Below are positions 1 to 64,000 of a DNA stretch of 64,000 nucleotides, one piece after another. Within the stretch, counting starts at the first letter, position 1; every line of letters begins with the position of its first letter. Source of the stretch: an uncultured Vampirovibrionales bacterium (GTDB lineage: Bacteria > Cyanobacteriota > Vampirovibrionia > Vampirovibrionales > Vampirovibrionaceae). The notes beneath the pieces are model-generated. The model worked only from the letters and a program-made list of their open reading frames with translations. It made no database searches and had not been told where the DNA came from. The position numbers were made by a program, and so were the translations under genes. Location: contig CAYLWC010000006.1 of NCBI GenBank assembly GCA_964387265.1, positions 21,272 to 85,271 on the forward strand. Direction: 5' to 3'.

Positions 1-576
1 CCGTGCCCCTTGCCGAATCAGTTGCTTAACGTCTTCTTCTGTCAGGATAGGCTCTGCAGGGCCTTTTATACCGAATATTTTTAATATGCCGTCAGTGGAA
101 AGGCTTAAAATCTGAATGATAGGTGCAGTCAGGTTGGATAATTGCTGCATAGGTCGGGCAATTAAGGTGGCGATCCGCTCCGGGGTATGAAGCCCCAAAC
201 GTTTCGGGACCAACTCACCCAGAACCAGCGATAAATACGTAATCAGGAGTACGACCAGACCAATGCCGATCCCTTCCCGGTAAGGGGCTAGGACGGGAAT
301 CGAAGGTAGCATTTCCGAGAGTTTTCCGGCGACTGTGGCTCCTCCAAAGGCGCCTGCAAAAATGCCAATCAGCGTAATGCCAACCTGAATTGTCGCCAGG
401 AAACGGTTGGGTTCTTCGGTAAGCTCCAGGGCGCTTCGAGCCGACGCATTGCCTTGTTCCGCCGCATGAAGCAGTCGGGACTTATTGGCTGAAATAACGG
501 CGATTTCCGCCATGGCGAAGAAGCCATTGAGCAGAACCAATCCCAGGATAATGATAATTTCTGTACCGATTGACAT
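1..576 (-). CDS. CNNM/CorC (DUF21) family transporter, N-terminal transmembrane part. The ORF runs off the window start, which is why it is absent from the ORF track.
   Basis: Manual translation of the minus strand from ATG at 574-576 gives MSIGTEIIIILGLVLLNGFFAMAEIAVISANKSRLLHAAEQGN...GELVPKRLGLHTPERIA, typical of the DUF21 domain of HlyC/CorC-type proteins. There is no stop codon before position 1. Confidence 0.7.
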   Translation of the reverse strand, partial: MSIGTEIIIILGLVLLNGFFAMAEIAVISANKSRLLHAAEQGNASARSALELTEEPNRFLATIQVGITLIGIFAGAFGGATVAGKLSEMLPSIPVLAPYREGIGIGLVVLLITYLSLVLGELVPKRLGLHTPERIATLIARPMQQLSNLTAPIIQILSLSTDGILKIFGIKGPAEPILTEEDVKQLIRQGAR

Positions 577-697
577 GGATTTCCCTTGAGCCCCAAGCCC
601 TATTCTACCCGGTTTTCTTATTCAGGCCAAATAGAACAATAAAGTAACAGGTCGCTCGATTATAATAAATACAACAGCGAGAGAGAACAGATGGAGC

Positions 698-1729
698 ATG
701 AGAAACGTGTGGGCAAGAAAACGGGTCACTCAGATTATGTCAGGGGTGATTATCGGCGCATTGATTGGCCTGGTTGGGAGTGGAGAGAGTATGGCGCAGG
801 ATCAGGGGGAATTTTCCGCAAGAGGTTTTAACACCGCGCGGATTGAGAATGAATATAAGCTGGAAGTCCCTCGGGAAAAAACCGAGGCGGTTTGGAAATA
901 TCTTAACGAGCGGTATGAAAATGGAAGCCCTTTTTTGAAAGGGCTCGGGAGCGGCTTTACCACCCAGTTTTCTGAAGAGTATTTTGTGGATCGCTACTTT
1001 GATAACGATCGGCTGGATTTGCTTCGAAGTGAAAGCGGCATCCGGCACCGTAGCCGGAAGGTGATGAGTGATCCCACCCATAAAAAAGATGGTCGCCAAT
1101 TGGTTCAGATCAAACTGAATCGTCCGGGAGATTTGGAAACCAACCGGACCGAACTGAAGTTTCCGGTCAACCCGGAGCCGATTGCCAAAAACGCTTACGA
1201 TCACCATCCCTTGTTGGGGTTGATTGACCGGGATTATCGGGCATCTTTTTTGGAGAACTTGCAATTGCTTGGCTTACGCCCGGAATCCTTGTGGAATACC
1301 ATTACCCTGGAACAGCGCCGTCGCCGGGTTTATCTTTCAAAAGACGGACAAGCGTTTGCCACCATTACACTGGATGAAATCACCTCGCACAAATGGTGGA
1401 AAACCATTCGCTTTACGGAAATTGAGATGGAACTCAATGAAATTGGCTATACTGAGGGCTCTGAAACGGAGAAGGTGGAAATGCAGCGGGTAAATGACCT
1501 GATTAAGAACGATTTGTTTACCCCATTCCCCGAAATTCACCAGGATCAAACCCCCAAGTATAATAAGGCGTTTGAGCATTTCAGTAAGGAATTTCTTTTC
1601 TTCCGCTGGGCGCTTCGGTATGACCTGCCGGTGGAAGGGCTCATTGCCGGAATCGGCTTGCTGGCCCTGCTGGGAACCCTCTGGATGTTGTTTCGAGGCA
1701 AGAAGCCTGCTAAACCGAACGTCTGGTAG
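698..1729 (+). CDS. CYTH (triphosphate tunnel metalloenzyme) domain protein with an N-terminal signal/TM segment and a C-terminal TM anchor.
   Basis: ExExK motif (IENEYKLEVPREK) near the N-terminus and a later EIEMEL acidic motif. Hydrophobic N-terminus (IMSGVIIGALIGLVG) and C-terminal helix (LIAGIGLLALLGTLWMLF). The true start may be at the internal Met at 737. Confidence 0.55.
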   Translation: MRNVWARKRVTQIMSGVIIGALIGLVGSGESMAQDQGEFSARGFNTARIENEYKLEVPREKTEAVWKYLNERYENGSPFLKGLGSGFTTQFSEEYFVDRYFDNDRLDLLRSESGIRHRSRKVMSDPTHKKDGRQLVQIKLNRPGDLETNRTELKFPVNPEPIAKNAYDHHPLLGLIDRDYRASFLENLQLLGLRPESLWNTITLEQRRRRVYLSKDGQAFATITLDEITSHKWWKTIRFTEIEMELNEIGYTEGSETEKVEMQRVNDLIKNDLFTPFPEIHQDQTPKYNKAFEHFSKEFLFFRWALRYDLPVEGLIAGIGLLALLGTLWMLFRGKKPAKPNVW

Positions 1730-1731
1730 CC

Positions 1732-3024
1732 TTAAAAGACCCGGATTTTCGGGGTCCGCATCCGGGATTCAATTCTTGGCTGGTTGAGGGAAAGTTCTGC
1801 CAGAACTACCGAGTGATTGACCAGAACGGCCAAGTAATCGGCCCCAGCGGCGGCATCATACAGAGTGGTATTTTGGTATTCTTCCAGGGTGGGGTCGTAT
1901 GTAACGACCTCATACCCATGTTCTCTCAATATATCCACAATCTTTAACGCCGGGCTTTCTCGGGTATCACCCACATCGGGCTTATACGTTAGTCCCACGG
2001 CGCAAATTCTGGGGTTTTGAATCCCTGCAAGGTCTTTCATGATTTTTTCGGCGCAATAGGCGGGCATTTTATCGTTAACCCGGCGAGACGTGGCAATCAA
2101 TTCGGTTTTATTCGGGGATACTTCCACAAAGAACCAGGGATCCACGGCAATACAATGACCGCCCACTCCAATGCCCGGCTTTAACAGGTTGACGCGGGGA
2201 TGCATGTTAATCAGATGCCGGGCTTCCTTGATGTCAATCCCATGAGTGTCGGCCAGAACAGATAGCTCATTGGCCAGGGCAATATTCACATCTCGATAAG
2301 TATTTTCTGCCAGCTTGCAGAACTCGGCGGTTTTATCATCCGTCACATAAATCTCGCCCAAAATTACCTGCCTCAGAATGGTTTTGGCCAGCAACGCCGA
2401 TTCCACGGTGAGCCCGCCCAGGACCCGGTGGTTATGGACCAGCTCTTCGGTGGTATTTCCGGGTAAAATCCGTTCTGGCGAGAAACACAGATGAATGTCC
2501 TTGCCCACTTCCAGGCCGGTACTTTCGATCATGGGCTTCAGCACGTTTCGGGTCGTGCCCGGAGGAACGGTGGATTCCAAAATCACCAGATTCCCCGGCT
2601 TCAGTACGGGCAAAAGGGTCTCGGTTGCTGAGCGAACCGCTGTCAGGTCACAGGTCTTGGTGGTGGGGTGAACCGGGGTGGGAACCGTAATCAGGAAAAC
2701 ATCACTGGGTTCCGGCTGGTTGCTGAATGAAAAATTTTCTTTCCCCTGAACGGATTGCCACCAGACGGCCAATTCAGGATAGAGATCCGGGATCCTAGTG
2801 CCCTCCAGGTTTTCCAGCACGGTGGGGTTGATGTCTACGCCATGGACCTGAAAATCATGGCGGGCAAACAACAGGGCGGTCGGGAGGCCGACATAGCCCA
2901 TCCCCAGCACACAGACCTTTCGGTATGTGGTGGCTTTGGAAGCCAGCCCAGCCAGGAGCTCTTCATTCTCAGTCTCTAGCTGGAGGGAAGTCAGGTGCGG
3001 TTTTTGAATCATAAGAAACGACAT
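1732..3024 (-). CDS. Nucleotide-sugar dehydrogenase (UDP-N-acetyl-D-mannosamine / UDP-glucose 6-dehydrogenase family).
   Basis: Rossmann GxGxxG (VCVLGMGYVGLPTALLFA), central catalytic Cys region and C-terminal UDP-binding domain. Length 430 aa. Confidence 0.85.
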   Translation of the reverse strand: MSFLMIQKPHLTSLQLETENEELLAGLASKATTYRKVCVLGMGYVGLPTALLFARHDFQVHGVDINPTVLENLEGTRIPDLYPELAVWWQSVQGKENFSFSNQPEPSDVFLITVPTPVHPTTKTCDLTAVRSATETLLPVLKPGNLVILESTVPPGTTRNVLKPMIESTGLEVGKDIHLCFSPERILPGNTTEELVHNHRVLGGLTVESALLAKTILRQVILGEIYVTDDKTAEFCKLAENTYRDVNIALANELSVLADTHGIDIKEARHLINMHPRVNLLKPGIGVGGHCIAVDPWFFVEVSPNKTELIATSRRVNDKMPAYCAEKIMKDLAGIQNPRICAVGLTYKPDVGDTRESPALKIVDILREHGYEVVTYDPTLEEYQNTTLYDAAAGADYLAVLVNHSVVLAELSLNQPRIESRMRTPKIRVF

Positions 3025-3094
3025 ATCTTCGGGTTATGGACGTCCAATTCTCCCATATTATAAGTGACCCGCACGCTTCCGTCTAATGGTGATC

Positions 3095-4423
3095 TTATCG
3101 GATGGCTGGAATCAGTGGTTCGGGTTGCTGTGAGGCTCTTCCGGTCAGTTGGTTATACATGGCAATCAAATGACGGGATTGTGCTTGCCAGTTATACATC
3201 GAGCGAACAACCTGCTGGCCCTTTTCGCCCATGGTTTTTCTCGTTTGGGCGTCTTGATACAGCGAACGGATCTGGTTCGCTAGCTCGTAGGCATCCCCGG
3301 ATTCAAACCAAACGCCGCCTTCGGTTTCCTCAATGTAGCGTTTAAGAGGTTTACATGAACTGACAATGACCGGCTTTCGGTAAAGATGATAAAGAAACAG
3401 CTTGTTGGGGAAGGTCGTATCGGTATGATCCGTCTTCATGTGTGGGCAAATACAGATATCGCTGGCAGCAATATAAGGGACAAACTCCGTTTCATCCAGC
3501 CAGCCGGTAAATTCTACCCGATCTTCCAGCTGGTGCCGCTGGATAATCGCCTGAAGCTGGTTCATATAGCTTTCCCGAAAGGCGCCAGCCCCCACAAAAT
3601 ACAGCTCCGGGATTTCATCTTTCAGGAGGGCTATGGCTTCCAGCAAGGTATGGATGCCACGGTGATTACTGTTAATGTGCCCCACGTAAGTTAGCAGAAA
3701 CTGGGGTTTGTACCGCCGGAGCAATTCCGGGTTGGGTTCAACGGCCTCGAATTTTTCCATATCCACGGTATTGGGGATGACGGTAATTTTTTCAGCAGGA
3801 ACGCCCTTATTGACCAGGCGCTCTTTGGCCTCTTCCACTACGGTCAGCACCCGATCCGCTTGCTGGACGCAACGGTTTTCAATGGCTTCCCATTTCTTTC
3901 GCTGCTGAATACCATAAACGGGATCCGCTTTTCCTTTTAGCATCTCCATCAGCGCCGGGTAATTTTCATGGAGATCCGCAACGAGTGGGATGTTCCATTT
4001 TTTTGCCGCGGAAAGGCCGGAGCTGACCAGGCGCAAGTCATGAATATGCAGCACCTGAATGCCAAAACCTCGGATAAACCGCTCAGTCAGGGTTTGCCAC
4101 TGGGTGTCCACGTTCCATAAATGCCTGTAGAGGTTTCGGATCCACCCCCGGTAACGGAGCCGGGTGGTAAAAGGGAGTCCGGGAAGGGGGTCCTGAACAT
4201 CCCTGGGGTCGACCCGGTGGATATAAATGCCTCGATAAAACTCCTCACGGGGCTCTGGAGACTCTTCGCCCTCGGCGGTTTCTTTTACAGCACAAAGGAG
4301 GTGAACCTCGTACCCGGCAGAAACCAGAGCCACAGCTTCACGTTCAACTCGGGCATCTGGCGGAAACGGTTGATCCAGCACCATGCCGACACGGATTTTC
4401 TCAGTAGGGTCGTTTCGGGTCAT
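3095..4423 (-). CDS. Glycosyltransferase family 4 (GT-B fold, group 1).
   Basis: C-terminal GT1 motif region (EAFGxxxxEAM-like: FVGAGAF..., FPNKLFLYHLYRKPVIVSS). Adjacent to a second GT4 gene and a sugar dehydrogenase. Confidence 0.8.
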   Translation of the reverse strand: MTRNDPTEKIRVGMVLDQPFPPDARVEREAVALVSAGYEVHLLCAVKETAEGEESPEPREEFYRGIYIHRVDPRDVQDPLPGLPFTTRLRYRGWIRNLYRHLWNVDTQWQTLTERFIRGFGIQVLHIHDLRLVSSGLSAAKKWNIPLVADLHENYPALMEMLKGKADPVYGIQQRKKWEAIENRCVQQADRVLTVVEEAKERLVNKGVPAEKITVIPNTVDMEKFEAVEPNPELLRRYKPQFLLTYVGHINSNHRGIHTLLEAIALLKDEIPELYFVGAGAFRESYMNQLQAIIQRHQLEDRVEFTGWLDETEFVPYIAASDICICPHMKTDHTDTTFPNKLFLYHLYRKPVIVSSCKPLKRYIEETEGGVWFESGDAYELANQIRSLYQDAQTRKTMGEKGQQVVRSMYNWQAQSRHLIAMYNQLTGRASQQPEPLIPAIR

Positions 4424-4430
4424 ATCGCAA

Positions 4431-5624
4431 TTACTTCAAGAGGACGGATGACTTTATTAGAGATTGATAACACAGATCCAACGCCTGGATCTGTTGAACA
4501 ATGGTAAACCGTTCTCGGACCATTCGTCCAGCATTCTCCTGAATCTGATCCAGAAGCGCCGGATTGGCGAGAATTTCTTCCAGTTGCTGGGTCAATTGAT
4601 CCACCCGGGTGGCTTCATACAGCCAGCCGGTTTTGCCATGGGTAATAATCTCCGGGATACCGCCTGAGCGGGTGCCGATACAGGGTACCTGGTAAAACAT
4701 GGATTCGATAACGACCCGCCCAAAGGCTTCATTCAGCGATGGGACCACCAGCACGTCAATGTTCTGGTAAAACGACGCCAGATCGGAGACATGTCCTAAG
4801 AATTCAACCCGATCCTCAAGCTGCAGGTGTTGTAAACGTTCCTGGATCTGCCGTTCATAGGGCGCGTCCACAAAGGTGCCAGCTACTTTCAGGATAACAG
4901 GACGGTTGCGCTCCCGAAGCGCTCCCACCGCTTCCAGCAGATCCTGGAACCGTTTCCCAGCGGATAGTCGGCCCATATAACCTATTCTTAAATGCTTTAC
5001 GTCATACTTTTTAATCATGGGTGTTTCGGGTTCGGCCATGGCGTTATAAATCACCTGAACCCGATCATTATCAGGGGGGAATTGTTGGCGGACCGATTGG
5101 GAAATGCAGATGACTTGATCAGAAAGTAGCGGAATCAGACGCTGGGTCAAAAAGCGTCCTAGGGTGAGATGAAGCTTTGGGCTTTTTTCCATAAACAATT
5201 CCCGGATGTGCCAGACATGGGGGACATTCGCCAATTTAGCGGCGATCGCTCCCTCAAGCGAGACAAACGAATTGGTATGAACCAGATCGATCTGATGCGA
5301 TCGGATCTGCTTTGCCAGTGCGAGAGAACGGGGAAACAACGCAATGAACAGGGTGAATACATCTCCAATACGCTGAACCCATGAGCGGGGATCGTGTTTG
5401 ACCCATTGCAAGCGGGAATGGTGCAGAATGGTTAAGTCTGGCAAGATTTGAAGAGCATCTTTCAGAGGGCCGCTGCGGGCCAGTGAAATAAAGGGGTGGT
5501 ATGTCTCTCTGGGCAAGTGTTCAAGGATCAGTCGGAGACTTTGCTGGGCGCCGTAGAGTTGACCATCATGGCAAATATACAAAATGCGTTGTCGGGATTT
5601 TTGTTGATAGATCTGCTTTGACAC
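4431..5624 (-). CDS. Glycosyltransferase family 4.
   Basis: GT1-type C-terminal domain (VVPSLNEAFGRVVIESMFYQVPCIGTRSGGIPEII). Same-strand neighbour of another GT4. Confidence 0.8.
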   Translation of the reverse strand: MSKQIYQQKSRQRILYICHDGQLYGAQQSLRLILEHLPRETYHPFISLARSGPLKDALQILPDLTILHHSRLQWVKHDPRSWVQRIGDVFTLFIALFPRSLALAKQIRSHQIDLVHTNSFVSLEGAIAAKLANVPHVWHIRELFMEKSPKLHLTLGRFLTQRLIPLLSDQVICISQSVRQQFPPDNDRVQVIYNAMAEPETPMIKKYDVKHLRIGYMGRLSAGKRFQDLLEAVGALRERNRPVILKVAGTFVDAPYERQIQERLQHLQLEDRVEFLGHVSDLASFYQNIDVLVVPSLNEAFGRVVIESMFYQVPCIGTRSGGIPEIITHGKTGWLYEATRVDQLTQQLEEILANPALLDQIQENAGRMVRERFTIVQQIQALDLCYQSLIKSSVLLK

Positions 5625-6074
5625 AATAGTGATATTATACCGGGACTTTACTAGAAACTCGTGTTAGACCATCTGGCTAAATTCCATGAAATCTATTTAT
5701 CACTGTTGTTCAGAAGAATATAATTTGTTACAATAATCTCAGTATTTCACCTAAAGATCCGGCTGAAACATTTCAAGTGAGTGTTTGCTAAATTCAATTC
5801 AGGGTAGAGCGTTTTAAATAGTAACCATTCAGCTGAAGTAGGATCCTAAGGGGTACGAGGTGTGTCCATGGGTTATATTAACAGGCTACAGCGCGATTGC
5901 GCTGTTTGGAACACGCGCCTTCGCCTTCACCTGTCCAGATGGCGTGGGGCCATGAATGATTTTGTGTATTACTGGTTTCTCTAGATTATAATGGCTCGAG
6001 ATTTATAACGGATTTATCCCGGTTTTCCCAGCCGTGTTCAAGAAAAGAGAAGCGCAGTTTTACTCTTATTTGCT

Positions 6075-8015
6075 TTATTCCCACTCCACTGTGGCTGGTG
6101 GTTTACTGGTGATGTCATACAAGACCAGATCCACACCCGGTTGATTGGAAAGCCTCTGAGCCAGCGTCTTAAGGAATTCAACAGGGATCTCTTTTCCAAT
6201 GGCTGCCGGTCGCGCGGTCATATAATCATGGGTGACCACCGCCCGGATGGCGACCGAGTGCCCGCCAGCGCCACTTATATCCACAGGTACCAGCACGGTG
6301 AGTAATTGGCTGATAGCGCCATATAACCCGGTCTGGATAAACGCCTCAGAGACCATGTGATCCAGACGCCGGAGTTTGGCCAGGGTGTCTGGGGTTAAGT
6401 GGGTGGGGGTAATCTCATGCACCGTTTCCGGCAGGTGATCCCGATTTAACACTAGGGTGACCCGGTTCACTTCATGCAGCCGGTTGGGAATGTCTTGCGT
6501 CAGTTCCCGTAGAGCGTCCCAAGGGGTGCTTAAAATATCATGTTTTGCCAAAGCCGCTAAATAGCTGTAAGAGCGGTGATCACCCTGAACCCCCACGGTT
6601 TGCACTGGCAAAATCGTCCCGGAAAAGCCTTGTTGTTTGGCCAGTTCTTCCAGGTCCACGTTGGTGCGCGCGAACGTATCGGTCATAAAGGGTTTTTCGG
6701 TACAAAGCACCCGAATCCCCAAGCCGGGGCCTGGGAAGGGTTGGCGAATCACCAATTCTTCAGGTAAGCCCAGCATCCGCCCAATTTGCCGGACCTCATC
6801 CTTGTGAAGATCCTTGTTGGGCTCTACGATCATGCCTTTTTCCCGCTGCTCCTGAATCACCGGCACATCGTTGTGATGGGTCTTAATTTTATGAGCCGTG
6901 GCGCTGATGCCCCGGTTACCGCTTTCAATCAGATCCGGCCTCAAAGTCCCCTGGGCGATATAGGTGTGATCCATATCCAGATTCAGCTTTTCAATGGTTT
7001 GCTGGGTCAGTTGATAGAACACATCCCCAATAATCCGCCGCTTGGTTTCAGGATCGGTCACCTGGGACAGGGGGCCCACCAAATACCCATCCACCTGAAC
7101 CGGCTGGCTGAGAAATTGCGCTTCGGCGTGCAGCACTTCCAAATGTTTCAGGCCCAAAGCTTTCAGGGCTTCGGCGACTTTGGCGCTTTCCTCATGGCGC
7201 ATCAGGCCCGAATCGATATGGATGGCGTAGACTTTCTCAGGCCCCAGGGCTTTTAGCAGCAGTGCCGCCGTCACGGTCGAATCCACCCCGCCGCTGACCA
7301 GCACAATCACGTTGTTTTCACCCACTTGCTGGCGGATGGCCTCCAGGGTTTCCTCCAAACGATCTGAGAGCACGTAATTCCCGCTCAGGCCACAGACTTG
7401 ATACAGGAAGTTCCGAAGCATCACTTCTCCATGCTCGGTTAAATTCACTTCCGGGTGGAACTGGACGCCGACCATTTTCTTTTCGGCATGCTCAATGCCA
7501 GCGACAATCTGGTTACCATCCCGCTGAATCGAGGTGGCGATTTGTCGAAAGCCCTCGGGCAATTTGGCCACACTGTCGCCATGGCTCATCAGAACCTGCT
7601 GGGTGGCCTCGAGCCCAGAAAACAAGAGGCTGTCGGTTTTAACAGAAATATGGGTTTCTCCATATTCTTTAATGGTTTTCCCTTCCACCACCCCGCCAAA
7701 GTGATGCGTCATGAGCTGCATACCGTAACAAATGCCTAATACAGGTACACCGAGCTCAAAAAGCTCCGAAGCGCAGCGAGGAGAGCCGGGCTCATACACG
7801 CTTTCGGGTCCACCGGACAGGATGATGCCCGAAAAGCCCTTGTCTTTGAGACGAGCAATTTCCACATTGACCGGGAAAATTTCGGTATCCACGTTGAGTT
7901 CCCGGACCCGGCGGTCAATGACCTTGGTATACTGGGCGCCACAATCGAGGATGGCGACTTTATCGGTCTGTTGGGTTCGGGTTTGCTGGGTGTCTTGGGC
8001 GGGAACGGTGGACAC
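6075..8015 (-). CDS. guaA: GMP synthase (glutamine-hydrolysing), long eukaryote-like form (646 aa).
   Basis: N-terminal class I GATase (GICYGMQL catalytic Cys), ATP-PPase P-loop SGGVDSTV, and an extended C-terminal dimerisation domain. It is about 120 aa longer than the typical bacterial GuaA. Confidence 0.9.
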   Translation of the reverse strand: MSTVPAQDTQQTRTQQTDKVAILDCGAQYTKVIDRRVRELNVDTEIFPVNVEIARLKDKGFSGIILSGGPESVYEPGSPRCASELFELGVPVLGICYGMQLMTHHFGGVVEGKTIKEYGETHISVKTDSLLFSGLEATQQVLMSHGDSVAKLPEGFRQIATSIQRDGNQIVAGIEHAEKKMVGVQFHPEVNLTEHGEVMLRNFLYQVCGLSGNYVLSDRLEETLEAIRQQVGENNVIVLVSGGVDSTVTAALLLKALGPEKVYAIHIDSGLMRHEESAKVAEALKALGLKHLEVLHAEAQFLSQPVQVDGYLVGPLSQVTDPETKRRIIGDVFYQLTQQTIEKLNLDMDHTYIAQGTLRPDLIESGNRGISATAHKIKTHHNDVPVIQEQREKGMIVEPNKDLHKDEVRQIGRMLGLPEELVIRQPFPGPGLGIRVLCTEKPFMTDTFARTNVDLEELAKQQGFSGTILPVQTVGVQGDHRSYSYLAALAKHDILSTPWDALRELTQDIPNRLHEVNRVTLVLNRDHLPETVHEITPTHLTPDTLAKLRRLDHMVSEAFIQTGLYGAISQLLTVLVPVDISGAGGHSVAIRAVVTHDYMTARPAAIGKEIPVEFLKTLAQRLSNQPGVDLVLYDITSKPPATVEWE

Positions 8016-8080
8016 GGTTGGGGATCCTCATCGGTTTTGGGCGGGGAGTTGGGCTTATTATCTAAAAAACAGGCCCGGTT

Positions 8081-8482
8081 TTAAACCCAGGCCTGTTTTT
8101 GAATCATGATGCACGCGTTGGCGACGACCGTCATTCCGGCTTTTTCGGCTTCCCGGATGGCCTCGTCCTCTTCAGCCCCTGGCTGGAACCAGATGCGGGT
8201 GACACCCTTTTCCAGGCAGTCTTGCACCACTTGCATCGCCGCTTGCGGGGGAACGACCACGTTGACCACTTCTGGGGTCATCGGGAGGTCTTTAACGCTT
8301 TTAAAGCAAGGGTCTCCTTCAATATGGTCTTCTTTGGGGTTCACGGCGTAGACTTCATAGCCTGCATCTTTGAGATCCCGGTAGATTTTATTCCCGAACT
8401 TTTCCCGGTTATTAGAGGCCCCCACCACGGCCCAGCGGCGCAGCCGGGGAAACTCTTCCATTGGGTTGCTGAAGCTGTTCAT
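8081..8482 (-). CDS. CoA-binding domain protein (YccU-like).
   Basis: RRWAVVGASNNREKFG...GYEVYAVNP motif typical of the CoA-binding fold. Start placed at the internal Met (MNSFSNP...), while the ORF extends to 8515. Confidence 0.7.
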   Translation of the reverse strand: MNSFSNPMEEFPRLRRWAVVGASNNREKFGNKIYRDLKDAGYEVYAVNPKEDHIEGDPCFKSVKDLPMTPEVVNVVVPPQAAMQVVQDCLEKGVTRIWFQPGAEEDEAIREAEKAGMTVVANACIMIQKQAWV

Positions 8483-8596
8483 AACCCCATCCTTTCCTAG
8501 GTAAATAAGAATCAATATGCATTATCATACAAGGATTGGCGGTGTTTTCCAAAGAGGCGGTTTTTAGTCGAAACGGCTCAGAAAGGGTAGAAGCGG

Positions 8597-9088
8597 CTAT
8601 GGGTCCGTAAAGATCTTGCGCATGCGGTAGTGGGGGATGCCAGCATCCAGAAACTCAAAACCCTCTTTGATAAAACCAAAAGACTCATAGAACGCCATGG
8701 CGGTGGTTTGGGAATCCAGAATCACCTGGTCAAACCCTTCGTCCTGGCAGGCTTGGAGAATCACCTCCATTAAAAACGAGCCCAGGCGATGATTCCGGCA
8801 GGCTTTTTTGACGGCGATCCGGCCAATTTTGGCAACCGGCCTCGCCTGGCAAGCTTCTTGATAAGGGAGCATTCTGCCGGTCGCCATCGCTTCGGGTTTC
8901 CCTTGGCAGAGAACAATCCAGTGGGTGGCCTCGTCATCATACTCATCTTGTTCTTCCTCAACCGGAACCCCTTGTTCCTTCACAAACACCTCAGTCCGAA
9001 GCGCCATGGCCAAAGCAAAAAGCTCAGGGGCTTCTAACGGCCGAAAGGATTTTACTTCCAAGTTTGTAGTAGCTGAACAAGGGTGCAT
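8597..9088 (-). CDS. GNAT family N-acetyltransferase.
   Basis: Acetyl-CoA binding motif region (IGRIAVKKACRNHRLGSFLMEVILQ) and C-terminal FGFIKEGFEF, typical of GNAT. Confidence 0.7.
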   Translation of the reverse strand: MHPCSATTNLEVKSFRPLEAPELFALAMALRTEVFVKEQGVPVEEEQDEYDDEATHWIVLCQGKPEAMATGRMLPYQEACQARPVAKIGRIAVKKACRNHRLGSFLMEVILQACQDEGFDQVILDSQTTAMAFYESFGFIKEGFEFLDAGIPHYRMRKIFTDP

Positions 9089-9151
9089 TCTATATGACTC
9101 CGGTGTGACGGATGGGGTAAAATCCGGTATGATGCTGTTTAGGATAGAACC

Positions 9152-10255
9152 GTGAACGGATCCATGAGTATACCGCTTTATATTCTAAAACGAATTCTGA
9201 TTTCCATTCCAACCATTTTAATTGTTTCTGTCATCGGCTTTACCCTGATGCGGTATGACTTTACCTTTGGGCCGATTGACATTCCCATGGGAGGGGAAAC
9301 GGTCCGGGTGATGGACCCGATTCGCCTGAAAAACCCCATTGACCCATTGGGTTACCTACAAAACAACCCGCAAATCACCCCGACCGCATACCAGCAAGAG
9401 GTCAAACGGCTAGGGTTGGACAAGCCGTTTTATCAGCAGTACTGGCTCTGGCTGACCCATGTCCTTCAGTTTCATCCTGACGAGCTGGCGAAAGGGAATA
9501 TTCAGGGATTTTTCACACCGGACTTGGGAAAAACGTTTACGGGGAATGACGTGACCCGGATTATTGCCGATCGGGCCGGGAATACCATCCGTTTGAACCT
9601 GACGGTGATGTTCTTTTCCTGGCTGATTGCCATTCCACTGGGGATTTACGCGGCGCTACGCTGGCGTACCAATACCGATCGCCTGATGACCGCCTTGGCT
9701 GCTGTGGGGATGTCTTTTCCTTCATTTGTCCTGGCGTTGTTACTGGCGGTGGTGGTGGTCCGTACCGGTATTTTGCCCTTTGGGGGGATTCAAAGCGAAA
9801 ATTTTGCCCAGCTCAACGCCTTTGAACAATTTCTGGATTTGGCCGCCCATATGATCCTGCCAGTGATTGTCCTGACCATTGGGGGGTTGGCCAGCATTCA
9901 GCGTCAGATGCGAGGGAACCTGTTGGACGTACTGGGGGCGGAGTATGTCCGAACGGCTCGAGCCAAGGGCTTGCCGGAAAATGTGGTGATTTACAAACAT
10001 GCCGTGCGTACCGCCATTAACCCGCTGGTCACCATGATGGGCTACGAGTTTGCCGCTTTGCTTAGTGGGTCGTTGCTGGTGGAGATGGTCCTGGGCTATC
10101 CTGGCCTGGGACAGCTAATGTATACCGCGGCCATTGAAACCGACACCAATCTGGTCATGGCGTCTTTGATTATGTCGGCGGCCTTGCTGGTACTGGGGAA
10201 CTTATTGGCGGATATCTTGCTGAAAATCGTGGATCCGAGAATCGAGTTGGCGTGA
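9152..10255 (+). CDS. ABC transporter permease, OppB/DppB-like (peptide/nickel type).
   Basis: Multiple TM helices and the EAA-like loop (YVRTARAKGLPENVVIYKHAVRTAINP) characteristic of binding-protein-dependent permeases. Confidence 0.85.
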   Translation: MNGSMSIPLYILKRILISIPTILIVSVIGFTLMRYDFTFGPIDIPMGGETVRVMDPIRLKNPIDPLGYLQNNPQITPTAYQQEVKRLGLDKPFYQQYWLWLTHVLQFHPDELAKGNIQGFFTPDLGKTFTGNDVTRIIADRAGNTIRLNLTVMFFSWLIAIPLGIYAALRWRTNTDRLMTALAAVGMSFPSFVLALLLAVVVVRTGILPFGGIQSENFAQLNAFEQFLDLAAHMILPVIVLTIGGLASIQRQMRGNLLDVLGAEYVRTARAKGLPENVVIYKHAVRTAINPLVTMMGYEFAALLSGSLLVEMVLGYPGLGQLMYTAAIETDTNLVMASLIMSAALLVLGNLLADILLKIVDPRIELA

Positions 10256-11367
10256 TGGCAAAGACGGCAGTACAACATCAAATCAGTGGAACTGGGGCCT
10301 GGAAACGGCTGGCCCAAAAGATCTATAAAGATCGGGGGGCTTTTGTCGCCTTTCTGGTTCTGGCAATCTTGTATCTTTCCGTGGCTTTTGCCGGGTTTTT
10401 GGCCCCATATCCAGAGCAATGGAGTGATCGCTCTCTGGCCAGCGCCCCACCCACCCCGGTGTATCTACTTAATGAGGATGGGAGCCTGAGCTGGCCCTAT
10501 GTGTTTCGGTATGAACGTCAGTATGACCCTTCTACCTTTACCTTCCAGTACCTGCCCGTGGCGGGGGAAAAGCATTATCTCAAGTTCTTTCACCAAGGCG
10601 GGGAGTATGAGCTTTTTGGCTTCATTCCCGCCAACATTCACCTGGTCGGGGTAGAGGAGCCGGGTCGACTGTCTGTGTTAGGCAGTGACATTAATGGGCG
10701 AGATATTTTCTCGCGGTTGTTTTACGGCGGACAGATATCATTGACCATTGGCTTTTTGAGTCTGTTTATCGTCTTTCCCATTGGTCTGATTTACGGCGGG
10801 ATCTCAGGGTACTTTGGCGGCAGGATTGATAACCTGATGATGCGGGTGGCGGAAATCTTTATGTCGATCCCCACACTCTACCTGTTGATTAGCTTGGCGG
10901 CCATTATCCCTCCCGGTATATCCAGCACCATGCGCTTTGCCATGGTAGTCATTATTCTGGCCTTTGTCAGCTGGGCGGGAATGAGCCGGGTAATCCGGGG
11001 AATGGTGTTATCTATTAAGAATCAGGAGTTTGTGGAAGCTGGGCGGGCTATTGGTTTAGGGAGTATCCCTATTATCGTGCGCCATATCCTGCCGCAAACG
11101 GCCAGTTACGTGTTGGTGGCTATTACCTTGAGTGTTCCGGGCTTTATCCTGGCCGAATCGGGCTTGAGTTTCCTGGGATTGGGAATCCACCAGCCCGATG
11201 CCAGTTGGGGCAACATGCTCAAAGAGGCCCAGGATATTTCCAATATCATTAACCGTCCGCAAATGCTGGCGCCGGGATTTTTGATCTTTTTGGCCGTACT
11301 GGCGTTTAACGTTTTGGGGGACGCCGTGCGGGATGTACTGGATCCCAAAAGCTACATCCGCCGGTAA
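10252..11367 (+). CDS. ABC transporter permease, OppC/DppC-like.
   Basis: 4-bp overlap with the upstream permease. EAA-like region (EFVEAGRAIGLGSIPIIVRHILPQ). N-terminal extracytoplasmic extension typical of OppC. Confidence 0.85.
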   Translation: MMAKTAVQHQISGTGAWKRLAQKIYKDRGAFVAFLVLAILYLSVAFAGFLAPYPEQWSDRSLASAPPTPVYLLNEDGSLSWPYVFRYERQYDPSTFTFQYLPVAGEKHYLKFFHQGGEYELFGFIPANIHLVGVEEPGRLSVLGSDINGRDIFSRLFYGGQISLTIGFLSLFIVFPIGLIYGGISGYFGGRIDNLMMRVAEIFMSIPTLYLLISLAAIIPPGISSTMRFAMVVIILAFVSWAGMSRVIRGMVLSIKNQEFVEAGRAIGLGSIPIIVRHILPQTASYVLVAITLSVPGFILAESGLSFLGLGIHQPDASWGNMLKEAQDISNIINRPQMLAPGFLIFLAVLAFNVLGDAVRDVLDPKSYIRR

Positions 11368-12557
11368 TAAAAGCTTTGAAACACAGCGTTGTTATTGTTC
11401 AGCAACGTGGGCTGGGTGACAAAAGGATTGGCTGGCAGTGAAGCTACCGGATGTGCTGGATGGGTTAGGGAAGAAACCGGGGTGGGTTGTTCTTCCTTCC
11501 CGCTCTTTTCGTTGCGCCCGTTTTTTCCGTTGCGGTATCCCATGCCGGTCCGGTAGCCGGAGAATGCGAAAAACAGAGGTAAAAACGGCTTCAGGGCTTC
11601 CACACCGGCCAGTACCATGCCGGTCGCGATATCATCAAAGTGGAGAATGACATCGGCAAACTCCATTCGGCGTTTGTCTTGATGTTTGGGGCCATGATGG
11701 TTAAAGGAGGGTCCCAGCCATTTGTTCCCGATATGATTGGCCGCGGCGCCGCCCAAGCCGATCCCCGAAAAGAGCCCGGTGGCCACAATGCCGACTTTGG
11801 CCAACTTGCCCGGAAGTCCTAACGGTTGAAGTTTGTTCTTAATGACCGGTGTGTTGATAGCGGCTAACCCCAGTCCAGCCCCGATGGTGCAAACCACAAT
11901 ATTGGCCAGAATCTGAAAGAGCCCTTCTTTCATCATGGGCAGGTTTTTTCCGGCAGGTTCGTTGTTCAGCTTGTTGGCCACGGCGCCACCGACAAAGCCA
12001 CTGACCACGGAAGCCAGCCCGACCCGGAAAAAGTCTTTCATTTCATCAAAACTGTGCTTCATGCTGTCCATAAAGCCATGATGGGTGTGCCCCACCGGGA
12101 GCGCTTCAGCGATGTCTTTCTCCAGGATGCGCATGGCCTCGGCTTTGTTGGGATATTTTGCCAGCACGTCTTTTTTCATGCCGCCCAATAATTCCTGAAA
12201 TTCAGCTAGGGAGAGGGGAAGCTGTTGACGTTTTTTTTCAATCAAATCCATAATGCGGGGAGAATAACGCTGCTTGAACCGTTGGATGACATCCTCACCA
12301 ATGGTGTGAACCTCTGCCTTGATGGGCATCCACTTTCGGGTCGCCAGAATCGTACCCAGTGTGGTCGCGCCTAGAACCAGCCCGCTTCTGAGCGCATTTT
12401 TTCTTTTTTCGGTAAAGGTCTCCCCCTGAAGCGTATCTCGCATGAACAAGCCGAGTCCGGCGGCTGCCGCAACGCCCATTGCCCCTTTTCGTGCCATGGC
12501 TATGGTCGCTGGTTGGTCTATATAGTGGCCAAAGGCTCGTACGGTACTCAGGTTCAA
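11352..12557 (-). CDS. Hypothetical membrane protein (Gly/Ala-rich TM segments).
   Basis: Long ORF (401 aa) with several glycine-zipper-like hydrophobic segments and no recognisable family. Its 3' end overlaps the convergent permease gene by 16 bp. Confidence 0.45.
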   Translation of the reverse strand: MNLSTVRAFGHYIDQPATIAMARKGAMGVAAAAGLGLFMRDTLQGETFTEKRKNALRSGLVLGATTLGTILATRKWMPIKAEVHTIGEDVIQRFKQRYSPRIMDLIEKKRQQLPLSLAEFQELLGGMKKDVLAKYPNKAEAMRILEKDIAEALPVGHTHHGFMDSMKHSFDEMKDFFRVGLASVVSGFVGGAVANKLNNEPAGKNLPMMKEGLFQILANIVVCTIGAGLGLAAINTPVIKNKLQPLGLPGKLAKVGIVATGLFSGIGLGGAAANHIGNKWLGPSFNHHGPKHQDKRRMEFADVILHFDDIATGMVLAGVEALKPFLPLFFAFSGYRTGMGYRNGKNGRNEKSGKEEQPTPVSSLTHPAHPVASLPANPFVTQPTLLNNNNAVFQSFYYRRM

Positions 12558-12856
12558 AGAAAATGCTCCATGCTGACCTGGATCTGAAACAAAGCAATTT
12601 TCATGGTTTCTTATGATTGCTTGCTTGATATTAAATGATAAAAATTCTCAACTGTAAATGAGAATTATTTTCAACTAATGGTTCTGTTGATTTTTGTAAT
12701 GTTCAGAGAATATTGCGCGAGTCTTGATTATGCCGGGCCAGACGAAAACATGAGACGAAGGAAATAAATATTCTGTTTTTTTTTAGTGAATCGAAGTTTC
12801 TGTCTGTTTTGTGAATTCGCTTGCAAGATTATGCGCTTAATGGATAATAAACACTT

Positions 12857-13735
12857 ATGAAGAAGCGGTTCTTATACGAAAAAGCTCAAGAGCCAAGCGG
12901 GGCCAACCTTATTCAAGTGGGTCCGGTAGCTTTTGGCGGCGGGAATATTCCGATTATTGCCGGTCCTTGCGCTGTAGAATCGAGTGAACAGCTTTTTGAA
13001 GTGGCTGAAGTGATGGTTTCTTGTGGTGTTTCTTGCATTCGAGCTGGGGCATTCAAACCCCGGACCTCCCCTTATAGTTTTCAAGGGTTGGGGCAAGAAG
13101 GCTTAGAGCTGTTGGGGCAGGTTCGAGACAGGTTTGGCCTTGCCGTTGTCTCTGAGGTGACCAGCATCGAGCAGATCCGGCAGGCTTTGCCGTATGTGGA
13201 TTGTCTGCAGGTGGGTTCCCGAAATATGCAAAACTTTGAGCTGCTGAAGGCGTTAGGTTGTCAGGAAAAGCCTGTTTTGCTCAAGCGCGGTCTGGCTGCT
13301 ACCATTCAGGAGTTTTTGTATGCCGCAGAATACATTCTGGCAGGGGGGAATCATCAGGTGATTCTCTGCGAGCGAGGCATTCGCAGCTTTGATCCCATGA
13401 CCCGAAACGTTCTGGATATTACCAGCGTACCGCTGTTAAAGGAACTCACCCATTTGCCGGTGATTGTGGATCCCAGCCATTCCACCGGCAAACATAGCCT
13501 GGTGGGGCCTGCCGCCAAAGCCGCCGTTGCCGTGGGGGCCGATGGTCTGATTGTGGAAGCTCACCCCCGGCCCAATGAGTCGGTATCTGACGCGGAACAG
13601 GCTCTATCGCTTTCGGATTTTCAAGAACTTATTAGCGAATTGAAGCCGGTGGCCCAAGCGGTTGGGCGTACTCTCGAAGACGCCTTACCCGGAAGAGAGC
13701 CCGTTATTACCGTCCTGATGAACAACGCGGGGTAA
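12857..13735 (+). CDS. 3-deoxy-7-phosphoheptulonate (DAHP) synthase, type I-beta (KDO8PS-like fold, no regulatory extension).
   Basis: The [16 protein letters not shown] motif is diagnostic of DAHPS I-beta, where KDO8P synthase has KANRSS. Length about 290 aa. Confidence 0.8.
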
Positions 13736-13759
13736 GACCCAGTCCATTCAGTGGTGCTG

Positions 13760-14200
13760 CTAGCCGGGTTGTTTTTCCAGATGTTCGGCCAGGTTCTTGA
13801 TATGCTCTGCGGCCAGGTGGATATCTTGCTCCAATTGCTCCTGATACAGCCCTTCCACCTGTTGAGCCTCCTCGTTTTTAGCCCGCCAGTCCATGGTAAT
13901 GGTCAGGGTGGGTTGTGGTGTCGAGGGGACGATAGCGTGAATGACATCGCCCTCAAAAAAGGGATGGTTCAGCAAGGAAAAACGGACTTCCCCCAGAGAT
14001 TCATTAATGGTGATTTTTTCCTGAAGCGCCATGTCACTGGTGCGTATTTCCCGAACGGCGTATTCTTCCGTATCTTCCAGAAACTCGGTTTCCTCCACTT
14101 CGGCCATATAGCGTTCGGGATGCTCGATTTTATCCAGCAAAATTTTCCACAGCAGTTGTAGCGAGGCGTCAACCGGCGTGCTGTAGGTTGCGTAGGGCAT
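13760..14200 (-). CDS. Hypothetical protein (possible SRPBCC-like small domain).
   Basis: 146-aa acidic ORF on the same strand as downstream prs. No confident family assignment. Confidence 0.4.
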   Translation of the reverse strand: MPYATYSTPVDASLQLLWKILLDKIEHPERYMAEVEETEFLEDTEEYAVREIRTSDMALQEKITINESLGEVRFSLLNHPFFEGDVIHAIVPSTPQPTLTITMDWRAKNEEAQQVEGLYQEQLEQDIHLAAEHIKNLAEHLEKQPG

Positions 14201-14282
14201 GTTTCACCTTCTTTCGGGCTGTCTGATAAATTGGGCCTATTATACCCAAAAACCAGCGCGGAAGAGACAAGAGGATATACGC

Positions 14283-15263
14283 TTACTGGAACATTGCGCT
14301 GACAGACTGGTGATCGTGGATTCGTCCGATGGCTTCTCCAAGAACCGGCGCTACAGAAAGCTGAACAATCTTATCCACATTTTCCGCTTCTCGAGAGAGG
14401 GGGATTGAGTTGGTCACAATCACTTCGGTAAAGACGGAATTGGCAATCCGCTCTACAGCCGGGCCGGAGAAAACCGGGTGGGCTGCGGCGGCGTAAACGG
14501 CCATGGCGCCTTCATCCAGCAAGAGCTGGGCAGCGGAACACATGGTTCCTGCCGTATCAATCATGTCGTCAATGATAATGGCGGTCTTGTTCTGGACATC
14601 CCCAATCACGTTGTAGACTTCTGCCACGTTATGGGAGCTGCGGCGTTTATCAATAATGGCAATGGGGCAGTTGAGCTTTTTGGCGTAGACGCGGGCCCGT
14701 TCCACACCGCCCGCATCCGGGCTGACAACGACTGGGTTGACCAGGTTTTTCTCAGATAGATACCGTAGAATGACCGGGGTAGCGTAGAGGTGATCCACCA
14801 GGACGTTAAAGAAGCCCTGCAGCTGCCCGGTATGGAGATCCAAGGCTACGATCCGATCGGCTCCGGCGGTGGTGATTTGATCGGCCACCAGTTTAGCGGT
14901 AATCGGTTCCCGTCCAGCGGACTTTCGATCCTGTCGGGCATAGCCGTAATAGGGGATGACCGCGGTAATGGTATTGGCGCTGGCCCGTTTCATGGCATCC
15001 AGCATAATCAACAGTTCCATCAGGTTGTCATTGACCGGGGTACAAGTGGGTTGGATGACGTAAACATCGTGGCCACGGACACTTTCCTGAATCTGAACAT
15101 AGGTTTCCCCGTCGCTGAAATTTTTGACGATGGCGGGGCTGATTTCAGTCCCAAGGTACTGGGCAATTTCCTCAGCCAGTTTGGGATTGGCACGCCCGGT
15201 AAAAATTTTCACTTTACTGGTGTCATGAATGCCGCTATCTATCTCCGGATGAGGGAGATGCAT
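14283..15263 (-). CDS. prs: Ribose-phosphate pyrophosphokinase.
   Basis: KIFTGRANPKLAEEIA N-terminal motif, PRPP-binding loop (VVSPDAGGVERAR), and C-terminal domain. Start chosen at MHLPHPE, while the ORF extends to 15329. Confidence 0.85.
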   Translation of the reverse strand: MHLPHPEIDSGIHDTSKVKIFTGRANPKLAEEIAQYLGTEISPAIVKNFSDGETYVQIQESVRGHDVYVIQPTCTPVNDNLMELLIMLDAMKRASANTITAVIPYYGYARQDRKSAGREPITAKLVADQITTAGADRIVALDLHTGQLQGFFNVLVDHLYATPVILRYLSEKNLVNPVVVSPDAGGVERARVYAKKLNCPIAIIDKRRSSHNVAEVYNVIGDVQNKTAIIIDDMIDTAGTMCSAAQLLLDEGAMAVYAAAAHPVFSGPAVERIANSVFTEVIVTNSIPLSREAENVDKIVQLSVAPVLGEAIGRIHDHQSVSAMFQ

Positions 15264-15467
15264 CTCGATTGCCACCTGTTTGTCCTCCATTGTCGTCAGA
15301 AAACCCTGTTGCTGATTGCACACATTCAAGTTATCAGAAAAGTAATTTCAATGCAGTGATTCTGTGCGTTCTCACTCCATTAAAGTGTGCTCAAACAAGA
15401 TAATTCCCATGCCGGAGGCTGGAAAGGCTGAACTGTAATGTTTATTTACAAAGCGGTAAGGACTTTA

Positions 15468-16451
15468 TTACAGAAGATGGGTAGCATAGGACTGGCCATC
15501 TTCCGTCAGCGTGTACTCTGTGACGTCCGCCGTACCGGTTAAATCAGGCAGCATGGCCAGATAGCCCTGGCCGAGACAGGTTTCCAGAACACTGTGGTTC
15601 ACTGGAGTGAGCCCTGATTTTACCAGGAGTGAATTGACCCGCTTGAGCGAGAATTTGTCCACACCCTCAAAATAGGTCATATAATAGGCGGCTAAAAGCA
15701 GATAGTCGCTAGAGGTACTTGCATTGGCCCGATCAAAAAGATCTGAAAGAGAGTCGATGATACCGAAATCCACTTTATTCATATCTGATATTCCTCGACC
15801 CGATTTTGTTTTCTCAGTCATTGTGCCGAGATTAGCGGATTCTCCAAGCTCTATTTCATGGGGCAATGGCCGAGAGGCGGGTCTTTCTTCGGATGGGGAT
15901 TCCAGATCCTTCATTAAGGAATCCATGACGGCCTCAAAATCGTCTTTGACGTTTTCATCTAGCTCAGGTTGAGGCTGGGCGTAGGTCGGCAAAACTTCAG
16001 GTTGGGGCATGCTGGCGGCAACAGGTGATCCTAGAGGAGCCGCTTGTGCGTATGCAACTTCCCGCTCAGGCAAGGGGGCCGGCTTTGGCTGGCTGAACTG
16101 GGGGACAGACTCTGGCGTTGGAGGAGGGGCGGCAGTTTGAGGCGCTTGTGGCGCTTCTATTGTTTCTGACGGAGGCGCTGCCTCAACCGGTTGAGGGGGG
16201 AGCTCCTGGGTTGCAGGTTGGGTAGGCTCACTGGGTACTGGCTCTGATTTTTCCTTTCCTTCATTTTCATGGTTGTGGGCCGGATCAGAGGACTGGGCTA
16301 GGGGAAGCGTAATGGGGACATAGCTGTCATCCAGAAGGACGCGGAACCACTTGTCCATTTGCTTGGAAATAAAATAGACGTCGTCTGAAGAAAGGTTGAT
16401 ATAAAGGTCTTCCAGCCGAAGATTGATTTCATAGTGGTGGGGAGCGTCCAT
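15468..16451 (-). CDS. Hypothetical three-part protein: N-terminal ~45-aa domain, long Pro/Gln/Ala/Glu-rich disordered linker, and a C-terminal ~110-aa domain.
   Basis: Long ORF. Its N-terminal domain is paralogous to the adjacent 16495..16638 small ORF. The low-complexity linker is PQPVEAAPPSETIEAPQAPQTAAPPPTPESVPQFSQPKPAPLPE. Confidence 0.5.
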   Translation of the reverse strand: MDAPHHYEINLRLEDLYINLSSDDVYFISKQMDKWFRVLLDDSYVPITLPLAQSSDPAHNHENEGKEKSEPVPSEPTQPATQELPPQPVEAAPPSETIEAPQAPQTAAPPPTPESVPQFSQPKPAPLPEREVAYAQAAPLGSPVAASMPQPEVLPTYAQPQPELDENVKDDFEAVMDSLMKDLESPSEERPASRPLPHEIELGESANLGTMTEKTKSGRGISDMNKVDFGIIDSLSDLFDRANASTSSDYLLLAAYYMTYFEGVDKFSLKRVNSLLVKSGLTPVNHSVLETCLGQGYLAMLPDLTGTADVTEYTLTEDGQSYATHLL

Positions 16452-16494
16452 GGGGGCCTCTTCCGGTTTACAGACTCACAACGGATTCGTTTGA

Positions 16495-16638
16495 CTATTC
16501 GCGGGGTTCCTGGGTGACCAGCATATTGCGCCAGTTATCCATCTGGGTTTCAATGAACTTGGAATCGTCGCTTTTCAGTTCCAGCTCCAGGTCCCCTTTT
16601 TTCAGCTTGAAAACATATTCGCTCATGAAGGGTTTCAT
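16495..16638 (-). CDS. Small hypothetical protein (~47 aa), paralog of the N-terminal domain of the downstream 327-aa protein.
   Basis: YVFKLKKGDLELELKSDDSKFIETQMDNWRNML aligns with YEINLRLEDLYINLSSDDVYFISKQMDKWFRVLL of the neighbour (about 44% identity over 34 aa). The ORF extends to 16677. Confidence 0.4.
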   Translation of the reverse strand: MKPFMSEYVFKLKKGDLELELKSDDSKFIETQMDNWRNMLVTQEPRE

Positions 16639-16720
16639 CCTCTTTCTCTTACTCTCCAAGTGACCTGATAAGACCACCCATCAATCCATTATATGAAATT
16701 TTTGCGGAATCGGGGACAAC

Positions 16721-16756
16721 AAAAACCCCTGATACGATTTTATCAGAGGTTTTTTG
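16721..16756. terminator. Bidirectional intrinsic terminator-like hairpin.
   Basis: AAAAACCCCTGATA-cgattt-TATCAGAGGTTTTTT: a 10/11-bp stem flanked by an A-tract and a T-tract. It lies immediately 3' of the 16771..17211 minus-strand ORF. Confidence 0.5.
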
Positions 16757-16770
16757 ATTGAAAAAAGGGT

Positions 16771-17211
16771 TTAAGCGAGATAGTTCATTTGAGGGAGATA
16801 CGGATTTCCTCCCGGAAAACCACCTGGCGCCTGCGGGTAACCCGGTGCCTGGGGAATACCTGCTGGTGGTGCATATGGACTGGGCACGCCATACATGTCC
16901 ATTGGAGCACCAGCCAGATCATTGGCTCCCTGAGGTTGGGGTAAAAACTGCGGTTGTGGATATCCGGCTGGAGGCGGTGGCGGGAAGCCAGGCAACATGG
17001 CAGGGGGACCCATTGCAGGACCTTGTGGTGCAAAGCCGGGAGGCCCACCCATTTGCATTACCATGGGGTCAAATATCCCTTGCGGTGCTGGGCCTTGCGG
17101 GACCGGGGGTTGTCCATACGGAGAAGGCGGGGCAAACATCCCTTGTGGGGATCCGGGACCAAAACTGTTTGGGGCGCCAATATTCATAATTTGTTGATAC
17201 TCCTCTTTCAA
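16771..17211 (-). CDS. Pro/Gly/Gln/Ala-rich low-complexity (prion-like) protein, 146 aa.
   Basis: Repetitive PQGPAPQG / PQAPGYPQAPGGFPGG composition. Same strand as its neighbours and followed by the 16721-16756 terminator. The plus-strand alternative ORF looks random. Confidence 0.4.
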   Translation of the reverse strand: MKEEYQQIMNIGAPNSFGPGSPQGMFAPPSPYGQPPVPQGPAPQGIFDPMVMQMGGPPGFAPQGPAMGPPAMLPGFPPPPPAGYPQPQFLPQPQGANDLAGAPMDMYGVPSPYAPPAGIPQAPGYPQAPGGFPGGNPYLPQMNYLA

Positions 17212-17431
17212 AGTTCTCTGGCAATCCAGTCACATTGTTTTATTACCCAAGTAAAACACCTGCATCCGAAAAGTTGCGTTGATTCCAAACCGGGGTTTTT
17301 TTGGAGATTGGATCTTTCTTTCCTGCTGAATGCTCCGGCTTTCACGGCAAGTGCATGAGAACATGCATGCCGGACATAATGCAATCATTTCGCATTAAAA
17401 CTGTTGTAAACGTAAACTTTTCTTTGCAGGA

Positions 17432-17827
17432 TTAGCAGAGCAGGACGATTCGGGCATCCGCCTGCCGAAGCCTTTGGATCATGACCAAAATGATACGGCG
17501 CATGCCTTCCGGCAAGGAATCCAGCTGGGATTCAAAGCTTTTTCGGGAAATAGCCATGATTTCCGCCCGCTCCGAAATAATCCGGACACTGGCAGAGCGT
17601 TTGCTATCCGGGTCAAAAAGGCACATTTCACCAAAAATTTCATTGGCTCCAAGAATCGCGATGACCACTTCTTGGCCGTTGTTGTTTTTCTTGACGACCT
17701 CGACTTCCCCGCGCCTGATGATATAGGCGCAATCCCCATCTTCGCCTTCCCGCAGAACATACTGCCCCTGGCTGTATTCAATGATGTCCAGGGGAACTTT
17801 TTTAGGAGGCTGGTTTGAAGCGGTCAT
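17432..17827 (-). CDS. Cyclic nucleotide-binding domain protein (single cNMP-binding domain).
   Basis: Beta-roll with FGEMCLF...RSASVRI phosphate-binding cassette motif. 131 aa. Confidence 0.75.
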   Translation of the reverse strand: MTASNQPPKKVPLDIIEYSQGQYVLREGEDGDCAYIIRRGEVEVVKKNNNGQEVVIAILGANEIFGEMCLFDPDSKRSASVRIISERAEIMAISRKSFESQLDSLPEGMRRIILVMIQRLRQADARIVLLC

Positions 17828-18453
17828 ATCTTGCTCTCCGTAAAGCCGGGTGAGCTTGCCGGAAGCCCTTTATAGCCGGCTTGGCTCCGAACAAACGCTT
17901 CAATCTGACCTTGTTGATATTTTTCTTCCAGCAGATTCAAGCGATCGACCAACGGATAATCACCCTTGGGAATGGTGGCCAGCTTCGGGTTCCTGCGTTT
18001 CATCTCTTGCCAGAGAATGGCTTCTTGTTTCCAACCAGCGATTTCCTCCTGAATGGAGTTGTAAGGGTCGTTATGCAGGGCTTCATGGGCAATAATTGCC
18101 GCAAGCGCCTCGGGTGGGGCGTCTTCATGTCGCCGATTGATAAAAATCGCGTGATGGCCCGTGGTACTAATCCAGCTCAAGGCGTCGTAATTGCGGACAT
18201 GCTTGCTGATTTCTCGCAGATCTTTAAATAGGACCCGAATCGGTTTTTCCAGGATAATATCCAATGATTCCTGGCCTTCGGATGCTTCCAGGTGTTGAAA
18301 GGCTTTAATAATGGCGGCGTCATGGCTACTTCGATAATAAGAGGTCAGCGTATACCGATTTTGAGAAAAGGCCGGAAACGCCACCATAATGGTAGCAAGG
18401 CTCAGCAGGCATGAAACAACCAGATACTGAAACTTATTGGGAATCTTGCTCAT
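17824..18453 (-). CDS. Hypothetical secreted protein, translationally coupled to the downstream cNMP-binding gene.
   Basis: Signal-peptide-like N-terminus (LVVSCLLSLATIMVAFPAFSQ). ATGA overlap with the start of 17432..17827. Confidence 0.5.
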   Translation of the reverse strand: MSKIPNKFQYLVVSCLLSLATIMVAFPAFSQNRYTLTSYYRSSHDAAIIKAFQHLEASEGQESLDIILEKPIRVLFKDLREISKHVRNYDALSWISTTGHHAIFINRRHEDAPPEALAAIIAHEALHNDPYNSIQEEIAGWKQEAILWQEMKRRNPKLATIPKGDYPLVDRLNLLEEKYQQGQIEAFVRSQAGYKGLPASSPGFTESKI

Positions 18454-18558
18454 TTGGATACGGCTTTCAGGCTTCTTCGCTTTCAGACATTCTTAAATGT
18501 AGGTATCGGCAAGGGATCACTTTTGTTTAAATTTTACGAAGCTTTGTCGCGATTTCCA

Positions 18559-19713
18559 CTAAACGGAGGAGAAGGTATCCGGTTTGGGTTTCCCTTGAGA
18601 TAGCAGGAACCAGGCCAGGCTATTTTTGGGGAAGTCTTGAAAAGACTGGAGAAAATAGGGTTGATGACCAGTATAATACCGCTCTACCAGTCGAATCGCC
18701 ATGAACATGTCCTCCTTCTCGACAACGGGGTATTCTGTGGACTTTTCTGCCAGATGGGCCAATATTCTGGCATACCAGCGGACCAGAGAATACGCGGCGC
18801 ATGCGATGCTAAACACGCCTGTTAAAGAGTGTCCATGGCTGAGTAGGACCTTACGGGTCAGGATATTGTATACAAACCCCTTGAGCAAGGGATCAAGCTC
18901 TGTGGGGATGGGGATTTTCTGGTGGTACCCGATGGAGACTCCCTGCCCAAAGATTTTGGGATCGGCATATTCGCGTTGGAAAAGTAGGGATACCCAACTT
19001 TGGGTGCCATAGGGCTTACGCAGCAATAACAGTGGGAGCCACCACTCGCTTAACTTTGGAAAACCCCATGAAAACACCATTGGCTGGAAAGCGGATGCCC
19101 TACCCCATAGCAACTCCCAACTCTGCTTCAGGGCAGAAGGGGTATTGTATTCAACCTGGTTAAAAATGCTTTGAATTTCTTCCTCAAACCGCGTGTATTC
19201 CTCAAATTCCAAGGAGGGGCTCCAGGGAAAAGAAGATAACGGTATTTTTTGGGGGAACGGCTGACTATTTAAGTTAGGTTCTGTTCCAGGTTTTGGGAGG
19301 ACGGGCTGAAATTTTCGGAGGAGTTGCTCCGCGACTGTTTTACAGGAAGCCGAAGTGTCATAGGCCATTTGTCCATCAGGCAGTATGGCGCCAGCAAAGG
19401 GGAAGTGTTTACAGTCTTCCGGTTTCAGTTCATAACTTTCATTAACTTCAATCAGGCATTTTTTGTCCTCACCCAGAAACACACACACATTCATGTCAGT
19501 GAGCGGAACCTGATAGAACCTGCCAGTCAAGGGTTTTAGTGCCCGGTTAAACCGGGCGAGCCGTTCCTGGACCCAGGACTTTTTCAGAAGCACCTGGGCT
19601 TTTTCTTCTTCCATCGGGATGAGCAGACTGCTGCAGCACTCACCGCAGAGCTGGCAACTAAAGTAGTTGGGTTGCGGAGATTCGCCAGTTTCGGGATGGG
19701 GGTGGGGTGCCAT
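18559..19713 (-). CDS. YkgJ-family (UPF0153) cysteine-cluster domain protein with a long C-terminal extension.
   Basis: N-terminal CQLCGECCSS plus a downstream Cys cluster typical of the putative Fe-S/Zn-binding YkgJ domain. At 384 aa it is much longer than typical family members. Confidence 0.5.
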   Translation of the reverse strand: MAPHPHPETGESPQPNYFSCQLCGECCSSLLIPMEEEKAQVLLKKSWVQERLARFNRALKPLTGRFYQVPLTDMNVCVFLGEDKKCLIEVNESYELKPEDCKHFPFAGAILPDGQMAYDTSASCKTVAEQLLRKFQPVLPKPGTEPNLNSQPFPQKIPLSSFPWSPSLEFEEYTRFEEEIQSIFNQVEYNTPSALKQSWELLWGRASAFQPMVFSWGFPKLSEWWLPLLLLRKPYGTQSWVSLLFQREYADPKIFGQGVSIGYHQKIPIPTELDPLLKGFVYNILTRKVLLSHGHSLTGVFSIACAAYSLVRWYARILAHLAEKSTEYPVVEKEDMFMAIRLVERYYTGHQPYFLQSFQDFPKNSLAWFLLSQGKPKPDTFSSV

Positions 19714-19773
19714 TTGATTACACGGGTTTTAGCATTCATAATAAGTAGGTTAAACAGAAATGGAAGTGAACGG

Positions 19774-20571
19774 ATGTACCCGGTCCTCTTTGAATTTTTT
19801 GGCCTGAAACTGTATTCTTTTGGCTTAATCGTCGCCTTGGCCGCCTTGGTGGCCATTCTTTGGATGATACGCCGAGCCCGTCAGGCCGGAGAAAATGAGG
19901 AACAGTACCTAGAGATTGCGTTCTGGCTCATTATATCAGGCTTTGTGGGAGCCCGGCTGTTTTATTTTATCTTTTTCCCGGAGCATTTTCTGGCGGATCC
20001 GTTGGGCGCTCTCTTGAGCCAGGGGGGCTTGGTCTGGTATGGCGGCATGATTGCCGTGACTTTGACGGTGATATTTTATACCCGCCTGAAGGGAATCAAT
20101 CTCTGGAAGTTTGGGGATGTCTTTGTTCCGACCGCCGCGCTGGCTTTGGCGATAGGTCGGATTGGCTGCCTGATGGCCGGGTGTTGTTACGGGGCGGTGT
20201 GCGAAGTACCCTGGGCCATTCATTACCCGCACGGTCATGAGACCGGTGGGCTGCCGGTGCATCCAACGCCCTTGTATGAGAGTTTTGCTTTGCTGGTGGT
20301 GACGGGCCTTTTGCTTCGGATTGATAAACGCAAGCCCTTTAATGGGCTGACCACCTGGATGTTCTTTATCATTTATGGGGTGGTGCGCTTTGTAATCGAG
20401 TACTACCGGGGGGATCGGCTGGTCTGGCTGGAGTCGTTCAACCTGAGCGCCAGCCAACTGATTAGTCTGGGCGGCATTCTCCTGGGCGTGGTGATGATCC
20501 TTATCCTTCGGACAAAACATCAAAACCATGCCCAGCCGGAGGCTTCCGCCCCCCAAGATCAGGCCGCGTAA
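19774..20571 (+). CDS. lgt: Prolipoprotein diacylglyceryl transferase.
   Basis: Lgt signature region (GRIGCLMAGCCYG), H-103-like and Y-235-like conserved residues, 7 TM. Start chosen at MYPVLFEF, while the ORF begins at 19672. Confidence 0.9.
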   Translation: MYPVLFEFFGLKLYSFGLIVALAALVAILWMIRRARQAGENEEQYLEIAFWLIISGFVGARLFYFIFFPEHFLADPLGALLSQGGLVWYGGMIAVTLTVIFYTRLKGINLWKFGDVFVPTAALALAIGRIGCLMAGCCYGAVCEVPWAIHYPHGHETGGLPVHPTPLYESFALLVVTGLLLRIDKRKPFNGLTTWMFFIIYGVVRFVIEYYRGDRLVWLESFNLSASQLISLGGILLGVVMILILRTKHQNHAQPEASAPQDQAA

Positions 20572-20656
20572 GAAACTGGACGGTCATTGCTGAGTCAACC
20601 ACTTCATGTTACATGTGTCAAATATTGAAGGGATATAACATGAAGGACACGATGAC

Positions 20657-21223
20657 ATGACCATGCAAATGAGACTCCCACAGGCCAGCCAGCCCCAGTT
20701 TGGAGGCATGCGCTTAAGATTTCAACAGCAAGAATCCGGGCAAAAGCACTATCAGATGGAGATTTTTGAATCGCGTCACCCCAATATCAAGCGAGATGCC
20801 CTGTGGGTGGATGTGGTGGATCCCAAGCTGAATAGTCTGATTGAGATCAAGCTGAAAAATAAGCAGGTGGGTGAGTTATCAGACCTGCTTCAAGCCGGTA
20901 AAGTCCAAACCCTGCTGGACAAATTCCCTACAACCCTGGGAGAGATTCTCCAGAGTTCGAAAACCCAAATGACGGATGCTAAAATTCACACTGGCGAGTT
21001 TCAGCTTCCCAAACGTTTTCAGGAAAAGCTCGCCAAATTTTACTTTGAGCGTCATAGGCACCGCATTTTACTTCATTTTGCAGACGCGCTGAACCAGGTG
21101 CCAACGCATTTAGTTGATATCAAGGCATTTTACAAAAAAATGGGTCTGTTTCCCGCTATCTATGAAGGTCGCAAGCTCTTTATTGATGGGGGACCTTATG
21201 AGTTGCCTGAACTAAAACAGTAA
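20657..21223 (+). CDS. Hypothetical protein.
   Basis: 188-aa ORF with no recognisable motifs. Its 3' end overlaps convergent ispF by 44 bp. Confidence 0.4.
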   Translation: MTMQMRLPQASQPQFGGMRLRFQQQESGQKHYQMEIFESRHPNIKRDALWVDVVDPKLNSLIEIKLKNKQVGELSDLLQAGKVQTLLDKFPTTLGEILQSSKTQMTDAKIHTGEFQLPKRFQEKLAKFYFERHRHRILLHFADALNQVPTHLVDIKAFYKKMGLFPAIYEGRKLFIDGGPYELPELKQ

Positions 21224-21677
21224 CCCCGGACGCGATTGCCTCCTGCGTGCCGATGGGCGGAAAGCCTTCTGCTGTTTTGGCCTTGACGGAAATTGCCTCC
21301 ACCGGAATATGCAGGCTGTTGGCAAGCTGTTCCCGAATGCGCTGCTTGTAGGGGTAGAGCTTGGGTATTTCCAGAAAAACCGTGCTGTCGATGTTGATCA
21401 CTTGCCAGTGGTGCGCTTGCAGGAGCCCCATCACTTTTTCCAGTAATACCAGGCTGCTGATGTTTTTGTACTGCGGGTCTGAGGGTGGGAAGTGATCGCC
21501 AATATCTCCCAGACCAGTGGCCCCCAGTAAAGCATCAATCAGCGCATGAAGCAGAACATCTCCGTCAGAATGGGCCTCACTGCCGACCGGGCTGTCAATC
21601 AGGATACCCCCAATCATTAAAGGCTTGCCTGCCACCAGTCGGTGGAGATCATAACCTTGCCCAATCCGAATGTTCAT
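21180..21677 (-). CDS. ispF: 2-C-methyl-D-erythritol 2,4-cyclodiphosphate synthase.
   Basis: IGQGYDLHRL...HSDGDVLLHALIDALLGA...GDIGDHFPPSD motifs. 165 aa. Confidence 0.9.
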   Translation of the reverse strand: MNIRIGQGYDLHRLVAGKPLMIGGILIDSPVGSEAHSDGDVLLHALIDALLGATGLGDIGDHFPPSDPQYKNISSLVLLEKVMGLLQAHHWQVINIDSTVFLEIPKLYPYKQRIREQLANSLHIPVEAISVKAKTAEGFPPIGTQEAIASGVTVLVQATHKVPHQ

Positions 21678-21682
21678 TTCCA

Positions 21683-22507
21683 TCAGCGATTCAAGGGCAT
21701 GTGGCCCAGAACAAATTGCTCGATGGCGTTGGCCGCCCCGTCCTCATCAACCGTCTCGGTCACGTAATTGGCGATGGCCTTGACTTCATCCGGTGCGTTG
21801 CCCATCGCAACGCCGATACCGGCATGGGTGAGCATGGAGACGTCGTTGCCCTGATCCCCAATAGCCATTACCTGATGGGGTTGAATGCCCCAGTGATCGG
21901 CTAACTGCTTGAGGGCGTTCCACTTGGAGGCGTCCGGGTCGATAATCTCGCAGAAGTTGAAGCGGGATTGACACACACTGAGCCGGGGACCGAAGCGCTC
22001 TTTGAGAGCTCCCAGCAGTTCCGGGACCCGGTTATCATCAATGGCCATAATCTTGGTGGGATCCAGTCCATGATCATCCAGGGCCGTCAGCAGACAAGGG
22101 GCCAGACGGGGGGTAATGCCGGAAGTTTTGGCGTAGGAGGCTGAGTAATGGGGGTGATCGGTGGTCCAGAGCTGGTCGTTGATATATAAATTTGTATGGT
22201 ATTTCCCATCGACCAACAGCTCCAGAACCTCCTTGGCCACCTGCAGCGGGATGGGCTTATGAAAACGCATACTGTGGCCATTGTCCAGATTTTTAATCAT
22301 TGCCCCCTGATAAATGACCAAGGGTTCCACAATGCCGATTTGCGTGGCAAAGGGCAATGCGGAAGTAAACATTCGCCCTGTTGCAATGACCACACGGACA
22401 TCAGTATTCTGAATGAGGTGTTTGAGGACTTTGAGGGTTTTATCTGATATTTTCAGGTCCTCATTGACAATGGTTCCGTCCAAATCGAGTGCGACCATCT
22501 TGATCAT
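21683..22507 (-). CDS. Cof-type HAD-IIB family hydrolase (sugar-phosphatase-like).
   Basis: MVALDLDGTIV DxD motif at the N-terminus and C-terminal GDQGNDVSML motif. Confidence 0.8.
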   Translation of the reverse strand: MIKMVALDLDGTIVNEDLKISDKTLKVLKHLIQNTDVRVVIATGRMFTSALPFATQIGIVEPLVIYQGAMIKNLDNGHSMRFHKPIPLQVAKEVLELLVDGKYHTNLYINDQLWTTDHPHYSASYAKTSGITPRLAPCLLTALDDHGLDPTKIMAIDDNRVPELLGALKERFGPRLSVCQSRFNFCEIIDPDASKWNALKQLADHWGIQPHQVMAIGDQGNDVSMLTHAGIGVAMGNAPDEVKAIANYVTETVDEDGAANAIEQFVLGHMPLNR

Positions 22508-22726
22508 GCGCGTTTTTCCACCCTATCGCTGTAACGGTTCTATTGTAGTGCAACCGCTTCCACCGGGGAAGAAAGTATATATCAAGAGAATATGCGATCG
22601 ACATTGAAATCCAAAAATATTCTAAAGACGAACTGAAACCTTTTTGTGGGTGGTAAAATTTGGGTACCGAATTGGATCGTTTACGATCGGGTTTGACCAT
22701 TTGAATCATCGGGGGTCACCACGCTT

Positions 22727-23857
22727 ATGGCACAACCGCTTCAGTTGAAAAAGCCTTGTCAAAAGGAAGATTTTCGGGATTTCAGCCTGGAGAAGCAGCA
22801 GCCGGAATGGCACGATTGGAAATGGCAGTTCCGCAACCGAGTGACCACGCTGGAGACCTTAAAGCAGTTTATGCTGGTTACGCCTGAGGAGGAAAAGGCC
22901 TTTCAGGCCGCTGGGAAGAACCTGCCCTTTGCGGTGACGCCCTATTATCTGGATTTGATCAACCCCTGTGATCCCCAAGATCCTATCCGGAAGACCGTGA
23001 TCCCCAGAGTGGCCGAGTTCACCACCGCCCCATCAGAAATGGTCGACCCCTGTGGGGAAGACAGCCATATGCCGGTGCCGGGGCTGGTCCATCGCTACCC
23101 GGATCGGGTGTTGTTTCTGGTGAATGAGACTTGTTCGGTCTATTGCCGTTACTGCACCCGCAGTCGTCTGGTGGGGAGCGGGAAGCATCAGGTCGAGTTT
23201 GGTGAGGTGTATGAGTACCTCCGGAATCACCCGGAAGTGCGGGATGTCTTGATTTCCGGCGGGGATCCCCTGGTGATGTCTGACGAGAAGCTGGAAGGGA
23301 TTATCCAAAATCTACGGGCCATTCCCCACTTGGATATTGTGCGGATCGGGTCCAAAATCCCTGTGGTGTTGCCGCAGCGCATTACCGATGATCTGGTGAA
23401 TATGCTCAAAAAGTGCCATCCCTTCTACATGAGCATTCATTTCCTGCACCCCGCGGAAATTACGCCGGAGGTGGAAGCCGCTTGCAACAAGCTGGCGGAT
23501 GCGGGTATTCCTACCTTTAGCCAGACGGTGCTGCTGAAAGGGGTGAATGATGATCCGGCGGTGATGAAGGAGCTGATGCTCAAACTGCTGAAGATCCGGG
23601 TACGGCCTTATTACATTTACCAGTGCGATCCTGTTCAGGGGACCACCCATTTCCGCACTTCTGTGGATAAAGGACTGGAAATCATGGAGCATTTGCGGGG
23701 GCATATTACCGGGTACGGGGTGCCAACCTATGTGATTGACGCGCCTGGCGGGGGTGGGAAGATTCCCATCTCGCCTGATTACATTGTTTCCCGTGAGCCT
23801 GGGAAGATCACCCTGCGCAACTTCCGAAATCAAGTTTACGAGTACATCGACTCCTAA
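22727..23857 (+). CDS. KamA-family radical SAM aminomutase (lysine 2,3-aminomutase-like).
   Basis: CSVYCRYCTR CxxxCxxC radical-SAM cluster and KamA-type N- and C-terminal regions. 376 aa. Confidence 0.85.
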   Translation: MAQPLQLKKPCQKEDFRDFSLEKQQPEWHDWKWQFRNRVTTLETLKQFMLVTPEEEKAFQAAGKNLPFAVTPYYLDLINPCDPQDPIRKTVIPRVAEFTTAPSEMVDPCGEDSHMPVPGLVHRYPDRVLFLVNETCSVYCRYCTRSRLVGSGKHQVEFGEVYEYLRNHPEVRDVLISGGDPLVMSDEKLEGIIQNLRAIPHLDIVRIGSKIPVVLPQRITDDLVNMLKKCHPFYMSIHFLHPAEITPEVEAACNKLADAGIPTFSQTVLLKGVNDDPAVMKELMLKLLKIRVRPYYIYQCDPVQGTTHFRTSVDKGLEIMEHLRGHITGYGVPTYVIDAPGGGGKIPISPDYIVSREPGKITLRNFRNQVYEYIDS

Positions 23858-23865
23858 TGCCTTCA

Positions 23866-24040
23866 AGTGCTCCTAACTTATGGGCACTTGCACTGTCTGA
23901 GCACGCTGAGTTATAAAAAATGTCCAGCCGAAGCCTTGCAGGCTGGGCCACATGCAATTTGCTTGAAGCGCGCGCAGTTAGCAGAGTGCCCTAGCGGGCG
24001 GGGGTTGTAGGGGGGCCAGTAATGCGGCCCCTACAAAAAA
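23866..24040. repeat. Structured intergenic repeat element, copy A (second copy at 57972-58130).
   Basis: Shared blocks with copy B: CTAACTT, TGAGCAC, ATAAAAAATG, a hairpin with the identical 11-nt loop GAAGCCTTGCA, GCGCGCAGTT, CCTAGCGGG, and a 3' GC hairpin. All three helices are maintained by compensatory substitutions. Confidence 0.7.
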
Positions 24041-24152
24041 ATTGCAGATATGAACAGTAGTAAATGGATTTTTTACTACATATCAAGTAGATTGTTTTTT
24101 CCCCTACAATAGCAAGTGTGACGTTGCGAACTTCTTTGGGAGAACATGGGTT

Positions 24153-26705
24153 TTGGCTAATATCTGGCAGTTTCGGGGTCCAGAATCGGTTGAATTGACC
24201 GCAGATATTCTGCAAGCGGCAGAGGGGGCCCCGCTCCTGGCGAAGCTGCTCCTGAATCGAGGCATCTCAACCCCGGAAGAGATTCAGGAATTTCTGGATC
24301 TGGAAAGCTATGAGCCGACTTCTGGCTGGGAATTGCCGGATATGAAGGTGGCGGTCGAACGGATTCTAAAGGCCCTGGAGACTCAAGAACATATCCTGAT
24401 CTACGGGGATTTTGATGTGGACGGGATTACCGGTACCTCGATCCTTTACGAAACTCTCAAATACCTGGGCGCCAACGTTAGCTATTACATCCCGGATCGG
24501 GCTACCGAAGGCCATGGCCTTAATACCGCTGCGGTGATTCGCTTGACCAGCACCCGGAAAGTCAAATTGGTGATTACCACCGATACCGGGATCACCAATT
24601 TTAACGAAGTGAGCCTGCTCAATGGCCTCAAGGTCGATACCATTGTCACGGATCACCATGAATTGCCGGAAAACCTGCCTCCCGCCATCGCCAACGTCAA
24701 CCCCAAACGATTTCCCGATCAAAGTCATCCTCTGGCGCCCTTATGCGGGGCCGGGGTGGCCTATAAACTCTGTGAACTGTTGCTGGAAACCAAAAAAGGA
24801 GAGGCAGGGCTTCTTTTCGCCAATCAATTGCTGGACTTGACGGCTATCGGGACCGTCGCGGATTTGGCGTCGCTCTTAAAAGAGAACCGCTATCTGGTCT
24901 ATCAGGGCCTGAAGATTCTAAATACCCGAGGGCGGCTGGGTATCCAGAAAATCCTGGAGCAGGCCGGGACCAACCCGGAGGCCGTTTTAACCAGTGAAAC
25001 CGTTGGCTTTACCATTGGCCCCAGGCTGAATGCGATTGGCCGCCTGGATAATGCCAAGGACGCCGTGGAGCTGCTGACCACCAAGGACCCGGAACGGGCT
25101 CAGGTGATTGCCTCTCGCCTGGAGTATCTCAACCGACAGCGGCGAGAACTCTGTGATCAGACGTTTTTGGAGGCTGAGCGACACCTTTCCGCGACTGGCG
25201 GGCTGGGCAGCCGACGGGCGATTATTCTGGCCAGCCCCCACTGGAACCTGGGGATTATCGGCATTGTCGCTTCCCGGTTGATTGAAAAGTATCATGTGCC
25301 GGTCTTTATGATGGTGGTGGATGAGTCCAAGGGGGAAGCCCGGTGTTCCGCTCGCTCTATCCCTGGTTTTCACCTTCATGATGAGCTGTTGGCATTGCAA
25401 CAGTACTTCCTCCACTTTGGCGGCCATGCCGGGGCTGGTGGCTTTTCCATCAAAATGGAGCAGTTGGAGCGTTTCAAGCAGGAACTGTATGCCCTGACGG
25501 AGCGAAAAATCACCGAAGAGCAGATGAAACCTATTATAGAAGTAGAGGCCAAGCTGGAATGGTCTCAGCTGAACCCGCATTTGGTGGAGCTGATTGCGAA
25601 AATGGCCCCCTTTGGCATGGACAACCCCGCGCCCAAGTTTGTGCTGGAAAATGTGACTATCTCAGCCCAGCGGGGGATTGGGGAAGGCGAGCGCCATCTC
25701 AAGCTCATGCTGACGTGTAAAGGCGGAACCGCCCCCATTGAAGGCTTGATCTGGAACGCCAAGGAGCGCCTGAACCCGAAATATCCCCATAATTTTGTGG
25801 TGGTGCCGGAATTGAATACCTTTAACAACACCACCAAGGTCCAGCTGATGATTGAGGATTACCAGTCTCCAGAAAACCGGGATCTTCCGGTCACCTCGGC
25901 TACCAAGGTCGCCTCAGTTGTGGCCACCGCCCCGGTGAAGGTGGCGACCGTACCCGCCGTGGCAGAAGAGGACCCCGGTATCCGCTGGGTGGATCACCGG
26001 AGTCGGGAGTCCGTGGAGTCCTTTATTGGCCAGTTAATGCGACCCTTGCAGGAACAGAGAAAGCTGGTGATTTATCATGAGGGCCGAAAGCCAGAGATTC
26101 CCTTCCTGAAAGAAGAGCTGTTGTGTGGGCGCCTGGACTTGCGTCAGGCCGATGAGCTGATTCTCTGGGATCTGCCGCCGTCACTAGAGAGCTTGCAGCA
26201 AGTGCTTCAGGGGGTGCAACCGGAAGTGATTCACCTGGTGGGTGGAAAATACCAAACGGTTCCGGTCTTCCCTACGGGGCAAATGTTTCTGAAGGTGATT
26301 TTGCAAGGGATCAAGCGCCAAATGGCCGAGGAAAAGGCCAATGTGGTCGAGGTTGAGTTTGCCACGTTTGCCGGGAAACTCGCTGGAACCGAACCGGTGG
26401 TGACCAACGGCCTGATTTTGCTGGGCAAACTGGGGCTGATCCATGCTGGGGTGGTGGAAGGCTCCAAGGAATCATCGGAAGCCCCCTGGTCTGCCATTCG
26501 AGTCACCCTGAACCCGCAGCCGCCCGCCATTGAAAACATTACCCAGTACCTGGAGTTTATGGCCTTTCAAAACGCCCTGCGGGAAGTTGGGAAATTTCGG
26601 AACTGGCTGTTAAGCGCCCCTCTTGATAGAATTAAAACCACAGTACTGTTCAATCGCCATGAGAAGGAAGCAAACCCCCATGTCTACCACGCCGCAGCTC
26701 GATAA
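24153..26705 (+). CDS. recJ: Single-stranded-DNA-specific exonuclease RecJ (long form, 850 aa).
   Basis: DHH motifs (LIYGDFDVDGITG, VITTDTGI, VTDHHE), DHHA1 domain (GGHAGAGG), then an additional C-terminal extension of about 270 aa. Confidence 0.85.
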   Translation: MANIWQFRGPESVELTADILQAAEGAPLLAKLLLNRGISTPEEIQEFLDLESYEPTSGWELPDMKVAVERILKALETQEHILIYGDFDVDGITGTSILYETLKYLGANVSYYIPDRATEGHGLNTAAVIRLTSTRKVKLVITTDTGITNFNEVSLLNGLKVDTIVTDHHELPENLPPAIANVNPKRFPDQSHPLAPLCGAGVAYKLCELLLETKKGEAGLLFANQLLDLTAIGTVADLASLLKENRYLVYQGLKILNTRGRLGIQKILEQAGTNPEAVLTSETVGFTIGPRLNAIGRLDNAKDAVELLTTKDPERAQVIASRLEYLNRQRRELCDQTFLEAERHLSATGGLGSRRAIILASPHWNLGIIGIVASRLIEKYHVPVFMMVVDESKGEARCSARSIPGFHLHDELLALQQYFLHFGGHAGAGGFSIKMEQLERFKQELYALTERKITEEQMKPIIEVEAKLEWSQLNPHLVELIAKMAPFGMDNPAPKFVLENVTISAQRGIGEGERHLKLMLTCKGGTAPIEGLIWNAKERLNPKYPHNFVVVPELNTFNNTTKVQLMIEDYQSPENRDLPVTSATKVASVVATAPVKVATVPAVAEEDPGIRWVDHRSRESVESFIGQLMRPLQEQRKLVIYHEGRKPEIPFLKEELLCGRLDLRQADELILWDLPPSLESLQQVLQGVQPEVIHLVGGKYQTVPVFPTGQMFLKVILQGIKRQMAEEKANVVEVEFATFAGKLAGTEPVVTNGLILLGKLGLIHAGVVEGSKESSEAPWSAIRVTLNPQPPAIENITQYLEFMAFQNALREVGKFRNWLLSAPLDRIKTTVLFNRHEKEANPHVYHAAAR

Positions 26706-27234
26706 GATTGATGTCGAACGAATTAAGACCGCCATCCGGGATGTGCCGGATTTCCCGAAACCGGGCATTCTGTTTAAGGATATTACCACGGTTTTAAAAG
26801 ACTCTGAGCTTTTTAACGACTGTATCGATTATTTTTATCACCAATTACGGGATAAGAAAGTGCATTATGTCGCAGGGATCGAGTCTCGTGGGTTTGTTTT
26901 GGGCGCGCCGCTCGCCTATAAGTTGGGTGTAGGCTTTGTGCCGATCCGGAAGATGGGTAAACTGCCTGGTTTGGTGGAGCGCCATGAGTATGATCTGGAA
27001 TATGGCTCAGATGTGGTGGAAGTCCATGTGGACGCCTTTGAGCCAGGGAAAAACGTGGTGCTGATCGATGACCTGCTGGCCACCGGTGGAACCGCTGGGG
27101 CAGCCGGTAAGCTGATTGAGAAGCTGAACGCCAACCTGGTGGCCACCATGTTCATGATTGAACTCAATTTCTTGAACGGACGGGAAAAATTACCGCAAAA
27201 CGCGCCCATCTATTCCATGATTCAATACGAGTAG
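26680..27234 (+). CDS. apt: Adenine phosphoribosyltransferase.
   Basis: PRPP-binding motif VVLIDDLLATGGT and FKDIT N-terminal motif. Start chosen at MSTTPQL and overlaps the recJ 3' end. The ORF begins at 26623. Confidence 0.85.
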   Translation: MSTTPQLDKIDVERIKTAIRDVPDFPKPGILFKDITTVLKDSELFNDCIDYFYHQLRDKKVHYVAGIESRGFVLGAPLAYKLGVGFVPIRKMGKLPGLVERHEYDLEYGSDVVEVHVDAFEPGKNVVLIDDLLATGGTAGAAGKLIEKLNANLVATMFMIELNFLNGREKLPQNAPIYSMIQYE

Positions 27235-27252
27235 ACAAGAAGAATCGATTCG

Positions 27253-27286
27253 AAAAAAGTGACCTGTTGAGACAGGTCACTTTTTT
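27253..27286. terminator. Bidirectional intrinsic terminator between convergent genes.
   Basis: AAAAAAGTGACCTG-ttgaga-CAGGTCACTTTTTT: a perfect 8-9 bp stem flanked by A6 and T6. Confidence 0.75.
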
Positions 27287-27326
27287 ATGATGTTTGTAGC
27301 GTTAGAAAACGCAACCTGTGAGCCCT

Positions 27327-28289
27327 CTAGGCTTTCTTTTTGGCAGTGGCTTTTTCTTCCGCCAACTCGTTATCTTCAGCCGCTTCCTCTGCAGTGACCT
27401 CAACAGCGGTCGCTTTGGCCGTTTTAGATTCCTTGGCTGCTTCTGCGGCTGCTTCCGTCGCTTCCGTGTCACCAGTGGCTTTGGCGTCAGCTTCCTTTGC
27501 TTTTGCCTCCGCTTTGGCTTCTTGGGCCTGCTTTTTAGCGGCTTCTTTTTGAGCTTTTTTGACTTCCTCGGGAATATCGTCCCGCTCCTCGTTCCAGCGA
27601 GGCAGGCTCCGGTTTTTCCGGATCAATCCAATGGCGACGTGAACCCGCCACTCATCAATTTTCAATTGCTTGGAGATAATTTTGTGGATGCCGACCGGGG
27701 GTTCCGGCAGGTAAGGTTCATACAGGGTTTCAATGGCCATCAACTGCTCGGGTGTAACGGCCAGTTTCCGTTTCGGGAAGGGCAGTTTCGGAAGTTTCAT
27801 CTTTTCCCGAATTAGGTTAATGCCGAAGAAGACCTTACTGGGCGCCAGATCGATTTGCTCGCCGATGGTTTCGTGAATGTCCGGGTTTGGCAACGGAAGC
27901 GCCGCTTTATACAGCTTTTCGATTTCTGCCAGTTGTTCCCGAGTCACCAAAAGCTTTTTAGGGCCGCCAGGGCCACGGCCTCTGGGGGGGCCTCCACGTC
28001 CCGGACCACCTCGAGGAGGACCTCCTCTGCCAGGCATAGGGCGACGAGGACCGCCGGGACCTCTGCCAGGACCACCAGGTCTGGGTCCACCGGGCCTGAA
28101 GCCACCGGGGCGTTGTCCGCCAAAGCCAGGGCGGGGACCGCCCGGAGCGGCGACTTGACCATTGGGCCGCGGGGCCTGAGGTCGCGAAACGGATACATTT
28201 TCTGGATATAAGCAACCGGGACAAATGACACGTTTCGGGTTCTTTGTCTCGAACGCTTCACCACACTTGGTACATTGATTTGTGAACAT
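27327..28289 (-). CDS. Hypothetical nucleic-acid-binding-like protein with four parts: N-terminal C4 zinc ribbon, Gly/Pro/Arg-rich (RGG/PGG) segment, two tandem ~60-aa repeats, and a Lys/Ala/Glu-rich histone-H1-like tail.
   Basis: CTKCG...CPGC zinc ribbon; GGPRPGGPGRGPGGPRRP repeats; duplicated VTxEQLxxIExLY...IHxxIxxQ...LIR..LP module; C-terminal AKKQAQEAKAEAKAKEADAKA. Confidence 0.55.
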   Translation of the reverse strand: MFTNQCTKCGEAFETKNPKRVICPGCLYPENVSVSRPQAPRPNGQVAAPGGPRPGFGGQRPGGFRPGGPRPGGPGRGPGGPRRPMPGRGGPPRGGPGRGGPPRGRGPGGPKKLLVTREQLAEIEKLYKAALPLPNPDIHETIGEQIDLAPSKVFFGINLIREKMKLPKLPFPKRKLAVTPEQLMAIETLYEPYLPEPPVGIHKIISKQLKIDEWRVHVAIGLIRKNRSLPRWNEERDDIPEEVKKAQKEAAKKQAQEAKAEAKAKEADAKATGDTEATEAAAEAAKESKTAKATAVEVTAEEAAEDNELAEEKATAKKKA

Positions 28290-28558
28290 AACTAAAAAGT
28301 GCCCCTACCCATTAATTTGCCTGGGGGAAACTCTACCCTTCGGTCCAGTTAACCAGTAAATCGTGCTTTTAACTATAGTATTTATCTCAATCTGCCAAAA
28401 AAGGATCCATGTCCTGGATGAAACTTTTATAATTAAAGCATATCTTTTTGGGAATTGATAGTTTTTTTCTGGGAATTTGTGCGAAATTGTTAAAAGAAGT
28501 AAATAAAAAGCAGTAAAAAACTCGTAAAAAAGCGTAAGAGACAAAGGGTTCATCCTGA

Positions 28559-29233
28559 ATGAGTGGTTCATTATTTGACATTGTCGGCCCCGTTATGGTG
28601 GGGCCATCCAGCTCACACACCGCTGGAGCGGTTCGTTTGGCAAGCTTGGCCCGCCTGATTGCCGGAAAAGGAATCGCTGAAGTGGAGTTTGTCCTCTTTA
28701 ACTCCTTTGCCAAAACGTATCAGGGCCACGGGACGGATCGGGGACTGATTGCCGGAATACTCGGCTATCCGGTGGATGATGAACGCATCCGGGAGGCTTT
28801 TGAGTTGGCCGGGAAACATGGCCTGAAGTACCGGATTACCCCGTTTCTGGAAGCCAATAACTACTCTCCAAATACGGTTGTTTTCAATATGCTTCTGGAA
28901 AATGGGGAAAAGATGACCATTGTGGGGCATTCTGTTGGCGGAGGAAAGGTCTATGTCTCAAAAATCAATGAATACAACGTTTCCTTAAAGGGTGAATTGC
29001 CTACGCTGATTTTATTCTACAAAGATCAACCCGGAATGATTTGGCGGGTGACCAAAATTCTGGCCGAGCAGAATATCAACATCGCCACCCTGAACTGTAA
29101 CCGTCGCCTCCGGGGGGATGAAGCCTTTATGACCATCACGCTGGATAGTATGCCGGAACCGTCGGATATTGAAAAAATCCGCCAGATCGACGATATTTAT
29201 CTTATGAAGTGTATTGATCGGTTGCCCGCATGA
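28559..29233 (+). CDS. sdaAB: L-serine dehydratase (iron-sulfur-dependent), beta subunit.
   Basis: IVGPSSSHTAG N-terminal motif and C-terminal ACT-like domain. 4-bp overlap with the alpha-subunit gene. Confidence 0.85.
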   Translation: MSGSLFDIVGPVMVGPSSSHTAGAVRLASLARLIAGKGIAEVEFVLFNSFAKTYQGHGTDRGLIAGILGYPVDDERIREAFELAGKHGLKYRITPFLEANNYSPNTVVFNMLLENGEKMTIVGHSVGGGKVYVSKINEYNVSLKGELPTLILFYKDQPGMIWRVTKILAEQNINIATLNCNRRLRGDEAFMTITLDSMPEPSDIEKIRQIDDIYLMKCIDRLPA

Positions 29234-30120
29234 AGCCCTATGAAACATTTAAAGACCTCTTGGAATACTGCCAGACAAACCGGTGCAGCGTGGCCGAAGC
29301 CGCCCTGCGGATGGAAGAAGCCAGCTCAGGGCAGCCTCGTGAGGTGATTCTGGAGCGCCTTAGGACCATTCTGCAACAAATGCGGAGCACCATTGCCAGC
29401 GGGATCACTTCGGATGAAAAGTCCATGAGTGGTTTATCCGGTGGAGAGGCCAAGCGGATTATGGAACATATGGGTAAGCCCGAATGTTTTCTTTCCTCTA
29501 TAGAGATGCGGATGATGGCTTATGGCTTGGCCACGCTGGAAGAAAACAGCCGGATGCGAAAAATCGTGGCCTGTCCCACCGCGGGGGGCAGTGGCTCCGT
29601 GCCTGCGGCCCTGATTGCATTGGAGCATGAACGCGATATTGACCCGGAACGGACCCTGATGGGGCTGGTAACCGCTGGATGCATCGGGGAGGTAACATCT
29701 CGCCGGATGCATTTATCTGGCGCCGCTGCGGGATGTCAGGCTGAAGTGGGCGTGGCCTCCGGGATGGCTGCAGCCGGGCTTGTGGAAATCATGGAAGGGA
29801 CGCCGGAACAAGTGCTGGAAGCGGCCGCGATTTCCATGCAAAACCTGATGGGGTTGGTGTGTGATCCGGTGGCGGGTTTGGTGGAAGTTCCGTGTGTGGT
29901 GCGAAACGGCCTCTCTGGTGTTCAGGCGGCTTCCTCTGCAACCATGGCGCTAGCGGGAATCAAAAGCTTTGTGCCTATTGATGAGGTGGTAACCGCCATG
30001 GCGCAAGTGGGTAAACTCATGCACCCTAGCCTGAAAGAAAGCGCCGAGGGAGGGTTGGCGCAAACACCTACGGCGGTTCGCTTCACACAGACCTTGTTTG
30101 GAACGGATAACGCGGAGTAG
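29230..30120 (+). CDS. sdaAA: L-serine dehydratase (iron-sulfur-dependent), alpha subunit.
   Basis: Conserved Cys-containing region (VACPTAGGSGSVPAA, GLVCDPVAGLVEVPCVVRN), typical of SdaAA. Confidence 0.85.
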   Translation: MKPYETFKDLLEYCQTNRCSVAEAALRMEEASSGQPREVILERLRTILQQMRSTIASGITSDEKSMSGLSGGEAKRIMEHMGKPECFLSSIEMRMMAYGLATLEENSRMRKIVACPTAGGSGSVPAALIALEHERDIDPERTLMGLVTAGCIGEVTSRRMHLSGAAAGCQAEVGVASGMAAAGLVEIMEGTPEQVLEAAAISMQNLMGLVCDPVAGLVEVPCVVRNGLSGVQAASSATMALAGIKSFVPIDEVVTAMAQVGKLMHPSLKESAEGGLAQTPTAVRFTQTLFGTDNAE

Positions 30121-30197
30121 GCGGCTGTCTTTCTTGTGTTTGCTTCTTTGGTTAACTCTCACTGACACAAGTTTGCTTTAAGCTGTTTTTATCCTGT

Positions 30198-31274
30198 GTG
30201 TCCGTTGGAAAGAGAATGCCAGTGAACCTGAATCCATATACCCTGTCTCAACCGCCAGTCAATCCGATTCGTTTTGGGTGTCGGCTGTTCGCTTACATGA
30301 AAGGCCCTGAGAATTCATCCAAAAATTTATCCAAGGGGGGAGCTGATCAGCCTGACGAGTTTGTAAAGCAATGTCTGGTGAGTGGGAAAAATGCCCTCCA
30401 AAAACAAAGTGAGCCCCGTCAGAAGAAGGCGGATTGTGAAAACAGCCACTCCTGGGAATCCTGGGTGGATTTAAGAGATTCCAGGGATGGGTGGGGAATA
30501 GCGACATACCAGGCCGGACAGAACCGCCCTTCTGTGGTGAAATCTCCCAATCCGGCGTTCAAAGATCCGAGTTTTAATAAAAGTGCGGATGATCTGACCC
30601 AGAGGCAACCCGCCACGGTATTGGCCCATGTCCGTGCCAAGGTGAATTCGGCCAGCTCACTAGAGAACAGCCATCCGTTTCAATATGGTGGATGGTCTTT
30701 TATGCACAATGGGGTTGTCCCCAAAAAAGTGGTCCGCCAACTGGAAGAGAAGCTGAATCAGCAGTATCTCCCAGAGCTGGGCGCACACTTGCAAGGGGAA
30801 ACCGATAGTGAGCGGGTATTCTATATGCTGTTGGGCAAGCTGCAGGATCGCCACCAAACCACAGACCCGGCCCGCATCAGCTCAGAGCAACTTCAGTCGG
30901 TGTTTGCCGATACAGTAAGGGAGGTCATAACCGCTTCCCGAAAACACCAAAAAGGAAAACGGCTGGGAAATGAGTTTGCCCGCCTCAGTGGTCTGACCAT
31001 TGAATCGTCATCCAATGTTCGGACAACCCCGGCCTGTAATTTCATTTTGAGTGATGGTAACCGCTTGTTGGCTTCCACGTTGAGCCGAAAGCTCTTTATG
31101 GGGGTTCGGACCCTGCCGGATGGACGAAAGGATGTGGTGCTGGCCTCCGAAAAAATCCAGCCGGAGCAACGCTCCAAGGCGGTGGAGTGGTGGGAAATTC
31201 CTGATGGCCATTTGGTGATGCTTCAGCGGAAACAGGATAATATTTCGGTTTCGATTCAACCGATGCCTTTGTAG
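30198..31274 (+). CDS. Class II (Ntn-type) glutamine amidotransferase domain protein (YafJ/GATase_4-like) with N-terminal extension.
   Basis: GCRLFAY motif resembling the MCRL(L/F)xY N-terminal nucleophile region. The Cys is not directly preceded by an in-frame ATG, so either a propeptide or an alternative start is implied. Confidence 0.5.
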   Translation: MSVGKRMPVNLNPYTLSQPPVNPIRFGCRLFAYMKGPENSSKNLSKGGADQPDEFVKQCLVSGKNALQKQSEPRQKKADCENSHSWESWVDLRDSRDGWGIATYQAGQNRPSVVKSPNPAFKDPSFNKSADDLTQRQPATVLAHVRAKVNSASSLENSHPFQYGGWSFMHNGVVPKKVVRQLEEKLNQQYLPELGAHLQGETDSERVFYMLLGKLQDRHQTTDPARISSEQLQSVFADTVREVITASRKHQKGKRLGNEFARLSGLTIESSSNVRTTPACNFILSDGNRLLASTLSRKLFMGVRTLPDGRKDVVLASEKIQPEQRSKAVEWWEIPDGHLVMLQRKQDNISVSIQPMPL

Positions 31275-31292
31275 CTTGGTGTAATCTGGATG

Positions 31293-32105
31293 TTACCGGG
31301 CCGTAGTAATAATCGGGGTCCGCTCTCCGGTGAAATTTGGGAAAATCATCAGGTTGCCGTCATCATCTCTCCAACGAACCCAGCCAATGGGGGTGTTGCG
31401 CTCAAAATCCAGTACTTCCACAAGGAGCCAGTTGCCCCGGATATGCCGGACCTTGAGATCTCGGATAATGGTGAGTGGTAAGAAAGCGGCTTCATCTTTA
31501 TCGGCTGTTCGGACCGAACGTTGGTATTCACTAACCCCAGAAAGCCAGTAAATGCCGTGTGCTTTGGTATTGTACTTCATAAAATCCAGCCAGGTCTGAA
31601 ACTTTCCGAAATGTTCAGGCATGGGTTGCCTGGCGTTATTCGTCACATCAGACGATGAGGAGACACTTGTATCCGGGGTGAGCGGGACCCAACCTTCTTT
31701 TTTGGCAGCCTGGTCATAGATGACTTTGACCCAGCCTGCGCCATTATCTCCAACAACCGCCAGCATGGCCACATCCTGGGTTGGGAAATAGCTGACAAAA
31801 ACATGGTTGGCGGCGACTGGCGTGTTTCGCAGGGTTGATAAGACTGAATAACTCTGGCTGGAAGGCTGCCACTGGAATGCTTCCAGGACCTCGGCTGAAA
31901 AATCCGGCTCAGCGTACAGTTTAAATTCATATGGGGCAAAATAAATGCCATGGCCATAGGTGTAGCCGCTTTTATAGAGCTTTGGCGAAAAACCGAATAA
32001 CGCCTGGGCCTCGGGAGCCATACCAAGCAAGCCACTTACAAGCAGGCACAGGATGAAAATCGGCGTGGTGACCTGTTTTAACAGCGTTTTTACGATATGC
32101 TTCAC
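31293..32105 (-). CDS. Hypothetical secreted protein.
   Basis: Signal peptide (TPIFILCLLVSGLLGMAPEAQA). 270 aa, no family recognised. Confidence 0.5.
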   Translation of the reverse strand: MKHIVKTLLKQVTTPIFILCLLVSGLLGMAPEAQALFGFSPKLYKSGYTYGHGIYFAPYEFKLYAEPDFSAEVLEAFQWQPSSQSYSVLSTLRNTPVAANHVFVSYFPTQDVAMLAVVGDNGAGWVKVIYDQAAKKEGWVPLTPDTSVSSSSDVTNNARQPMPEHFGKFQTWLDFMKYNTKAHGIYWLSGVSEYQRSVRTADKDEAAFLPLTIIRDLKVRHIRGNWLLVEVLDFERNTPIGWVRWRDDDGNLMIFPNFTGERTPIITTAR

Positions 32106-32216
32106 AACGGTCCTCTCCCGGTTTTGCTAAAAGGATATTCCCGATATAATAATTATCCAGTTTCCTTGGTGTGGTGTACACCATCACTCAGAGGAGTTGC
32201 GGTTAGAGAGCGCTGA

Positions 32217-33146
32217 ATGAGGCAAGCAATCGGAAATTTCAGGTTACGGCGACGACAGTTGATCCAACTGGGGGGCGTGTGGTGTCTCTGCACCTGGATG
32301 TGGATGGGCACAACGTTCTCGGATACCGTCTATTTGCAAACCCAGAGTCGGGGGATCTCCGGGACAGTGGTTTCTGTCACCGAGCGTGAGGTAATTTTGA
32401 AAACGGAAGACGGGCTGTTGCTCCCCCTGAACCGGGGTTCGGTGGAACGCATTATTTTTGGGGCTGAACGGGTTGATCCAGGAGGCCGCCAGTCTATTAT
32501 CGAGCCTATGCCACCTTTGCCGGACGCGCCCCCAACCCCGGCGGCGTCAACGGAGGAAATTCCTGTCAGTAATACCATGCGCCAAGTGTACCCCTTGCCC
32601 GGTAATGTCCAGGAGGTCGATCTGGAGTTCCCCAATACCCTGGGAAGCTTTAGTGAGGACACGTTTGTGGCGCTTTCCCGCTTTAAGGGCCTCAATTCAA
32701 ACCGCATGTACGCTGGCTTGTATCATTTCGAGGATCGAGGTACGTTCTGGATCCGTTTGCCTTACGTGCAGGCGGCGACTGGTGAGCTGCGCTTTACTTT
32801 GTACGGGAAGAAAAATACAAACCAGCCAGTAGAAAAGTATGAAGTCAAGGCAAACTTTCTGAATGAGCAGGGACATGTCCTCTCTCAATCAAAAGTTGCC
32901 GTGTTTGACGCATCGCATGTTCCCGTGGTTGAGTGGTTTCAACATCTTCAGGACATTTCAGGGCTGGCCGGCAAGGTTGAGGTCGCCTGGTCCGTTCCAC
33001 CCGGAACAAAAACCGTTGAGCTGCAGGCTATATCCCTGGATGACCCATCCCGGCACCTTTTGGGGTACCTGGGGGATCTGGTATTGACTGCCCGCTGGGT
33101 AAACTCAGCGGACCGAGACACCTCGGTGAGCGAGAATACGAAGTGA
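32217..33146 (+). CDS. Hypothetical protein (possible N-terminal membrane anchor), co-directional with and overlapping engB.
   Basis: 309-aa ORF. 4-bp overlap with the engB start. Hydrophobic N-terminus LIQLGGVWCLCTWMWMG. Confidence 0.45.
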   Translation: MRQAIGNFRLRRRQLIQLGGVWCLCTWMWMGTTFSDTVYLQTQSRGISGTVVSVTEREVILKTEDGLLLPLNRGSVERIIFGAERVDPGGRQSIIEPMPPLPDAPPTPAASTEEIPVSNTMRQVYPLPGNVQEVDLEFPNTLGSFSEDTFVALSRFKGLNSNRMYAGLYHFEDRGTFWIRLPYVQAATGELRFTLYGKKNTNQPVEKYEVKANFLNEQGHVLSQSKVAVFDASHVPVVEWFQHLQDISGLAGKVEVAWSVPPGTKTVELQAISLDDPSRHLLGYLGDLVLTARWVNSADRDTSVSENTK

Positions 33147-33748
33147 AGATACAATCGGCAAACTATGTTAAGAGCGCGCCCAGCATCAAGGACGCCCCAG
33201 ATTTTGGGGGCCTCCCCGAATTTGTGTTGGTGGGACGCTCGAATGTGGGTAAATCCTCCTTCATCAACGCCATGACCAGTCGAAAAAATATGGCCAGAAC
33301 CAGCAATACACCAGGAAAAACCAGGATGCTGAACTTCTATCAGGTGGTAGCCGGGGAAGATTCCAGAGAGTTGGTGTTTGTGGATTTGCCCGGTTATGGA
33401 TACGCCAAGGTTTCTAAAACCGAACAGCAGCGTTGGCAAAAGAACTTTGAGGCATATTTAACCCAGCGGGACCCCATTGCGTTGGTGATTCAGCTGATAG
33501 ACGCCCGCCATGATCCCCAGGCTTCGGATATCCAAATGTTTGACTGGCTGGCCCATCATGAGCTGCCCCAACTGGTGATTTTGACCAAAACGGATAAGTT
33601 ATCAGCGAACCAGGTGACGCAGCAGCTACGCAAGACAGCGGAAATGCTGGAGGTGGGACCGGAATTTGTGGTGCCTTTTTCGGCGGAATCCGGGAAGGGG
33701 CGAGAAGTTGTGTGGCGTATCGTGCGGGAGTGCATGGAAGCGGACTAG
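33143..33748 (+). CDS. engB: Ribosome biogenesis GTP-binding protein YsxC/EngB.
   Basis: G1 GRSNVGKSS, G3 DLPGYG, G4 TKTDK motifs. About 200 aa. Confidence 0.85.
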   Translation: MKIQSANYVKSAPSIKDAPDFGGLPEFVLVGRSNVGKSSFINAMTSRKNMARTSNTPGKTRMLNFYQVVAGEDSRELVFVDLPGYGYAKVSKTEQQRWQKNFEAYLTQRDPIALVIQLIDARHDPQASDIQMFDWLAHHELPQLVILTKTDKLSANQVTQQLRKTAEMLEVGPEFVVPFSAESGKGREVVWRIVRECMEAD

Positions 33749-33823
33749 ACGCATTGAAAATCCCATGCTTTTCCGGTAGTCTAAATGGATTCTCCCAGTA
33801 GAAGTAAGAAAAAGGATACCGAA

Positions 33824-34636
33824 ATGGTGACTGAGCTTTCAGAGAAACCAGATACTGCTCTAAAAGGCCTGCTGGCTGGAAAAACCGGCGTGATTTTCGG
33901 CGTTGCCCACAAAACCAGCATTGCATGGGCCATTGCCCAGGCTTTGTCCAATGCCGGCATGCGTTTGGCCTTTACCTACCAAGGCGAGCGGCTTGAGAAA
34001 AACGTCCGTGAATTGGCCGAAACCCTGGAAGGTTCCTTGATTCTACCTTGTGATGTGACCGATGATGCTCAGTTGGATTCGGTTTTCCAAAGGATGGGTG
34101 AAGAGTTCGGCAGGCTGGATACGCTGGTTCATAGCGTCGCCTTTGCCCAAAAGGAGGATTTGGCTGGGGAGTTTGTGGATACCTCCCGGGACGGCTACCT
34201 TTTATCTCAGAACATCAGTTCCTACTCCTTAACGGCCATGGCCAAGCGGGCCGTACCGCTGTTTGAAAAAGCGGGTGGTGGTAGCGTGATTACGTTGACT
34301 TACCTTGGGGGTGAGCGCGTCGTGAAGAACTACAACGTGATGGGTGTGGCTAAAGCCGCTCTGGAGATGAGCGTCCGTTATCTGGCCGCTGATCTGGGCC
34401 CCAAAAACATTCGGGTGAACGCTATTTCCGCAGGCCCGATCAAAACCCTGGCTGCTCGGGGGATTTCCGGGTTCTCCAATATTCTTGAGTATATGGAAGA
34501 ACATACCCCCATGCGTCGTAACGTGGAGGCGGCTGAAGTGGGAGATACAGCCCTCTTTTTAGCCAGCCCTCTGTCTCGGGGCGTGACTGGTGAAGTCATC
34601 CACGTGGATGCCGGCTTCCACGTGATGGGCTTCTGA
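33824..34636 (+). CDS. fabI: Enoyl-[acyl-carrier-protein] reductase (NADH).
   Basis: GKTGVIFGVAHKTSIAW glycine-rich motif, catalytic Y..K (YNVMGVAKAALE), NAISAGPIKTLAA. Start chosen at MVTELSEK, while the ORF begins at 33785. Confidence 0.9.
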   Translation: MVTELSEKPDTALKGLLAGKTGVIFGVAHKTSIAWAIAQALSNAGMRLAFTYQGERLEKNVRELAETLEGSLILPCDVTDDAQLDSVFQRMGEEFGRLDTLVHSVAFAQKEDLAGEFVDTSRDGYLLSQNISSYSLTAMAKRAVPLFEKAGGGSVITLTYLGGERVVKNYNVMGVAKAALEMSVRYLAADLGPKNIRVNAISAGPIKTLAARGISGFSNILEYMEEHTPMRRNVEAAEVGDTALFLASPLSRGVTGEVIHVDAGFHVMGF

Positions 34637-34656
34637 TTCGAGTAACTTTCAAATGG

Positions 34657-34692
34657 AAAAGCCGGTGACTCTATAGTGACCGGCTTTTCTGC
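34657..34692. terminator. Bidirectional intrinsic terminator-like hairpin between convergent fabI and fliY.
   Basis: GGAAAAGCCGGTGACT-ctat-AGTGACCGGCTTTTCTG: about a 10-bp stem with one mismatch, flanked by A4 and T4. Confidence 0.6.
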
Positions 34693-34710
34693 ATTTTCTG
34701 GCAGGTTGGA

Positions 34711-35838
34711 TTAGACGCCCCGAAGCCGATCCGCCGGGGAAACAATGCTGGTGATACGGATACCGAAGTTATCTTCAATAACCACGACTTCGCCCTTGGC
34801 GATGAGTTTGCCGTTGGCAAGCAAATCAACAGGCTCACCCGCCACGCGATCCAGCTCGATGACAGAACCTCGGGTCAGTTCCAGCACATCCTTGATGGAA
34901 ATATTGGTTTTTCCCAGTTCGACCGTCAGGTTGAGGCTGACGTCCATGACTAAATTGAGGTTCTTTTTCTCTTCGCCAAAAATCGACGGCTGGTTATCAA
35001 ATGATGCGAATTCCACGGGTCTGACGGTGACCGGATCCACTTCCATGGCGGAGGAGGCTTTGGCGGATCCTGTCATACCTGCTTCAGACTGAACCAGGTT
35101 TTCCGGTTGTAGTTCTTCTGTACTCATAGCGCCCTCAACCCCTTCTGCTGTTATGGGCTCCTTGCTCGGTTCGACAGCCAACAGATCCCTGACCTGGCTC
35201 TGGGCCTCAGAGGCAATCAGGTATTGGATCATACCAATGGTACTTGGGGATTCTTTCCCCAGATTAATATCAAAACGGATTTCGGTGAAAGGCTCCTGGG
35301 CCATTTTGGGGAGATACTGGTTGACGATATCGCTGCTATACGGAAGAATTTCAGGGGTCTGAAATTCTACTGAGCGGTGAATAACCGAGGACATACTGGT
35401 GGCGGCCGCACTCAACATCTGATTCATGGCCTCTGCCATGGCGGCGGTTTGCATTTCATTAAGCGGCTCATTGGGTGAGGCAGTAGCGTCACCGCCCAGG
35501 ACCATTTCCGCAATGCGCCGAGCGTCGGTTGCCCGCATGACAAAGCCAATGGTTGCGGAAAACCCTTCCACATACTGGGTATAAATAAAGACTTTTTCCT
35601 CGCCGGGATACGGTTCGGCCATGGTGGCGAGACTGACATATTCGGTGACTTCCGGGACGGACAGATCGGTGTCCTCTCCGAGGATTGCCGACAGTGTTGA
35701 AACAGCGGCGCCCATAGTGATATTGGTCATCTCGCCAATGGTATCGCGGTCTTCGCGGCTTAAAACACCGGAAGACTCAGTCGAAGTCCCGACCTCTGAT
35801 GATGGTATTTCTTCTGGCGTTAAAGCTTCGTCGTTCAT
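34711..35838 (-). CDS. fliY: Flagellar motor switch protein FliY (CheC-like N-terminal domain fused to a FliN C-terminal domain).
   Basis: N-terminal CheC-like MTNITMGAAVSTLS region and C-terminal FliN/SpoA domain (LELTRGSVIELDRVAGEPVDLLANGKLIAKGEVVVIEDNFGIRI). Confidence 0.8.
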   Translation of the reverse strand: MNDEALTPEEIPSSEVGTSTESSGVLSREDRDTIGEMTNITMGAAVSTLSAILGEDTDLSVPEVTEYVSLATMAEPYPGEEKVFIYTQYVEGFSATIGFVMRATDARRIAEMVLGGDATASPNEPLNEMQTAAMAEAMNQMLSAAATSMSSVIHRSVEFQTPEILPYSSDIVNQYLPKMAQEPFTEIRFDINLGKESPSTIGMIQYLIASEAQSQVRDLLAVEPSKEPITAEGVEGAMSTEELQPENLVQSEAGMTGSAKASSAMEVDPVTVRPVEFASFDNQPSIFGEEKKNLNLVMDVSLNLTVELGKTNISIKDVLELTRGSVIELDRVAGEPVDLLANGKLIAKGEVVVIEDNFGIRITSIVSPADRLRGV

Positions 35839-36794
35839 AGTAGCCCGAATCCTTCTATTGATTCTTCATTTTCCACTTCGTCCACAACGTAGACAGCGAG
35901 TTTATCTTTGAGTCTGCCCGGTCGGCAATAAAACTTGGGCCGGCTGTTGACGCAGACCAGCAGGTTTGAGGACGCTTCCCGATCCAACCGGATGACATCG
36001 CCAACGGCCAGTTCCAGCAGGTCTTTCACGTTGATGGTGGTGCCGCCCAACATCACCTGAATTGGCGTTTTTGCGTAGTTCAGCTTGTTCAGGATCTTCT
36101 CTTGTTCTTCCACCGGAATATTGGCTTGCTGCCGGTGGAAAATATGCTGGGCGCTGAGTTGGCCAATCACGCCTTCCAGAACCGGGTAGGGGATACATAA
36201 ACTGACCAGGCCTGAGTTTTTGTTTCCCAGATTAACTTCAAAAGTAATCAGTGCGACAATTTCACCGGGGGTAGCAACCTGAATCAGGGCGTAGCTTTCC
36301 TCCATGCCGACCATCGTGGCGTTGATGTTCATGACCGAGCGCCAGGCTTCTTCCAGAGAAACGATGCTTCGATCAATGACCCGGCGGATGAGTGATTGTT
36401 CAATGTCTGTGAGTTCCCGAGCCTTGGGTTCGGCCATGCCGGGGCCACCCAACATCCGGTCAATCACGCTGGAAGTCACTTCATAGCCAAAGCCCATCAA
36501 CACCTGACCAGGTAAGGGATCTAGCTCCAGGATGCTGACCGTCATGGGGCTGGGCATGGAGCGGACAAACTCATCGTAGGTGAGCTGATCGACAGAAACC
36601 ACATCAATTTCAACCGTCATCCGCAGGTAGGCGGTTAACACCAGACCCAGTTGGCGCGCAAAACTTTCATGAATGGTCTGTAACGCGCGCAAGTGGTCTT
36701 TGGAGAATTTGTCTGGCCGACGAAAGTTGTAAAGCTTATAGTTTCGCTTTTCATAGACAGTTTCATCAGGCCCGGACAATTCATCCGAAGCCAC
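35835..36794 (-). CDS. fliM: Flagellar motor switch protein FliM.
   Basis: N-terminal CheY-P binding-like LSQDEIDxLL-type region (LSGPDETVYEKRNYKLYNFRRP), middle CheC-like domain, C-terminal SpoA domain. 4-bp overlap with fliY. Confidence 0.85.
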   Translation of the reverse strand: MASDELSGPDETVYEKRNYKLYNFRRPDKFSKDHLRALQTIHESFARQLGLVLTAYLRMTVEIDVVSVDQLTYDEFVRSMPSPMTVSILELDPLPGQVLMGFGYEVTSSVIDRMLGGPGMAEPKARELTDIEQSLIRRVIDRSIVSLEEAWRSVMNINATMVGMEESYALIQVATPGEIVALITFEVNLGNKNSGLVSLCIPYPVLEGVIGQLSAQHIFHRQQANIPVEEQEKILNKLNYAKTPIQVMLGGTTINVKDLLELAVGDVIRLDREASSNLLVCVNSRPKFYCRPGRLKDKLAVYVVDEVENEESIEGFGLL

Positions 36795-36872
36795 GGCCTG
36801 GTCTAGCCCTACGGAGAGGGATGAAAGCAGGCTATCAATTTCATCCTGGGATAACGTGGCCCTATCCTCCTG

Positions 36873-37628
36873 TTACCGTTGAATGATGAAATCTTCAAAG
36901 TTAATGCGGACGACTTTGTATCTGGAATCGAGGAACTGGTTTACCTCGGCCATAATATCGTCCTTAAGGGCCTCTTGCCCCTCCAGGGTAGAGAGATTCC
37001 CCGCGGTCCGCTTCATCAACGCCGCGTTAATAACATCTCGCATGGTGGGGACATACTTACCCATATTATTTCTGAAGGCGTCCAGACATCCGACCACTGG
37101 GTCAGCGGGCGCTCCGCCACCGGATGCCAGTAATTCCCGATCTACAGGGACGGCAGCACCCACGATCTGACCGTTGGCATCTGCCGGTAACATGGCATGA
37201 TGTCCGATGCTGTAGCAGTCTTCTTCAGGGGGGACGCTAATATTTAGGGACATCTTGGTTCTCAGGTACTGATTGCCGCCAAGGTTCGGATCGGTTTTCA
37301 GGTTCACCATAAACTCATCCAGTTCCAGGTTCAGGCCGACTTTAGAAGCGTGAGCGGTTTCACCATGCCCACCTTCAGCGCTGTTGCCCAACGCATGGGG
37401 AATTTGCTCCACGATGGCTGGAACCAGAACTATCGGGGCGAGAAAGTAAATGGAGCCGACCGAAGCGCCGACAGAAGAGATGACAATGGCCAGCAGGGTG
37501 ACAATAAATTTCAGGTCGAGGCCAACGCCACCGGCGCCACCACTCACTGCCGCAGCTTGTATCGGTGTCGGGGCGACTTCCCCTTCCGCTTTCGGTTTCA
37601 AGTCTTTAGGTTTGGTTGGTCTGGCCAT
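36873..37628 (-). CDS. fliL: Flagellar basal body-associated protein FliL (long form).
   Basis: Single N-terminal TM helix and C-terminal FliL-like region ending VVRINFEDFIIQ. Position between motB and fliM. Confidence 0.65.
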   Translation of the reverse strand: MARPTKPKDLKPKAEGEVAPTPIQAAAVSGGAGGVGLDLKFIVTLLAIVISSVGASVGSIYFLAPIVLVPAIVEQIPHALGNSAEGGHGETAHASKVGLNLELDEFMVNLKTDPNLGGNQYLRTKMSLNISVPPEEDCYSIGHHAMLPADANGQIVGAAVPVDRELLASGGGAPADPVVGCLDAFRNNMGKYVPTMRDVINAALMKRTAGNLSTLEGQEALKDDIMAEVNQFLDSRYKVVRINFEDFIIQR

Positions 37629-37636
37629 CGTTCAGT

Positions 37637-38617
37637 CTATCCTCTCGCTCTTCCCTGTGTTTCTTGCGTTGTGGAGGACAACGCGTTTTGTGTTGGCTTT
37701 GTTCTGGATGTTTGAATGTTTTGTGGTCCTGATAAACCTTTTGTAACTTGAGGTTTCGCCACCTGGGCCGAACCCGGCTCCTGCTGCGCCCCAAGACGAT
37801 TCAATATCACTATATCGACTCGCCGGTTTTTTTGTTTCCCTTCAATGGAGGAATTCTCGGCAATCGGATGATATTCTCCATAACCTGTGGCGGACAACTG
37901 GTCTGGCTTGAAGTGATGTTTGGAAATCAGGTATTTTAAGATATTTGTCGCCCTTGCGGTTGAAAGCTCCCAGTTGGATGGGTATTTTGCGGTTGCGATG
38001 GGTGTGTTATCCGTGTGGCCTTCTACTCTGATTGGACGAGAAACTTCCTGGAGAGAAATTGCCAATTGATCCAGGGTGGTTTTGGCATTGGATGTCAGAT
38101 CGGCGGACCCTAATGGGAATAAAATATTTTCCTCCATGGAAATGACCACGCCGCGTTCTTCTCTGGAAACGCTGATGCCAGACTGGATCTTCAGATCTTG
38201 AGCAATCATATCTTCCAACAGCATGTCCTCTGGGTGAATTGAAGTATCATCGTCTGACATGGGTGAACCTGTTTGGGATATCGGTAAATTGTTCTCGGAA
38301 TTGAGGGACTGGGCTGTGATTAATAGCGTATTTTGCTGTTGTAACGAGTTCTGAAGCTGCTCAGAGTAAATTTTGAGTGTCTCGTTATCCACTTTGGAAA
38401 GGGAGAATAAGACCATAAAGAGCCCTAAAAGCAGGGTGAGCAAATCGGCATAAGGAATCATCCACCGGGAGTGCCCGGTTTGGGTAATGCTATCCACTTC
38501 CAGATCCAATGCTTCCAGTTTTCGCAACATGCTGGCACCCCGAGAACCGGATCTGACCGGCGTGGAACGTTTGGGTCTGGCGGGGGTGCTACCGCCTGGC
38601 TTTAGCAGGGAACGCAT
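37637..38617 (-). CDS. motB: Flagellar motor stator protein MotB (OmpA-like peptidoglycan-binding C-terminus).
   Basis: N-terminal TM with conserved Asp context (WMIPYADLLTLLLGLFMVLF) and OmpA-like motif (RVEGHTDNTPIATAKYPSNWELSTARATNI). The start may be the internal Met near 38530. Confidence 0.8.
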   Translation of the reverse strand: MRSLLKPGGSTPARPKRSTPVRSGSRGASMLRKLEALDLEVDSITQTGHSRWMIPYADLLTLLLGLFMVLFSLSKVDNETLKIYSEQLQNSLQQQNTLLITAQSLNSENNLPISQTGSPMSDDDTSIHPEDMLLEDMIAQDLKIQSGISVSREERGVVISMEENILFPLGSADLTSNAKTTLDQLAISLQEVSRPIRVEGHTDNTPIATAKYPSNWELSTARATNILKYLISKHHFKPDQLSATGYGEYHPIAENSSIEGKQKNRRVDIVILNRLGAQQEPGSAQVAKPQVTKGLSGPQNIQTSRTKPTQNALSSTTQETQGRARG

Positions 38618-38620
38618 CGT

Positions 38621-39478
38621 TTAAACCTCGCTCAGGATGTTATCCAGTATCTCATCTGGAACAGGCCCGGCGTGAGCAGGTAGATTCCCAACGGAAAGGC
38701 CAGCAGTTGAAGTGATTGTGTTGCCCCCTAAAAAGGCATTGAGTTTTTGCTCCATGATAATCGGGTGATCCCCGGTTCGGATACTGATAATGGCTTCGAG
38801 CAACAGGGTTTTGATAAACCAGTCTTCTCGCGCCCGCTGTTTTAACTTGCCAGCAATGGGCAAAAGAAACAGGTTGGAGATGGCGACCCCGTAAAGCGTG
38901 GCGCTAAAGGCGCTGGCCACCCCTTGACCCAGGTGGGCAGGATCATGAAATGAATTAACCACATAAATCAATCCGATAATGGCTCCGATAATTCCCATGG
39001 TAGGGGCAAACCCACCGGCGGTTTCAAATACGCGGGCGTAGTCCATTTGTTCCCGGTAGGCCACTTCAATTTCTGTAGAGAGGCTATCTCGAATAAAGCT
39101 TTCCTGACGGTTATCCACCACCAGCTCAAGTCCTTTTTTCAAAAACGGAATTTCCACGCTGGGGAGCATGGGCTGAAGGGCCAGAATTCCCTCTTCCCGA
39201 ATAAAACTCACTACGTCCAGCACGTAATTCAGACAATGGCGTGGGGAATGGGGAGAATGATAAAAGCACTCCACGAGGGCGCCGATGGCGTTGTTTAGGG
39301 TCTTGAAGTTAAAACTGACTAGCGTGGCGGTGGTTGTTCCGCCAAATACGATTAATAACGCTTCCGGGCTAAGCAAGGTGCCCAGAGGCACCTGTCCCAG
39401 TACCAAAGCGGCCACCAGGATGAAAAATCCAAATGCCAGACCGACTAAACAGGAAGAATCAAATTTTTTCGAATCCAT
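38621..39478 (-). CDS. motA: Flagellar motor stator protein MotA (MotA/TolQ/ExbB proton channel family).
   Basis: Four TM helices and a C-terminal MotA/ExbB channel signature (PTMGIIGAIIGLI...ATLYGVAISNLFLLPIAGKL). Start chosen at MDSKKFD, while the ORF extends to 39556. Confidence 0.8.
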   Translation of the reverse strand: MDSKKFDSSCLVGLAFGFFILVAALVLGQVPLGTLLSPEALLIVFGGTTTATLVSFNFKTLNNAIGALVECFYHSPHSPRHCLNYVLDVVSFIREEGILALQPMLPSVEIPFLKKGLELVVDNRQESFIRDSLSTEIEVAYREQMDYARVFETAGGFAPTMGIIGAIIGLIYVVNSFHDPAHLGQGVASAFSATLYGVAISNLFLLPIAGKLKQRAREDWFIKTLLLEAIISIRTGDHPIIMEQKLNAFLGGNTITSTAGLSVGNLPAHAGPVPDEILDNILSEV

Positions 39479-40074
39479 ACCACCGGATACCCCATGGGAT
39501 ATTACACACTCTCTTTGTTTAGCGTAGTGGATGGACGGATGGCTTTCCTCCTCCAAATTCAGGAGAGAGAAAAAATTCGGCGTAAATCCGGGTCAGCGTA
39601 GAAAAGCAATCATGACCGATCCGGCTCCCGCAACGCCGATAAAATATCGAAGCTTTACAAAAGTTAATATTCTCTGGTGGACAGTTGCTTCACTGTAAAA
39701 AAATCAGGCGGGCGGTAAAAAATCGGGAAAGCCAAACTGTTGAGGTTATTTAATTCTGTTTTTCAGAATCTTAATTTTGTAAAAGTGAAAAAACGATTGT
39801 ATTAGACTCAATAAATGTTTGCTGTATCCACCATACTCATAGGTGAGTTCTGATATAATGATAGCCTAAAAGGTTCAGCTCAGACTTCAGTAAGTCAAAC
39901 GCTGAACAGTGTTGTTTGTGAGGTTGTTTTAAGTAATCCAAACCAATGAGAATTACTTGGTGACAATTGTTTCAGGATGAACAACCTAATCAGTTTACAG
40001 CTATCTTCTTACTTTGGTGAAAAAATGTCAACCCCTAGTGATAAAACGTTTTTTTGATAAGTTAGAAATATGAT

Positions 40075-40392
40075 ATGAAGTGGTTTTTCGGGCAATATAT
40101 TGACCAACTGCGAGTTCGAAAGGGCTGGTCAAAAAGTCAGTTGGCAAAGGAAACCGGACTGTCGACAGGATACATTTCCTGGCTGATCCACGGTGAAACC
40201 TCGGGGAAAACAAACCCTCCCAATCTAACGATTGACACGTTATTGGCGCTTTCGCGCGCCTTGGGTATCTCTGTTGAGGATCTGGTGATTGCCTACCAGG
40301 GTAAGGATCCTCTGGATGAAAAGACGAATGGTCGTTCCCCCATGGATTTACTGGAAGAGGCATTACGGCTCCTCAACCATGAAAAGCTCTAG
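40075..40392 (+). CDS. XRE-family helix-turn-helix transcriptional regulator.
   Basis: HTH_XRE motif (SQLAKETGLSTGYISWLIHGE...NLTIDTLLALSRALGISVEDL). 105 aa. Confidence 0.7.
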   Translation: MKWFFGQYIDQLRVRKGWSKSQLAKETGLSTGYISWLIHGETSGKTNPPNLTIDTLLALSRALGISVEDLVIAYQGKDPLDEKTNGRSPMDLLEEALRLLNHEKL

Positions 40393-40432
40393 GAAAAAGC
40401 TCTAATTGAGAGGAAAAATACTCTTTAGAAAG

Positions 40433-40810
40433 CTATACCGGGAGCTGAATGGGTTTTTCGGAGGTCGGCACATTTTGTCGATCGACAAAAACCAGACGGG
40501 GCTTCCATCCAAGGCCTTCTGAAACAGGAATCTGGGTGTAAGAAGCAATGATAATTAAATTCCCCTTTTGCGCACGGTGGGCGGCGGCACCGTTAATCTG
40601 GATAACACCAGAATGTGGCTCCCCTTCGATGGCATAGGTGGTGAAACGCTGGCCGTTGGTAATGTTATAGACGTCGATCTGCTGGTATTCAACCATACCG
40701 GCCAGATCCATCAGGTGTTTATCAATGGTCAGGCTACCTTCATAGTGTAAGTCGGCATCGGTCACGGTGGCTCGATGAATTTTCGAATATAGAACAGTAA
40801 TCTGCTGCAT
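40433..40810 (-). CDS. panD: Aspartate 1-decarboxylase.
   Basis: KIHRATVT N-terminal motif, the G-S self-cleavage site (YEGS), and NGAAA motif. Confidence 0.9.
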   Translation of the reverse strand: MQQITVLYSKIHRATVTDADLHYEGSLTIDKHLMDLAGMVEYQQIDVYNITNGQRFTTYAIEGEPHSGVIQINGAAAHRAQKGNLIIIASYTQIPVSEGLGWKPRLVFVDRQNVPTSEKPIQLPV

Positions 40811-41003
40811 AGCTTCGCCCTTTGTCTGAGGCTGTTGGGTTTTCTGGGGATGATATTATTGTGACACAGTCAGTAATGGCGTATCAATATTTTAAAAACG
40901 TCCGGGTCGATGGAATTGATATTCCACGCGGTGATTTTTTCCTCTGAGTGAGAGTTTAGCGTATAATTCAAGATATCAACGTTATTACGAGGGATGGGTA
41001 GCC

Positions 41004-42218
41004 ATGAATTTTGATTTGACCCCTGAACAGAGAGAAATCTGGCTCTGGGCCAAGGATTTTGCCGATAAGGAAATTGCGCCGGTGGTGGCTCGTAACGACC
41101 AGGCTGAAAAGTTTGACTGGGATCTGTACAAAAAGATTTCGGAACAGGGCTTTTTAAGTGCCATTATGCCTGAAGAGTATGGGGGCCAGGGGATTGATCA
41201 TATTGCCTACGCCCTGATGACCGAAGAAATTGCCCGAGTCTGCTCCTCGACCCGTACCTTGTTCTCCGTGCAAATTTCCCTGGTGCAGAAGCCGATTCTG
41301 GAGTTCGGCACCCCGGAACAAAAAGAAAAGTACCTGCCCAAGCTGGCCAGTGGCGAGATGATTGGCTGCTTCGGTTTGACGGAACCCAACGCAGGCAGCG
41401 ATGCCGGTAATCAGCAAACCACCGCAACCGAAGACGGGGATTATTATATTCTCAACGGGCAAAAGACCTGGATCTCCAACGGTAGCATCGCCAACCTGGC
41501 CCTGGTGATTGCCCAGGCTGATAAATCCAAGGCCCATAAAGGGATTTGCGCCTTTCTCGTAGAAACCGATACCCCTGGCTTTTCGGCGCGGGAAATCAAG
41601 CCCAAGCTGGGCTTACGCGCCTCCGACACATCGGAATTGTTTTTAGATAACGTTCGGGTCCATAAGAGCCAGATGCTGGGGAAATTCGGCGAAGGCTTCA
41701 AAGTCGCCATGTACTGTCTGGATCAGGGCCGCTTCAGTGTGGCTGCCGGTTCTGTCGGCGTGTCTCAAGGCTGTCTGGATATTTCCACCAAGTACGCCAT
41801 GGAGCGTCAGGCATTCGGGCAGAAAATCGGTGAGTTTCAGATGATTCAGCAGATGATTGCCGATATGGCGGCGGATGCGGAAGCGGGCCGTCTGTTGGTA
41901 TTGCGAGCCGCCTGGAAAAAAGATCAGGGTGTCCGTAATACCCGTGAAACTTCACTGGCCAAGCTGTTTTGTGCGGAAGCGGCGATTCGGGCCAGCTACA
42001 ACGCGGTTCAGATTTTTGGCGGGTATGGCTTCTCCGAAGAATACCCGGCGGCCCGATACTACCGGGATGCCCGCGTCCTGAACCTGTATGAAGGTACCAG
42101 CCAGATTCACCGGATGATTATTGCCCAGGATGAATTGGGTATCCGTCCGGCCAATGGCCCAGGGAGCCCCCACAATCCGGTGGATCGACTGACGCCGGTT
42201 CAGCAACTGGTTCATTAA
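41004..42218 (+). CDS. Acyl-CoA dehydrogenase (short/branched-chain or glutaryl-CoA dehydrogenase-like).
   Basis: ACAD N-terminal, middle (CFGLTEPNAGSD) and C-terminal (IFGGYGFSEEYPAARYYRDARV, YEGT) domains. Confidence 0.85.
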   Translation: MNFDLTPEQREIWLWAKDFADKEIAPVVARNDQAEKFDWDLYKKISEQGFLSAIMPEEYGGQGIDHIAYALMTEEIARVCSSTRTLFSVQISLVQKPILEFGTPEQKEKYLPKLASGEMIGCFGLTEPNAGSDAGNQQTTATEDGDYYILNGQKTWISNGSIANLALVIAQADKSKAHKGICAFLVETDTPGFSAREIKPKLGLRASDTSELFLDNVRVHKSQMLGKFGEGFKVAMYCLDQGRFSVAAGSVGVSQGCLDISTKYAMERQAFGQKIGEFQMIQQMIADMAADAEAGRLLVLRAAWKKDQGVRNTRETSLAKLFCAEAAIRASYNAVQIFGGYGFSEEYPAARYYRDARVLNLYEGTSQIHRMIIAQDELGIRPANGPGSPHNPVDRLTPVQQLVH

Positions 42219-42282
42219 GAAATGACTGTCGGGGTGTCTTTCGGGACACCCCGGTTTTTGGATATAATCCCATTGAATACTG

Positions 42283-43251
42283 TTGGGTAAAAGATTGCTG
42301 TCGATGGCCCTCTTGAACAAACTGATCGTCTTGCTGCTGCCGCTGGCTCCCAAGCCGCTGGTTAAACAATTTGCTCGCCGTTACGTAGCCGGGGAAACCA
42401 TGGAGGAGATGCTGGGGGTGGTCCGGCGGTTTAACCGAGACGGCGTGCTGTGTACCGTCGACTTGCTCGGTGAGTTCATCCACCGCAAAGAGCAGGCACA
42501 GGAGGCGGTAGACGCATACAAGCGAATTTTACAGGCGATTCACCAAGAGCAGCTGGATGCCAATGTGTCGGTTAAGCTTTCCCAGATGGGGCTCCTGCTG
42601 GATAAGGAATTCTGTTACCAGATCGTGCGGGATCTGATGGCAACTGCCAGGGAATATGACAATTTTGTGCGAATTGATATGGAAGATTCCCCCTGCACCA
42701 CCGATACCATTGATATTTATCTCCGCTTGCGCCGGGAGTTCAAGAACGTAGGGATTGTTTTGCAAGCTTATCTGCGCCGGACGCTTGGGGATACCCGGGA
42801 AATTATCAATGCTGGGGCCGGACATTTCAGGCTGTGTAAGGGCATTTACGTGGAGCCCCGCCAGATTGCCTTTAAAGATCACCGGCTGATTAACAAGAAT
42901 TATACGCTGGTATTGGAAGAGATGATCAAGAACAAGGCCTATGTGGGCATCGCCACGCATAATGAAGAACTGGTCTGGGAAGCCATGAGGCTGATTGATC
43001 AATACAAGCTTCAGCGTCATGAATATGAGTTTCAGATGTTGCTTGGCGTGGATCCTGAATTGCGGAATATTATCCTGGATGGGAATCACCGGCTGCGGGT
43101 GTATGTCCCGTTTGGCAAGGAATGGTATGCCTATAGCATGCGACGGCTGAAGGAAAACCCGTCGATTGCCGGGCATATTCTTAAAAACCTGTTCAAACCT
43201 GGGGATATCCAGCGGGAAGAGCGCCGGGAAGTTCACCAACCTCTGCCCTGA
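42283..43251 (+). CDS. Proline dehydrogenase (monofunctional PutA-type PRODH TIM-barrel).
   Basis: Conserved PRODH motifs (VSVKLSQMG, RIDMEDS, GIATHNE, LLGV). About 320 aa. Confidence 0.8.
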   Translation: MGKRLLSMALLNKLIVLLLPLAPKPLVKQFARRYVAGETMEEMLGVVRRFNRDGVLCTVDLLGEFIHRKEQAQEAVDAYKRILQAIHQEQLDANVSVKLSQMGLLLDKEFCYQIVRDLMATAREYDNFVRIDMEDSPCTTDTIDIYLRLRREFKNVGIVLQAYLRRTLGDTREIINAGAGHFRLCKGIYVEPRQIAFKDHRLINKNYTLVLEEMIKNKAYVGIATHNEELVWEAMRLIDQYKLQRHEYEFQMLLGVDPELRNIILDGNHRLRVYVPFGKEWYAYSMRRLKENPSIAGHILKNLFKPGDIQREERREVHQPLP

Positions 43252-43276
43252 TTGCAGGGTCCTGATTCTAGAAAAC

Positions 43277-44953
43277 TTAACGTCTGAAAAGCTTTCTTAA
43301 GAGGGTTTCAAACAGGTATTCCACTTCCTCGACTTTAAAAGCCAGCGCGGTAACCAGGTAAATAAATGTCCCGATGGTGGATGTGAGGAGTAATTTAACG
43401 AGGGCCACGCCTTGTCCAATCGGAAGCCAGCGGAACGAAACCGATTGCAGGGCTAGATCCAGCAAGACCATGATGGCCACCATCACCACCCCAGCGGAAA
43501 GCAACTTGATAAAGGGAATCACCATCTCTTTAAAGCCCAGATCCGAAATATGCCGTTTCGATAAAACCCCAAGCAGGGTCATATTTAGTAAAGTAACAAG
43601 CGTTGTGGAAAGGGCGATCCCCCCCACCCCCAAGGGGCCGACGAGGAGCCAGTCAAAATAATAGTTAAAGCCAATGGCAATCAGTCCCACGATAAGCGGG
43701 GTTCTGGAGTCCTGAAAAGCATAAAACACTCTGGTAATAGAATCTCTGGCAAAGTAAGGCAACATGGAAAAGGCCAGAAAGAGAAGCGCGGTACTGACCA
43801 TTTGCGTATCCTCAGCGTCAAAGCTGCCGTGCTGGAACAACAGCCGCACAAACTCCTCCCCATACCAAAGGAGCAGCACCAGAATCGGGATGCTGATAAA
43901 CCAGAGAGAAATCACGCCTCCTTTAAAATACCGCTTCACGCCCTCAAAATTCTGCTCGACCACATACCGGCTGAACAAGGGGAAGATGGGAACCAGCAAG
44001 GCGGTTTGCAGCACGCCAATAGGGAGCTGGATCAGGCGGTTCCCCATCACAATGGCGGCCCAGCCCCCTTCTTGCAGTTCTTTGGTAAAAAACATATCCA
44101 CGTACACATTCATCTGGCCAATGCTGGTGCCAATGATGGCTGGGAATAACAGCTCGCCAATTTGCTTGAGTTCTGGGGCGTTCCACTGAAAGTCCGGTTT
44201 CAGGGAAAATTTTTGCTTGAAAAAAACCGGAAGCTGGAGCAACAGCTGAAAAATACCGCCGACCAACGTGGACCAGGCCAGAATCATGCCGCTTTCCCCA
44301 TGGGGGAAGACAAATAAAGCGATGAGCATGACAATACTCAACGCCGCTGGAGAAAAGGAAGGCCAAAAGAAACTGTTATAGACGTTTAGCAGACCGTAAA
44401 AAATACCGACCAAGCCGCCAATCCAAATGACCGGGCTCATGATCCTCAGCTGGGCGGCGGCCACCTGAACCAGTTCTGGCCGGGTGGAACTGAGAATCGT
44501 GCGCATGATGGGTTCGGCGTACATGTATACCAGAACCGAGAGGCCGACAAAGACAATGCTGGTCAGGGTAATAAACGTGTTGGCCAGTTGCTTGGCTCGG
44601 GTATCCGGGACGTCATGTTCCTTGAGCATCCGTGAAAAAACGGCGACCGTGGCGGTATGAAATGGCCCTCCAAGCCCCCCCAGCAGAATAATGGCAAACG
44701 ATGGAATCTGGAACGCCGCAAAATACGCGTCGGTGGCCAAAGAGGCCCCAAAGGCGTTCATGATCTTCCAGTCCCGCAGAAATCCGAGAACTTTACTCAA
44801 GATGGTTACAAAAGCAATCAGGGAGGCTGCCCGTATCAGTTTCCCACTGTGGGATACTTTGGCAGCCGGGTTTTGGGTGGTTTCAGAGGAAGCGTTGTTG
44901 TTATCACCGGATGGTGAGGTTGCGGGGTGTTGTTGGGAAGGCATAATGCCCAT
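43277..44953 (-). CDS. murJ: Lipid II flippase MurJ (MviN).
   Basis: ILSKVLGFLRDWKIMNAFGASLATDAYFAAFQIP N-terminal MurJ signature and 14 TM segments. Start chosen at MGIMPSQ, while the ORF extends to 45019. Confidence 0.85.
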   Translation of the reverse strand: MGIMPSQQHPATSPSGDNNNASSETTQNPAAKVSHSGKLIRAASLIAFVTILSKVLGFLRDWKIMNAFGASLATDAYFAAFQIPSFAIILLGGLGGPFHTATVAVFSRMLKEHDVPDTRAKQLANTFITLTSIVFVGLSVLVYMYAEPIMRTILSSTRPELVQVAAAQLRIMSPVIWIGGLVGIFYGLLNVYNSFFWPSFSPAALSIVMLIALFVFPHGESGMILAWSTLVGGIFQLLLQLPVFFKQKFSLKPDFQWNAPELKQIGELLFPAIIGTSIGQMNVYVDMFFTKELQEGGWAAIVMGNRLIQLPIGVLQTALLVPIFPLFSRYVVEQNFEGVKRYFKGGVISLWFISIPILVLLLWYGEEFVRLLFQHGSFDAEDTQMVSTALLFLAFSMLPYFARDSITRVFYAFQDSRTPLIVGLIAIGFNYYFDWLLVGPLGVGGIALSTTLVTLLNMTLLGVLSKRHISDLGFKEMVIPFIKLLSAGVVMVAIMVLLDLALQSVSFRWLPIGQGVALVKLLLTSTIGTFIYLVTALAFKVEEVEYLFETLLRKLFRR

Positions 44954-45097
44954 TATATCGCTTTTGTTAAGAAGATGAATCAGTTGGATCTGTTGACCGG
45001 TTCTGAAATTCCAACCCATGCGCCTGAGCCCGCTTATTGTTTTTACTTGAAGCGGGTCCTTTGGTAATGCTAGGATTGTTTCAACAAGAATAGGAAT

Positions 45098-45505
45098 GTG
45101 ATCTTGGCTGCATTTGAGGGAGCAACCAGTAAAATCGCATTGGGGAGATACCGCTTTTCAGCCCCCGTGCCACTTTCTTTTGGCCAAATAGTTCAATTTC
45201 CGGGGCTGTTTGCGATTTTGATCCGGCGTCGGGGACAAGGAAAGGAACAACTCCTCTATATTGGACATTCGGCTGACTTGAGCCGGAATCCCAGTGTTTG
45301 CGATACACTCATTCAGCGAATTTGTCGGCATGAGTATGGTGAAACCAATCAGGGGAAGCACCAGCTGCTGGTGGCATACTGCTTCCTGTCGGAACGGGAA
45401 GACCGGGTTGAAAGCGTCCGTGAATTGGTTCAGGTCTATCAACCCAGGTACAACCTGAGCGTCTCCGATGTTTCGGAAAGGGCGTTTCTGGAAGCCGCGT
45501 CCTGA
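45098..45505 (+). CDS. Hypothetical protein (weak GIY-YIG-like motif).
   Basis: Longest ORF in the murJ-bioD gap. GLFAIL...LLYIGHSADLSRN loosely resembles the GIY...YIG motif. Coding status is uncertain. Confidence 0.3.
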   Translation: MILAAFEGATSKIALGRYRFSAPVPLSFGQIVQFPGLFAILIRRRGQGKEQLLYIGHSADLSRNPSVCDTLIQRICRHEYGETNQGKHQLLVAYCFLSEREDRVESVRELVQVYQPRYNLSVSDVSERAFLEAAS

Positions 45506-45511
45506 AGACGA

Positions 45512-46213
45512 TCACGGAATCAACATATTCATCGCGCTTTGAATGGGTAAGAGATCAACGCCTGCTTCGGTTAAGCGGATCAGGTTCCCCTGTTGCATGG
45601 CTTCTACCGAAATACTGGGACTATAGGGTAGTTCTCCCAGGAACGGTACCCGGTATCGGTTGCTGATGTACAGGGTTTCCACGTCCCAGTGGGGAGTATG
45701 CACGGGTTGGGTTTCAATGCCAGCCCAGCCAATCACATTCGCACCCTGTTCCAGCAGATAGACCAGCGCCGGGACAAGCTCTGAGTATAAATGCGGGCTT
45801 TTGGGGGTGACCAGAAGAATTTTGACGCCCAGAACTCGGGCAAAATCCCCGACATCCACCACTTCCTGATCCTGAAATTTCAGAGGGGCAGCCACCGTAC
45901 CGGGGCTTTCAATCAGGGTGGGATAGGCCATTTTTCGGCAAATATCAATGACCCGGTTCCAGTCCAGGGTGGAAAGCTCATGGGGGGAAGGAGCACAGAT
46001 GGGGGTAACCGCTTGCAGGGGACGATTGATTAAGTCTAAAAAGGCCTGATCTAAATTGGGTTTTTCAATTTCAGAGAATGTGAGCGGTTTCACCGTTTGA
46101 ACCTGGAGTCCAACGGAGCGCATGGTCCCCGCAATGCCCGCAGTTAAAACAGTTTTACCGCATCGAGGGCGTGTGCCCGCTATAACTAATCCTTCAATGG
46201 GCTGAGGGGTCAT
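45512..46213 (-). CDS. Dethiobiotin synthetase-like P-loop ATPase (BioD / AAA_26 fold).
   Basis: N-terminal P-loop (VIAGTRPRCGKTVLTAGI, similar to GTDTxVGKT) and later ESPGT (EGAGG-like) motif. 233 aa. Confidence 0.6.
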   Translation of the reverse strand: MTPQPIEGLVIAGTRPRCGKTVLTAGIAGTMRSVGLQVQTVKPLTFSEIEKPNLDQAFLDLINRPLQAVTPICAPSPHELSTLDWNRVIDICRKMAYPTLIESPGTVAAPLKFQDQEVVDVGDFARVLGVKILLVTPKSPHLYSELVPALVYLLEQGANVIGWAGIETQPVHTPHWDVETLYISNRYRVPFLGELPYSPSISVEAMQQGNLIRLTEAGVDLLPIQSAMNMLIP

Positions 46214-47819
46214 AATCTACCGCCTCTTTAGTTTTGTTTACCTCGCTGGCCAGAGCAATCCGCTCGTCTTCAATGCGTTGTTTGATAAACTGAATTTCAC
46301 TGAGCCGATCCTGGGCCCGGCCAATCAGGCGGGCATGAAGTAACTGCTGCATCAGTTTGCCAATCAGAGGCCCTTTGGGGACCCCCAATTCCAGCAGGTC
46401 ATTTCCATCCAGCTCAATTTCAACTCCTTCCCATTTTCGCTTGTACTTCTGGAAGGCCTCCATGAGTATTTCAAGTCGACTGGGGGTTTCTAGTCCGGTA
46501 TGGATCATCATGGCGATGACTGAGGGAAAAGGAACCCGGTGGAACAGGGTGTAAATATCCACAGGGGATGAAAACTCATGAATGGCTGAAAAAGCCTGGG
46601 TGTTTTTTAGGTTGAGATATTTTTCAACAATTTCCCGCTCCAGCTTGGTCAGACCCAGGCGCTTGATTGTCCCTTCCAACTCCTCCGGGCCCAAACCTTC
46701 CAGTAGAAAGCACAGATACACATGAAAGGGGTATTCTTTATATGTAAACTCGCTGAAAGCCTGACTGATTTCAGGTAGCTTCTCGGAGGCGGTCATGATT
46801 TTTTGGACGGTTGCTGGATCGGATGGCGGGTTGATAGTCATGTTGGTAAGTTTCAGGCATTGGTTTTGAATAAAATATTCCAGGTGATGCTGCTTGGCAG
46901 GGGTCTCTTCCTCCGATAAAAACCCGCAGAGTTCTGCCTTGATTCGCTCCCCTCCTCCTTTGTAGCAGCTTGATCCGTATTTCAGAAAGGTTTCCAGTAA
47001 ATGTTGGGTTTCCGGGGATAGGGCAAAGCCGAGCCGGGACGCAAACTTAAAGGCGCGCAGAATACGGCTGGGGTCTTCAAAAAACGAGGCGGGGTGGAGT
47101 ACCCGAATTTGCCCGGTCTCAATGTCCTCAATGCCGTTGGTGTAATCGAGGATTTTCCCCAACTCATGAATGGAAATGGCCAACGCGTTAATCGTAAAGT
47201 CTCGGCGGACGATGTCATCCACCAAAGGAACACCCTGGCGGATCACTTCCGGTAGGGCGCCACAACTTGGGTAGACTTCGCGACGGGTGGAGGCGAAATC
47301 GAAAATCAGGGTGTTTTTATAGTTGACCCGTACAGTGCCAAACCCCTCATGGCTTTCGGTCAGGCAAAAGTTCCGGGAGTGATCAACCAGGAACTGGGCC
47401 ACTTCCAGAGCATTACCCTCAATGGTGATATCCACATCCTGTACGTGAAGGCGTTTTTCTTTATACAACAACAGATCCCTGGTGATGCCACCAACCACAT
47501 AGGCTTGGACATGGGCTCGGGCCAAAAGGGATTGAAGCTCATAGAGGGCGGCGGCAAAGTAGACCGGAAAAAAGTCGCTGAGACGCCTGGAAATATCCAG
47601 GGTGGTGGTCAGCTCTTTGATATCAGAGTGAATCAGGGGAGATGATTCCGGTACACCGATGCTTTCAACGGGGAGCTTGCCCAGGGACATGGCGGCCATC
47701 TTCTCCAGGGCGTCACGCTGCACATAATATTGGCTCCCGTTGTCCCTGAAAAAAGGCTGTTTCTGGTCATATTCAAGGGCCAGTGCGTCTGATATGGGAA
47801 GAGTCTTTGGAATTTCCAT
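46194..47819 (-). CDS. tRNA nucleotidyltransferase / poly(A) polymerase family protein (CCA-adding-enzyme-like) with N-terminal extension.
   Basis: Pol-beta-like head motif (YVVGGITRDLLL...DVDITIEG) and RRDFTINAL. 20-bp overlap with the upstream gene. Confidence 0.75.
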   Translation of the reverse strand: MEIPKTLPISDALALEYDQKQPFFRDNGSQYYVQRDALEKMAAMSLGKLPVESIGVPESSPLIHSDIKELTTTLDISRRLSDFFPVYFAAALYELQSLLARAHVQAYVVGGITRDLLLYKEKRLHVQDVDITIEGNALEVAQFLVDHSRNFCLTESHEGFGTVRVNYKNTLIFDFASTRREVYPSCGALPEVIRQGVPLVDDIVRRDFTINALAISIHELGKILDYTNGIEDIETGQIRVLHPASFFEDPSRILRAFKFASRLGFALSPETQHLLETFLKYGSSCYKGGGERIKAELCGFLSEEETPAKQHHLEYFIQNQCLKLTNMTINPPSDPATVQKIMTASEKLPEISQAFSEFTYKEYPFHVYLCFLLEGLGPEELEGTIKRLGLTKLEREIVEKYLNLKNTQAFSAIHEFSSPVDIYTLFHRVPFPSVIAMMIHTGLETPSRLEILMEAFQKYKRKWEGVEIELDGNDLLELGVPKGPLIGKLMQQLLHARLIGRAQDRLSEIQFIKQRIEDERIALASEVNKTKEAVDYDPSAH

Positions 47820-47894
47820 GAATTAAGCCGGTCACTGAACAAGACGGTTCTTGTTATAATTTTAACTGAGTTCTGCTATGAGAAGCGTAAAGAA

Positions 47895-48245
47895 TTGGGG
47901 GGACTGATGGTGAGAGAGCTACACAACCAGAACCTGAAAAAATACCCGCGGATTACACTGCATTGCGCGTGTGGGAACGAGTTTAACATTAACGCCATCC
48001 GACTAAAAGATGGGAACCCGGTGATTTGCCAGATTTGTGGCTCGGAATTTCCCAAGGAACTGGGCACTCGGTTTGCTCAAGCCCTGCATGATCTTTTTGC
48101 CGTCAAGCATGAGCTGGAAAAGCAAAACAGTGGCTTTGATATCGCTTTTCTTTACAAGTCCACGTTCAAGCAACCGCCGGGGCCATACCCCTTCTCGGAA
48201 GAGGATTTTGAACCATTTGACAATAATCCGTCCCCGCAGCTGTAG
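47895..48245 (+). CDS. Hypothetical small protein with a C4 zinc-ribbon-like motif.
   Basis: CACGNEF...CQICGSEF pattern. 116 aa. Confidence 0.4.
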   Translation: MGGLMVRELHNQNLKKYPRITLHCACGNEFNINAIRLKDGNPVICQICGSEFPKELGTRFAQALHDLFAVKHELEKQNSGFDIAFLYKSTFKQPPGPYPFSEEDFEPFDNNPSPQL

Positions 48246-48262
48246 CTGGAGTTCGGCGTGCT

Positions 48263-48892
48263 TTACTGTCCCCAACGTTCATACAGGGTGTGCTCAAATC
48301 CCAATTGATCCAGTATTTTCCCGACGGTGTAGTTAATCTGCCCTTCCAACGACTGGAAATCCGGCAGATAAAACGAGAGCATGGGTGGAATGATCACCAC
48401 ACCGCACTGGGAAAGCGTCAGGAGGTTTTTCAGATGGATCGGGTTTAGGGGGCTTTCCCGAGGGACGATAATCAGTTTGCGATGTTCTTTCATCGTGACA
48501 TCGGCAGCCCGAGCGACCAGGTTATCCGTAATGCCACTGGCCACCCGCCCCAAAGTGCCCATGGAACAAGGGACGATCACCATGCCTTGGGTGAGGTGCG
48601 TACCACTGGAGGGGGGCGCGTCCAGGCGGTTGTTGCCATAAATGGCTAATAGTTCCGCTTTGTCTTCCGGTAGATTGAGATACTGGATGACATTATGGCG
48701 CTTGTCTTCCGTCTGGCCGGAAATTTTGAGGCCGGTTTCTTCTAGAATGACCTGTAGAGACTTTTCCGTCATGACCAGTTCGACAGGTTGATTCAGCAAC
48801 AGGAGTTCTTTGATGGTGCGGAAACCAAGCACACTGCCAGAAGCGCCGGTAATGCCGATAACGACAGGTTTTCCTTTTGAGGGAGTGGCCAT
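48263..48892 (-). CDS. ubiX: UbiX/Pad1-family flavin prenyltransferase.
   Basis: IGITGASG N-terminal flavoprotein motif and the PCSMGTL region. About 200 aa. Confidence 0.9.
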   Translation of the reverse strand: MATPSKGKPVVIGITGASGSVLGFRTIKELLLLNQPVELVMTEKSLQVILEETGLKISGQTEDKRHNVIQYLNLPEDKAELLAIYGNNRLDAPPSSGTHLTQGMVIVPCSMGTLGRVASGITDNLVARAADVTMKEHRKLIIVPRESPLNPIHLKNLLTLSQCGVVIIPPMLSFYLPDFQSLEGQINYTVGKILDQLGFEHTLYERWGQ

Positions 48893-48970
48893 GGGGAGAA
48901 CGTCCTGAATTGAGTCATAAGCCGTCCCTACAAATTACTACAAGGGCGGAAAAACATCTAGCCGGTCTGT

Positions 48971-50209
48971 CTAGCCGGTTTGATCCTGGTCCAGTAAGGC
49001 GTTAACCGTAGCGCCCATAATCCGTTGAATTTCCTGAATACAACATTTGACTTCGGTGGCCTTGTCTCCATCCGGTTGAAGCTTCAGGTATTTGTTGTAA
49101 TAGGACAGTGCTTCTCCCAGCCGACTCTGATTTTGAGCGTCGACCCCCATGTTGTAGTAGGTTTTTGCGGCCTTGAGACTGGGATCCCGCCGTGAGTCCA
49201 CTTTTTCTTTCCACTCCTTAATCGTTCGTTCGGGTTCATCCAGGTAGGCTCTTAGGGTGTACACGCGGTAAACCCGGACCTCAGCCTCATCATACTGGTG
49301 TTGTCTGTATAAATCCTGGGCCCCCAGAAAATATTCCTTGATTTTGCTTTTATGGGTGGATAAAAGGTGCTCAAACCGCTTGGATACCTTGTCTCGTTCT
49401 TGGGAAGGGAGTTCCCTGGCCTGGTGGTAAGCCCACAAAGCGTCCACATGGCGATTCAGTTTTTCAAAAATGACTCCCATGTTAATGAGAATGGTCGCAT
49501 CATCTGAAAGCCGGTGATACGCCTTTTGATACCACTTCAGGGACTCTTCCAGTTCTTCGTTCTGGTAGAGCAGGCTGGCGTAGGTTTTGTAAATTTTTGC
49601 CGAGCCGGGATACGAGGCAAGGGCCTTGGCGAAGATTTCCTTGGCCCGCTCGGTCTCGCCCTGGATGAGGGCCTTTTCCCCAATCTTGATGTTGTGCTCA
49701 AAAACTTCGCGGGCGTCATCAAAGCGCTGCTTCAGGCGGGCCGCCTCCAGCGTACCGGCTTGCAGACCCAGAAAAACGGCATAGTTTTCCATGGCCAACT
49801 CCGGCTCTTGGAGTTTATCGTAGGCAATCCCAAGATTGAGCCACACGGTTGCGTTTCGCTTGTTCTGGGTCTTATAGAGTTCCCAGAAATAGACGGCTTG
49901 CGAGATTCGCTCCTGCTTAAAGGCTAGGTTCCCAAGATTCAGGTAGGCTGTCACTTCCAGCGGGTCTAACTCAATTGCCTTTTTCCAGGCTGCTTCCGCC
50001 TCGTCTAACTGTTCTAGCTTGAAGTGGCTATTGCCCAGATTCAGGAACACCTCGCTGGCATGAGGCATGAACCTGGTCAAATCCTTAAACGTGGCAAGGG
50101 ATTGCTCGAATTCCTCCTGCTCATAATATTTCAGTCCTTTTTCAAAAAGGGCCTGAAAACCGGCTGGCTCTTGCTGGGAGGACTCAGGGCTATCGGGGGG
50201 GCTCATCAT
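48971..50209 (-). CDS. Tetratricopeptide (TPR) repeat protein.
   Basis: Multiple 34-aa TPR-like units (e.g. AYLNLGNLAFKQERISQAVYFWELY, WLNLGIAYDKLQEPELAMENY). Confidence 0.7.
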   Translation of the reverse strand: MMSPPDSPESSQQEPAGFQALFEKGLKYYEQEEFEQSLATFKDLTRFMPHASEVFLNLGNSHFKLEQLDEAEAAWKKAIELDPLEVTAYLNLGNLAFKQERISQAVYFWELYKTQNKRNATVWLNLGIAYDKLQEPELAMENYAVFLGLQAGTLEAARLKQRFDDAREVFEHNIKIGEKALIQGETERAKEIFAKALASYPGSAKIYKTYASLLYQNEELEESLKWYQKAYHRLSDDATILINMGVIFEKLNRHVDALWAYHQARELPSQERDKVSKRFEHLLSTHKSKIKEYFLGAQDLYRQHQYDEAEVRVYRVYTLRAYLDEPERTIKEWKEKVDSRRDPSLKAAKTYYNMGVDAQNQSRLGEALSYYNKYLKLQPDGDKATEVKCCIQEIQRIMGATVNALLDQDQTG

Positions 50210-50320
50210 GTCACAGGACCCTCTGGAGAAAGATTTGCCTAACGCAGGGCAGTATTCAATTCTTTTTTATCTTACGATATTTTTATGAAAAGGTATGGAG
50301 TATGACTCAGAAGTCCACCA

Positions 50321-51022
50321 ATGACAGTAGATAAAGGGAAAAACAAGAAAACATCCGTACTATCCTCCCAACTGGCGGAGAAATTCCCAATCGAGACGGT
50401 ATTGGATATTCTGGCTGAACGTTATCAGTTTCATCCCATGGATGAGTTAACCCAGCAGGATCCTTATAAAGTCTTGATTGCCTGTATTATGAGCCTGCGA
50501 ACCAAAGATGAAACCACCATTCCGGCGGCTGAACGCCTGTTTAAAATCGCCGATACCCCGGAAAAAATGGTGAAGCTTTCTCTGGAAGAAGTTCAAAAGC
50601 TGATTTTTCCGGTGGGTTTTTACAAAACCAAGGCGCAAACGCTGCTGGATATTTCCCGGCGCTTAATTGATGAGTATAACAGCCAGGTGCCGGACACCAT
50701 CGAGGAGTTGTTGACCTTTAAGGGTGTGGGGCGGAAAACGGCCAATTTGGTTGTGGGGCTGGGATATCAGCGACCCGCCATCTGTGTGGATGTCCATGTG
50801 CACCGGATTTGTAATCGCCTCGGTTATCTTGAAACCAAAACGCCGGATGAAACTGAGATGGCCCTGCGAGAGAAGCTGCCGGTAGAATACTGGAGCGTGA
50901 TTAACAAGGTGATGGTGCTGCACGGGCAGAGTATTTGCAAACCAGTTAGTCCCATTTGCTATGCTTGCCCGGTGGAGCGGTATTGTCAGAAGGTGAATGT
51001 GAAGCCCAGGGTAAAAAAATAG
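50321..51022 (+). CDS. nth: Endonuclease III (HhH-GPD DNA glycosylase with 4Fe-4S cluster).
   Basis: HhH motif LLTFKGVGRKTANLV, catalytic Lys/Asp context, and C-terminal Cx6Cx2Cx5C (CKPVSPICYACPVERYC). Confidence 0.9.
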   Translation: MTVDKGKNKKTSVLSSQLAEKFPIETVLDILAERYQFHPMDELTQQDPYKVLIACIMSLRTKDETTIPAAERLFKIADTPEKMVKLSLEEVQKLIFPVGFYKTKAQTLLDISRRLIDEYNSQVPDTIEELLTFKGVGRKTANLVVGLGYQRPAICVDVHVHRICNRLGYLETKTPDETEMALREKLPVEYWSVINKVMVLHGQSICKPVSPICYACPVERYCQKVNVKPRVKK

Positions 51023-51057
51023 TTTTTTTATCTGTGATGCCTATAATTTGCAGGTTT

Positions 51058-51148
51058 TCAAGGGGCAGAGCCCCTTGAAATAAATACTAGAGGTAGGAGT
51101 GAGCTGGAAAGTAGATTGGCAATCGGATCCAAGGGGCTGGCCCCTTGG
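51058..51148. repeat. Pair of near-identical GC-rich palindromes, 51 bp apart, in the nth-flgM convergent intergenic region.
   Basis: TCAAGGGGC-aga-GCCCCTTGA at 51058-51078 and CCAAGGGGC-tg-GCCCCTTGG at 51129-51148. Neither is followed by a T-tract on either strand. Confidence 0.45.
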
Positions 51149-51259
51149 AAGGATCAAGCAAAATAAAACCCCCGAAAACCTTCGAGGGTTGGCAATTGCA
51201 AGGAAACAGATTGCATTAAAAGGAACATTGAGAATTTTGGCTAGCGCAGAAAAGTTAGA

Positions 51260-51637
51260 CTAGCGCAGGAATGCTCCGGCGGGACCATCCAGGATGCTGT
51301 CGGCCAGCTCACTGGTATTAAGGTTCCGCAGGTACTCGTTAATCCGCCCGGAATCCACCATGTCTTTCAGGCGGCCCACCTTCTCGGCGTCATAGGATTC
51401 CTTGACCCGTTGCGCCAGACGGCTGAATTGAAGGATCTCTCTATCTCTCTCGTACGCTTTTTTCGCCTCATCGGAAATCGTGGCGTTATCCAGCGTGGAC
51501 AAAGGTGGGGCCGATTGACTGGCCTTGGCAGCCTCTTTATTAAGCTGCTCCACCTGCTCCGCGGATTTTGCGCCAATATTCAGCAAATTATTTTCTTGAA
51601 TGGGGTTGTTCTGTTTCCCTGAAATGCTGTCAACCAT
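51260..51637 (-). CDS. flgM: Anti-sigma-28 factor FlgM-like protein.
   Basis: C-terminal DAEKVGRLKDMVDSGRINEYLRNLNTSELADSIL matches the conserved FlgM region (KV..LK..i..G.Y.v....lA..il). Confidence 0.6.
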   Translation of the reverse strand: MVDSISGKQNNPIQENNLLNIGAKSAEQVEQLNKEAAKASQSAPPLSTLDNATISDEAKKAYERDREILQFSRLAQRVKESYDAEKVGRLKDMVDSGRINEYLRNLNTSELADSILDGPAGAFLR

Positions 51638-51921
51638 TGCGGTGTTCCTTTTGTTTGTTCCCTCTTCACTTGAACCGAGATTGCCGTGTTTATATATGTA
51701 TTATGGATGTAATGCTGGGTTGTGCCATTCATCTATGGATCAATCTCTTCTCGACCAAAGGGTGTATTTTACTATTATAGCAGTTTGATGTTTCGGGGAG
51801 AAAAAAGCTAAAAGGCCGTTGGGGACTGGCTTTGGTGGTTCCATTGAACAGTGGATGAACAAACGCGTCCGGGACGGCATTATAGTAATTGAATCCACAA
51901 CAACCACCTCGTTTGTTCCCT

Positions 51922-51960
51922 CACACTTTTCCGAACCGAAAAGTGTGATTTCTCTTTTTG
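51922..51960 (+). terminator. Orphan intrinsic terminator-like hairpin in the middle of a 614-bp intergenic region.
   Basis: CACACTTTTC-cgaacc-GAAAAGTGTG, a perfect 10-bp stem, followed by aTTTCTCTTTTTGGGG. It is not positioned at the 3' end of any annotated plus-strand gene. Confidence 0.45.
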
Positions 51961-52251
51961 GGGTTTTAATCTGAAGCGCTTGGCGGGACCCGTTTTTTCA
52001 AAATATTAAATTTGAGTCTCCATAGCCTTTAGCCTGGTTTTTTGCGGCTATCAGCAAGATAGAAAGCAAAAAGAATTTGCTTGCTCTGAACACAAGACCA
52101 TCCACAATAAAAACCGCTGAATGAGTGTGCAGGAGGTTTTAAGGTGAGATTTATCATGACACATTAAGATGAACTGAAAGATGAACCGGGCAGGACTTAG
52201 ATGGTATAAAGTAGGTACCAGATTCAACCGATTCACGGAGTCCCCCTTGGA

Positions 52252-54081
52252 ATGACCTTTGATCTTGCGCTTGTCCTGGCGTTACTGGGTATCGCCATTG
52301 TTATGTTCGCCTTCAACCGCCCTCGAATGGACGCGGTGGCGCTCCTGATGATGACCCTCTTGCCCCTAACGGGTGTAATCAGTATGTCAGAAGCGCTGGC
52401 CGGATTTAGCGATCCCAATATCGTACTTATCGCTCTGCTTTTTGTCATTGGCGAAGGCTTGGTCCGTACCGGTGTCGCTCAAAGATTAGGGGATTTTCTG
52501 GTCCGTCAGACCGGCAAGAGCGAAGGCCGGTTGCTTGCCCTCTTGATGGTGGTTGTGGCAGGCGTCGGTGCGTTTATGAGCTCAACCGGCGTGGTGGCGA
52601 TTTTCATTCCCATTGCGCTCCGTATTGCTAGAAATACAGGTATTGCACCAGGGCGGCTTATGATGCCCCTTAGTATCGCGGCGCTGATGAGCGGCATGAT
52701 GACCCTGGTGGCCACCGCCCCAAACCTGATTGTTCATAGCGAGCTACTGCGCCAGGGTTATGAGGGCTTTCAGTTTTTTAGCTTTACCCCTTTTGGCATC
52801 CCCATCCTGGCATTGGCCATTGTATACATGCTTTTTGCCCGCCGCTGGCTCGGGAAAAAATATGCCACAGAGGATGATGTGTCCAGAAGACCCCGCCTGA
52901 AACACTGGATTGAGGAATACAAACTTGCGGACCGGGCCTATCGGCTTCGCATTGAACCCGGCTCCCCAATGGCGGGAAAGAAGCTTGAACAGCTGGATTT
53001 ACGGGCAACAGCCGGTATTAATATCGTGGCGATTGAGCGGAAAAAGAATTTTCATCTTGAAATGATCCGCCCTCTGGCTCAAACCCAACTCCGTATGGAG
53101 GATGTTCTGTTTCTGGACATCCAGGGATCGGATGTCCATGTAAACGAACTGTGTCAGCAATTTAAGCTTCAACAATTACCTCTAAACGGCAGTTACTTTG
53201 CCGATTATTCCCAGGAGATCGGCATGGCCGAATTGTTGATTCCCGCCACCTCCAAACTGCTAGGGAAAACCGTGGTCGAATCCCGTTTTCGATCCGATTT
53301 CGATCTGACCGTGATTGGGATGAAGCAGGGGCTTACGGCGCAGGAAGGTTCGATTCTTAATAAAACCCTCAAGACCGGGGATACGCTACTGGCGATTGGG
53401 CCGTGGCGAGCCATTCGAAAGCTCCGAGGTAATAAAAACGATCTGATTGTCTTGAATCTGCCCGCCGAGCTGGATGATGTGATTCCTGCTCCTTCCAAAA
53501 TGCCCTATGCCATCGGCACGCTTGTTCTGATGGTGCTGTTGATGGTTAGCGGTATCATTCCCAACGTACAGAGTGCTCTCATTGCCTGCCTGCTGCTGGG
53601 GCTTTTTGGCTGCGTGGATTTTAACAGTGCCTATCGATCCATTCATTGGCAAAGCCTTGTACTCATTGTGGGTATATTGCCCTTTTCACTGGCCCTGCAA
53701 AATACAGGCGGTATTGCTCTGGCTGCTGGCAGCTTGATACAGGTAGTGGGTGAATTCGGCCCGCATGTTGCCCTGGCCATGATTTTTATCTTAACCATTG
53801 TTCTGGGCCTGTTTATTTCCAATACAGCCACAGCCGTCCTGATGGCTCCGGTGGCCCTGGCCTTAGCGGTTGATATGGGGGTTTCTCCCTATCCTTTTGC
53901 CATGGGCGTGGCTCTGGCCTCCTCAGCAGCCTTCCTGACCCCGGTATCTTCTCCGGTTAATACCCTGGTGGTGAGCCCTGGAAAATATACCTTCCTGGAC
54001 TTTTTCAAGATCGGTTTGCCCCTGGTGCTCATTGTTCTGTTTGTCAGCGTATTGCTGATTCCTTGGGTCTTTCCATTTTGA
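52252..54081 (+). CDS. SLC13/DASS-family anion:sodium symporter-like permease with two central TrkA-C (RCK C-terminal) domains.
   Basis: N- and C-terminal permease halves with the TAPNL and SSPVNT hairpin motifs. The central region (aa ~210-390) has two TrkA-C-like repeats (RIEPGSPMAGKKLEQLDLR..., LIPATSKLLGKTVVESRFR...). Confidence 0.85.
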   Translation: MTFDLALVLALLGIAIVMFAFNRPRMDAVALLMMTLLPLTGVISMSEALAGFSDPNIVLIALLFVIGEGLVRTGVAQRLGDFLVRQTGKSEGRLLALLMVVVAGVGAFMSSTGVVAIFIPIALRIARNTGIAPGRLMMPLSIAALMSGMMTLVATAPNLIVHSELLRQGYEGFQFFSFTPFGIPILALAIVYMLFARRWLGKKYATEDDVSRRPRLKHWIEEYKLADRAYRLRIEPGSPMAGKKLEQLDLRATAGINIVAIERKKNFHLEMIRPLAQTQLRMEDVLFLDIQGSDVHVNELCQQFKLQQLPLNGSYFADYSQEIGMAELLIPATSKLLGKTVVESRFRSDFDLTVIGMKQGLTAQEGSILNKTLKTGDTLLAIGPWRAIRKLRGNKNDLIVLNLPAELDDVIPAPSKMPYAIGTLVLMVLLMVSGIIPNVQSALIACLLLGLFGCVDFNSAYRSIHWQSLVLIVGILPFSLALQNTGGIALAAGSLIQVVGEFGPHVALAMIFILTIVLGLFISNTATAVLMAPVALALAVDMGVSPYPFAMGVALASSAAFLTPVSSPVNTLVVSPGKYTFLDFFKIGLPLVLIVLFVSVLLIPWVFPF

Positions 54082-54164
54082 GCGCCGAGAGCAGCATTCA
54101 AGAAAACACTGCCCGTTTCCGGGCAGCGTTTTTCTTCTGATTGATTGGGTGGGTGAACGGATGA

Positions 54165-56474
54165 TTAGCGATGGGCAGCGGGTTCAAGAACCGGACCCGC
54201 CTGATCATCAGGTTCATCATCCCGGTAGGACCAGCCGGTTTTCAGGCCGAGAACAAACCAGCCCAGGGCCAGAACGCCAATGGCAAAAATGGTATCGCCA
54301 ATCACCCGGAGCCAGCGCAAAATATCCATAAGTTCCGTCTGGGTGAATTCAGCGGAACGGGCATACCACATTCCCTGTTCCACGCTGGCCCAGGTCTGCA
54401 TTAACCCTCGGGGTAAATCAGACAGCAAGACCATCAACGCCAGCCCAATGTTAATGGACCAGAATCCGATCGCCAGCCACCTGCTATTCCAGGCACGATG
54501 AACCGCCAGCCCTTTCAGGCAAAACAGCATCAAACCGATCCCCAGAATACCGTACACGCCAAACAGGGCGGTATGGGCATGGACGGCGGTGGTATTCAGC
54601 CCTTGCATATAAAACAGAGCAATGGGCGGGTTAATCAGGAAGCCAAACAGACCGGCCCCAACAAGGTTCCAGAAGCCCACGGCGATAAAGCAGAAAATGG
54701 GCCACTTATACGCCTTTACCCAGTGGGCTGCCCGGCTCAGGTTCAGGTTCTCATAGGCTTCAAAGCCAATCAATACCAGGGGAACTACCTCCAGGGCGCT
54801 AAATGTTGCCCCCAGGGCCAGGACCCCCACCGGCGTACCTGTAAAGTACAAGTGGTGGAATGTTCCGATAATCCCCCCAAACAGGAAGACAATCGTGGAG
54901 AACAACACTGCGGCGGTGGCGGTGGATGTTCTCAATAGTCCCATTCGGGTAAACAGGAAGGCAATCGTGACGGTGGCGAATACTTCAAAGAAGCCTTCCA
55001 CCCATAGGTGAACCACCCACCAGCGCCAGTATTCCGCCATCGCCAGGTTTGTGTGCTGGCCGTAGAAAAAGCCGGGCACGTAAAAAATGGGAATCGCCGC
55101 GGACGCCAGTACAAACAATCCCAGCAGATGCTTGGAATCCTCACCGTTTTTGAAAGCCGGACGAATGGCCCGCCATACCAACCCCAGCCAGAGGAACAGG
55201 CCCACCAGCAAGAATCCTTGCCAGAAGCGGCCCAGATCCAGGTATTCATAGCCCTGGGTTCCAAACCAGAAGCTCTGGGTCAGGTCGTCCATTCCCGGAA
55301 CAATCGACATCCACTCCCCGCCCAGAGAGCCAACCACAATAACCAGCAGACAGACAAACAGGAAATTAACGCCCAGTTTCTGATACGGCGGCTCATACCC
55401 GGAAATGGCCGGGGCAATAAACAGCCCGGTCGCAAGCCATGCCGTGGAGATCCAGAAAATGGCGAGCTGTGTGTGCCAGGTTCGGCTGACAGCATAGGGG
55501 AGCCACTGATCCAGCGGAATCCCGTAAAAGCCGGAACCCTCTACCCCGTAATGAGCCGTAACGGCTCCCAAACCGACCTGAGCGACCACCAGTGCCATGA
55601 CCACCCAAAAATATTTGAGTGTCGCTTTCATGGACGGGGTTGGGTTAATGGCCAGCAACGGATCCGTTTCTGAGATGGCAGTCTCATGATTGCCCTGACC
55701 CCGGCTATTGGAGGCATAATACCAGCACAATCCTCCCACGCCAGCGAGCAGCAAGACAAAGCTGATCACCGACCAGACCACGGTCGCGCCGGTGGGTTGG
55801 TTGTTGATTAATTGCTCAGGGGGCCAGTTTTGGGTATAAGTCACGTTTTCTCCCGGCCGGTTGGTTGAGGCTGCCCAGGAGGCCCAGAAGAAAAAGCTGT
55901 TCAGCTTGCGCCGGTTTTCCTCGCTCCGTACCTTATTAGCCGGGATGGCGTAGGCGTCCCGTAATTCCACGATCTCCGGATCGGGGTCATTGCCAAACAA
56001 AGACGCGTAATGTTCCCCCACTGCCACAATGGCTTGGGCTCTCAGGGGAGAAATCGTGAGTGTCTGGGTTTCAGGGTTGTATGTATTGGTTCGCATCAGC
56101 TGAACCAGGCGGGCTTTGAGCATGGCCAGCTGTTCGGGTGGCAGCTCGTTGTAGTCGCTGACGCCATAATCTTGCAAAGCCCAGGTGTTCAGGTAATACT
56201 CCGCCTCCCGGTGAATCCAGTCGGCGGTCCAGTCCGGGGCTACATAAGAGCCATGTCCCCAGATGCTACCCACCTGATGCCCACCCATGGCCTGCCAGAC
56301 GTTTTGTCCGTCCTGAATATCCTTTTGGGTAAAGAGGGTCTTACCGTCTTCAGTGACGATTTGCTTGAAGACGGGTGGGGCCTTTTGATAAATCTCCAGT
56401 CCGTAGTAGCCCAAGACGGTGAACGATGCCAACAGAACCACGGCCAGCGTAAACCAAAGCCTGAAATAGTGCAT
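54165..56474 (-). CDS. norZ: Quinol-dependent nitric-oxide reductase large subunit (qNOR, NorZ/NorB heme-copper oxidase family).
   Basis: About 770 aa with an N-terminal extension and a single TM before a periplasmic domain. 12-TM heme-copper oxidase core with conserved His ligands (HHLYF, WVVHLWVEG, HTALFGVYG). Confidence 0.8.
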   Translation of the reverse strand: MHYFRLWFTLAVVLLASFTVLGYYGLEIYQKAPPVFKQIVTEDGKTLFTQKDIQDGQNVWQAMGGHQVGSIWGHGSYVAPDWTADWIHREAEYYLNTWALQDYGVSDYNELPPEQLAMLKARLVQLMRTNTYNPETQTLTISPLRAQAIVAVGEHYASLFGNDPDPEIVELRDAYAIPANKVRSEENRRKLNSFFFWASWAASTNRPGENVTYTQNWPPEQLINNQPTGATVVWSVISFVLLLAGVGGLCWYYASNSRGQGNHETAISETDPLLAINPTPSMKATLKYFWVVMALVVAQVGLGAVTAHYGVEGSGFYGIPLDQWLPYAVSRTWHTQLAIFWISTAWLATGLFIAPAISGYEPPYQKLGVNFLFVCLLVIVVGSLGGEWMSIVPGMDDLTQSFWFGTQGYEYLDLGRFWQGFLLVGLFLWLGLVWRAIRPAFKNGEDSKHLLGLFVLASAAIPIFYVPGFFYGQHTNLAMAEYWRWWVVHLWVEGFFEVFATVTIAFLFTRMGLLRTSTATAAVLFSTIVFLFGGIIGTFHHLYFTGTPVGVLALGATFSALEVVPLVLIGFEAYENLNLSRAAHWVKAYKWPIFCFIAVGFWNLVGAGLFGFLINPPIALFYMQGLNTTAVHAHTALFGVYGILGIGLMLFCLKGLAVHRAWNSRWLAIGFWSINIGLALMVLLSDLPRGLMQTWASVEQGMWYARSAEFTQTELMDILRWLRVIGDTIFAIGVLALGWFVLGLKTGWSYRDDEPDDQAGPVLEPAAHR

Positions 56475-56723
56475 AAAAACTCCCCTAGGTGTAAGCTCTC
56501 ATTCCGTAATTTGTTTATCCTAATATAGCGCGAGTATAAATGCAATTCCGAAGGCGGATATTGCTTTGTTGAGAGAAAAAAGCGGGTAACGCCGAGCATT
56601 GATTTGGGAGTTGCCGCCATTTTCATACGATGGGGGCAAGGCAGGGGGGGAAGTGTGGACTTGTGTTGAGCGGTCGCTCCCATTACAATCATGGGGCAGT
56701 TCCAAGTTGAATGAGGAGTATGG

Positions 56724-57008
56724 ATGATGACAAGTAATGTACGGGCCAGCCACTTATTAGTAGCCACCGAAGAGGAAGCCAAGCAGTTGCGGCAGGAGAT
56801 TGAGGGTGGTGTGAGTTTTGCGGAAGTGGCCCAGCGGGTATCGAAGTGTCCTTCTGGAAGAAATGGTGGGGATTTAGGCTTTTTTGGCCGGGGCCAGATG
56901 GTGCCGGAGTTTGATCAAGCCGCCTTCACCCTGCCGGTGGGCCAGCTCTCTGAACCCATCCAAACCCAATTCGGCTGGCACCTCCTCGTGGTGACTGAAC
57001 AGAAGTAG
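56724..57008 (+). CDS. Parvulin-type peptidyl-prolyl cis-trans isomerase (PpiC).
   Basis: ASHLLV...GGDLGFF...GWHLL parvulin motifs. 94 aa. Confidence 0.8.
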   Translation: MMTSNVRASHLLVATEEEAKQLRQEIEGGVSFAEVAQRVSKCPSGRNGGDLGFFGRGQMVPEFDQAAFTLPVGQLSEPIQTQFGWHLLVVTEQK

Positions 57009-57129
57009 TTTTTACAGATCATTTCTCATTCCTTATATCAAGTTTTAACTACTATCGCTGTAGGTTTAATTTCTTGTTACAAAGTTCATGCAATAAAGTC
57101 CTTTAAATTAAATAGGAAAAATCTAGTCG

Positions 57130-57963
57130 ATGGAGAATCAACCACCAAATGTGAACTCGCTCACAGATAAGGAGCTTCAGATTAAGCTTGCTGAATATAA
57201 AATGTGGACTGAAACTTCAACGAAGCATATAGATCTTATTTTCAAATCTGTTGTTTTCGTTATTACAGCAAGTGGTGCTGTTGTTGTATTTAATTTAAAT
57301 AATAACTTTGAATTTCCTTTTTCTCTAAGCTTGTTATTTATTGCATTATTATGCGGTTTTATGTCTGTCATATTCGGTTATCCTGCATTTTATTTAATAA
57401 GCTCCTGCAAAAGGATGGAAGAATTAACTACTGAAATTAACGCAAAGCTGCGCCCCACTCTAGATTTACTTCAAAGGATACTCTCCATTTTTTCTGTGCT
57501 TTTCTTGCTACTTTCTATCATATTTTCCAGTTTATTCTTTCGACCATGCTTGTTTGGAATTCAAAACACAGTTAGTAACTATGAACACTCAACTAGCTTA
57601 GAAGATGATAGTCAAACAATTAAAGCACACCAAATAGAGTATCAAAACTATAGAGATAAAATTAATAGTTCAGAACACAAGCTAGCTTACTTAAATAAGA
57701 GACTTACTGAAATTGACACAGAATTAAACAACCTTCTCAATAAACCACAGAAATCACAGACAGAAATTAACCAGATTAAAAACTTAAAAAATGAATTATT
57801 AAAACACAAACAGGAACTAAAACAAGAAATTGCCCACATAAAGAAAATAAGACAAAGCATTCAAGTAAAAATTGATAAAGATAAAGTATTACGCGATAAA
57901 TACCAACAGCAAGCCTTGCACTATGCGAAATTAGAGCAACTACTACTTAATGAAATAAACTAG
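57130..57963 (+). CDS. Hypothetical membrane protein (three predicted TM helices plus a C-terminal ~110-aa coiled coil), encoded by a low-GC (~33%) horizontally acquired gene.
   Basis: Long clean ORF of 277 aa. The strong AT-rich composition contrasts with the ~55% GC of the flanks. TM segments are VVFVITASGAVVVF, LLFIALLCGFMSVIFGYPAFYLI and ILSIFSVLFLLLSIIFSSLFF. The K/E/Q/L-rich heptad-like tail is NELLKHKQELKQEIAHIKKIRQ. Confidence 0.6.
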   Translation: MENQPPNVNSLTDKELQIKLAEYKMWTETSTKHIDLIFKSVVFVITASGAVVVFNLNNNFEFPFSLSLLFIALLCGFMSVIFGYPAFYLISSCKRMEELTTEINAKLRPTLDLLQRILSIFSVLFLLLSIIFSSLFFRPCLFGIQNTVSNYEHSTSLEDDSQTIKAHQIEYQNYRDKINSSEHKLAYLNKRLTEIDTELNNLLNKPQKSQTEINQIKNLKNELLKHKQELKQEIAHIKKIRQSIQVKIDKDKVLRDKYQQQALHYAKLEQLLLNEIN

Positions 57964-57971
57964 TGTTTGCC

Positions 57972-58130
57972 CCACCTAACTTGGCCCTCGGATTGTTTGA
58001 GCACAGCGAGGGATAAAAAATGCCGAGCCGAAGCCTTGCAGGCTCGGCCACTTAAAAACCTGTCTGAGCTGCGCGCAGTTTCCGAGGGCCTAGCGGGGGT
58101 CCAGGGGGCGGCAATGAGCCCCCTGGGTAA
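57972..58130. repeat. Structured intergenic repeat element, copy B (paralog of 23866-24040). On the minus strand it forms the 3' UTR/terminator of gene 58148..58924.
   Basis: Same block order as copy A. The hairpin GCCGAGCC-GAAGCCTTGCA-GGCTCGGC has a loop identical to copy A and is followed on the minus strand by ATTTTTTAT. Outer helix GGCCCTCGGA/TCCGAGGGCC. 3' hairpin CCAGGGGGC-ggcaatga-GCCCCCTGG. Confidence 0.7.
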
Positions 58131-58147
58131 TTAACCCCAAAATATTA

Positions 58148-58924
58148 CTATAATTTATACAACGTCGCCTTCACGTTCAGGCGAATCCCGCCCGCCTCGG
58201 AGACCTCGTTAATTTGCGCCCCATGACGCAGGGGCAGCTTCATGACGAAAATATCATCCTCAGACACGCCCACAGCAGAGGCCTGACCGTATTGGTCTGG
58301 ACAACTCGTCACGGCATGAAGCACACTGGCCGCTCCGCCCGTATGCAGATCATCCACATACACATGCAGGGTTTGCCCATCGGGGTTCATGCGAGCGCTC
58401 ACATTGGCTGGGTGGGTTACGGGCGTTACGGTATAACGCATCTGGCACCCATCCGCGTTAATTTCTCCGCCACCGCTCAGGTATTGCAGGGTCCCCTTCC
58501 CCGGAAATTCCTTCTGACCTGGCCCGATGGAGAAATCAACCTGCGCGCGGGAGACGAAAACCAGGTGTCCGTTTCCGCCATCTGGGAATTGATGCCAGCT
58601 CTCACGATGTTGATCCAAGACGAGGCGATAGTTCCCATAAGCGGTGGGTGGAGCAAATGGGGTTTCGGCTGCGCGTTTTGCGGCGAAGCCTGGGGCGCAT
58701 TGTTGACGAATGGGCTCAAACTGTTGCATGAGTTGCTGAACCATGGGGTTGTCCCGCTCTTGTCCCATTTCCGCCTGCATCCGGCGAAACTCTTCACACA
58801 TCTCATCAATTTGCTGCTGGGACTGGGCCGAGGCCAGCGGCACTTGCAGGAGTAACCCCCACAAAAACAGCGCGAACATCCCACAAAGGGTCAAACTGAT
58901 ATATAGACGTTTCATCACCAACAC
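58148..58924 (-). CDS. Hypothetical secreted protein.
   Basis: Signal peptide (LYISLTLCGMFALFLWGLLLQVPLASA). 258 aa, no family recognised. Confidence 0.5.
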   Translation of the reverse strand: MLVMKRLYISLTLCGMFALFLWGLLLQVPLASAQSQQQIDEMCEEFRRMQAEMGQERDNPMVQQLMQQFEPIRQQCAPGFAAKRAAETPFAPPTAYGNYRLVLDQHRESWHQFPDGGNGHLVFVSRAQVDFSIGPGQKEFPGKGTLQYLSGGGEINADGCQMRYTVTPVTHPANVSARMNPDGQTLHVYVDDLHTGGAASVLHAVTSCPDQYGQASAVGVSEDDIFVMKLPLRHGAQINEVSEAGGIRLNVKATLYKL

Positions 58925-59112
58925 TCCTCACTCAACCGAAAGTCTATTATAACTGATCTATATAGAACTTTTTACCGGGGACAGGGTATTCAGATCGACG
59001 GTTCCGGTTTTCAGGGAAAATATCGTCGCCTCCGCTGCTTCGTCCCAACTCAAGTTGTCACTGGAACGGTCCATTATCCACCTCCCCGTGGGATCGATAG
59101 ATTTCTCCCAGT

Positions 59113-59568
59113 TTAATTCTCTCGGAGAAGGAGGGTCAGGGTTTGATCAAATGTATTGGCGAACTGGCGCTTTTCTTTATCCCCAAAGGGCTTGGGGCCA
59201 CCGGTGATCAGGCCCGTATCCCGCATGTCGGTCATAAAGTTCCGAAAAGACAGCCGCTCGCCAATGTTATTTTCGGTAAATAGGGTCCCGTGGGGGCTGA
59301 TGACGGAGATGCCCATGGGAACCAATTGTCCAGCCAGCGGAATATCCTGGGTAATTACCAGATCACCGGCTTCAGCGTGATCGATGATGTATTGATCCAC
59401 CACATCCGGCCCAGCACCGACCTGCACGAAAGACAGGTGAGGCCCCTGGGGCACAAAAAGGGGCTTGTTCGCCACAAACACCGTACTGAGCCGATGCTTT
59501 CCGGCAGCCCGGAGGATAATCTCCCGCACCGCGCCCGGACACGCGTCAGCATCCACCCAAATGCGCAT
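59113..59568 (-). CDS. YaiI/YqgV-family (UPF0178, DUF188) protein.
   Basis: The N-terminal MRIWVDADACPGAVREIILR matches the family signature (IWVDADACP). Confidence 0.75.
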   Translation of the reverse strand: MRIWVDADACPGAVREIILRAAGKHRLSTVFVANKPLFVPQGPHLSFVQVGAGPDVVDQYIIDHAEAGDLVITQDIPLAGQLVPMGISVISPHGTLFTENNIGERLSFRNFMTDMRDTGLITGGPKPFGDKEKRQFANTFDQTLTLLLREN

Positions 59569-59577
59569 AGCTATTTA

Positions 59578-59964
59578 TTAGCGGGCCTTTTTAGGGTAGC
59601 CGCTCCCTTTTTTGGCTTTGGCCGGAGCTTTGCCTTTGGGGCGAGCGGCACTTCGTTTCTTGGGGAAGCGGGCCGCCATCTCGGCGCCAAAACCATTGGA
59701 TTCTGACTCTTCGGATGTCCGCTTGTAGCCTCCGGTTCTTCCTGTTCTGGCGGTGGAGCGGGGTGCGGGTCTTCTGGATTGAGAAGGACGAGACTCTATG
59801 GCTCTGTCTTGAGCAGGACGACTTTGCGATGGGGCTTGGGCGGCCAGTGCCTGCTGGGTTGCCATTGTAGCCAGGGTTTTATTCAATTGCTGCAGTTCGG
59901 CGCGAATACCTTCCAGTGACTGAAGCAACTCGGTATTATTTTCCATGTCTGTGTTTCCAATCAT
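59578..59964 (-). CDS. Hypothetical basic protein: N-terminal coiled-coil segment, then an Arg/Lys/Pro/Ala-rich disordered tail.
   Basis: TELLQSLEGIRAELQQLNKTLATMATQQ followed by RRPAPRSTARTGRTGGYKR...KGKAPAKAKKGSGYPKKAR. Only a 9-bp gap separates it from YaiI. Confidence 0.4.
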   Translation of the reverse strand: MIGNTDMENNTELLQSLEGIRAELQQLNKTLATMATQQALAAQAPSQSRPAQDRAIESRPSQSRRPAPRSTARTGRTGGYKRTSEESESNGFGAEMAARFPKKRSAARPKGKAPAKAKKGSGYPKKAR

Positions 59965-60080
59965 GTTGAGGGGAGGGGAAGATATCTCTTGTAGCGTGAA
60001 AGCGGGGGACAGGCAAGAAATATTATTTCTTCAGCTTTTCCTGGCTTTTCTTTATAGAGCTCTTTTTAGCTATCGCTCTT

Positions 60081-60317
60081 TTAACTTTCCGGCTCGCTCT
60101 CAATCACGTATTGCGCATCCCCCTCCGTCCAGGAAATAGTCAGCCGGTTGGGCTGGCAGCAAACCTGGCAGTCTTCCACGTACTGCTGAATATCGCCCCC
60201 ACTGGGATCGACAAAGACTGAATTTTGCTCAAAGCAAAAGGCGCAGGTAAAGAGAGTATCCATCCATTGATTGAAGCACCCTTCCTGGAAAAGCTCAAAC
60301 GTTTCGTCGGTCAACAT
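60081..60317 (-). CDS. CPXCG-motif cysteine-rich small protein (putative zinc-binding).
   Basis: CAFCFEQ...CQVCCQPNRL matches the paired CxxC motifs of the CPXCG family. Start chosen at MLTDETF, while the ORF extends to 60428. Confidence 0.5.
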   Translation of the reverse strand: MLTDETFELFQEGCFNQWMDTLFTCAFCFEQNSVFVDPSGGDIQQYVEDCQVCCQPNRLTISWTEGDAQYVIESEPES

Positions 60318-60475
60318 CCTGCTGTAAACATCCCGATACGTTGCTTGAACCGGCCTAAACTTTGTAGTACAGATAACAATGAAGAGCGTATGAAGAGAGC
60401 GTATGAATACCCCCCCTTGCAAGCGCAAACGCGGGGTGCTGATAGAGGTTAATAAGAGGTCAAAAAGATCGCAAT

Positions 60476-63241
60476 ATGCTGAGCCATTTTTTCAAGCAAG
60501 TGGACATTCGTTTTTTGACGTTACTGGCGTTGCTGGTGATGCTGGTTCCGGCCTCCTGGGCGATCGATCACCCCAGAGAACTGGCAGGTGTCTGGAAGGG
60601 CTCAAACGGACTGGAATATGAAATCCAGGTCAATGGCCTGGAGGTGATTCTGCTGAAGCCGGTGGGTTACTCCACGGAGCGGCAACCCCACCGGGGGCGC
60701 TTTAACCAAACAGGATTTGAGCTGGAGTTTAAACCTCGGGAAGACCATCACCTGAACTTGGAACTCCCGTTTAAGGTGCGCCATACGTTGCTCAGCTCAC
60801 CTGAATACAAGCAGATGGACCGGCTTGATTTAAGCACTCCCGGCAAAATTATCTATGTGGACCGGATAAACTGGATCACTTGGGACGGGAAGGAAAATGT
60901 CACGGATATTAAATACAATTACAAGGAGGAGCGCATCACGCTGACTCGCCCCAACGACTACTATAAGATTGGGGAAATTACCATTGACGATTCCCGGCGT
61001 CGCCAGCGGATCGCCTCCGAAGTGGCGCAAATGCAGGCTCAGATTGATGAACTGCGGACGGTCCGCCAACCGGCCCTGGAGCAAGAATTAACGACTTCTG
61101 AACAGGAGATGAAAGCGGCGGAGGATGCCTTTCAGCAAGCCACAAACCGTTATGAGGATCTGAGCGGGCAGCTCAAGGCCACAAGCGAACAATTGCGTCA
61201 ACTGGCTGAGAGCAAGAAACCGGCTTACCAGCAGTTATTGGCGGATCGTGACCAGCTTTTGAAGGAAGTGGACGCGCTCCTTTCTGTTAAGAACGATTAC
61301 TTTAAAACGGGAAACATGCAGGGGGTCAATTCTATGGACCGCCAGCTACGGGGAAAATACAATGATCTGGAGCGCCTCAACCAGCGGCTGGTGCGAGAAT
61401 TTCCCGAGGATCAGCAAATCAAGGAGTTAACCAACAATATTGAGAACTTAAAAGCGGAGCGACAAGCGGCTTTTAACGAGTATTATCAAGGAATGCTGGC
61501 CTATGACCGGGCGGTCGAGGCCCATCTGCAGAAACAGAAAGAACTGGGTCGCCTGCAAGCCCAAATCAGCCGTCGGGAGCAAGAATTGGCTTACCGGCAA
61601 CGGCCGGTGGTGGTGAGTAAGATCCGGCTCATGGTTGGGGGAGAGGTGCCTTTTGAGGCGGAGGCTTCCCAGGAGCAGGGAACCCTGCAGCGCTTTGAGG
61701 AAGACATTGCCCAGGTGGATCAAAACCTGGTGCAGTTAAACCAGTCCCTCCATGGGCTGATGCAGCAGGAAGAGGCCATTGCCCAGCAACGGCAACAGGC
61801 TAAGGAGCGATTTTTAGAAGCGGCGCAAGAGCTTAAAGCGGCTGGAGATTCGGTCTATAATACCCAAATAGGCAGCATGATTGGCCGGGCGGCGGCTGAA
61901 ACCGCCGCTTATGGGGCGGATGTGTTTATGGCCTTTAAGGATGGGGGTCTGGTGGGCGTGACCGTTGAACTGGGCGGGAAGCTTCTGGAAGCCTATCTTC
62001 AAGAAGGTGAAACCTTTGAACTGTTTGATGAAACCGCTCTTCGGGAGCAGATGATGGGCCCCATGATCGCAAGCCATCCGTTGCATCAGGCTTATGTTGC
62101 CGCGCAAAATGAGCAAGGCGAGACCGCTCCGGCTCATTATCCCGTGATAGACGGAGAGACCCAGCCTCAAGACAGTAATATGGTGGATCAGGTCTCTGGT
62201 TTCGGGACAGAGTTTGCCATGAGCCAGAAAGACAAGCTGATCATCGTCACCCCGTTAAAAGAACTGGCCACACGGGGAGTCAACATTTACAAGTACCATG
62301 ACGCTATGGGCCAGATGGATGCAGCCAGAGAGATGCTTCAGAAAAATGCCCAGGTAAGCCGGGTGGACTTTCCGGATCATCAAGCCCTCAACCCCCTTGC
62401 CCAGGCTCAGGAAGATGCGTTTTCTCGCTATCTCCAGTCTCGAGAATTGGTGAACCAGGCAGAAGACCGCTTGGCCCGAACCACCAACCCCTTGTTAAGA
62501 AAGGAGGCTCAAGAGCAGCTTGCCCATGCGACCCGACTTCAACGAGCCGCCCAGAACAACTACAACCATTTGGTGCAAGAGCAAGCTCTCCAGGCGCAAA
62601 AAATCAGCCGGGCCCGCCGAGGGATTGCTGAGGCCACGGAGCATTTGGATACATTAAAAGAAGCTGGCCAAGGCAGTATCACCAAGAGCTTAAAGAACAT
62701 GGGTAGCGGGGTGGCCAAAGGGTTGGCCGTTGATCTGCTGAAGGCCGCCGCCCACAAATGGGCGGATCATGAGGAGCGGGAAGCCTGGATTCATTTCTTT
62801 GAGAAGGAAATCGCGATGCAGGCCAACCGGCAAATTTTCCAGAAAGCCTCCAACAACTTCTGGAATCACCAGGACGCCATCAAGAACCATCAGGAGTTGA
62901 TTCAGACGTTGTCCCAGATTCGGACCGCCCTGGAAAATGATCGCTCCCGCTATTTAGCGAGCAAAGGAGACGGTGGTTTTTACATCGTGAACAACCAGGG
63001 CTTTCAACCCAAAGAATCGACCGTCATGATCCTTTCGCTGATGGGGTATGTGGGGTCTGAGGAAGTTCGGCTGGCCGAGACCGTGAGTGGCCATCCGGTG
63101 CAGCTTCGTCTCCAGAGCGGTTTGGAAGAAAACGCCCGCAGCCTGGATCATACGGATCACGCGTACCGGTTCCAACCCAATGCCATTAAATCCATCCAGG
63201 TAAAAGACAATCTCTTGCCCTTACGAATTCAATTGCTCTGA
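60476..63241 (+). CDS. Large secreted/anchored coiled-coil protein (921 aa), hypothetical.
   Basis: N-terminal signal/TM (FLTLLALLVMLVPASWA). Extensive Q/E/R/L/A-rich coiled-coil segments (aa ~170-420 and 650-800) flank a central globular region. No family recognised. Confidence 0.55.
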   Translation: MLSHFFKQVDIRFLTLLALLVMLVPASWAIDHPRELAGVWKGSNGLEYEIQVNGLEVILLKPVGYSTERQPHRGRFNQTGFELEFKPREDHHLNLELPFKVRHTLLSSPEYKQMDRLDLSTPGKIIYVDRINWITWDGKENVTDIKYNYKEERITLTRPNDYYKIGEITIDDSRRRQRIASEVAQMQAQIDELRTVRQPALEQELTTSEQEMKAAEDAFQQATNRYEDLSGQLKATSEQLRQLAESKKPAYQQLLADRDQLLKEVDALLSVKNDYFKTGNMQGVNSMDRQLRGKYNDLERLNQRLVREFPEDQQIKELTNNIENLKAERQAAFNEYYQGMLAYDRAVEAHLQKQKELGRLQAQISRREQELAYRQRPVVVSKIRLMVGGEVPFEAEASQEQGTLQRFEEDIAQVDQNLVQLNQSLHGLMQQEEAIAQQRQQAKERFLEAAQELKAAGDSVYNTQIGSMIGRAAAETAAYGADVFMAFKDGGLVGVTVELGGKLLEAYLQEGETFELFDETALREQMMGPMIASHPLHQAYVAAQNEQGETAPAHYPVIDGETQPQDSNMVDQVSGFGTEFAMSQKDKLIIVTPLKELATRGVNIYKYHDAMGQMDAAREMLQKNAQVSRVDFPDHQALNPLAQAQEDAFSRYLQSRELVNQAEDRLARTTNPLLRKEAQEQLAHATRLQRAAQNNYNHLVQEQALQAQKISRARRGIAEATEHLDTLKEAGQGSITKSLKNMGSGVAKGLAVDLLKAAAHKWADHEEREAWIHFFEKEIAMQANRQIFQKASNNFWNHQDAIKNHQELIQTLSQIRTALENDRSRYLASKGDGGFYIVNNQGFQPKESTVMILSLMGYVGSEEVRLAETVSGHPVQLRLQSGLEENARSLDHTDHAYRFQPNAIKSIQVKDNLLPLRIQLL

Positions 63242-64000
63242 TTGGCCCCTGGCATACGCCTGGTTGGCGATAACGGCCAGTAAGGCGGCCAGGATCACAT
63301 AGGCAGCCAGTCCATATATAATCAGGTTGATGTGGACCTTATGATCCAGTAACCCGCCAATTAATACCGGAGCGATGGCCGTGAAAAAAACCATCAATGA
63401 CGATGTGGCTGCCCGAATAGCCCCCAGGTACCGAGTGCCATATACCTCAGACCAAAGGGTAATGCTTAATAAGGAGGCCACCCCCATGCTGATGCCAGCC
63501 CCTGCCATAAAGGCAAAGGCGACGCCGGGATGATTGGATGACCCCAACGCCATGAGCCCCAGGGCAAAGGGAATTAAAAAGAAAGGCAGCAGTCGGAATA
63601 CGCCCACCTTATCCACCATGACCCCGATAATCAGGTTGGCGGCGATCGTGCTGGCGGAAAAACAGATGAAGGCAGAGGCGAACATCTGGAGTGTCCAGCC
63701 TTTGGCTTCTACCATATGCACCTGATGGAAAAAGACCCCCGTAATGATAAAGGCGGGCGCCATCACGGCTGGCAGGATCAAATAAAATCGCGGGTCATGC
63801 AGGACTTCCTTCAAGCTCCACTGTCTTTGAGCTTGGGTGGTCATTTTTCTTTCAGGCACCGCCGAGCTGGCTTGAAACGCCTGCTGGGGTTGCCGGTTCA
63901 GTAAAAACAACAACACAGGGAGCAGCCCAAAGGCCACCACCACGGCAAAAAGTTCCCAGGCCAGACGCCAACCCAGCAAACTTAACAGCGCCACGGCGAT
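63221..64000 (-). CDS. MFS transporter, C-terminal half. The ORF continues past the window end.
   Basis: Six TM helices with MFS-like loops. The reading frame is open to position 64000 with no stop. 21-bp overlap with the 3' end of the convergent coiled-coil gene. Confidence 0.65.
   Translation of the reverse strand: MAVALLSLLGWRLAWELFAVVVAFGLLPVLLFLLNRQPQQAFQASSAVPERKMTTQAQRQWSLKEVLHDPRFYLILPAVMAPAFIITGVFFHQVHMVEAKGWTLQMFASAFICFSASTIAANLIIGVMVDKVGVFRLLPFFLIPFALGLMALGSSNHPGVAFAFMAGAGISMGVASLLSITLWSEVYGTRYLGAIRAATSSLMVFFTAIAPVLIGGLLDHKVHINLIIYGLAAYVILAALLAVIANQAYARGQSEQLNS

Follow-up and report, generated by a model that had tools for sequence, protein, structure and literature searches.

What does a 43-residue protein do beside a larger protein that begins with a diverged copy of it? 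The question is raised by a 64,000-nt stretch of DNA from an uncultured Vampirovibrionales bacterium (the window), in which a gene for such a microprotein (B) lies next to the gene for its 327-residue relative (C), with a gene for a low-complexity protein (A) on the other side. Among non-photosynthetic bacteria, Vampirovibrionia are the closest relatives of the oxygenic cyanobacteria, and they include a predator of Chlorella as well as common members of the human gut flora. To our knowledge their cell biology is almost unknown, pairs of a microprotein and its parent domain have rarely been described in bacteria, and nobody has studied the function of B; a literature search found no paper on the B-C family. 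The answer that we tentatively favour is that B and C are a microprotein and a tether or adaptor protein that act as a pair through their common module.

Gene layout at the locus

A sequence-only reading of the window had placed three open reading frames here, and all three were recovered on the minus strand where it had put them, with revised start codons for two. Gene A (16771-17187) encodes a disordered, almost uncharged protein of 138 residues, rich in Pro, Gly, Gln, Ala, Met, Tyr and Phe. The earlier choice of start, a TTG at 17211 giving 146 residues, is an alternative, and the ATG at 17187 is most likely used, as judged from the N-terminal motif of A relatives and from an identical 138-aa protein (P0276) called in another assembly. 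Gene B (16495-16626) encodes the 43-aa microprotein MSEYVFKLKKGDLELELKSDDSKFIETQMDNWRNMLVTQEPRE, predicted to form a beta-hairpin followed by a helix. It had been read from 16638 (47 aa); the second ATG, at 16626 (43 aa, MSEYVF...), is most likely the true start, since this is where orthologues have their GTG or ATG and the source contig carries a gene call for the 43-aa form. The genome annotation of short ORFs can be trusted at B, which carries the name 'hypothetical protein' in RefSeq. Gene C occupies 15468-16451, including its stop codon at 15468-15470.

Between A and the B-C pair the minus strand holds a hairpin followed by a U-run, resembling an intrinsic terminator (16717-16760). A hairpin after A had been claimed at 16721-16756, and RNA folding confirmed it with a core stem at 16721-16754 and an extended stem at 16717-16760, which begin 17 nt and 11 nt, respectively, from the stop codon of A. 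The fold has an energy of -17.9 kcal/mol (z = -3.89) and none of 200 shuffled sequences was equally stable; a generic terminator scan did not list this hairpin.

The module common to B and C

The earlier reading took the small ORF to be paralogous to the N-terminal domain of the adjacent protein, and the alignments bear this out. BLASTP matches residues 7-41 of B to residues 6-40 of C with 15 identities in 35 positions (E 3e-7), and the family profiles of B and C align in hhalign with a probability of 98.4% (E 4.7e-15; C residues 1-44), so that the paralogy is well beyond chance. The structural comparison proposed for the common domain, carried out with AlphaFold (AF2), gave the same beta-hairpin-plus-helix fold for both proteins. 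In B (pLDDT 84) the strands span residues 4-10 and 13-19 and the helix residues 22-38. In the N-terminal domain of C (residues 1-46; 16314-16451), a diverged copy of B, the strands span residues 7-13 and 16-22 and the helix residues 25-40, with mean pLDDT in 10-residue blocks of 86-94 over residues 11-40 and 77 for residues 1-10. The confidence of the B monomer model suggests that B could perhaps fold without a partner.

The two copies differ in what selection has preserved. Sixteen residues of B are invariant, and these include the surface charges K9, K10, E14, E16, D20, D21, E26 and R33. The conserved positions of the C domain (Y7, L16, I18, L20, S22, D23, D24, F27, Q31, M32 and W35) are mainly those of the hydrophobic core, the SDD cap, a Q and a W, which points to a common fold with differing surfaces. 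An HMM built from the B and C N-terminal domains found no extra copies within the 64-kb window, and this is thus a single pair of modules.

The earlier statement that none of the three proteins has a recognisable family held at the level of sequence, with no match for A, B or C in Pfam, NCBIfam, PHROGs or PADLOC, and failed at the level of fold, where the C-terminal domain of C is recognisable as a winged helix. Profile searches of the PDB with the B and C families found no sequence relative, and the B-C region matched no RNA family in Rfam. Several identities were rejected. An RNA element in place of a small protein disagrees with the Rfam result and with the variation at third codon positions; a type II toxin-antitoxin system disagrees with the lack of a Pfam, NCBIfam or PADLOC domain, with the single copy per locus and with the conserved chromosomal synteny with prs; and a defence or phage gene disagrees with the lack of PADLOC and PHROGs matches. 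The sole match in a phage database was to an entry that reproduces the V. chlorellavorus chromosome. An AAA-AAA in B is invariant. A programmed frameshift at the invariant CTGAAAAAAGG was discarded, both shifted frames stopping within ~15 codons and six A's being short for slippage.

Conservation of the B-C pair

In all 25 non-redundant related loci, from Vampirovibrionales and gut Gastranaerophilales, B lies directly upstream of C on the same strand, at a distance of 12 to about 430 nt, and the flanking genes change. The gene downstream of C is usually prs in Vampirovibrionales, it is mnmA in three loci of Gastranaerophilales, and the remaining loci have other genes there; with these neighbours depending on lineage and B-C alone constant, the neighbourhood gave no functional clue. 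There are 77 called homologues of B, and C homologues form 353 clusters at 50% identity, nearly all full-length C sequences examined having the same layout of N-terminal domain, linker, helix and winged helix. A single gut version of B was seen in 829 blocks of the assembly collection. So far, the B-C module has been found only in Vampirovibrionia.

B is under strong purifying selection. Its codon-position entropy is 0.44, 0.09 and 1.03 at positions 1, 2 and 3, and Vampirovibrionales loci differ from the window by 9-18 synonymous and 0-6 non-synonymous codon changes. The view of B as a conserved, selected gene and not a remnant is thereby upheld. B and C are both real genes under selection, and B evolves much more slowly: the median identity to the window is 92% for B, 72% for the C N-terminal domain, and 57% for both the central helix and the C-terminal domain of C. 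B stays at ~90% identity across an order and falls to 52-72% in three Gastranaerophilales loci. That a protein of ~40 residues is kept at such identity across an order, and extends into a gut order, indicates an important function.

The same figures can be read as showing that B works alone. It would then be an independent microprotein of an essential type, acting on a core cellular machine, and its place beside C would reflect origin without joint work: either the 5' end of C would have been duplicated to give B, or a copy of B would have been fused into what became C. No part of C approaches the identity of B, one locus (L030) keeps 95% in B and only 52% in the C N-terminal domain, and the invariant exposed charges of B have no counterpart in that domain, all as expected of such a protein. 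A purely historical adjacency is, on the other hand, expected to break somewhere over such an evolutionary distance, and here adjacency and orientation have been kept in every locus of two orders with changing surroundings; gaps down to 12-16 nt moreover suggest co-translation or an operon. On balance we consider an independent B rather unlikely.

Architecture of C, gene A and the proposed action of the pair

C had been described as an N-terminal domain, a disordered linker and a distinct C-terminal domain, and the AF2 model supports this. Linker 1 (residues 47-165; 15957-16313) is predicted to be disordered, with block mean pLDDT of 48-58 over residues 51-160 (10-residue blocks), and is acidic and rich in Pro, Ala, Gln, Val and Glu (P 28%, A 16%, Q 11%; median net charge -10). 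Its length varies from 50 to 284 aa across the family. Within the disordered region, and absent from the earlier description, lies a conserved amphipathic acidic helix (residues 166-184, DDFEAVMDSLMKDLE; 15900-15956), which appears both as a conserved alignment block and as an AF2 helix (block mean pLDDT 83 for residues 171-180; median net charge -6), and which probably serves as a docking helix. The C-terminal domain (residues 230-327; 15471-15764) is predicted to have a winged helix-turn-helix fold. Its closest structural neighbours are the winged helices of MarR, PadR, HrcA, F93, TubR and ORC, all of them DNA-binding regulators.

These neighbours, and the conserved polar and basic residues of the helix-turn-helix (K270, R271, N273, K278, N285, H286 and S287), suggest that the head may bind nucleic acid. 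C could accordingly be imagined as a DNA-binding regulator or nucleoid-associated protein that oligomerises through its N-terminal module, with B as an anti-oligomerisation or co-regulator subunit. We think this improbable. As regards family, the structural neighbours (AF1382, 2qvo; PadR, 4ejo; STIV F93, 2co5; TubR, 4asn; ORC1 WH, 7jps) share only 7-21% identity with the C domain, and membership of the MarR/PadR family by sequence was rejected, no profile matching C of the window or any of 96 members of the C family; at E values as permissive as 1, Pfam searches of these 96 homologues returned neither a helix-turn-helix nor a winged-helix model. Unlike MarR/PadR-type proteins, C carries its domain on a disordered linker of ~180 aa and lacks their dimerisation helices. 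Every segment of C is acidic, the wing included (median net charge -6 for the C-terminal domain, -1 for H3 and -3 for the wing), and the head is therefore more likely to bind protein than DNA.

Gene A is a real gene for a fast-evolving disordered protein. The residues P, G, Q, A, M, Y and F make up 82% of the 146-aa ORF, and the 138-aa form has 3 Asp but lacks Lys, Arg and Glu. Dominated by Pro, Gly, Gln and Ala with aromatic residues and Met, poor in charge and without a folded domain, A has a prion-like or FG-like composition, which is a compositional class and not a homologous family. In 13 related loci B is preceded by a counterpart of A in position and composition, and in most of these counterparts an N-terminal motif (M..NFPP.GAP) and a C-terminal one (MFG.G..L[DN]..A) recur. 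Among V. chlorellavorus-type genomes the indels are in frame, and in 9 of 10 comparisons there are at least as many synonymous as non-synonymous codon changes. The concern that this frame is an artefact of composition is thereby removed. A word-indexed search of 5.8 billion proteins found only the identical protein, and tblastn matches were rejected as driven by composition.

Whether A belongs with B and C is another matter. The three genes had been taken as a set, and only B-C occurs in every locus: B has no A in front of it in L009, L012, L017, L018, L019, L030, L031 and in Gastranaerophilales, and A accompanies B in about half of the loci examined, all of them Vampirovibrionales. A is therefore outside the conserved core and is at most an accessory partner of B-C. 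The suggestion of an assembly chaperone for the disordered protein found nothing in its support, and that of a scaffold or adaptor role for the set would be a reasonable reading.

One extension of the scaffold idea makes all three proteins parts of a condensate or matrix, in which A would supply stickers and spacers in the manner of FG- or prion-like proteins, C an acidic proline-rich scaffold, and B a means of tuning valency, with either the winged helix of C or B itself as the docking site for the conserved C-terminal tail of A. The A-like ORFs in front of B with their aromatic, Pro and Gly repeats (repeated PQFG units in L014, GGFPAPPAP units in L015), a recurring C-terminal motif of A (PMFGCGQKLDTEA, FGCGGKLNKLA, GSNLNVQA, GGNLNIPNA) and the long disordered regions of C are in line with it. 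The strong terminator between A and B in the window and the patchy presence of A are not; in L016 A lies 1.1 kb away, the tail of A in the window (GGNPYLPQMNYLA) is only loosely motif-like, and A has no detected sequence homologue. We give this scheme a small chance. That B is non-functional, being a regulatory uORF or leader peptide for C or the decaying product of a duplication of the C 5' end, is essentially refuted and hardly credible. B is indeed short, immediately 5' of C in the same orientation and similar to the start of C, yet it shows full-length conservation with 16 invariant residues, a great excess of synonymous over non-synonymous changes, a confident autonomous AF2 fold and a variable distance to C, and the region has no RNA family match.

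We thus return to the tentatively favoured pairing of a microprotein with a tether or adaptor. B and C form a co-directional, probably co-transcribed two-gene module. C would be a tether, long, acidic and for the most part disordered, both ends of which carry an interaction module, the beta-hairpin-plus-helix module at the N-terminus and the winged-helix head at the C-terminus, and which has a conserved amphipathic helix, probably for docking, in mid-chain. B is a free-standing copy of the N-terminal module, most likely acting as a microProtein. It could pair with the N-terminal domain of C, sheet to sheet or by an edge strand, or take the site of that domain on a third, highly constrained partner, and by either route it would control the manner or the extent of C's engagement. 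The module with which B would pair is less conserved than B itself, and binding to another, more constrained partner is therefore the better fit. What we infer here is that the pair is co-transcribed and in physical contact, and also which way regulation runs and what kind of ligand is bound. Among the closest known systems is Gon7 (4wx8_D, 8k20_F), a small KEOPS protein of beta-beta-alpha fold that completes the Pcc1 sheet.

The comparison with eukaryotic microProteins (reviewed in PMC9638782), such as LITTLE ZIPPER versus HD-ZIPIII and Id versus bHLH, is instructive in both directions. B, at 43 aa, falls within their definition by size and homology (<20 kDa, with homology to a single domain of a bigger, multi-domain protein), being a very small single-domain protein related to one interaction domain of a multi-domain protein and presumed to act through that domain. 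In contrast to the eukaryotic examples, B and C are bacterial, adjacent and operon-like, B is better conserved than the domain of which it is a copy, its interaction with C is putative, and its domain is a beta-hairpin-plus-helix, not a zipper or HLH.

For C, analogies in architecture can be drawn. PopZ and the delta subunit of Gram-positive RNA polymerase have acidic disordered tethers with terminal binding modules, one of which, in the delta subunit, is a winged-helix-like domain. C likewise joins small folded or helical modules by acidic proline-rich or poly-anionic disordered segments; the likeness is one of architecture only, with no homology detected and with different domain order and folds.

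B-C is a clean natural bacterial example of a microprotein beside the protein that carries its parent domain, B being accompanied in every locus examined by a protein with a diverged copy of its module. A bolder proposal, to which we assign a low probability, is that B is a strict bacterial microProtein that forms a heterodimer with the C N-terminal module or competes with it for one constrained partner, and so switches the valency or anchoring of an acidic disordered scaffold that, in Vampirovibrionales, would form a condensate-like structure together with A. If true, this structure would be specific to Vampirovibrionia, a class with a known predator.

Gene layout and surroundings

All three genes lie on the minus strand of the window. 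ORF A runs from an ATG at 17187 to 16771 (138 aa, or 146 aa from an alternative TTG at 17211), ORF B from 16626 to 16495, and ORF C from 16451 to 15468 (327 aa), with prs (14283-15329) and an AtaL/polyketide-cyclase-like gene downstream of C. A terminator hairpin followed by a U-run stands between A and B (core stem 16721-16754, minus strand); in RNA folding it reached -17.9 kcal/mol (z = -3.9), a stability matched by 0 of 200 shuffled sequences. A sigma-70-like promoter match at 16737-16764 on the minus strand (TTTTCA, 16 nt, TAAAAT, extended -10 TG) overlaps this hairpin, and its predicted transcription start is just upstream of B. Such matches are as numerous in the region as expected by chance, and a separate B-C promoter at this position is only a lead from the sequence. 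Rfam gave no match in the A-B-C region.

A contains no Lys, Arg or Glu in its 138-aa form, and P/G/Q/A/M/Y/F make up 82% of the 146-aa ORF. Pro/Ala/Gly/Phe/Gln-rich A-like ORFs of 69-349 codons were found upstream of B in related loci L001, L003, L005, L006, L007, L010, L011, L013, L014, L015, L016, L028 and L029. Most share an N-terminal motif, M..NFPP.GAP (MNIGAPNSFGPG in the window), and end in recurring tails (PMFGCGQKLDTEA, FGCGGKLNKLA, GSNLNVQA and GGNLNIPNA; GGNPYLPQMNYLA in the window). Among five V. chlorellavorus-type versions the lengths differ by whole codons, and synonymous changes were at least as many as non-synonymous ones in 9/10 pairs (e.g. 30 vs 19). The low-complexity frame is thus coding and under moderate constraint. 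The A-like proteins of L014 (about 7040-7318) and L015 (6637-6876) are built of near-perfect repeats, APQFGP five or more times and GGFPAPPAP four times, respectively, and in each the short conserved tail forms the C-terminus. The repeats are similar to Pro/Gly/aromatic tracts of the FG-repeat or annexin-A7 type.

Two genes co-directional with A lie immediately before it. The first (17824-18453, minus strand) encodes a 209-aa protein that matched no Pfam family; it carries an HEALH (HExxH) motif and, at the N-terminus, a hydrophobic segment. The second (17432-17827, minus strand) encodes a 131-aa cNMP-binding protein consisting of a stand-alone PF00027 domain (E 4e-22), and its start overlaps the stop of the first by 4 nt. 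This pair is not kept beside A, B or C in V. chlorellavorus. In human-gut-type Gastranaerophilales the position upstream of B (L023 3170-5893; L024 3116-5893; L025 3044-5893; L026 4715-5893) is taken by a gene for a low-complexity protein of 907-949 aa unrelated to A. Its sequence, which has no Pfam match, contains (DGV/DGQ) repeats, hydrophobic segments and a tract of Gly/Thr/Ser repeats that varies in length by sample; one assembly has just a 392-aa called ORF at this position, equivalent to the C-terminal part of the long protein. Since the genes around B-C are lineage-variable and housekeeping, the context gives no functional hint.

One related locus (L028) is GenBank MW495066.1, 77682-92182, 'Microcystis phage MaAM05, complete genome' (273,876 bp). 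Its gene order (oxidoreductase, dinB, A-like, B, C, prs, ORF, trpG) is that of the V. chlorellavorus chromosome (L001/L003), with an unannotated ORF in the place of the AtaL-like gene between prs and trpG. A 2026 paper (PMC13157829) described PhiMa05, a sibling of MaAM05, as a jumbo cyanophage that has 'prophages' in V. chlorellavorus. The housekeeping content, and the B-C-prs synteny kept across Vampirovibrionales, suggest that the MaAM05 record may be, or contain, Vampirovibrio chromosomal DNA.

The B-C pair and its shared module

The conserved unit is B-C. We examined 25 non-redundant loci, all related ones that could be fetched: scanning a single genome per species supplied 18 of them, one was the GenBank record, and the remainder were located by looking up exact proteins in V. 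chlorellavorus, in gut Gastranaerophilales and in three divergent metagenomic lineages. In every locus a B orthologue lies upstream of a C orthologue on the same strand, with a gap of 12-16 nt (Gastranaerophilales, L031) up to about 430 nt (L016). The ORF given as 47 aa with a start at 16638 in the sequence-only reading most likely starts at 16626 and has 43 aa, because most orthologues have their start codon, GTG or ATG, at the MSEY position and the 43-aa form is the one called on the source contig. The K9-K10 codons of B (window 16590-16600, minus strand; codons 8-11), which lie in ...AAAAAAGG, are AAA-AAA in 23/23 distinct nucleotide versions, from the window and 22 other loci; this pair encodes 52% (141/273) of Lys-Lys in these genomes, and the remaining Lys codons of B alternate freely between AAA and AAG. 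A frameshift product here is unlikely, since the shifted frames soon reach stop codons.

The proposed paralogy of B and the N-terminus of C is real. BLASTP gave 15/35 identities (E 3e-7), and the B profile (77 homologues) aligned with positions 1-44 of the C profile (96 homologues) with a probability of 98.4% (E 4.7e-15). AlphaFold2, run on single chains, predicted a common topology, with strands 4-10 and 13-19 and helix 22-38 in B (mean pLDDT 84), and strands 7-13 and 16-22 and helix 25-40 in the C N-domain (block mean pLDDT 86-94, residues 11-40). In the 64-kb window an HMM from both families found no copy beyond these two. The fold of B offers no specific lead.

The C family comprises 353 clusters at 50% identity (E up to 1e-3), with its taxonomic range seen from the best 150 of the 353 representative matches. 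Nearly all full-length sequences examined have a single layout: the N-terminal hairpin-plus-helix module; a disordered linker, rich in Pro/Ala/Gln/Val/Glu and 50-284 residues long; a conserved amphipathic acidic helix (DDFEAVMDSLMKDLE, window residues 166-184; block mean pLDDT 83, residues 171-180); a variable second linker; and a 98-residue C-terminal domain, a predicted winged helix (block mean pLDDT 92-98, wing loop 81). The division of C first read from the window sequence, into an N-terminal domain, a disordered linker and a distinct C-terminal domain, is supported. With MarR/PadR and other HTH families C has the fold alone in common, and its sequence matched none of them.

As anticipated, none of the three proteins has a recognisable family: Pfam, NCBIfam, PHROGs and PADLOC gave no match for A, B or C, all database names are 'hypothetical protein' (e.g. 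WP_303673361.1 for B; EMOOHJMP_00079-81 in MW495066.1), and we found no paper on them. B and C are two previously undescribed protein families.

Possible coupling of B and C

The architecture suggests that C would serve as a tether or adaptor, its acidic disordered chain carrying a docking helix and two distinct binding modules; B, encoded just upstream, is a free copy of one of the modules. B would work by way of this common module, which would pair with the C N-domain or else take that domain's site on a third partner. The model applied is microProtein logic (PMC9638782). By sequence homology and predicted fold, B and C have the structural features that define a microProtein and its target, and the interaction that also belongs to the definition is a prediction. 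On our analysis this logic is the best-supported reading, and functional coupling in the form described has somewhat less than an even chance of being correct.

B changes far more slowly than C: compared with the window, B has a median identity of 92%, the C N-domain 72%, and the mid helix and the C-terminal domain 57% each. In L030 the values are 95% for B and 52% for the C N-domain. Sixteen B residues are invariant among aligned family members (Y4, F6, K9, K10, E14, E16, L17, S19, D20, D21, F24, I25, E26, Q28, W32, R33). An independent B, acting on a core machine, has to be weighed against its constant place beside C; we consider it unlikely, and the strongest of the alternatives.

All segments of C are acidic, with median net charges of -4 (N-domain), -10 (linker), -6 (mid helix), -6 (C-terminal domain), -3 (wing) and -1 (recognition helix), which speaks against canonical DNA binding. 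Conserved K270, R271, K278, N285, H286 and S287 in the helix-turn-helix leave room for nucleic-acid binding, and a nucleic-acid-binding regulator C with B as its modulator appears improbable.

A condensate system of all three proteins is more doubtful still. The three-gene arrangement was only partly recovered in relatives, with B-C in 25/25 loci and an A-like ORF in 13; before B it is absent in L009, L012, L017, L018, L019, L030, L031 and Gastranaerophilales, and in L016 1.1 kb separates it from B. A word-indexed search of 5.8 billion proteins gave no homologue of the window A beyond an identical copy. A is real but accessory, outside the conserved core, and in the window the terminator sets it apart from B.

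B is a genuine microprotein under strong selection, with codon-position entropies 1/2/3 of 0.44/0.09/1.03 (23 distinct nucleotide versions) and 9-18 synonymous against 0-6 non-synonymous codon changes in Vampirovibrionales orthologues compared with the window, and a leader peptide or gene remnant is essentially refuted.

Returning to microProtein logic, the C N-domain does not carry the invariant charges on the surface of B, and B is more conserved than C, so that a constrained third partner is likely to be involved, and a simple decoy picture may be incomplete. As modeled, B and C would be a microprotein and its parent-domain partner, C being a winged-helix-headed disordered tether.

Follow-up and report, generated by a model that had tools for sequence, protein, structure and literature searches.

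A candidate dispersed structured intergenic repeat, its helices kept by compensatory changes between two copies, in an uncultured Vampirovibrionales bacterium

Two intergenic gaps of this uncultured Vampirovibrionales bacterium carry related segments of ~165 nt in the same (plus) orientation. They raise the question of whether the helices predicted in both are selected or merely chance complementarity and, if they are selected, whether it is the RNA or the DNA that folds and which strand is read. The window referred to below is the whole stretch of DNA that was analysed, 64 kb in length. The two copies, designated A and B, are clearly homologous, with a BLASTN identity of 75% over 128 nt (E 2.6e-15), which agrees with the ~75% given in an earlier note on this DNA, and an identity of 68% across the 158 columns shared in a structure-aware alignment. 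The five blocks listed in that note, CTAACTT, TGAGCAC, ATAAAAAATG, GCGCGCAGTT and CCTAGCGGG, were all recovered from A and B in the same order. With up to 3 mismatches allowed, exactly two occurrences of the 19-mer core AGCCGAAGCCTTGCAGGCT were found in the window, against a chance expectation of 0.01, and a repeat search of the window found A and B to be its sole substantial repeat family. Their GC contents are 0.57 and 0.62, compared with ~0.51 for the window. The positions of the copies and their parts are listed in Table 1.

Table 1. Location and composition of the two copies of the element. Coordinates are those of the window.
Feature	Position	Strand	Sequence or remarks
Copy A, whole element	23867-24036	+	170 nt; covariance model 193.6 bits
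Copy B, whole element	57969-58128	+	160 nt; covariance model 162.2 bits
A outer helix	23882-23889 with 23984-23991	+	GGGCACTT pairs with GAGTGCCC; in independent fold and consensus
B outer helix	57983-57992 with 58081-58090	+	GGCCCTCGGA pairs with TCCGAGGGCC; in independent fold and consensus
A inner interrupted helix	23897-23910 with 23963-23977	+	first strand holds TGAGCAC, second holds GCGCGCAG
B inner helix	57997-58010 with 58064-58078	+	second strand holds GCGCGCAG
A invariant block	23913-23922	+	ATAAAAAATG; 5′ side of large internal loop; on minus strand, U-tract after central hairpin
B invariant block	58013-58022	+	ATAAAAAATG; plus strand, 5′ side of internal loop; minus strand, U-tract after central hairpin
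A central hairpin	23922-23948	+	GTCCAGCC / loop GAAGCCTTGCA / GGCTGGGC
B central hairpin	58022-58048	+	GCCGAGCC / loop GAAGCCTTGCA / GGCTCGGC
A 3′ GC-rich hairpin	24006-24035	+	loop AGTAATGC; U-tract after hairpin on neither strand
B 3′ GC-rich hairpin	58100-58127	+	loop GGCAATGA

When folded separately as RNA, the minimum free energy structures of A and B have the same architecture, with z-scores of −2.0 for A and −5.3 for B. An irregular hairpin of ~125 nt, which ends in an 8-bp apical stem and an invariant 11-nt loop, is followed by a separate GC-rich hairpin. From the outside to the inside, the long hairpin is composed of an outermost helix (CC.CTA/TAG.GG), an outer helix of 8–10 bp, an interrupted inner helix in which the TGAGCAC block is paired with the GCGCGCAG block, a large internal loop with ATAAAAAATG on its 5′ side, and the apical stem. 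The loop of the GC-rich hairpin is 8 nt long and contains AATG. The three helices first described, and the identical 11-nt loop of the central hairpin, are present in both copies, and the inner and outermost helices are additions to them.

The alignment used to compare the two folds was made by hand, MAFFT having misaligned the 3′ third. The RNAalifold consensus contains 44 pairs, with 100% of the cells paired: 27 pairs are unchanged, 13 are changed on both sides, 4 are changed on one side and retained as G.U, and none is broken. The claim that the helices are kept by compensatory change is upheld by these counts, each of which rests on a single pairwise comparison (n = 2), because only two copies are known, and on an alignment guided by structure. 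In the outer helix (helix 3) 5 of the 8 pairs differ on both sides, the inner helix (helix 4) includes 3 compensatory and 2 one-sided changes among its 11 pairs and the 3′ GC hairpin (helix 6) has 3 compensatory pairs. The 11-nt loop and the 10-nt A-rich block are invariant while the stems adjoining them have changed.

None of 500 column shuffles attained any of the observed measures of pairing, and sliding the 3′ partners by 1–3 columns reduced the pairing from 100% to 28–53%. A total of 30 of the 88 paired positions differ between A and B, and random substitutions simulated in 100,000 trials retained a mean of 24.9 pairs and a maximum of 37. No shuffle and no slid arrangement approaches what is observed. 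From the pair counts, these controls, the simulation and the independent presence of each helix in each copy, it is concluded that the base pairing of the element, as modelled from the two sequences, is under constraint or selection and does not represent chance complementarity.

The same numbers bear on a neutral origin, in which a single old duplication of a palindromic intergenic segment would have left two functionless relics whose stems persist by mutational bias. Such an origin would be consistent with the existence of only two known copies, and with the finding of no homologue in the collections searched and nothing in relatives. However, ~19 broken pairs would be expected from 30 substitutions at paired positions and none was found, which makes neutral decay very unlikely in the absence of a strong process that corrects palindromes, and the invariance of the loop and the A-rich block beside changed stems is also against it. 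A neutral relic is considered highly improbable.

A coding explanation is more improbable still. Past its stop codon, the reading frame of the upstream gene remains open for 50 codons in A and 56 codons in B, and A and B differ in length by multiples of 3 at the first two places, features that could hint at a translated extension reached by stop-codon readthrough or at a small ORF. Against this, a 1-nt indel after the central hairpin shifts GCGCGCAGTT into different frames, codon differences counted by eye in the shared frame are predominantly non-synonymous (at least 12, compared with ~5 synonymous), and the stop codons differ, being TAA and TAG. None of five peptides (three from A, in plus and minus frames, and two from B) is called as a gene in a collection of 15 billion proteins, and a HMMER search of 1.84 billion representatives returned two repeat-inflated, unrelated matches. 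Translation of the element is scarcely credible on this evidence.

Copy A is located between a kamA-like gene (22727-23857, plus strand) that predicts a KamA-family radical SAM protein, whose homologues place the lineage in the Melainabacteria/Vampirovibrionales, and recJ (24153-26705, plus strand). Copy B fills the gap between two convergent genes, a membrane/coiled-coil ORF (57130-57963, plus strand) and a gene for a secreted protein (58148-58924, minus strand). In both cases the element follows a plus-strand gene closely, with CTAACTT beginning 15 nt (A) and 12 nt (B) past the stop codon. Those neighbours to which a function could be assigned (norB, PPIase, DUF188, a CitMHS transporter and a phosphoribosyltransferase) are of ordinary chromosomal types, and several ORFs near A and B matched no family. 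A Pfam/NCBIfam scan of the ORFs adjoining A or B detected no transposase, RAYT, integrase or reverse transcriptase. No upstream sequence that might represent a promoter is shared by A and B, and no promoter-like site was found beside either copy on either strand.

The corresponding regions in relatives were available as six kamA loci (L091, L096, L102, L103, L113 and L114, with KamA identities of 81–85%), loci L104 to L112 for only three homologues of the gene neighbouring copy B, and L116, which contains a norB relative, altogether ~150 kb of non-redundant DNA. The element was not detected anywhere in this DNA using the covariance model with filters off (13 bits or less throughout), nor by BLASTN over part of the loci, and the best stray match, at 18871-18928 of L114, is a plain A-run and hairpin. 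It is missing downstream of kamA in all six relatives and beside each of the three genes homologous to the copy-B neighbour. What lies 3′ of kamA is different in each of the six; for example, L091 has three genes for proteins of ~930 aa and then recJ, L096 has sucC, L103 has a flavodoxin-like gene, and L113 and L114 carry other genes. Copy A is therefore located at a synteny breakpoint. A 921-aa protein encoded near copy B is not homologous to the ~930-aa products of the genes between kamA and recJ in L091, and a moved gene block with the two copies as its borders was discarded as an explanation.

The absence of the element from comparable loci of relatives indicates that it is not an RNA gene kept in synteny since an ancestor, and judging from these sequence comparisons at least one of the two present sites must have received the module by copying. 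Of the identities under consideration (sRNA gene, 3′-UTR module and mobile repeat), an independent sRNA gene would appear to be the least favoured, because A and B have no common upstream promoter sequence and because nothing similar is present at the kamA and copy-B-neighbour loci. The element does resemble paralogous or 3′-UTR-derived sRNAs in having two diverged copies, an invariant loop and a conserved hairpin with a U-run, but it differs from them in the lack of synteny in relatives and of a shared promoter region, in belonging to no Rfam family, and in having covarying helices that span the putative terminator. Another proposal is that the element represents a new class of structured ncRNA of the Vampirovibrionia (Melainabacteria), a ~165-nt RNA of two domains that would be released from 3′ UTRs or act within them. 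Its 11-nt apical loop, invariant in both copies, and its A-rich internal loop would be recognised by a protein or RNA partner, and its role would be a specific regulatory one and not that of a generic hairpin or terminator. This is regarded as doubtful.

Two copies in 64 kb had been taken to suggest many genome-wide, and this expectation was not borne out in the sequences that could be searched, namely the window, the ~150 kb of relatives and, using exact-core scans, three public collections. In the window, a covariance model built from A and B and run with filters off gave a next-best score of 12 bits, compared with 162–194 bits for the copies themselves, and the pattern of the GC hairpin occurs only inside the two elements. 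An exact 17-mer had 26 matches in IMG/VR, all of them chance matches to sequence coding for the peptide AEALQA. The pattern AAAAAATN{6,12}CGAAGCCTTGCAG was found at 64 loci in the GTDB species genomes, among which the host genome is not included, and none of these is the element. AAAAATN{3,8}GCCGAAGCCTTGCAGGC had 2 matches in JGI metagenomes, both in chance coding sequence. Across these scans the chance matches were for the most part AEALQA codons, unrelated rhizobial terminators and one IS-like repeat; as exact words were required, diverged relatives may have been missed by them. Copy B had no match in the plasmid and phage collections (blastn, distant mode).

The element belongs to no Rfam family at either level searched. 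No match at the gathering level was found in the whole window with Rfam 15, and permitting E values of up to 10 gave merely chance matches of 11–16 bits to eukaryotic miRNA and snoRNA models that have thresholds of 45–100 bits. 6S RNA, SRP RNA and Y RNA are likewise set aside, with no Rfam match.

As to the strand, the whole element is a nested palindrome, and its plus and minus strands fold to about the same extent. Changes on one side of a pair are rescued by G.U in 4 cases on the plus strand and in none on the minus strand, and the RNAalifold energy is −68.8 for the plus strand and −62.2 for the minus strand. One position in the central stem of A is U.G on the plus strand and an A.C mismatch on the minus strand; conversely, at three invariant sites where A opposes C on the plus strand, G.U pairs would result if the minus strand were folded. 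As single-stranded DNA, B folds significantly (z = −3.0), whereas A (z = −0.5) does not adopt the consensus structure. The predicted folds lean weakly towards RNA over DNA, and towards the plus strand.

An intrinsic (Rho-independent) terminator consists of a GC-rich stem with a short loop and a U-tract directly 3′ of the stem. On the plus strand, neither upstream gene is followed by a canonical terminator; the 3′ GC hairpin, lacking a plus-strand U-tract, is not one. On the minus strand, the central hairpin is followed in both copies by CATTTTTTAT, and the most conserved 40 nt of the element, read on this strand, are a GC stem and then CAUUUUUUAU. The stem of B has 8 bp, that of A has 6 contiguous bp and a mismatch, and U6 follows within 1–3 nt. 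The terminator scan did not call this hairpin because its 11-nt loop exceeds the 3–8 nt that the scan allows. The hairpin and CATTTTTTAT that the earlier note took for minus-strand terminators are present in both copies. A terminator function is plausible from their form, but it conflicts with the covarying outer helices because an RNA that ends at the U-tract would lose the 3′ halves of those helices. RNA cut at this point has no special fold, with z-scores around 0 (−1.2 to +0.6). A hairpin and T-run nested in a larger palindrome is not automatically a terminator.

It may nevertheless be argued that the minus-strand terminator is the functional unit, either in a SPRITE-like manner or as the 3′ end of a minus-strand sRNA that starts near the GC hairpin, and that the remaining complementarity is secondary. 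The best-conserved 40 nt correspond exactly to the hairpin and CATTTTTTAT. Canonical hairpin-plus-U terminators are used in this genome, and examples elsewhere in the window are located at 27253-27286, 42228-42255, 54109-54126 and 51190-51167. At copy B, transcription leaving the minus-strand secreted protein gene would meet the hairpin and U6 as its first terminator-like signal. Copy A, however, is not approached by any minus-strand gene, recJ being on the plus strand. Furthermore, sequence past the U-tract still covaries with sequence before it (helices 3 and 4), the terminated RNA is without a special fold, the A.C mismatch in A leaves only the 6 contiguous pairs, and neither copy has a promoter-like site beside it on either strand. 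A terminator as the primary function is rather unlikely in view of these features.

A further alternative places selection on the DNA. The element would then be a mobile element similar to MITEs, REPs or PATEs, and its hairpins would matter as single-stranded DNA or cruciforms during transposition. Either this requirement or template-switch correction of quasi-palindromes would preserve the stems, and effects on RNA, if any, would be a by-product. The two copies are non-syntenic, with A at a synteny breakpoint, the nested palindrome folds similarly on both strands, the size is in the MITE range, and the single-stranded DNA fold of B is significant, all of which are compatible with a DNA element. 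Prokaryotic MITEs are defined as being <500 bp, with terminal inverted repeats of ~4–30 bp, flanking direct repeats, AT-richness in AT-rich DNA, and multiple copies together with a mobilising IS or transposase (PMC10969869). The 160–170 nt of the element are within the size limit, and inverted complementarity is present (the outermost CC.CTA/TAG.GG and the outer 8–10 bp helix), though the outer arms differ in sequence between A and B and do not enclose the 3′ GC hairpin. CCCCA is found near both ends of B, the left one being within the outermost helix.

Other features count against a DNA element. A shared transposase should keep the inverted-repeat arms of its substrates alike, yet 5 of the 8 outer pairs have been swapped between the copies. 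Inspection of the flanks by eye revealed no direct repeat shared by both copies that would indicate a target-site duplication, which old copies may have lost. The scanned ORFs adjoining the copies include neither a transposase nor a RAYT, the element is GC-rich and not AT-rich, and A as single-stranded DNA is without the consensus fold. With a divergence of ~30% the copies are also old, and none that is young was seen. REP, BIME and REPIN sequences are 20–40 bp palindromes tagged with GTAG or CGTC, and are highly repeated (PMC3733652, PMC3116915). Like REPs, for which a part in termination and mRNA stabilisation has been proposed, the element includes a GC-rich extragenic palindrome after genes, and the 3′ hairpin of A reads GTAG...CTAC. 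Unlike REPs, the hairpin of B has TCCAGG in place of a GTAG or CGTC tag, the hairpin is not repeated independently, and no RAYT was seen. A mobile element acting at the DNA level is judged unlikely, though with an appreciable chance of being correct. As defining features of both MITEs and REPs are missing from it, the element is likened to them in its working and is not filed as a member of either.

The explanation that is preferred, tentatively and as something less than probable, is a lineage-restricted dispersed structured intergenic repeat, similar to ERIC and SPRITE, in which the plus-strand transcript would form a selected 3′-UTR hairpin. ERICs are dispersed sequences that form a long imperfect hairpin, occur at transcribed intergenic or 3′-UTR sites near stop codons, and are present in tens to hundreds of copies. 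ERIC/IRU stands for the enterobacterial repetitive intergenic consensus (~127 bp; RU-1 in PMC2759123; see also PMC3184786). The element is like these sequences in being a dispersed intergenic repeat of 100–170 bp with a long imperfect hairpin near stop codons. It differs from ERIC in having no sequence similarity, a host of a different phylum, only two copies seen here, an extra 3′ GC hairpin, and stems that differ by compensatory swaps and not by small deviations from a consensus.

The comparison with SPRITE is similar. The transcripts of MITE-type prokaryotic repeats typically form stable stem-loops and may carry terminator-like modules, as in SPRITE (PMC10969869). The element shares with this type (PMC10969869) its status as a small non-coding intergenic repeat, a terminator-like hairpin with a T-run and predicted stem-loop transcripts. 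It is distinguished by the absence of terminal repeats of conserved sequence, target duplication and AT-richness, and by a terminator-like module that forms the apex of a larger covarying hairpin and is not located at an end. The family is new; its general kind is already known.

According to the preferred ERIC- and SPRITE-like reading, a module of ~165 nt would have been placed at no fewer than two unrelated intergenic sites, each just past the stop codon of a plus-strand gene, and would form, once transcribed, the 3′ UTR or an intercistronic tail of that gene. The plus-strand RNA would form a very stable long irregular hairpin and a second GC hairpin. Its fold would be selected, likely as a barrier to exonucleases at the 3′ end or else as a site for processing or protein binding, and the single-stranded parts recognised may be the apical loop, which is invariant, together with the A-rich internal loop. 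On the opposite strand, the central hairpin and U6 could halt transcription arriving from the right, which at copy B would come from the secreted protein gene. Thus far we infer transcription, the active strand, a role at the RNA level and past mobility, the last of these solely from the non-syntenic positions of the two copies in the sequence.

Several known systems were considered and rejected. The attC sites of integrons have mutually pairing R″ (RYYYAAC) and R′ (GTTRRRY) cores, directly follow a cassette ORF, and are arranged in an array next to intI. The element has CCTAAC at its 5′ end, but the conserved CAGTT, after which A has AGCA and B has TCCG, is not paired with it in the consensus fold; moreover, the copies are 34 kb apart, do not form an array, and have no integrase among their scanned neighbours. 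A template/variable pair of a diversity-generating retroelement (DGR) does not apply, as the differences between A and B are not confined to adenines. The ORFs adjoining the copies include no reverse transcriptase, TnpB or IS110 gene, so retrons, ωRNAs and bridge RNAs were also dismissed. A context of cyanobacterial HIP1 was dismissed since a single GCGATCGC occurs in the window, which equals the chance expectation.

Nearly all that is known of the non-photosynthetic sister lineage of Cyanobacteria comes from metagenome-assembled genomes. Should the element prove real at the RNA level, this lineage would have its first described structured non-coding element, and the element would provide a clean case in which a fold has been kept by compensatory change between dispersed copies in one genome. 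With two copies and no relatives found, it is for now a well-documented candidate rather than a discovery. The host organism is also present in the Logan runs SRR7082976 and SRR7082966, where it is represented by contigs of ~1 kb only.

Copy A of the structured element lies exactly at the kamA/recJ junction, which is prone to rearrangement. The 3′ flank of kamA is different in each of the Vampirovibrionales relatives examined (kamA loci L091, L096, L103, L113 and L114). In L091, kamA and recJ are separated by three genes of unknown function encoding proteins of ~930 aa, and in L113 recJ and a phosphoribosyltransferase gene are found upstream of ispF-HAD-kamA. The contig carrying the closest KamA relative (L102, 85% identity) ends 20 nt past the kamA stop codon, and no similarity to the element was found in those 20 nt.

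Features at and around the two copies of the element (window coordinates unless stated)
Feature	Position	Strand
kamA/recJ junction, kamA to recJ	22727-26705	
Stop-free frame through copy A	23858-24007	
Copy A	23867-24036	+
First CCCCTACAA	24025-24033	
Second CCCCTACAA	24100-24108	
Segment with norB (P0132)	54165-56474	
277 aa ORF	57130-57963	+
Stop-free frame through copy B	57964-58131	
Copy B	57969-58128	+
258 aa ORF	58148-58924	-
921 aa ORF	60476-63241	
Contig end past kamA	3055-3075 of L102	

The 9-mer CCCCTACAA is present twice near copy A, with the second site 75 nt downstream of the first. The first forms the 3′ arm of the GC hairpin of copy A, and the second includes TACAAT, which could serve as the -10 box of recJ.

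Near copy B, the norB region may have arrived by horizontal transfer. The nearest homologue of norB on a long contig (locus L116, 80% identity) is inside a conjugative element that includes T4SS genes, a relaxase and a coupling protein, and the 56-58 kb part of the window, which adjoins norB, has a low GC content (0.42 versus about 0.51). For three ORFs that neighbour one another (277, 258 and 921 aa), neither Pfam nor NCBIfam gave a match, and only three homologues of the 258 aa secreted protein, sharing 51-55% identity, were detectable among 5.8 billion protein clusters.

At both copies, the frame of the upstream gene remains free of stops beyond its own stop codon (TAA at copy A, TAG at copy B), extending for 50 codons in A and 56 codons in B. 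The distance from stop codon to element differs between A and B by exactly 3 nt, as does the first indel, and a later 1 nt indel disrupts the frame common to both. The open frame, while unusual, is probably due to chance.

The exact-core pattern scans of public DNA collections also recovered sequences unrelated to copies A and B. In many Rhizobiales genomes an intergenic hairpin, AAAAAAATGCAAGGCC(C)GAAGCCTTGCA, is conserved, as is the ~90 nt stretch that follows it and ends in ...GCGCCTAGATCGCATCCTCCCAAGACTTTGACCGCG (loci L038, L048, L049, L053, L060, L066, L067, L078, L085, L087 and L089); this hairpin was found only via the pattern. The Verrucomicrobiae MAG MFD10113.bin.1.57 includes, on three contigs, at least 5 copies of a sequence that matched the pattern by chance (L031, L033, L062, L086 and L088). 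The copies are identical over the ~190 nt shown, and the sequence, judged by eye only, appears coding-like and may be a transposase gene.

What the first reader, a model, noticed from the sequence alone, without database searches (positions are those of the whole stretch)
57009..57975. Single-gene low-GC island encoding a 3-TM plus coiled-coil protein: a candidate horizontally acquired membrane effector
The window is ~55% GC throughout. The 834-bp ORF 57130..57963 and its 120-bp leader are only ~33% GC, with an A/T-rich codon bias (Asn/Lys/Ile/Phe-rich). This is an unmistakable compositional discontinuity between ppiC and a high-GC secreted-protein gene. The product has a short cytoplasmic N-terminus and three hydrophobic helices. 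Its C-terminal ~110 residues are heptad-like (NELLKHKQELKQEIAHIKKIRQSIQVKIDKDKVLRDKYQQQ). Compact, compositionally foreign genes for a small multi-TM protein with a soluble coiled-coil tail are typical of abortive-infection or defense effectors, and of phage/plasmid-derived cargo. No partner gene, integrase or tRNA is adjacent, and the 3' side is bounded by structured repeat copy B.
Basis: seen in the sequence. Interest (0 to 1): 0.6.

Follow-up and report, generated by a model that had tools for sequence, protein, structure and literature searches.

The report
AT-rich foreign orphan membrane-protein gene
A real, roughly 1-kb, strikingly AT-rich single-gene insert encodes a membrane protein from a very rare, undescribed family with a unique coiled-coil tail; it looks horizontally acquired, but no test supported the proposed anti-phage role.

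Summary
The gene lies 9 sd (GC) and 7 sd (GC3) below the other 48 long ORFs, and both edges fall within 60 nt of the ppiC stop and its own stop.

The gene is real. The N-terminal three-helix membrane domain has seven homolog clusters among billions of proteins. The tail stays open with p~1e-5, has 3.5-residue periodicity, and models as an antiparallel hairpin.

All homologs are 83-154 aa and lack the tail, which is unique to this copy. Every homolog with readable flanks is also AT-shifted against its host contig. The three closest members sit in three unrelated contexts. One starts about 20 nt after a tmRNA gene, a classic island integration site. This supports foreign origin.

The defence or phage/plasmid-cargo reading is not supported:
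- The membrane domain gets no PADLOC hit; the only hits (LmuB, PbeC) are coiled-coil noise.
- None of eight neighbours is a defence gene.
- No homolog appears in phage, plasmid, IMG/VR or viral-structure collections.
- No Pfam, NCBIfam or PDB family fits.

Verdict: an ordinary kind of thing, an AT-rich laterally acquired orphan gene, in an undescribed family. Function is unresolved. Interest is low to moderate.

The parts
56724..57008 (+). ppiC (parvulin-type peptidyl-prolyl isomerase, 94 aa). This is the host gene on the 5' flank, and its TAG stop marks the left edge of the AT-rich segment.
   Evidence: Pfam Rotamase 8.7e-24. GC 55.4%, GC3 62%. Nearest relatives are Vampirovibrionales MAGs at 73-79% identity.
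57009..57129 (+). AT-rich leader (27% GC) with an SD-like AGGA at 57114-57117. An in-frame TAG at 57124-57126 fixes the ATG at 57130 as the start.
   Evidence: No + strand terminator-like or consensus sigma-70 promoter site lies between ppiC and the ORF, so read-through from ppiC is possible (inference).
57130..57963 (+). Complete ORF of 277 aa plus stop. GC 31.4%; GC1/2/3 = 40/25/29%.
57160..57576 (+). Conserved membrane domain (residues 11-149), the only part with homologs. It comprises an N-terminal amphipathic helix continuous with TM1 (res 34-56; nt 57229-57297), TM2 (res 59-91; nt 57304-57402), a polar K/R-containing loop (res 92-109), and TM3 (res 110-144; nt 57457-57561).
   Evidence: Exhaustive phmmer: P0006 1.4e-30, P0007 6.9e-20, P0008 8.6e-4, all matching within residues 11-149. 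The profile search adds P0009-P0012. Hydropathy. AF2 helices 13-57, 64-103, 108-137.
57580..57960 (+). Lineage-specific C-terminal tail (residues 151-277). A disordered linker at 148-155 is followed by helix 154-203 (nt 57589-57738), a turn at NKPQKS (204-209), and helix 210-276 (nt 57757-57957), forming an antiparallel coiled-coil hairpin.
   Evidence: No homolog of the tail anywhere. The frame is open by chance with p~1e-5, while the other five frames carry 7-22 stops. 3.5-residue periodicity. AF2 block-mean pLDDT 79-92.
57964..58147 (.). GC-rich structured host repeat ('copy B') that forms the right boundary. It contains a hairpin at 58022-58048 that is followed by a T-run on the - strand, terminator-like for the convergent 258-aa gene. 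It is not part of the AT-rich segment.
   Evidence: Second copy at 23883-23951, 81% identical. Fold z-score -4.6 on both strands. No Rfam family.
58148..58924 (-). Convergent host gene for a 258-aa protein with a signal-peptide-like N-terminus, on the 3' flank.
   Evidence: GC 55.9%. No Pfam hit. Homologs at 51-55% identity lie in other contexts, not next to ppiC.

Best explanation
This is a ~955-bp compositionally foreign segment (leader plus one gene), most likely acquired by horizontal transfer. It sits in the 3'-3' gap between ppiC and a convergent secreted-protein gene, in a genome that looks like Vampirovibrionales (Melainabacteria).

It encodes an accessory inner-membrane protein. Its conserved core is a ~140-residue module: an N-terminal amphipathic helix plus three transmembrane helices. 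That module defines a very rare, undescribed family whose other members are stand-alone 83-154-aa proteins. This copy alone carries an added ~125-residue antiparallel coiled-coil hairpin.

**Shown**
- The gene is real.
- It is a compositional outlier.
- The membrane core is homologous to a handful of proteins that are also AT-shifted in their hosts and sit in unrelated contexts, one immediately after a tmRNA gene.
- The tail is an open, heptad-periodic, orphan extension.

**Inferred**
- Topology is N-in/C-out from K/R counts. That would place the ~9-nm hairpin (my estimate from helix length) in the periplasm, as an oligomerisation or reach module on a membrane-embedded core.
- Transcription may be by read-through from ppiC or from the AT-rich leader, with termination in the host repeat.
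- The molecular activity of the membrane core is not established. My best guess is a self-associating, membrane-acting accessory factor of the kind carried as mobile cargo (exclusion, permeabilisation or envelope interaction), held with low confidence.
For: **Composition**
- GC 31.4% against 51.1%; GC3 0.29 against 0.59 +/- 0.04; z = -7.4 and -9.2; edges within 60 nt.

**The gene is real**
- Homologs at 1.4e-30 and 6.9e-20, extended to 8 members by a profile search.
- Tail open by chance with p~1e-5.

**Foreignness**
- Gene GC against flank GC: L090 31% vs 48%, L091 41% vs 54%, L093 54% vs 64%, L100 54% vs 62.5%, L092 61% vs 66%.
- The three nearest members have three different neighbourhoods.
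- The L090 copy starts ~20 nt after a tmRNA gene (Rfam RF00023, 62.4 bits, E 7.5e-23). Genomic islands frequently integrate at tmRNA genes (PMC11915505).
- Rare, narrowly distributed orphan-type genes are characteristically short and AT-rich (PMC3514957). Most orphans match host GC, while those with viral similarity have markedly lower GC (PMC11293555).

**Host**
- Nearest ppiC relatives are Vampirovibrionales.
- V. chlorellavorus is 51.4% GC and other Melainabacteria 27.5-49.4% (PMC4451040).
- Gastranaerophilales loci here are 34-38% GC, so AT-rich relatives exist as conceivable donors.

**Structure**
- AF2 mean pLDDT 82.5: three-helix membrane bundle, disordered linker, hairpin.
- K/R counts: N-terminus 4, loop 1 zero, loop 2 four, post-TM3 two.
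Against: - No mobility signature in the window: no integrase, tRNA, inverted repeats or target-site duplication. Only a 4-bp TAGT occurs at both edges.
- L090 has no att-like repeat of the tmRNA end.
- No donor was found. There is no homolog in phage, plasmid, IMG/VR, JGI metagenome or viral-structure collections.
- No sufficiently close relative of the host could be retrieved, so an empty site was never seen.
- Part of the low GC1 and GC2 comes from the Leu/Ile/Phe/Lys/Asn-rich protein composition.
- Loop charges in the high-GC clade are ambiguous, so topology is not settled for the family.
- Function rests on architecture alone.
Confidence: 0.6

Rival explanations
1. Single-gene abortive-infection, defence or exclusion effector. 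The membrane core permeabilises or depolarises the membrane on phage infection, and the coiled coil acts as sensor or oligomeriser.
For: - Architecture: small multi-TM protein plus coiled coil, compositionally foreign, accessory, patchy distribution.
- Weak PADLOC hits: LmuB 1.3e-5, PbeC 1.2e-4.
- One homolog lies at a tmRNA hotspot where islands land.
Against: - The PADLOC hits lie only on the coiled coil (residues ~151-272 against profile arms 339-458/611 and 386-497/651). They are mirrored by SMC, Rad50 and RecN coiled-coil hits in NCBIfam.
- The membrane domains of all 8 members give 0 PADLOC hits at E<=1.
- No defence genes among 8 neighbours.
- The high-GC-clade homolog P0009 sits among metabolic genes (DUF6152, M28 peptidase, PQQ dehydrogenase) on all 8 contigs shown.
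- No partner gene.
Confidence: 0.12
2. Native, not transferred. The gene is a lineage-restricted, fast-evolving or weakly expressed gene whose AT-richness reflects mutation bias, relaxed codon selection and its amino-acid composition. The different contexts would then reflect genome rearrangement.
For: - No mobility genes, repeats or donor found.
- GC2 of 25% is partly dictated by TM and coiled-coil residues.
- The family-wide AT shift could be intrinsic to the gene.
- Many orphans are argued to be native (PMC11293555).
Against: - GC3 of 0.29 is 7 sd below the window's genes, and no other ORF falls below 0.506.
- The step in composition coincides with the gene edges and includes the non-coding leader at 27%.
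- Native orphans generally match host GC (PMC11293555).
- Members only 42-47% identical all remain AT-shifted, which long vertical residence should have ameliorated (inference).
- One member is adjacent to a tmRNA gene.
Confidence: 0.17
3. Remnant of a prophage lysis or exclusion module. The core would be a class-I-like three-TM holin, here fused to a spanin-like periplasmic coiled coil.
For: - The core family is 83-154 aa with three TM helices and short basic C-termini in the high-GC clade.
- Two members give very weak hits to Phage_holin_3_3 (best E 0.098).
- AT-richness is typical of phage-derived genes (PMC3514957, PMC11293555).
Against: - No endolysin, spanin or any phage gene lies next to any member.
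- No homolog in 50,697 phage genomes, IMG/VR or BFVD.
- PHROGs gives only noise on the membrane domain.
- The holin hit is far below threshold.
Confidence: 0.07
4. Spurious ORF in an AT-rich non-coding spacer.
For: AT-rich intergenic patches do exist in this window. For example, 39600-40100 is 34-37% GC and has no ORF within it.
Against: - Protein-level homologs at 1e-30 and 7e-20.
- A 277-codon open frame in 31% GC DNA. The tail alone is open by chance with p~1e-5, against 7-22 stops in the other frames.
- Coherent TM and heptad patterns and a confident AF2 model.
Confidence: 0.01

Closest known systems
AT-rich, short, narrowly distributed laterally acquired 'ORFan' genes (Daubin & Ochman class; PMC3514957, PMC11293555)
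   Same: - Much lower GC and GC3 than the host.
- Single gene with very narrow distribution: 8 clusters at 90% identity among 5.8 billion proteins.
- No annotated function, and a different context in each genome.
   Different: - It is not strictly an orphan, because a small family exists.
- It is longer than its relatives because of the added coiled coil.
- No viral homolog was found, although a viral source is the usual proposal for this class.
Genomic islands integrated at tRNA or tmRNA genes (Islander-type islands; PMC11915505)
   Same: - Compositional discontinuity.
- The closest homolog (L090) begins ~20 nt after the 3' end of a tmRNA gene.
   Different: - In the window there is no tRNA or tmRNA, no integrase and no flanking direct repeats.
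- The segment is only ~1 kb with one gene.
- L090 also lacks a detectable att repeat.
Membrane effectors of anti-phage systems; SMC-like LmuB and PbeC from PADLOC
   Same: - Small multi-TM architecture with a helical soluble part.
- Weak HMM similarity to the coiled-coil arms of LmuB and PbeC.
   Different: - No match outside the coiled coil, and no ATPase head.
- No partner genes and no defence neighbourhood.
- The membrane core matches no PADLOC model.
Class I (three-TM) holins and i-spanins (Rz-type) of phage lysis cassettes
   Same: - Three TM helices in a ~130-150-aa core, as in holins.
- A membrane-anchored, two-helix coiled coil predicted to be periplasmic, as in an i-spanin.
   Different: - No sequence or structural match.
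- No lysis cassette or phage context.
- No known holin-spanin fusion of this form (my own knowledge).
[not shown]
   Different: - 6-9% identity for the Mrs2, T. maritima/M. jannaschii CorA and ZntB hits (4% and 14% for the E. coli and C. jejuni CorA chains), with rmsd 4.6-9.1 A across these hits (5.8-9.1 A for Mrs2).
- Some of these hits are to soluble domains only.
- The GMN motif is absent. The low-GC clade has NLNxN and the high-GC clade has a charged loop.
- There is no large cytosolic domain, and there is an extra third TM helix.

Membership tests
Known or candidate anti-phage defence proteins (PADLOC-DB 2.0) | Significant HMM match to a defence family over its functional domain | tested here: not met
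   The full protein hits only the coiled-coil arms of LmuB and PbeC, using residues ~151-272. The membrane domains of 8 members give 0 hits at E<=1.
Known or candidate anti-phage defence proteins (PADLOC-DB 2.0) | Location in a defence island or next to partner genes | tested here: not met
   8 neighbours give no PADLOC hit at 1e-5. They are CitMHS, NorB, ppiC, YaiI and CPXCG proteins. Whole-genome enrichment was not testable.
Known or candidate anti-phage defence proteins (PADLOC-DB 2.0) | Confers phage resistance or infection-triggered toxicity | not testable with these tools
   Requires an experiment.
tRNA/tmRNA-integrated genomic island | Abuts the 3' end of a tRNA or tmRNA gene | tested here: not met
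   No tRNA or tmRNA in the 64-kb window. It is met only for homolog L090.
tRNA/tmRNA-integrated genomic island | Integrase gene and flanking direct repeats (attL/attR) | tested here: not met
   No integrase among the neighbours. No flanking repeat of 9 nt or more in the window, and no repeat of the tmRNA end in L090.
tRNA/tmRNA-integrated genomic island | Compositional deviation from the host | tested here: met
   z = -9.2 (GC) and -7.4 (GC3).
Laterally acquired AT-rich orphan-type gene | Short, AT-richer than host at GC1 and GC3, very narrow distribution, no conserved synteny | tested here: met
   Contexts differ. An empty site in a sister genome could not be tested.
Phage holin (class I) | Small protein with three TM helices | tested here: inconclusive
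   The core family is 83-154 aa with three TM helices, but the window protein is 277 aa. The best Pfam holin hit is E 0.098, in 2 of 8 members.
Phage holin (class I) | Encoded in a lysis cassette or phage genome next to an endolysin | tested here: not met
   No phage genes beside any member. No homolog in phage, IMG/VR or BFVD collections.
CorA/Mrs2 2-TM-GxN channels | GMN (GxN) motif at the end of TM1 and a large N-terminal cytosolic domain | tested here: not met
   [not shown]
Integron gene cassette | attC recombination site 3' of the ORF, shared among cassettes, with an integron integrase nearby | tested here: not met
   The 3' element is a host-GC repeat that also follows a gene at 23.9 kb. 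By eye it lacks the GTTRRRY partner of its RYYYAAC-like 5' end. L090 and L091 have unrelated 3' flanks. No formal attC model was run.
Curated protein families (Pfam-A, NCBIfam) and solved structures | Match at or above the curated threshold | tested here: not met
   Best Pfam E is 0.086, on the coiled coil. Nothing is shared by more than 2 of 8 members. PDB profile search best E 0.93. Foldseek PDB best E 0.42.

The most novel reading that the evidence does not exclude
The gene is the elaborated member of a new, extremely rare family of single-gene, membrane-acting conflict proteins (phage exclusion, abortive infection, or envelope attack in a predatory Vampirovibrio-like bacterium). The family would travel as minimal (~0.6-1 kb), integrase-less AT-rich islets that land immediately after the 3' ends of host genes: the ppiC stop here, and a tmRNA terminator in L090. 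The added periplasmic coiled-coil hairpin would be a lineage-specific sensor or reach module.
Probability: 0.1. Interest if true: 0.6.

Novelty: new member of a known kind. Interest (0 to 1): 0.28.

Why it matters
This gives a clean, well-bounded example of a one-gene compositional island in a poorly studied lineage: non-photosynthetic, partly predatory relatives of cyanobacteria. It also defines a tiny, undescribed membrane-protein family with 8 clusters in 5.8 billion proteins. Every family member is AT-shifted in its host, and one sits at a tmRNA gene.

If the family proved to be a membrane-acting conflict or exclusion factor, it would add a minimal single-gene system and an example of a domain gained by C-terminal coiled-coil extension. 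As it stands, the main value is corrective. The compositional signal is real, but the defence interpretation rests only on architecture and coiled-coil noise.

Tried and rejected
**Defence**
- Rejected as unsupported. The PADLOC hits are coiled-coil only and the neighbours are clean.

**Phage or plasmid cargo**
- tblastn against phages and plasmids gave no match.
- Scans of IMG/VR and JGI metagenomes with the close-clade alignment found none. The 8-member alignment was too divergent to scan.
- BFVD fold search gave nothing below E 0.63.

**Remote homology**
- Pfam, NCBIfam and PHROGs on all members gave nothing consistent.
- The afdb50 library was unavailable.

**Presence/absence in close relatives**
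- Exact look-ups of the target, ppiC, the 258-aa protein and P0002 all failed.
- A ppiC-anchored scan of GTDB representatives found only relatives at 79% identity or less, with no shared synteny.
- Homologs of the 258-aa neighbour lie in other contexts.
- A degenerate ppiC C-terminus pattern found nothing in JGI metagenomes.

**Other ideas tested**
- Split/fused gene idea (L091's upstream 97-aa coiled-coil protein against the tail): only compositional similarity, pairwise E 0.003.
- att sites, TSDs or TIRs around the islets: none found.
- Integron-cassette idea: rejected, because there is no shared 3' element and the repeat is host-type.
- Paralogs in the window: none.
- A second low-GC patch at 39.6-40.1 kb is an ordinary ORF-free divergent intergenic region.
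Full report
**1. Observation**

The 277-codon ORF 57130..57963 is present on the + strand. An in-frame TAG at 57124-57126 fixes the ATG at 57130 as its start.

The ORF is 31.4% GC and the 121-nt leader 57009-57129 is 27.3%. Sliding 834-bp windows have a standard deviation of 3.4%, and this is the lowest stretch in the window.

Against the other 48 non-overlapping ORFs of at least 150 aa, the gene lies 9.2 sd low in GC and 7.4 sd low in GC3. Its GC3 is 0.288, against 0.593 +/- 0.041, and no other ORF falls below 0.506.

In 60-nt windows, GC falls from 0.63 to 0.32 across the ppiC stop codon and rises from 0.35 to 0.55 across the ORF's own stop. The anomalous segment is therefore about 955 bp: one leader and one gene.

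ppiC is confirmed by a Pfam Rotamase hit at 8.7e-24. The other neighbours are a CitMHS transporter, a quinol-type NorB, YaiI/DUF188 and a CPXCG protein, plus three proteins without Pfam domains. There is no tRNA or tmRNA anywhere in the window.

**2. Is it a gene?**

Yes. An exhaustive phmmer search of 1.84 billion representative proteins found three relatives besides the protein itself:
- P0006: 154 aa, E 1.4e-30, 47% identity.
- P0007: 127 aa, E 6.9e-20.
- P0008: 138 aa, E 8.6e-4.

All three align only to residues ~11-149. A profile search of 5.8 billion proteins added P0009-P0012, which are 83-152 aa.

The C-terminal 127 codons have no homolog anywhere, but they are coding by three measures:
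- Shuffled sequence of the same composition stays open with p~1e-5, and the other five frames contain 7-22 stops.
- Hydrophobic residues show a sharp 3.5-residue periodicity.
- AlphaFold2 models them as two long helices, 154-203 and 210-276, folded back at NKPQKS with block-mean pLDDT 79-92.

**3. Anatomy of the protein**

Hydropathy gives three membrane segments at residues 34-56, 59-91 and 110-144. The model gives a 45-residue helix (13-57) that runs from a soluble amphipathic N-terminus into TM1. A six-residue loop follows, then a 40-residue helix (64-103) and a third helix (108-137). After that come a disordered linker (148-155) and the hairpin.

K+R counts are 4 in the N-terminus, 0 in loop 1, 4 in loop 2 and 2 just after TM3. 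This favours N-in/C-out and would put the hairpin in the periplasm. That is an inference, and loop charges in the high-GC clade are ambiguous.

**4. The family and its contexts**

Two clades emerge:
- A close clade of the window protein, P0006 and P0007, at 42-47% identity.
- A high-GC clade, P0008-P0012, with an ELFRFYLGLVLETVTF motif.

No member other than the window protein has a tail. Wherever flanks can be read, the gene is AT-shifted against its contig:

| Locus | Gene GC | Flank GC |
|---|---|---|
| L090 | 31% | 48% |
| L091 | 41% | 54% |
| L093 | 54% | 64% |
| L100 | 54% | 62.5% |
| L092 | 61% | 66% |

The three close-clade genes lie in three unrelated neighbourhoods:
- The window copy follows ppiC.
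- The L091 copy follows a 97-aa coiled-coil gene.
- The L090 copy starts about 20 nt after the 3' end and terminator hairpin of a tmRNA gene, detected by Rfam RF00023 at 62.4 bits and E 7.5e-23.

tmRNA genes are frequent integration sites for genomic islands (PMC11915505). In the window and in L090 the gene follows a co-oriented host gene and faces a convergent one, so it sits in a 3'-3' gap where an insertion is least disruptive (inference).

The high-GC clade member P0009 lies between DUF6152 and M28-peptidase genes and a PQQ dehydrogenase on all 8 contigs shown, of 14 read. These all carry the identical protein, so probably represent one population.

**5. Host**

The nearest ppiC relatives are Vampirovibrionales MAGs at 73-79% identity, followed by Gastranaerophilales. 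The window's 51.1% GC matches the 51.4% reported for Vampirovibrio chlorellavorus, while other Melainabacteria range from 27.5 to 49.4% (PMC4451040). Gastranaerophilales loci fetched here are 34-38% GC. AT-rich relatives therefore exist as conceivable donors, but none carries a detectable homolog.

Synteny with the retrieved relatives is absent. The source genome and any sister strains could not be retrieved. The decisive empty-site test could not be run.

**6. Tests of the defence and mobile-cargo interpretation**

PADLOC on the full protein gives LmuB (1.3e-5), PbeC (1.2e-4) and JetC-type hits. All map residues ~151-272 onto the coiled-coil arms of SMC-like profiles. NCBIfam shows the same pattern with SMC, Rad50 and RecN.

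With the tail removed, none of the eight family members hits any PADLOC model at E<=1, and PHROGs gives only noise. Eight neighbouring proteins have no PADLOC hit at 1e-5.

tblastn finds nothing in 50,697 phage records or 72,556 plasmids. Scans of IMG/VR and JGI metagenomes with the close-clade alignment find nothing.

Structure searches are equally uninformative:
- Foldseek against PDB: best E 0.42.
- BFVD: best E 0.63.
- PDB profile search: best E 0.93.

No inverted repeats, target-site duplication or att-like repeats flank the segment here or in L090. Only a 4-bp TAGT occurs at both edges, which is not significant.

**7. Interpretation**

The best-supported account is a horizontally acquired, single-gene AT-rich islet. 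It encodes an accessory inner-membrane protein of a very rare, undescribed family, and this copy has gained a lineage-specific coiled-coil hairpin.

This is the well-known class of short, AT-rich, narrowly distributed acquired genes (PMC3514957). It is the low-GC subset that stands apart from most orphans, whose GC matches their host (PMC11293555).

The biochemical activity is not established. I favour a self-associating, membrane-acting accessory factor with a probably periplasmic extension, held with low confidence.

Rival explanations and my estimates:
- Native but AT-biased gene: about 0.17.
- Defence or exclusion effector: about 0.12.
- Prophage lysis remnant: about 0.07.
- Spurious ORF: about 0.01, effectively refuted.

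**8. Verdict**

Novelty: a new member of a known kind, namely an acquired AT-rich orphan-type gene, in an uncharacterised family. Interest is low to moderate at 0.28. Two features could make it more interesting if followed up: the family-wide AT shift, and the tmRNA-adjacent homolog.

Noticed in passing
window 23868-24035 and 57973-58135: A ~170-nt GC-rich structured repeat is present in two copies, with a 69-nt core 81% identical. It folds far better than shuffles on both strands (z about -4.6). The outer stem differs between copies by apparently compensatory changes: GGGCACTTGC/GCAGAGTGCCC against GGCCCTCGGA/TCCGAGGGCC. An inner hairpin is followed by a T-run on the - strand. Both copies begin 11-14 nt after a stop codon. 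There is no Rfam match. It could be a REP/MITE-like element, a bidirectional terminator or a small RNA.
   Followed up: partly
L090 1-762 (GCA_964352955.1, CAYGUH010000070.1): The closest homolog of the target (P0006) starts ~20 nt after the 3' end and terminator hairpin of a tmRNA gene, in a 31% GC patch of a 48% GC contig. A convergent 1474-aa repeat-rich secreted protein follows. No att-like repeat of the tmRNA end was found.
   Followed up: yes
L091 460-934: The called 127-aa homolog starts at an internal GTG. The homology extends upstream (tblastn from nt 506), and an ORF from TTG 521 gives 137 aa. An upstream ATG (MNNPIAPP...) is out of frame by one base at a run of seven C, which could be a sequencing error or a slippery homopolymer.
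   Followed up: partly
window 39600-40100: This is the only other clearly AT-rich stretch in the window, at 34-37% GC. It is an ORF-free gap between a divergent MotA-like gene (38621-39556, -) and a small HTH gene (40075-40392, +). It looks like an ordinary divergent promoter region, not a second island.
   Followed up: yes
window 57006-57009 and 57961-57964: TAGT occurs at both edges of the AT-rich segment: the ppiC stop plus T, and the target stop plus T. If this is a 4-bp duplication, the inserted ORF would borrow its stop codon from the duplicated ppiC stop. Four bases are not statistically meaningful.
   Followed up: partly
window 54165-56474 (-) and 60476-63241 (+): A quinol-type nitric-oxide reductase (NorB with a fused cytochrome-c-like domain) lies divergent from ppiC. 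A 921-aa protein with a signal-peptide-like N-terminus (by eye) and a Gln/Glu/Ala-rich sequence that looks coiled-coil by eye, with no Pfam domain, lies 2.5 kb downstream. Neither was examined further.
   Followed up: no

Follow-up and report, generated by a model that had tools for sequence, protein, structure and literature searches.

In E. coli and Yersinia, REP and ERIC elements affect the stability of mRNA 3' ends, and REPs that lie within ~15 nt of a stop codon are said, in work by Liang, Rudd and Deutscher from 2015, to affect translation as well. At the lambda tI/sib locus, the terminator hairpin is enclosed by a longer one, which forms only in read-through transcripts. REP/REPIN elements consist of two inverted conserved sequences and a spacer and form a long hairpin that tolerates compensatory changes (PMC3116915). 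An integron attC site is defined by an R box (RYYYAAC and its complementary GTTRRRY), an L box, 2-3 extrahelical bases at fixed spacing and an unpaired central spacer of 5-6 nt, and it is 57-141 bp long (PMC5027507). Here we describe a folded repeat of ~160 bases (154-165 nt) in the genome of an uncultured Vampirovibrionales bacterium, a non-photosynthetic member of the cyanobacterial lineage, in which each copy lies just 3' of the stop codon of an unrelated gene, and we compare it with these systems.

The analysis covered one 64-kb stretch of this genome (the window), in which the two copies, A and B, lie 34 kb apart (Table 1). A blastn comparison within the window linked them at E = 2e-16, a repeat search returned 69 nt at 81% identity, and a 27-mer searched with up to 3 mismatches gave 2 matches where 0 were expected. 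A covariance model of the two copies, applied to the 64 kb with filters off, recovered 23870-24034 at 191 bits (165 nt) and 57973-58126 at 161 bits (154 nt). The first three of these searches link the two copies, and the repeat reported in the first-pass annotation is real. The window holds no further copy, the next-best covariance-model score being 9.9 bits. Over the structural alignment the copies are ~71% identical (~29% diverged), and their GC content is 0.61 in copy B and 0.58 in copy A.

The element has no protein-coding capacity. A small conserved peptide within it is unlikely: short ORFs differ between the copies, and the compensatory changes in the stems alter codons non-conservatively. 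A template/variable repeat pair of a diversity-generating retroelement was also rejected, since substitutions of all types separate the copies (such as T>C 7, G>C 6 and C>G 5) and the window has no reverse transcriptase.

Table 1. Positions of the two repeat copies, their structural parts and the neighboring features within the 64-kb window.
Feature	Position	Strand	Remarks
kamA (KamA-family radical SAM)	22727..23857	+	TAA stop 23855-23857, 11 nt before copy A
Copy A	23869-24032	+	repeat of most of the copy B interval, at 23866-24037
Copy A rod domain	23869..24005	+	
Copy A H1	23882-23889 with 23984-23991	+	
Copy A H2	23897-23907 with 23967-23977	+	
Copy A A-rich loop	23913-23922	+	
Copy A H3	23922-23929 with 23941-23948	+	loop 23930-23940
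Copy A 3' hairpin H4	24011..24032	+	GGGGGCC-AGTAATGC-GGCCCCT; extendable to GTAG...CTAC (24007-24034)
recJ	24153-26705	+	starts 115 nt after the copy A interval (23866-24037)
Clear intrinsic terminators	27255-27290, 34660-34695, 54105-54140, 42230-42258		several bidirectional (A-tract, hairpin, T-tract), between convergent genes
Parvulin gene	56724-57008		stop is the left edge of the low-GC island
Low-GC island	57009..57966	+	one foreign gene (57130-57963); GC 0.27-0.32
Copy B	57969-58126	+	between convergent genes, interval 57964-58147
Copy B rod domain	57969..58100	+	MFE fold -87.6 kcal/mol, z = -5.1
Copy B outer helices		+	GCCCC/GGGGT and CTA/TAG, within the rod domain
ACCTAAC	57974..57980	+	only RYYYAAC match; no GTTRRRY partner
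Copy B H1	57983-57992 with 58081-58090	+	
Copy B H2	57997-58007 with 58068-58078	+	
Terminator-like module	58012..58049	-	H3 then CAUUUUUUAU; ~100 nt downstream of the secreted-protein gene stop
Copy B A-rich internal loop	58013-58022	+	ATAAAAAATG
Copy B central hairpin H3	58022-58029 with 58041-58048	+	loop GAAGCCTTGCA, 58030-58040
Copy B 3' GC-rich hairpin H4	58101..58126	+	CCAGGGGGC-GGCAATGA-GCCCCCTGG; dG -20.9 kcal/mol
Convergent secreted-protein gene	58148..58924	-	stop 58148-58150; signal peptide, no Pfam family

Each copy, folded alone, gives the same structure: an imperfect rod of ~130 nt capped by an 8-bp hairpin whose 11-nt loop is invariant, and then a GC-rich hairpin that stands apart from the rod. 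The rod is made up of two short outer helices (GCYCC/GGGGU and CUA/UAG in both copies), helix H1 (8-10 bp), helix H2, which is composite and interrupted by two conserved 1x1 mismatches, a large internal loop with the invariant AUAAAAAAUG forming its 5' side, and the terminal hairpin H3, which carries the invariant loop GAAGCCUUGCA. Just 3' of the rod closure come an invariant UAGCGGG and then the GC-rich hairpin H4. The invariant unpaired blocks are the H3 loop, ATAAAAAATG, GCGCGCAGTT, CCTAGCGGG and CCTAACTT.

The two copies share this one fold and have kept it through compensatory substitutions. When the copies were aligned manually by structure, each of the 35 aligned pairs proved to be standard in both, 10 of them having changed on both sides and 3 on one side, always to or from G-U; these counts are somewhat inflated by H1 having been aligned with the structure in mind, and the independent folds give the same helices. 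When the 3' partner was slid by 1-3 columns as a control, pairing fell to 25-50% with 0-1 double changes. The 70 paired columns hold 23 substitutions, so the stems are not merely frozen. Covariation alone is no proof of RNA function, because compensatory changes across the hairpin are common in mobile DNA of the REPIN type (PMC3116915).

The evidence from predicted stability differs between the copies and favors the + strand. Against shuffled sequence, copy B is clearly more stable on the + strand (z = -5.1), and copy A is not (z = -1.3). In both copies the + strand has a lower minimum free energy than the minus strand, at -70.8 vs -64.8 kcal/mol for copy A and -87.6 vs -85.3 kcal/mol for copy B. 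G-U pairs, too, are more numerous in the + strand folds, with 10 vs 4 for copy A and 4 vs 3 for copy B; a G-U pair on the + strand becomes an A-C mismatch on the minus strand. A kissing interaction between the H3 and H4 loops was considered and rejected, as it would comprise 4 bp, which is at chance level.

The only context common to both copies is their position: each starts 5-12 nt 3' of a + strand stop codon, in the same orientation. By a rough estimate, ~5% of the strand-specific intergenic positions in the window would qualify, so that finding two of two copies so placed is unlikely by chance (~0.003, likewise a rough estimate). For copy B, the geometry between two stops was as first described. 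The upstream TAG is at 57961-57963 and the outermost helix starts at 57969, while the stop of the minus-strand ORF (58148-58150) lies 18-21 nt beyond the element, depending on whether its end is put at the last hairpin (58126) or at 58130 as in the first-pass annotation. No promoter-like site was found flanking either copy. The window has 61 ORFs of at least 90 aa, which encode housekeeping functions; all were scanned against Pfam, which revealed no integrase, transposase or reverse-transcriptase domain. There is also no tRNA or tmRNA gene in the window.

Copy A had been said to follow a core gene of the kamA family, and the upstream product is indeed a KamA-family radical SAM protein whose nearest named relatives are from Vampirovibrionales/Melainabacteria. 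In related genomes the kamA orthologues (82-85% amino acid identity) are followed by a simple hairpin or by the next gene and never by the element. The element is therefore not tied to kamA.

Several observations on the surroundings of copy A were made along the way. Synteny breaks down at the 3' end of kamA (23858-24152 here; 11144-19871 in the relative L121, which has 82% KamA identity). The order here is kamA, element A, recJ, and in L121 kamA and recJ are separated by three paralogous genes of ~930 aa without a Pfam family. Other relatives have altogether different neighbors around kamA. A rearrangement that would link the two loci through the 921-aa protein encoded at 60476-63241 and the three large L121 genes by kamA was rejected, as these are not homologous. 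In the closest relative found (L140; 85% KamA identity), the assembled contig stops 20 nt past the kamA stop, at 3056-3075. This end might reflect an assembly-breaking repeat; the 20 nt do not resemble the element. Finally, the copies were rejected as attL and attR of a 34-kb island, given their identity of ~71-81% and the core functions encoded between them (recJ, flagellar motor proteins, MurJ).

Searches for relatives of the element returned no homologue. Rfam 15 gave 0 matches over the whole window at gathering thresholds, and at E <= 10 the two loci (300 nt) matched only unrelated snoRNA, miRNA and sRNA models (E = 1.4-7.7). In the genome collection, the 17-mer GCCGAAGCCTTGCAGGC had at least 120 chance matches in GC-rich genomes, and none of those listed extends past the seed by blastn or covariance model. 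Metagenome scans with exact patterns of 21-22 specified bases, taken from independent conserved blocks, returned 0 matches; pattern scans of viral-contig DNA returned chance matches only; and blastn against plasmids and phages returned no match. The covariance model found no copy in ~280 kb of related Vampirovibrionales loci, which were located by way of their kamA orthologues (82-85% identity) or of homologues (51-55% identity) of the secreted protein encoded next to copy B. Our search of the literature on repeats and non-coding RNAs in Melainabacteria/Vampirovibrionia found nothing relevant. There are two possibilities for these results: either the element is confined to this lineage, or it is too diverged for the collection scans, which required exact matches to short patterns.

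Elsewhere in the window, one convergent intergenic region contains two near-identical short GC hairpins, CAAGGGGC-AGA-GCCCCTTG at 51056-51080 and CCAAGGGGC-TG-GCCCCTTGG at 51128-51149. They resemble H4 (CCAGGGGGC...GCCCCCTGG) and may be a separate family of short REP-like palindromes.

Stems that covary around invariant loops and junctions are the classic signature of a functional RNA, and the G-U pairs favor the + strand. The element could accordingly be read as a structured non-coding RNA family on the + strand with a function beyond 3'-end formation, for example a protein-binding or regulatory RNA freed from the 3' UTR, with the two copies as paralogues. Such a family would be undescribed, since no Rfam family matches. 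We consider this possible, though unlikely. No promoter or + strand terminator delimits a transcript, copy A is thermodynamically weak, and the related loci that we examined hold no orthologous copy at the same or other positions. In addition, compensatory changes occur in mobile DNA palindromes too (PMC3116915). Among described RNAs, 6S RNA is similarly rod-like and has, beneath its terminal hairpin, a large central internal loop that is A-rich. Unlike 6S RNA, the element lacks an Rfam match, and its rod of ~130 nt sits in a 3' UTR position with no promoter or terminator of its own.

An integron attC site was the identity to be excluded at copy B. The low-GC gene followed by copy B has the layout of a cassette, an ORF and then a folded imperfect palindrome, and the first-pass annotation pointed out that the 5' flank of copy B resembles RYYYAAC. 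The heptamer ACCTAAC does fit; it lies at 57974-57980, two bases to the right of the position given there (57972). No GTTRRRY closes copy B, there being none within 57900-58200 and none within or near copy A, and the corresponding heptamer of copy A, TCCTAAC, fails RYYYAAC. Neither copy therefore carries a terminal pair of these motifs, and copy A has neither of them. In the folds, the partner of the CTA in CCTAAC is the TAG that belongs to the conserved TAGCGGG, which leaves no 7-bp R box. An L box, spacer and extrahelical bases cannot be placed without an R box, and the rod, with several 1x1 mismatches and large internal loops, has no recognizable attC geometry.

Other properties of the element point the same way. 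Its length of 154-165 nt exceeds the 57-141 bp of attC sites (PMC5027507). None of the 61 ORFs has a domain of IntI or another recombinase (Phage_integrase etc.), which bears out the earlier statement that intI is absent from the window; there is no attI and no cassette array, and the copies are 34 kb apart. They also share long invariant blocks and adjoin core genes. The GC content of the element in copy B (0.61) matches that of the sister copy by a core gene and not the 0.31 of the supposed cassette ORF. An attC identity, which had been called unlikely from the start, is refuted on the defining R box, and the proposal that the low-GC gene and copy B form a true cassette is almost certainly wrong.

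We now turn to the minus strand, on which copy B had been described as a canonical intrinsic terminator of the convergent gene. The product of this gene has an evident Sec signal peptide, MKRLYISLTLCGMFALFLWGLLLQVPLASA|Q, as read by eye. The minus-strand sequence of the module is GCCGAGCC-UGCAAGGCUUC-GGCUCGGC followed by AUUUUUUAU, that is, an 8-bp GC-rich stem with an 11-nt loop and then A-U6-A. The free energy of H3 is -16 kcal/mol in copy B and -11.4 kcal/mol in copy A. In the predicted nascent minus-strand RNA, H3 plus U6 forms in both copies, and for copy B the MFE and centroid structures alike contain H3. The secreted-protein gene has no other terminator-like feature at its 3' end, which makes the terminator idea reasonable. 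A role of H3 plus U6 in ending this transcript is thus plausible, as judged from predicted folds.

The description as canonical held only in part. A hairpin followed by a U-tract is present, and it is near-canonical: a consensus terminator scan (loops of 3-8 nt) did not call the module because its loop is 11 nt. The genome itself uses canonical Rho-independent termination, as indicated by clear hairpin-plus-U-tract terminators, often bidirectional between convergent genes, with loops of 3-6 nt. As an account of copy B, a terminator for the secreted-protein gene is also incomplete. H3 and the U-tract are kept in copy A, where no minus-strand gene converges and the neighbor recJ is on the plus strand. 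The U-tract sits inside the covarying rod of 130 nt, whose other arm lies downstream of it, and what the two copies have in common in their context is placement after a + strand stop. The element resembles Rho-independent terminators in that an 8-bp GC-rich hairpin abuts six A/T, giving a hairpin plus U6 downstream of a convergent gene on the minus strand. It differs from the bidirectional examples in being one-way, and no feature resembling a canonical terminator is present on the + strand.

The nesting of this terminator-like hairpin in a longer one raises the possibility that the minus strand is the functional one and acts as a retroregulator by analogy with lambda tI/sib. Transcripts that end at H3 plus U6 would then be stable, and read-through would complete the rod, leading to RNase III cutting and degradation. 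The position of U6 inside the rod, with the second arm of the rod downstream, is as such a scheme would have it, and a minus-strand gene does converge on copy B. We give it only a slim chance. Copy A has no upstream minus-strand gene, leaving one of the two copies with a gene on the relevant strand; the minus strand folds worse, with G-U pairs turned into A-C mismatches; and the element has no sequence relationship to tI/sib.

The first-pass annotation also noted that copy B abuts a low-GC island, and this was correct. GC is 0.30-0.32 across 57000-58000, and the GC3 of the gene at 57130-57963 is 0.29, vs 0.594 +/- 0.043 for 41 other ORFs. The island spans exactly from the parvulin stop to the first bases of copy B. 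The product of its gene has an N-terminal membrane domain, which is rare, and a C-terminal coiled coil, which is unique. An exhaustive search of 1.84 billion representatives found only three relatives of residues 1-149, all remote and 127-154 aa long; a word-indexed protein search found none. Matches to defense and phage families are weak and run through the coiled coil (LmuB, PbeC, SbcC-like), and no viral relatives were found. Because the GC of the element (0.61) is like that of its sister (0.58) and the adjacent gene has a GC3 of 0.29, the element looks native and the gene looks inserted beside it. The low-GC gene was probably a later insertion, which came to lie between the parvulin stop and a native copy of the element that was already in place. 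Its exact placement between stop codon and element could mark a preferred insertion point.

Two further observations concern this locus. The island boundaries, 57001-57014 and 57956-57969, have 10 of 14 bases in common (GAAGTAGTTTTTAC and AAACTAGTGTTTGC), and each includes the stop codon of the local gene; the match could be a target-site duplication or chance. A gene for a quinol-type nitric oxide reductase (NorB, with a cytochrome c-like N-terminal domain) lies at 54165-56474, 1.5 kb from the element.

The surroundings of the copies could fit a structure that acts as single-stranded DNA in recombination or transposition, such as a landing site or an end of the REPIN or IS200/IS605 type, and that captured the low-GC gene beside its own 5' boundary, much as an integron would, without being an attC site. 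The two ends of IS200/IS605 elements carry hairpins that are similar to each other. The island begins exactly at a core-gene stop and ends exactly at the 5' boundary of the element, the two boundaries are alike (GAAGTAGTTTTTAC and AAACTAGTGTTTGC), element A sits at a synteny break (in L121: kamA, three extra genes, recJ), and REPIN hairpins show compensatory changes (PMC3116915). We nevertheless hold this to be improbable, since the 64 kb encode no recombinase or transposase, H3 and H4 are unlike each other, copy A has no adjoining island, and a 10/14 boundary match is close to chance when a few offsets are allowed (roughly 0.1 by our estimate).

The element is most like the structured extragenic repeats of the REP, REPIN and ERIC kind. 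As single-stranded DNA or mRNA, this intergenic imperfect palindrome would fold into a long hairpin. It lies at gene 3' ends, where co-transcription is predicted, and it has conserved sequence blocks beside stems that keep their pairs through compensatory changes, as in REPINs (PMC3116915). The inverted conserved blocks of a REP/REPIN are represented by the paired YTGAGCAC and GCGCGCAG, flanked by the covarying H1 and H2c. Its long imperfect palindrome, conserved blocks, compensated stems, non-coding nature and extragenic position at gene ends together assign it to this general kind.

Membership of the REP, REPIN or MITE classes proper is not established, on four counts: (i) terminal inverted repeats of the MITE type are absent, as CNCCTAACTT at the 5' end and GCCCCYRS at the 3' end are not inverted copies of each other; (ii) no direct repeat that would represent a target-site duplication is shared by the flanks; (iii) no GTAG is common to the foot of the hairpin, as H4 starts with GTAG in copy A and with CCAG in copy B; and (iv) the window has no RAYT (Y1_Tnp) gene, whereas REPIN families have a single-copy RAYT (Y1 transposase) that is flanked by copies. 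The element also departs from REPINs in number and form. Two copies with ~29% divergence are present in the window, vs tens to hundreds of near-identical REPINs per genome, and the element is asymmetric, with a rod, a separate 3' hairpin and an invariant 11-nt terminal loop. REPINs are reported to be placed randomly in extragenic space, unlike the two copies here, which share orientation and distance to the stop codon.

We therefore favor, at about even confidence, a lineage-specific structured extragenic repeat of this general kind that has a role at 3' ends and includes a one-way terminator for the opposite strand. A terminator or REP identity had been offered earlier as the fallback to attC; the evidence favors that direction, and two copies do not suffice to prove it. 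We infer the 3'-end role on the + strand from the likeness to REP and ERIC elements. The transcript of the upstream gene would carry the element as its 3' untranslated end, and there the rod and the GC hairpin would fold into a stable structure that may serve as an exonuclease barrier or a processing site. Given its closeness to the stop codon, this structure may influence translation termination as well. In the opposite direction, the A6 that precedes H3 would be read as a hairpin plus U6 and act as a one-way intrinsic terminator. At locus B this terminator would end the convergent secreted-protein transcript, and at both loci it would block antisense transcription into the upstream gene.

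The structured repeat described here is real and had not been catalogued before; it belongs to a known general kind and was seen twice in one metagenome-assembled genome. At present the two-copy observation mainly rules out an integron. A more far-reaching view is that the element is an undescribed module of the Vampirovibrionales lineage that marks the point after a stop codon, as either a new 3'-UTR RNA class or a single-stranded-DNA landing site; we think this quite unlikely. If the landing site were true, a foreign gene placed precisely between a core-gene stop and the element would represent gene capture without an integron integrase. Should the family turn out to be common throughout the source genome, no earlier structured extragenic repeat would be on record for Vampirovibrionia, and the element would be a clean case of a one-way terminator within a larger conserved structure directly behind stop codons.
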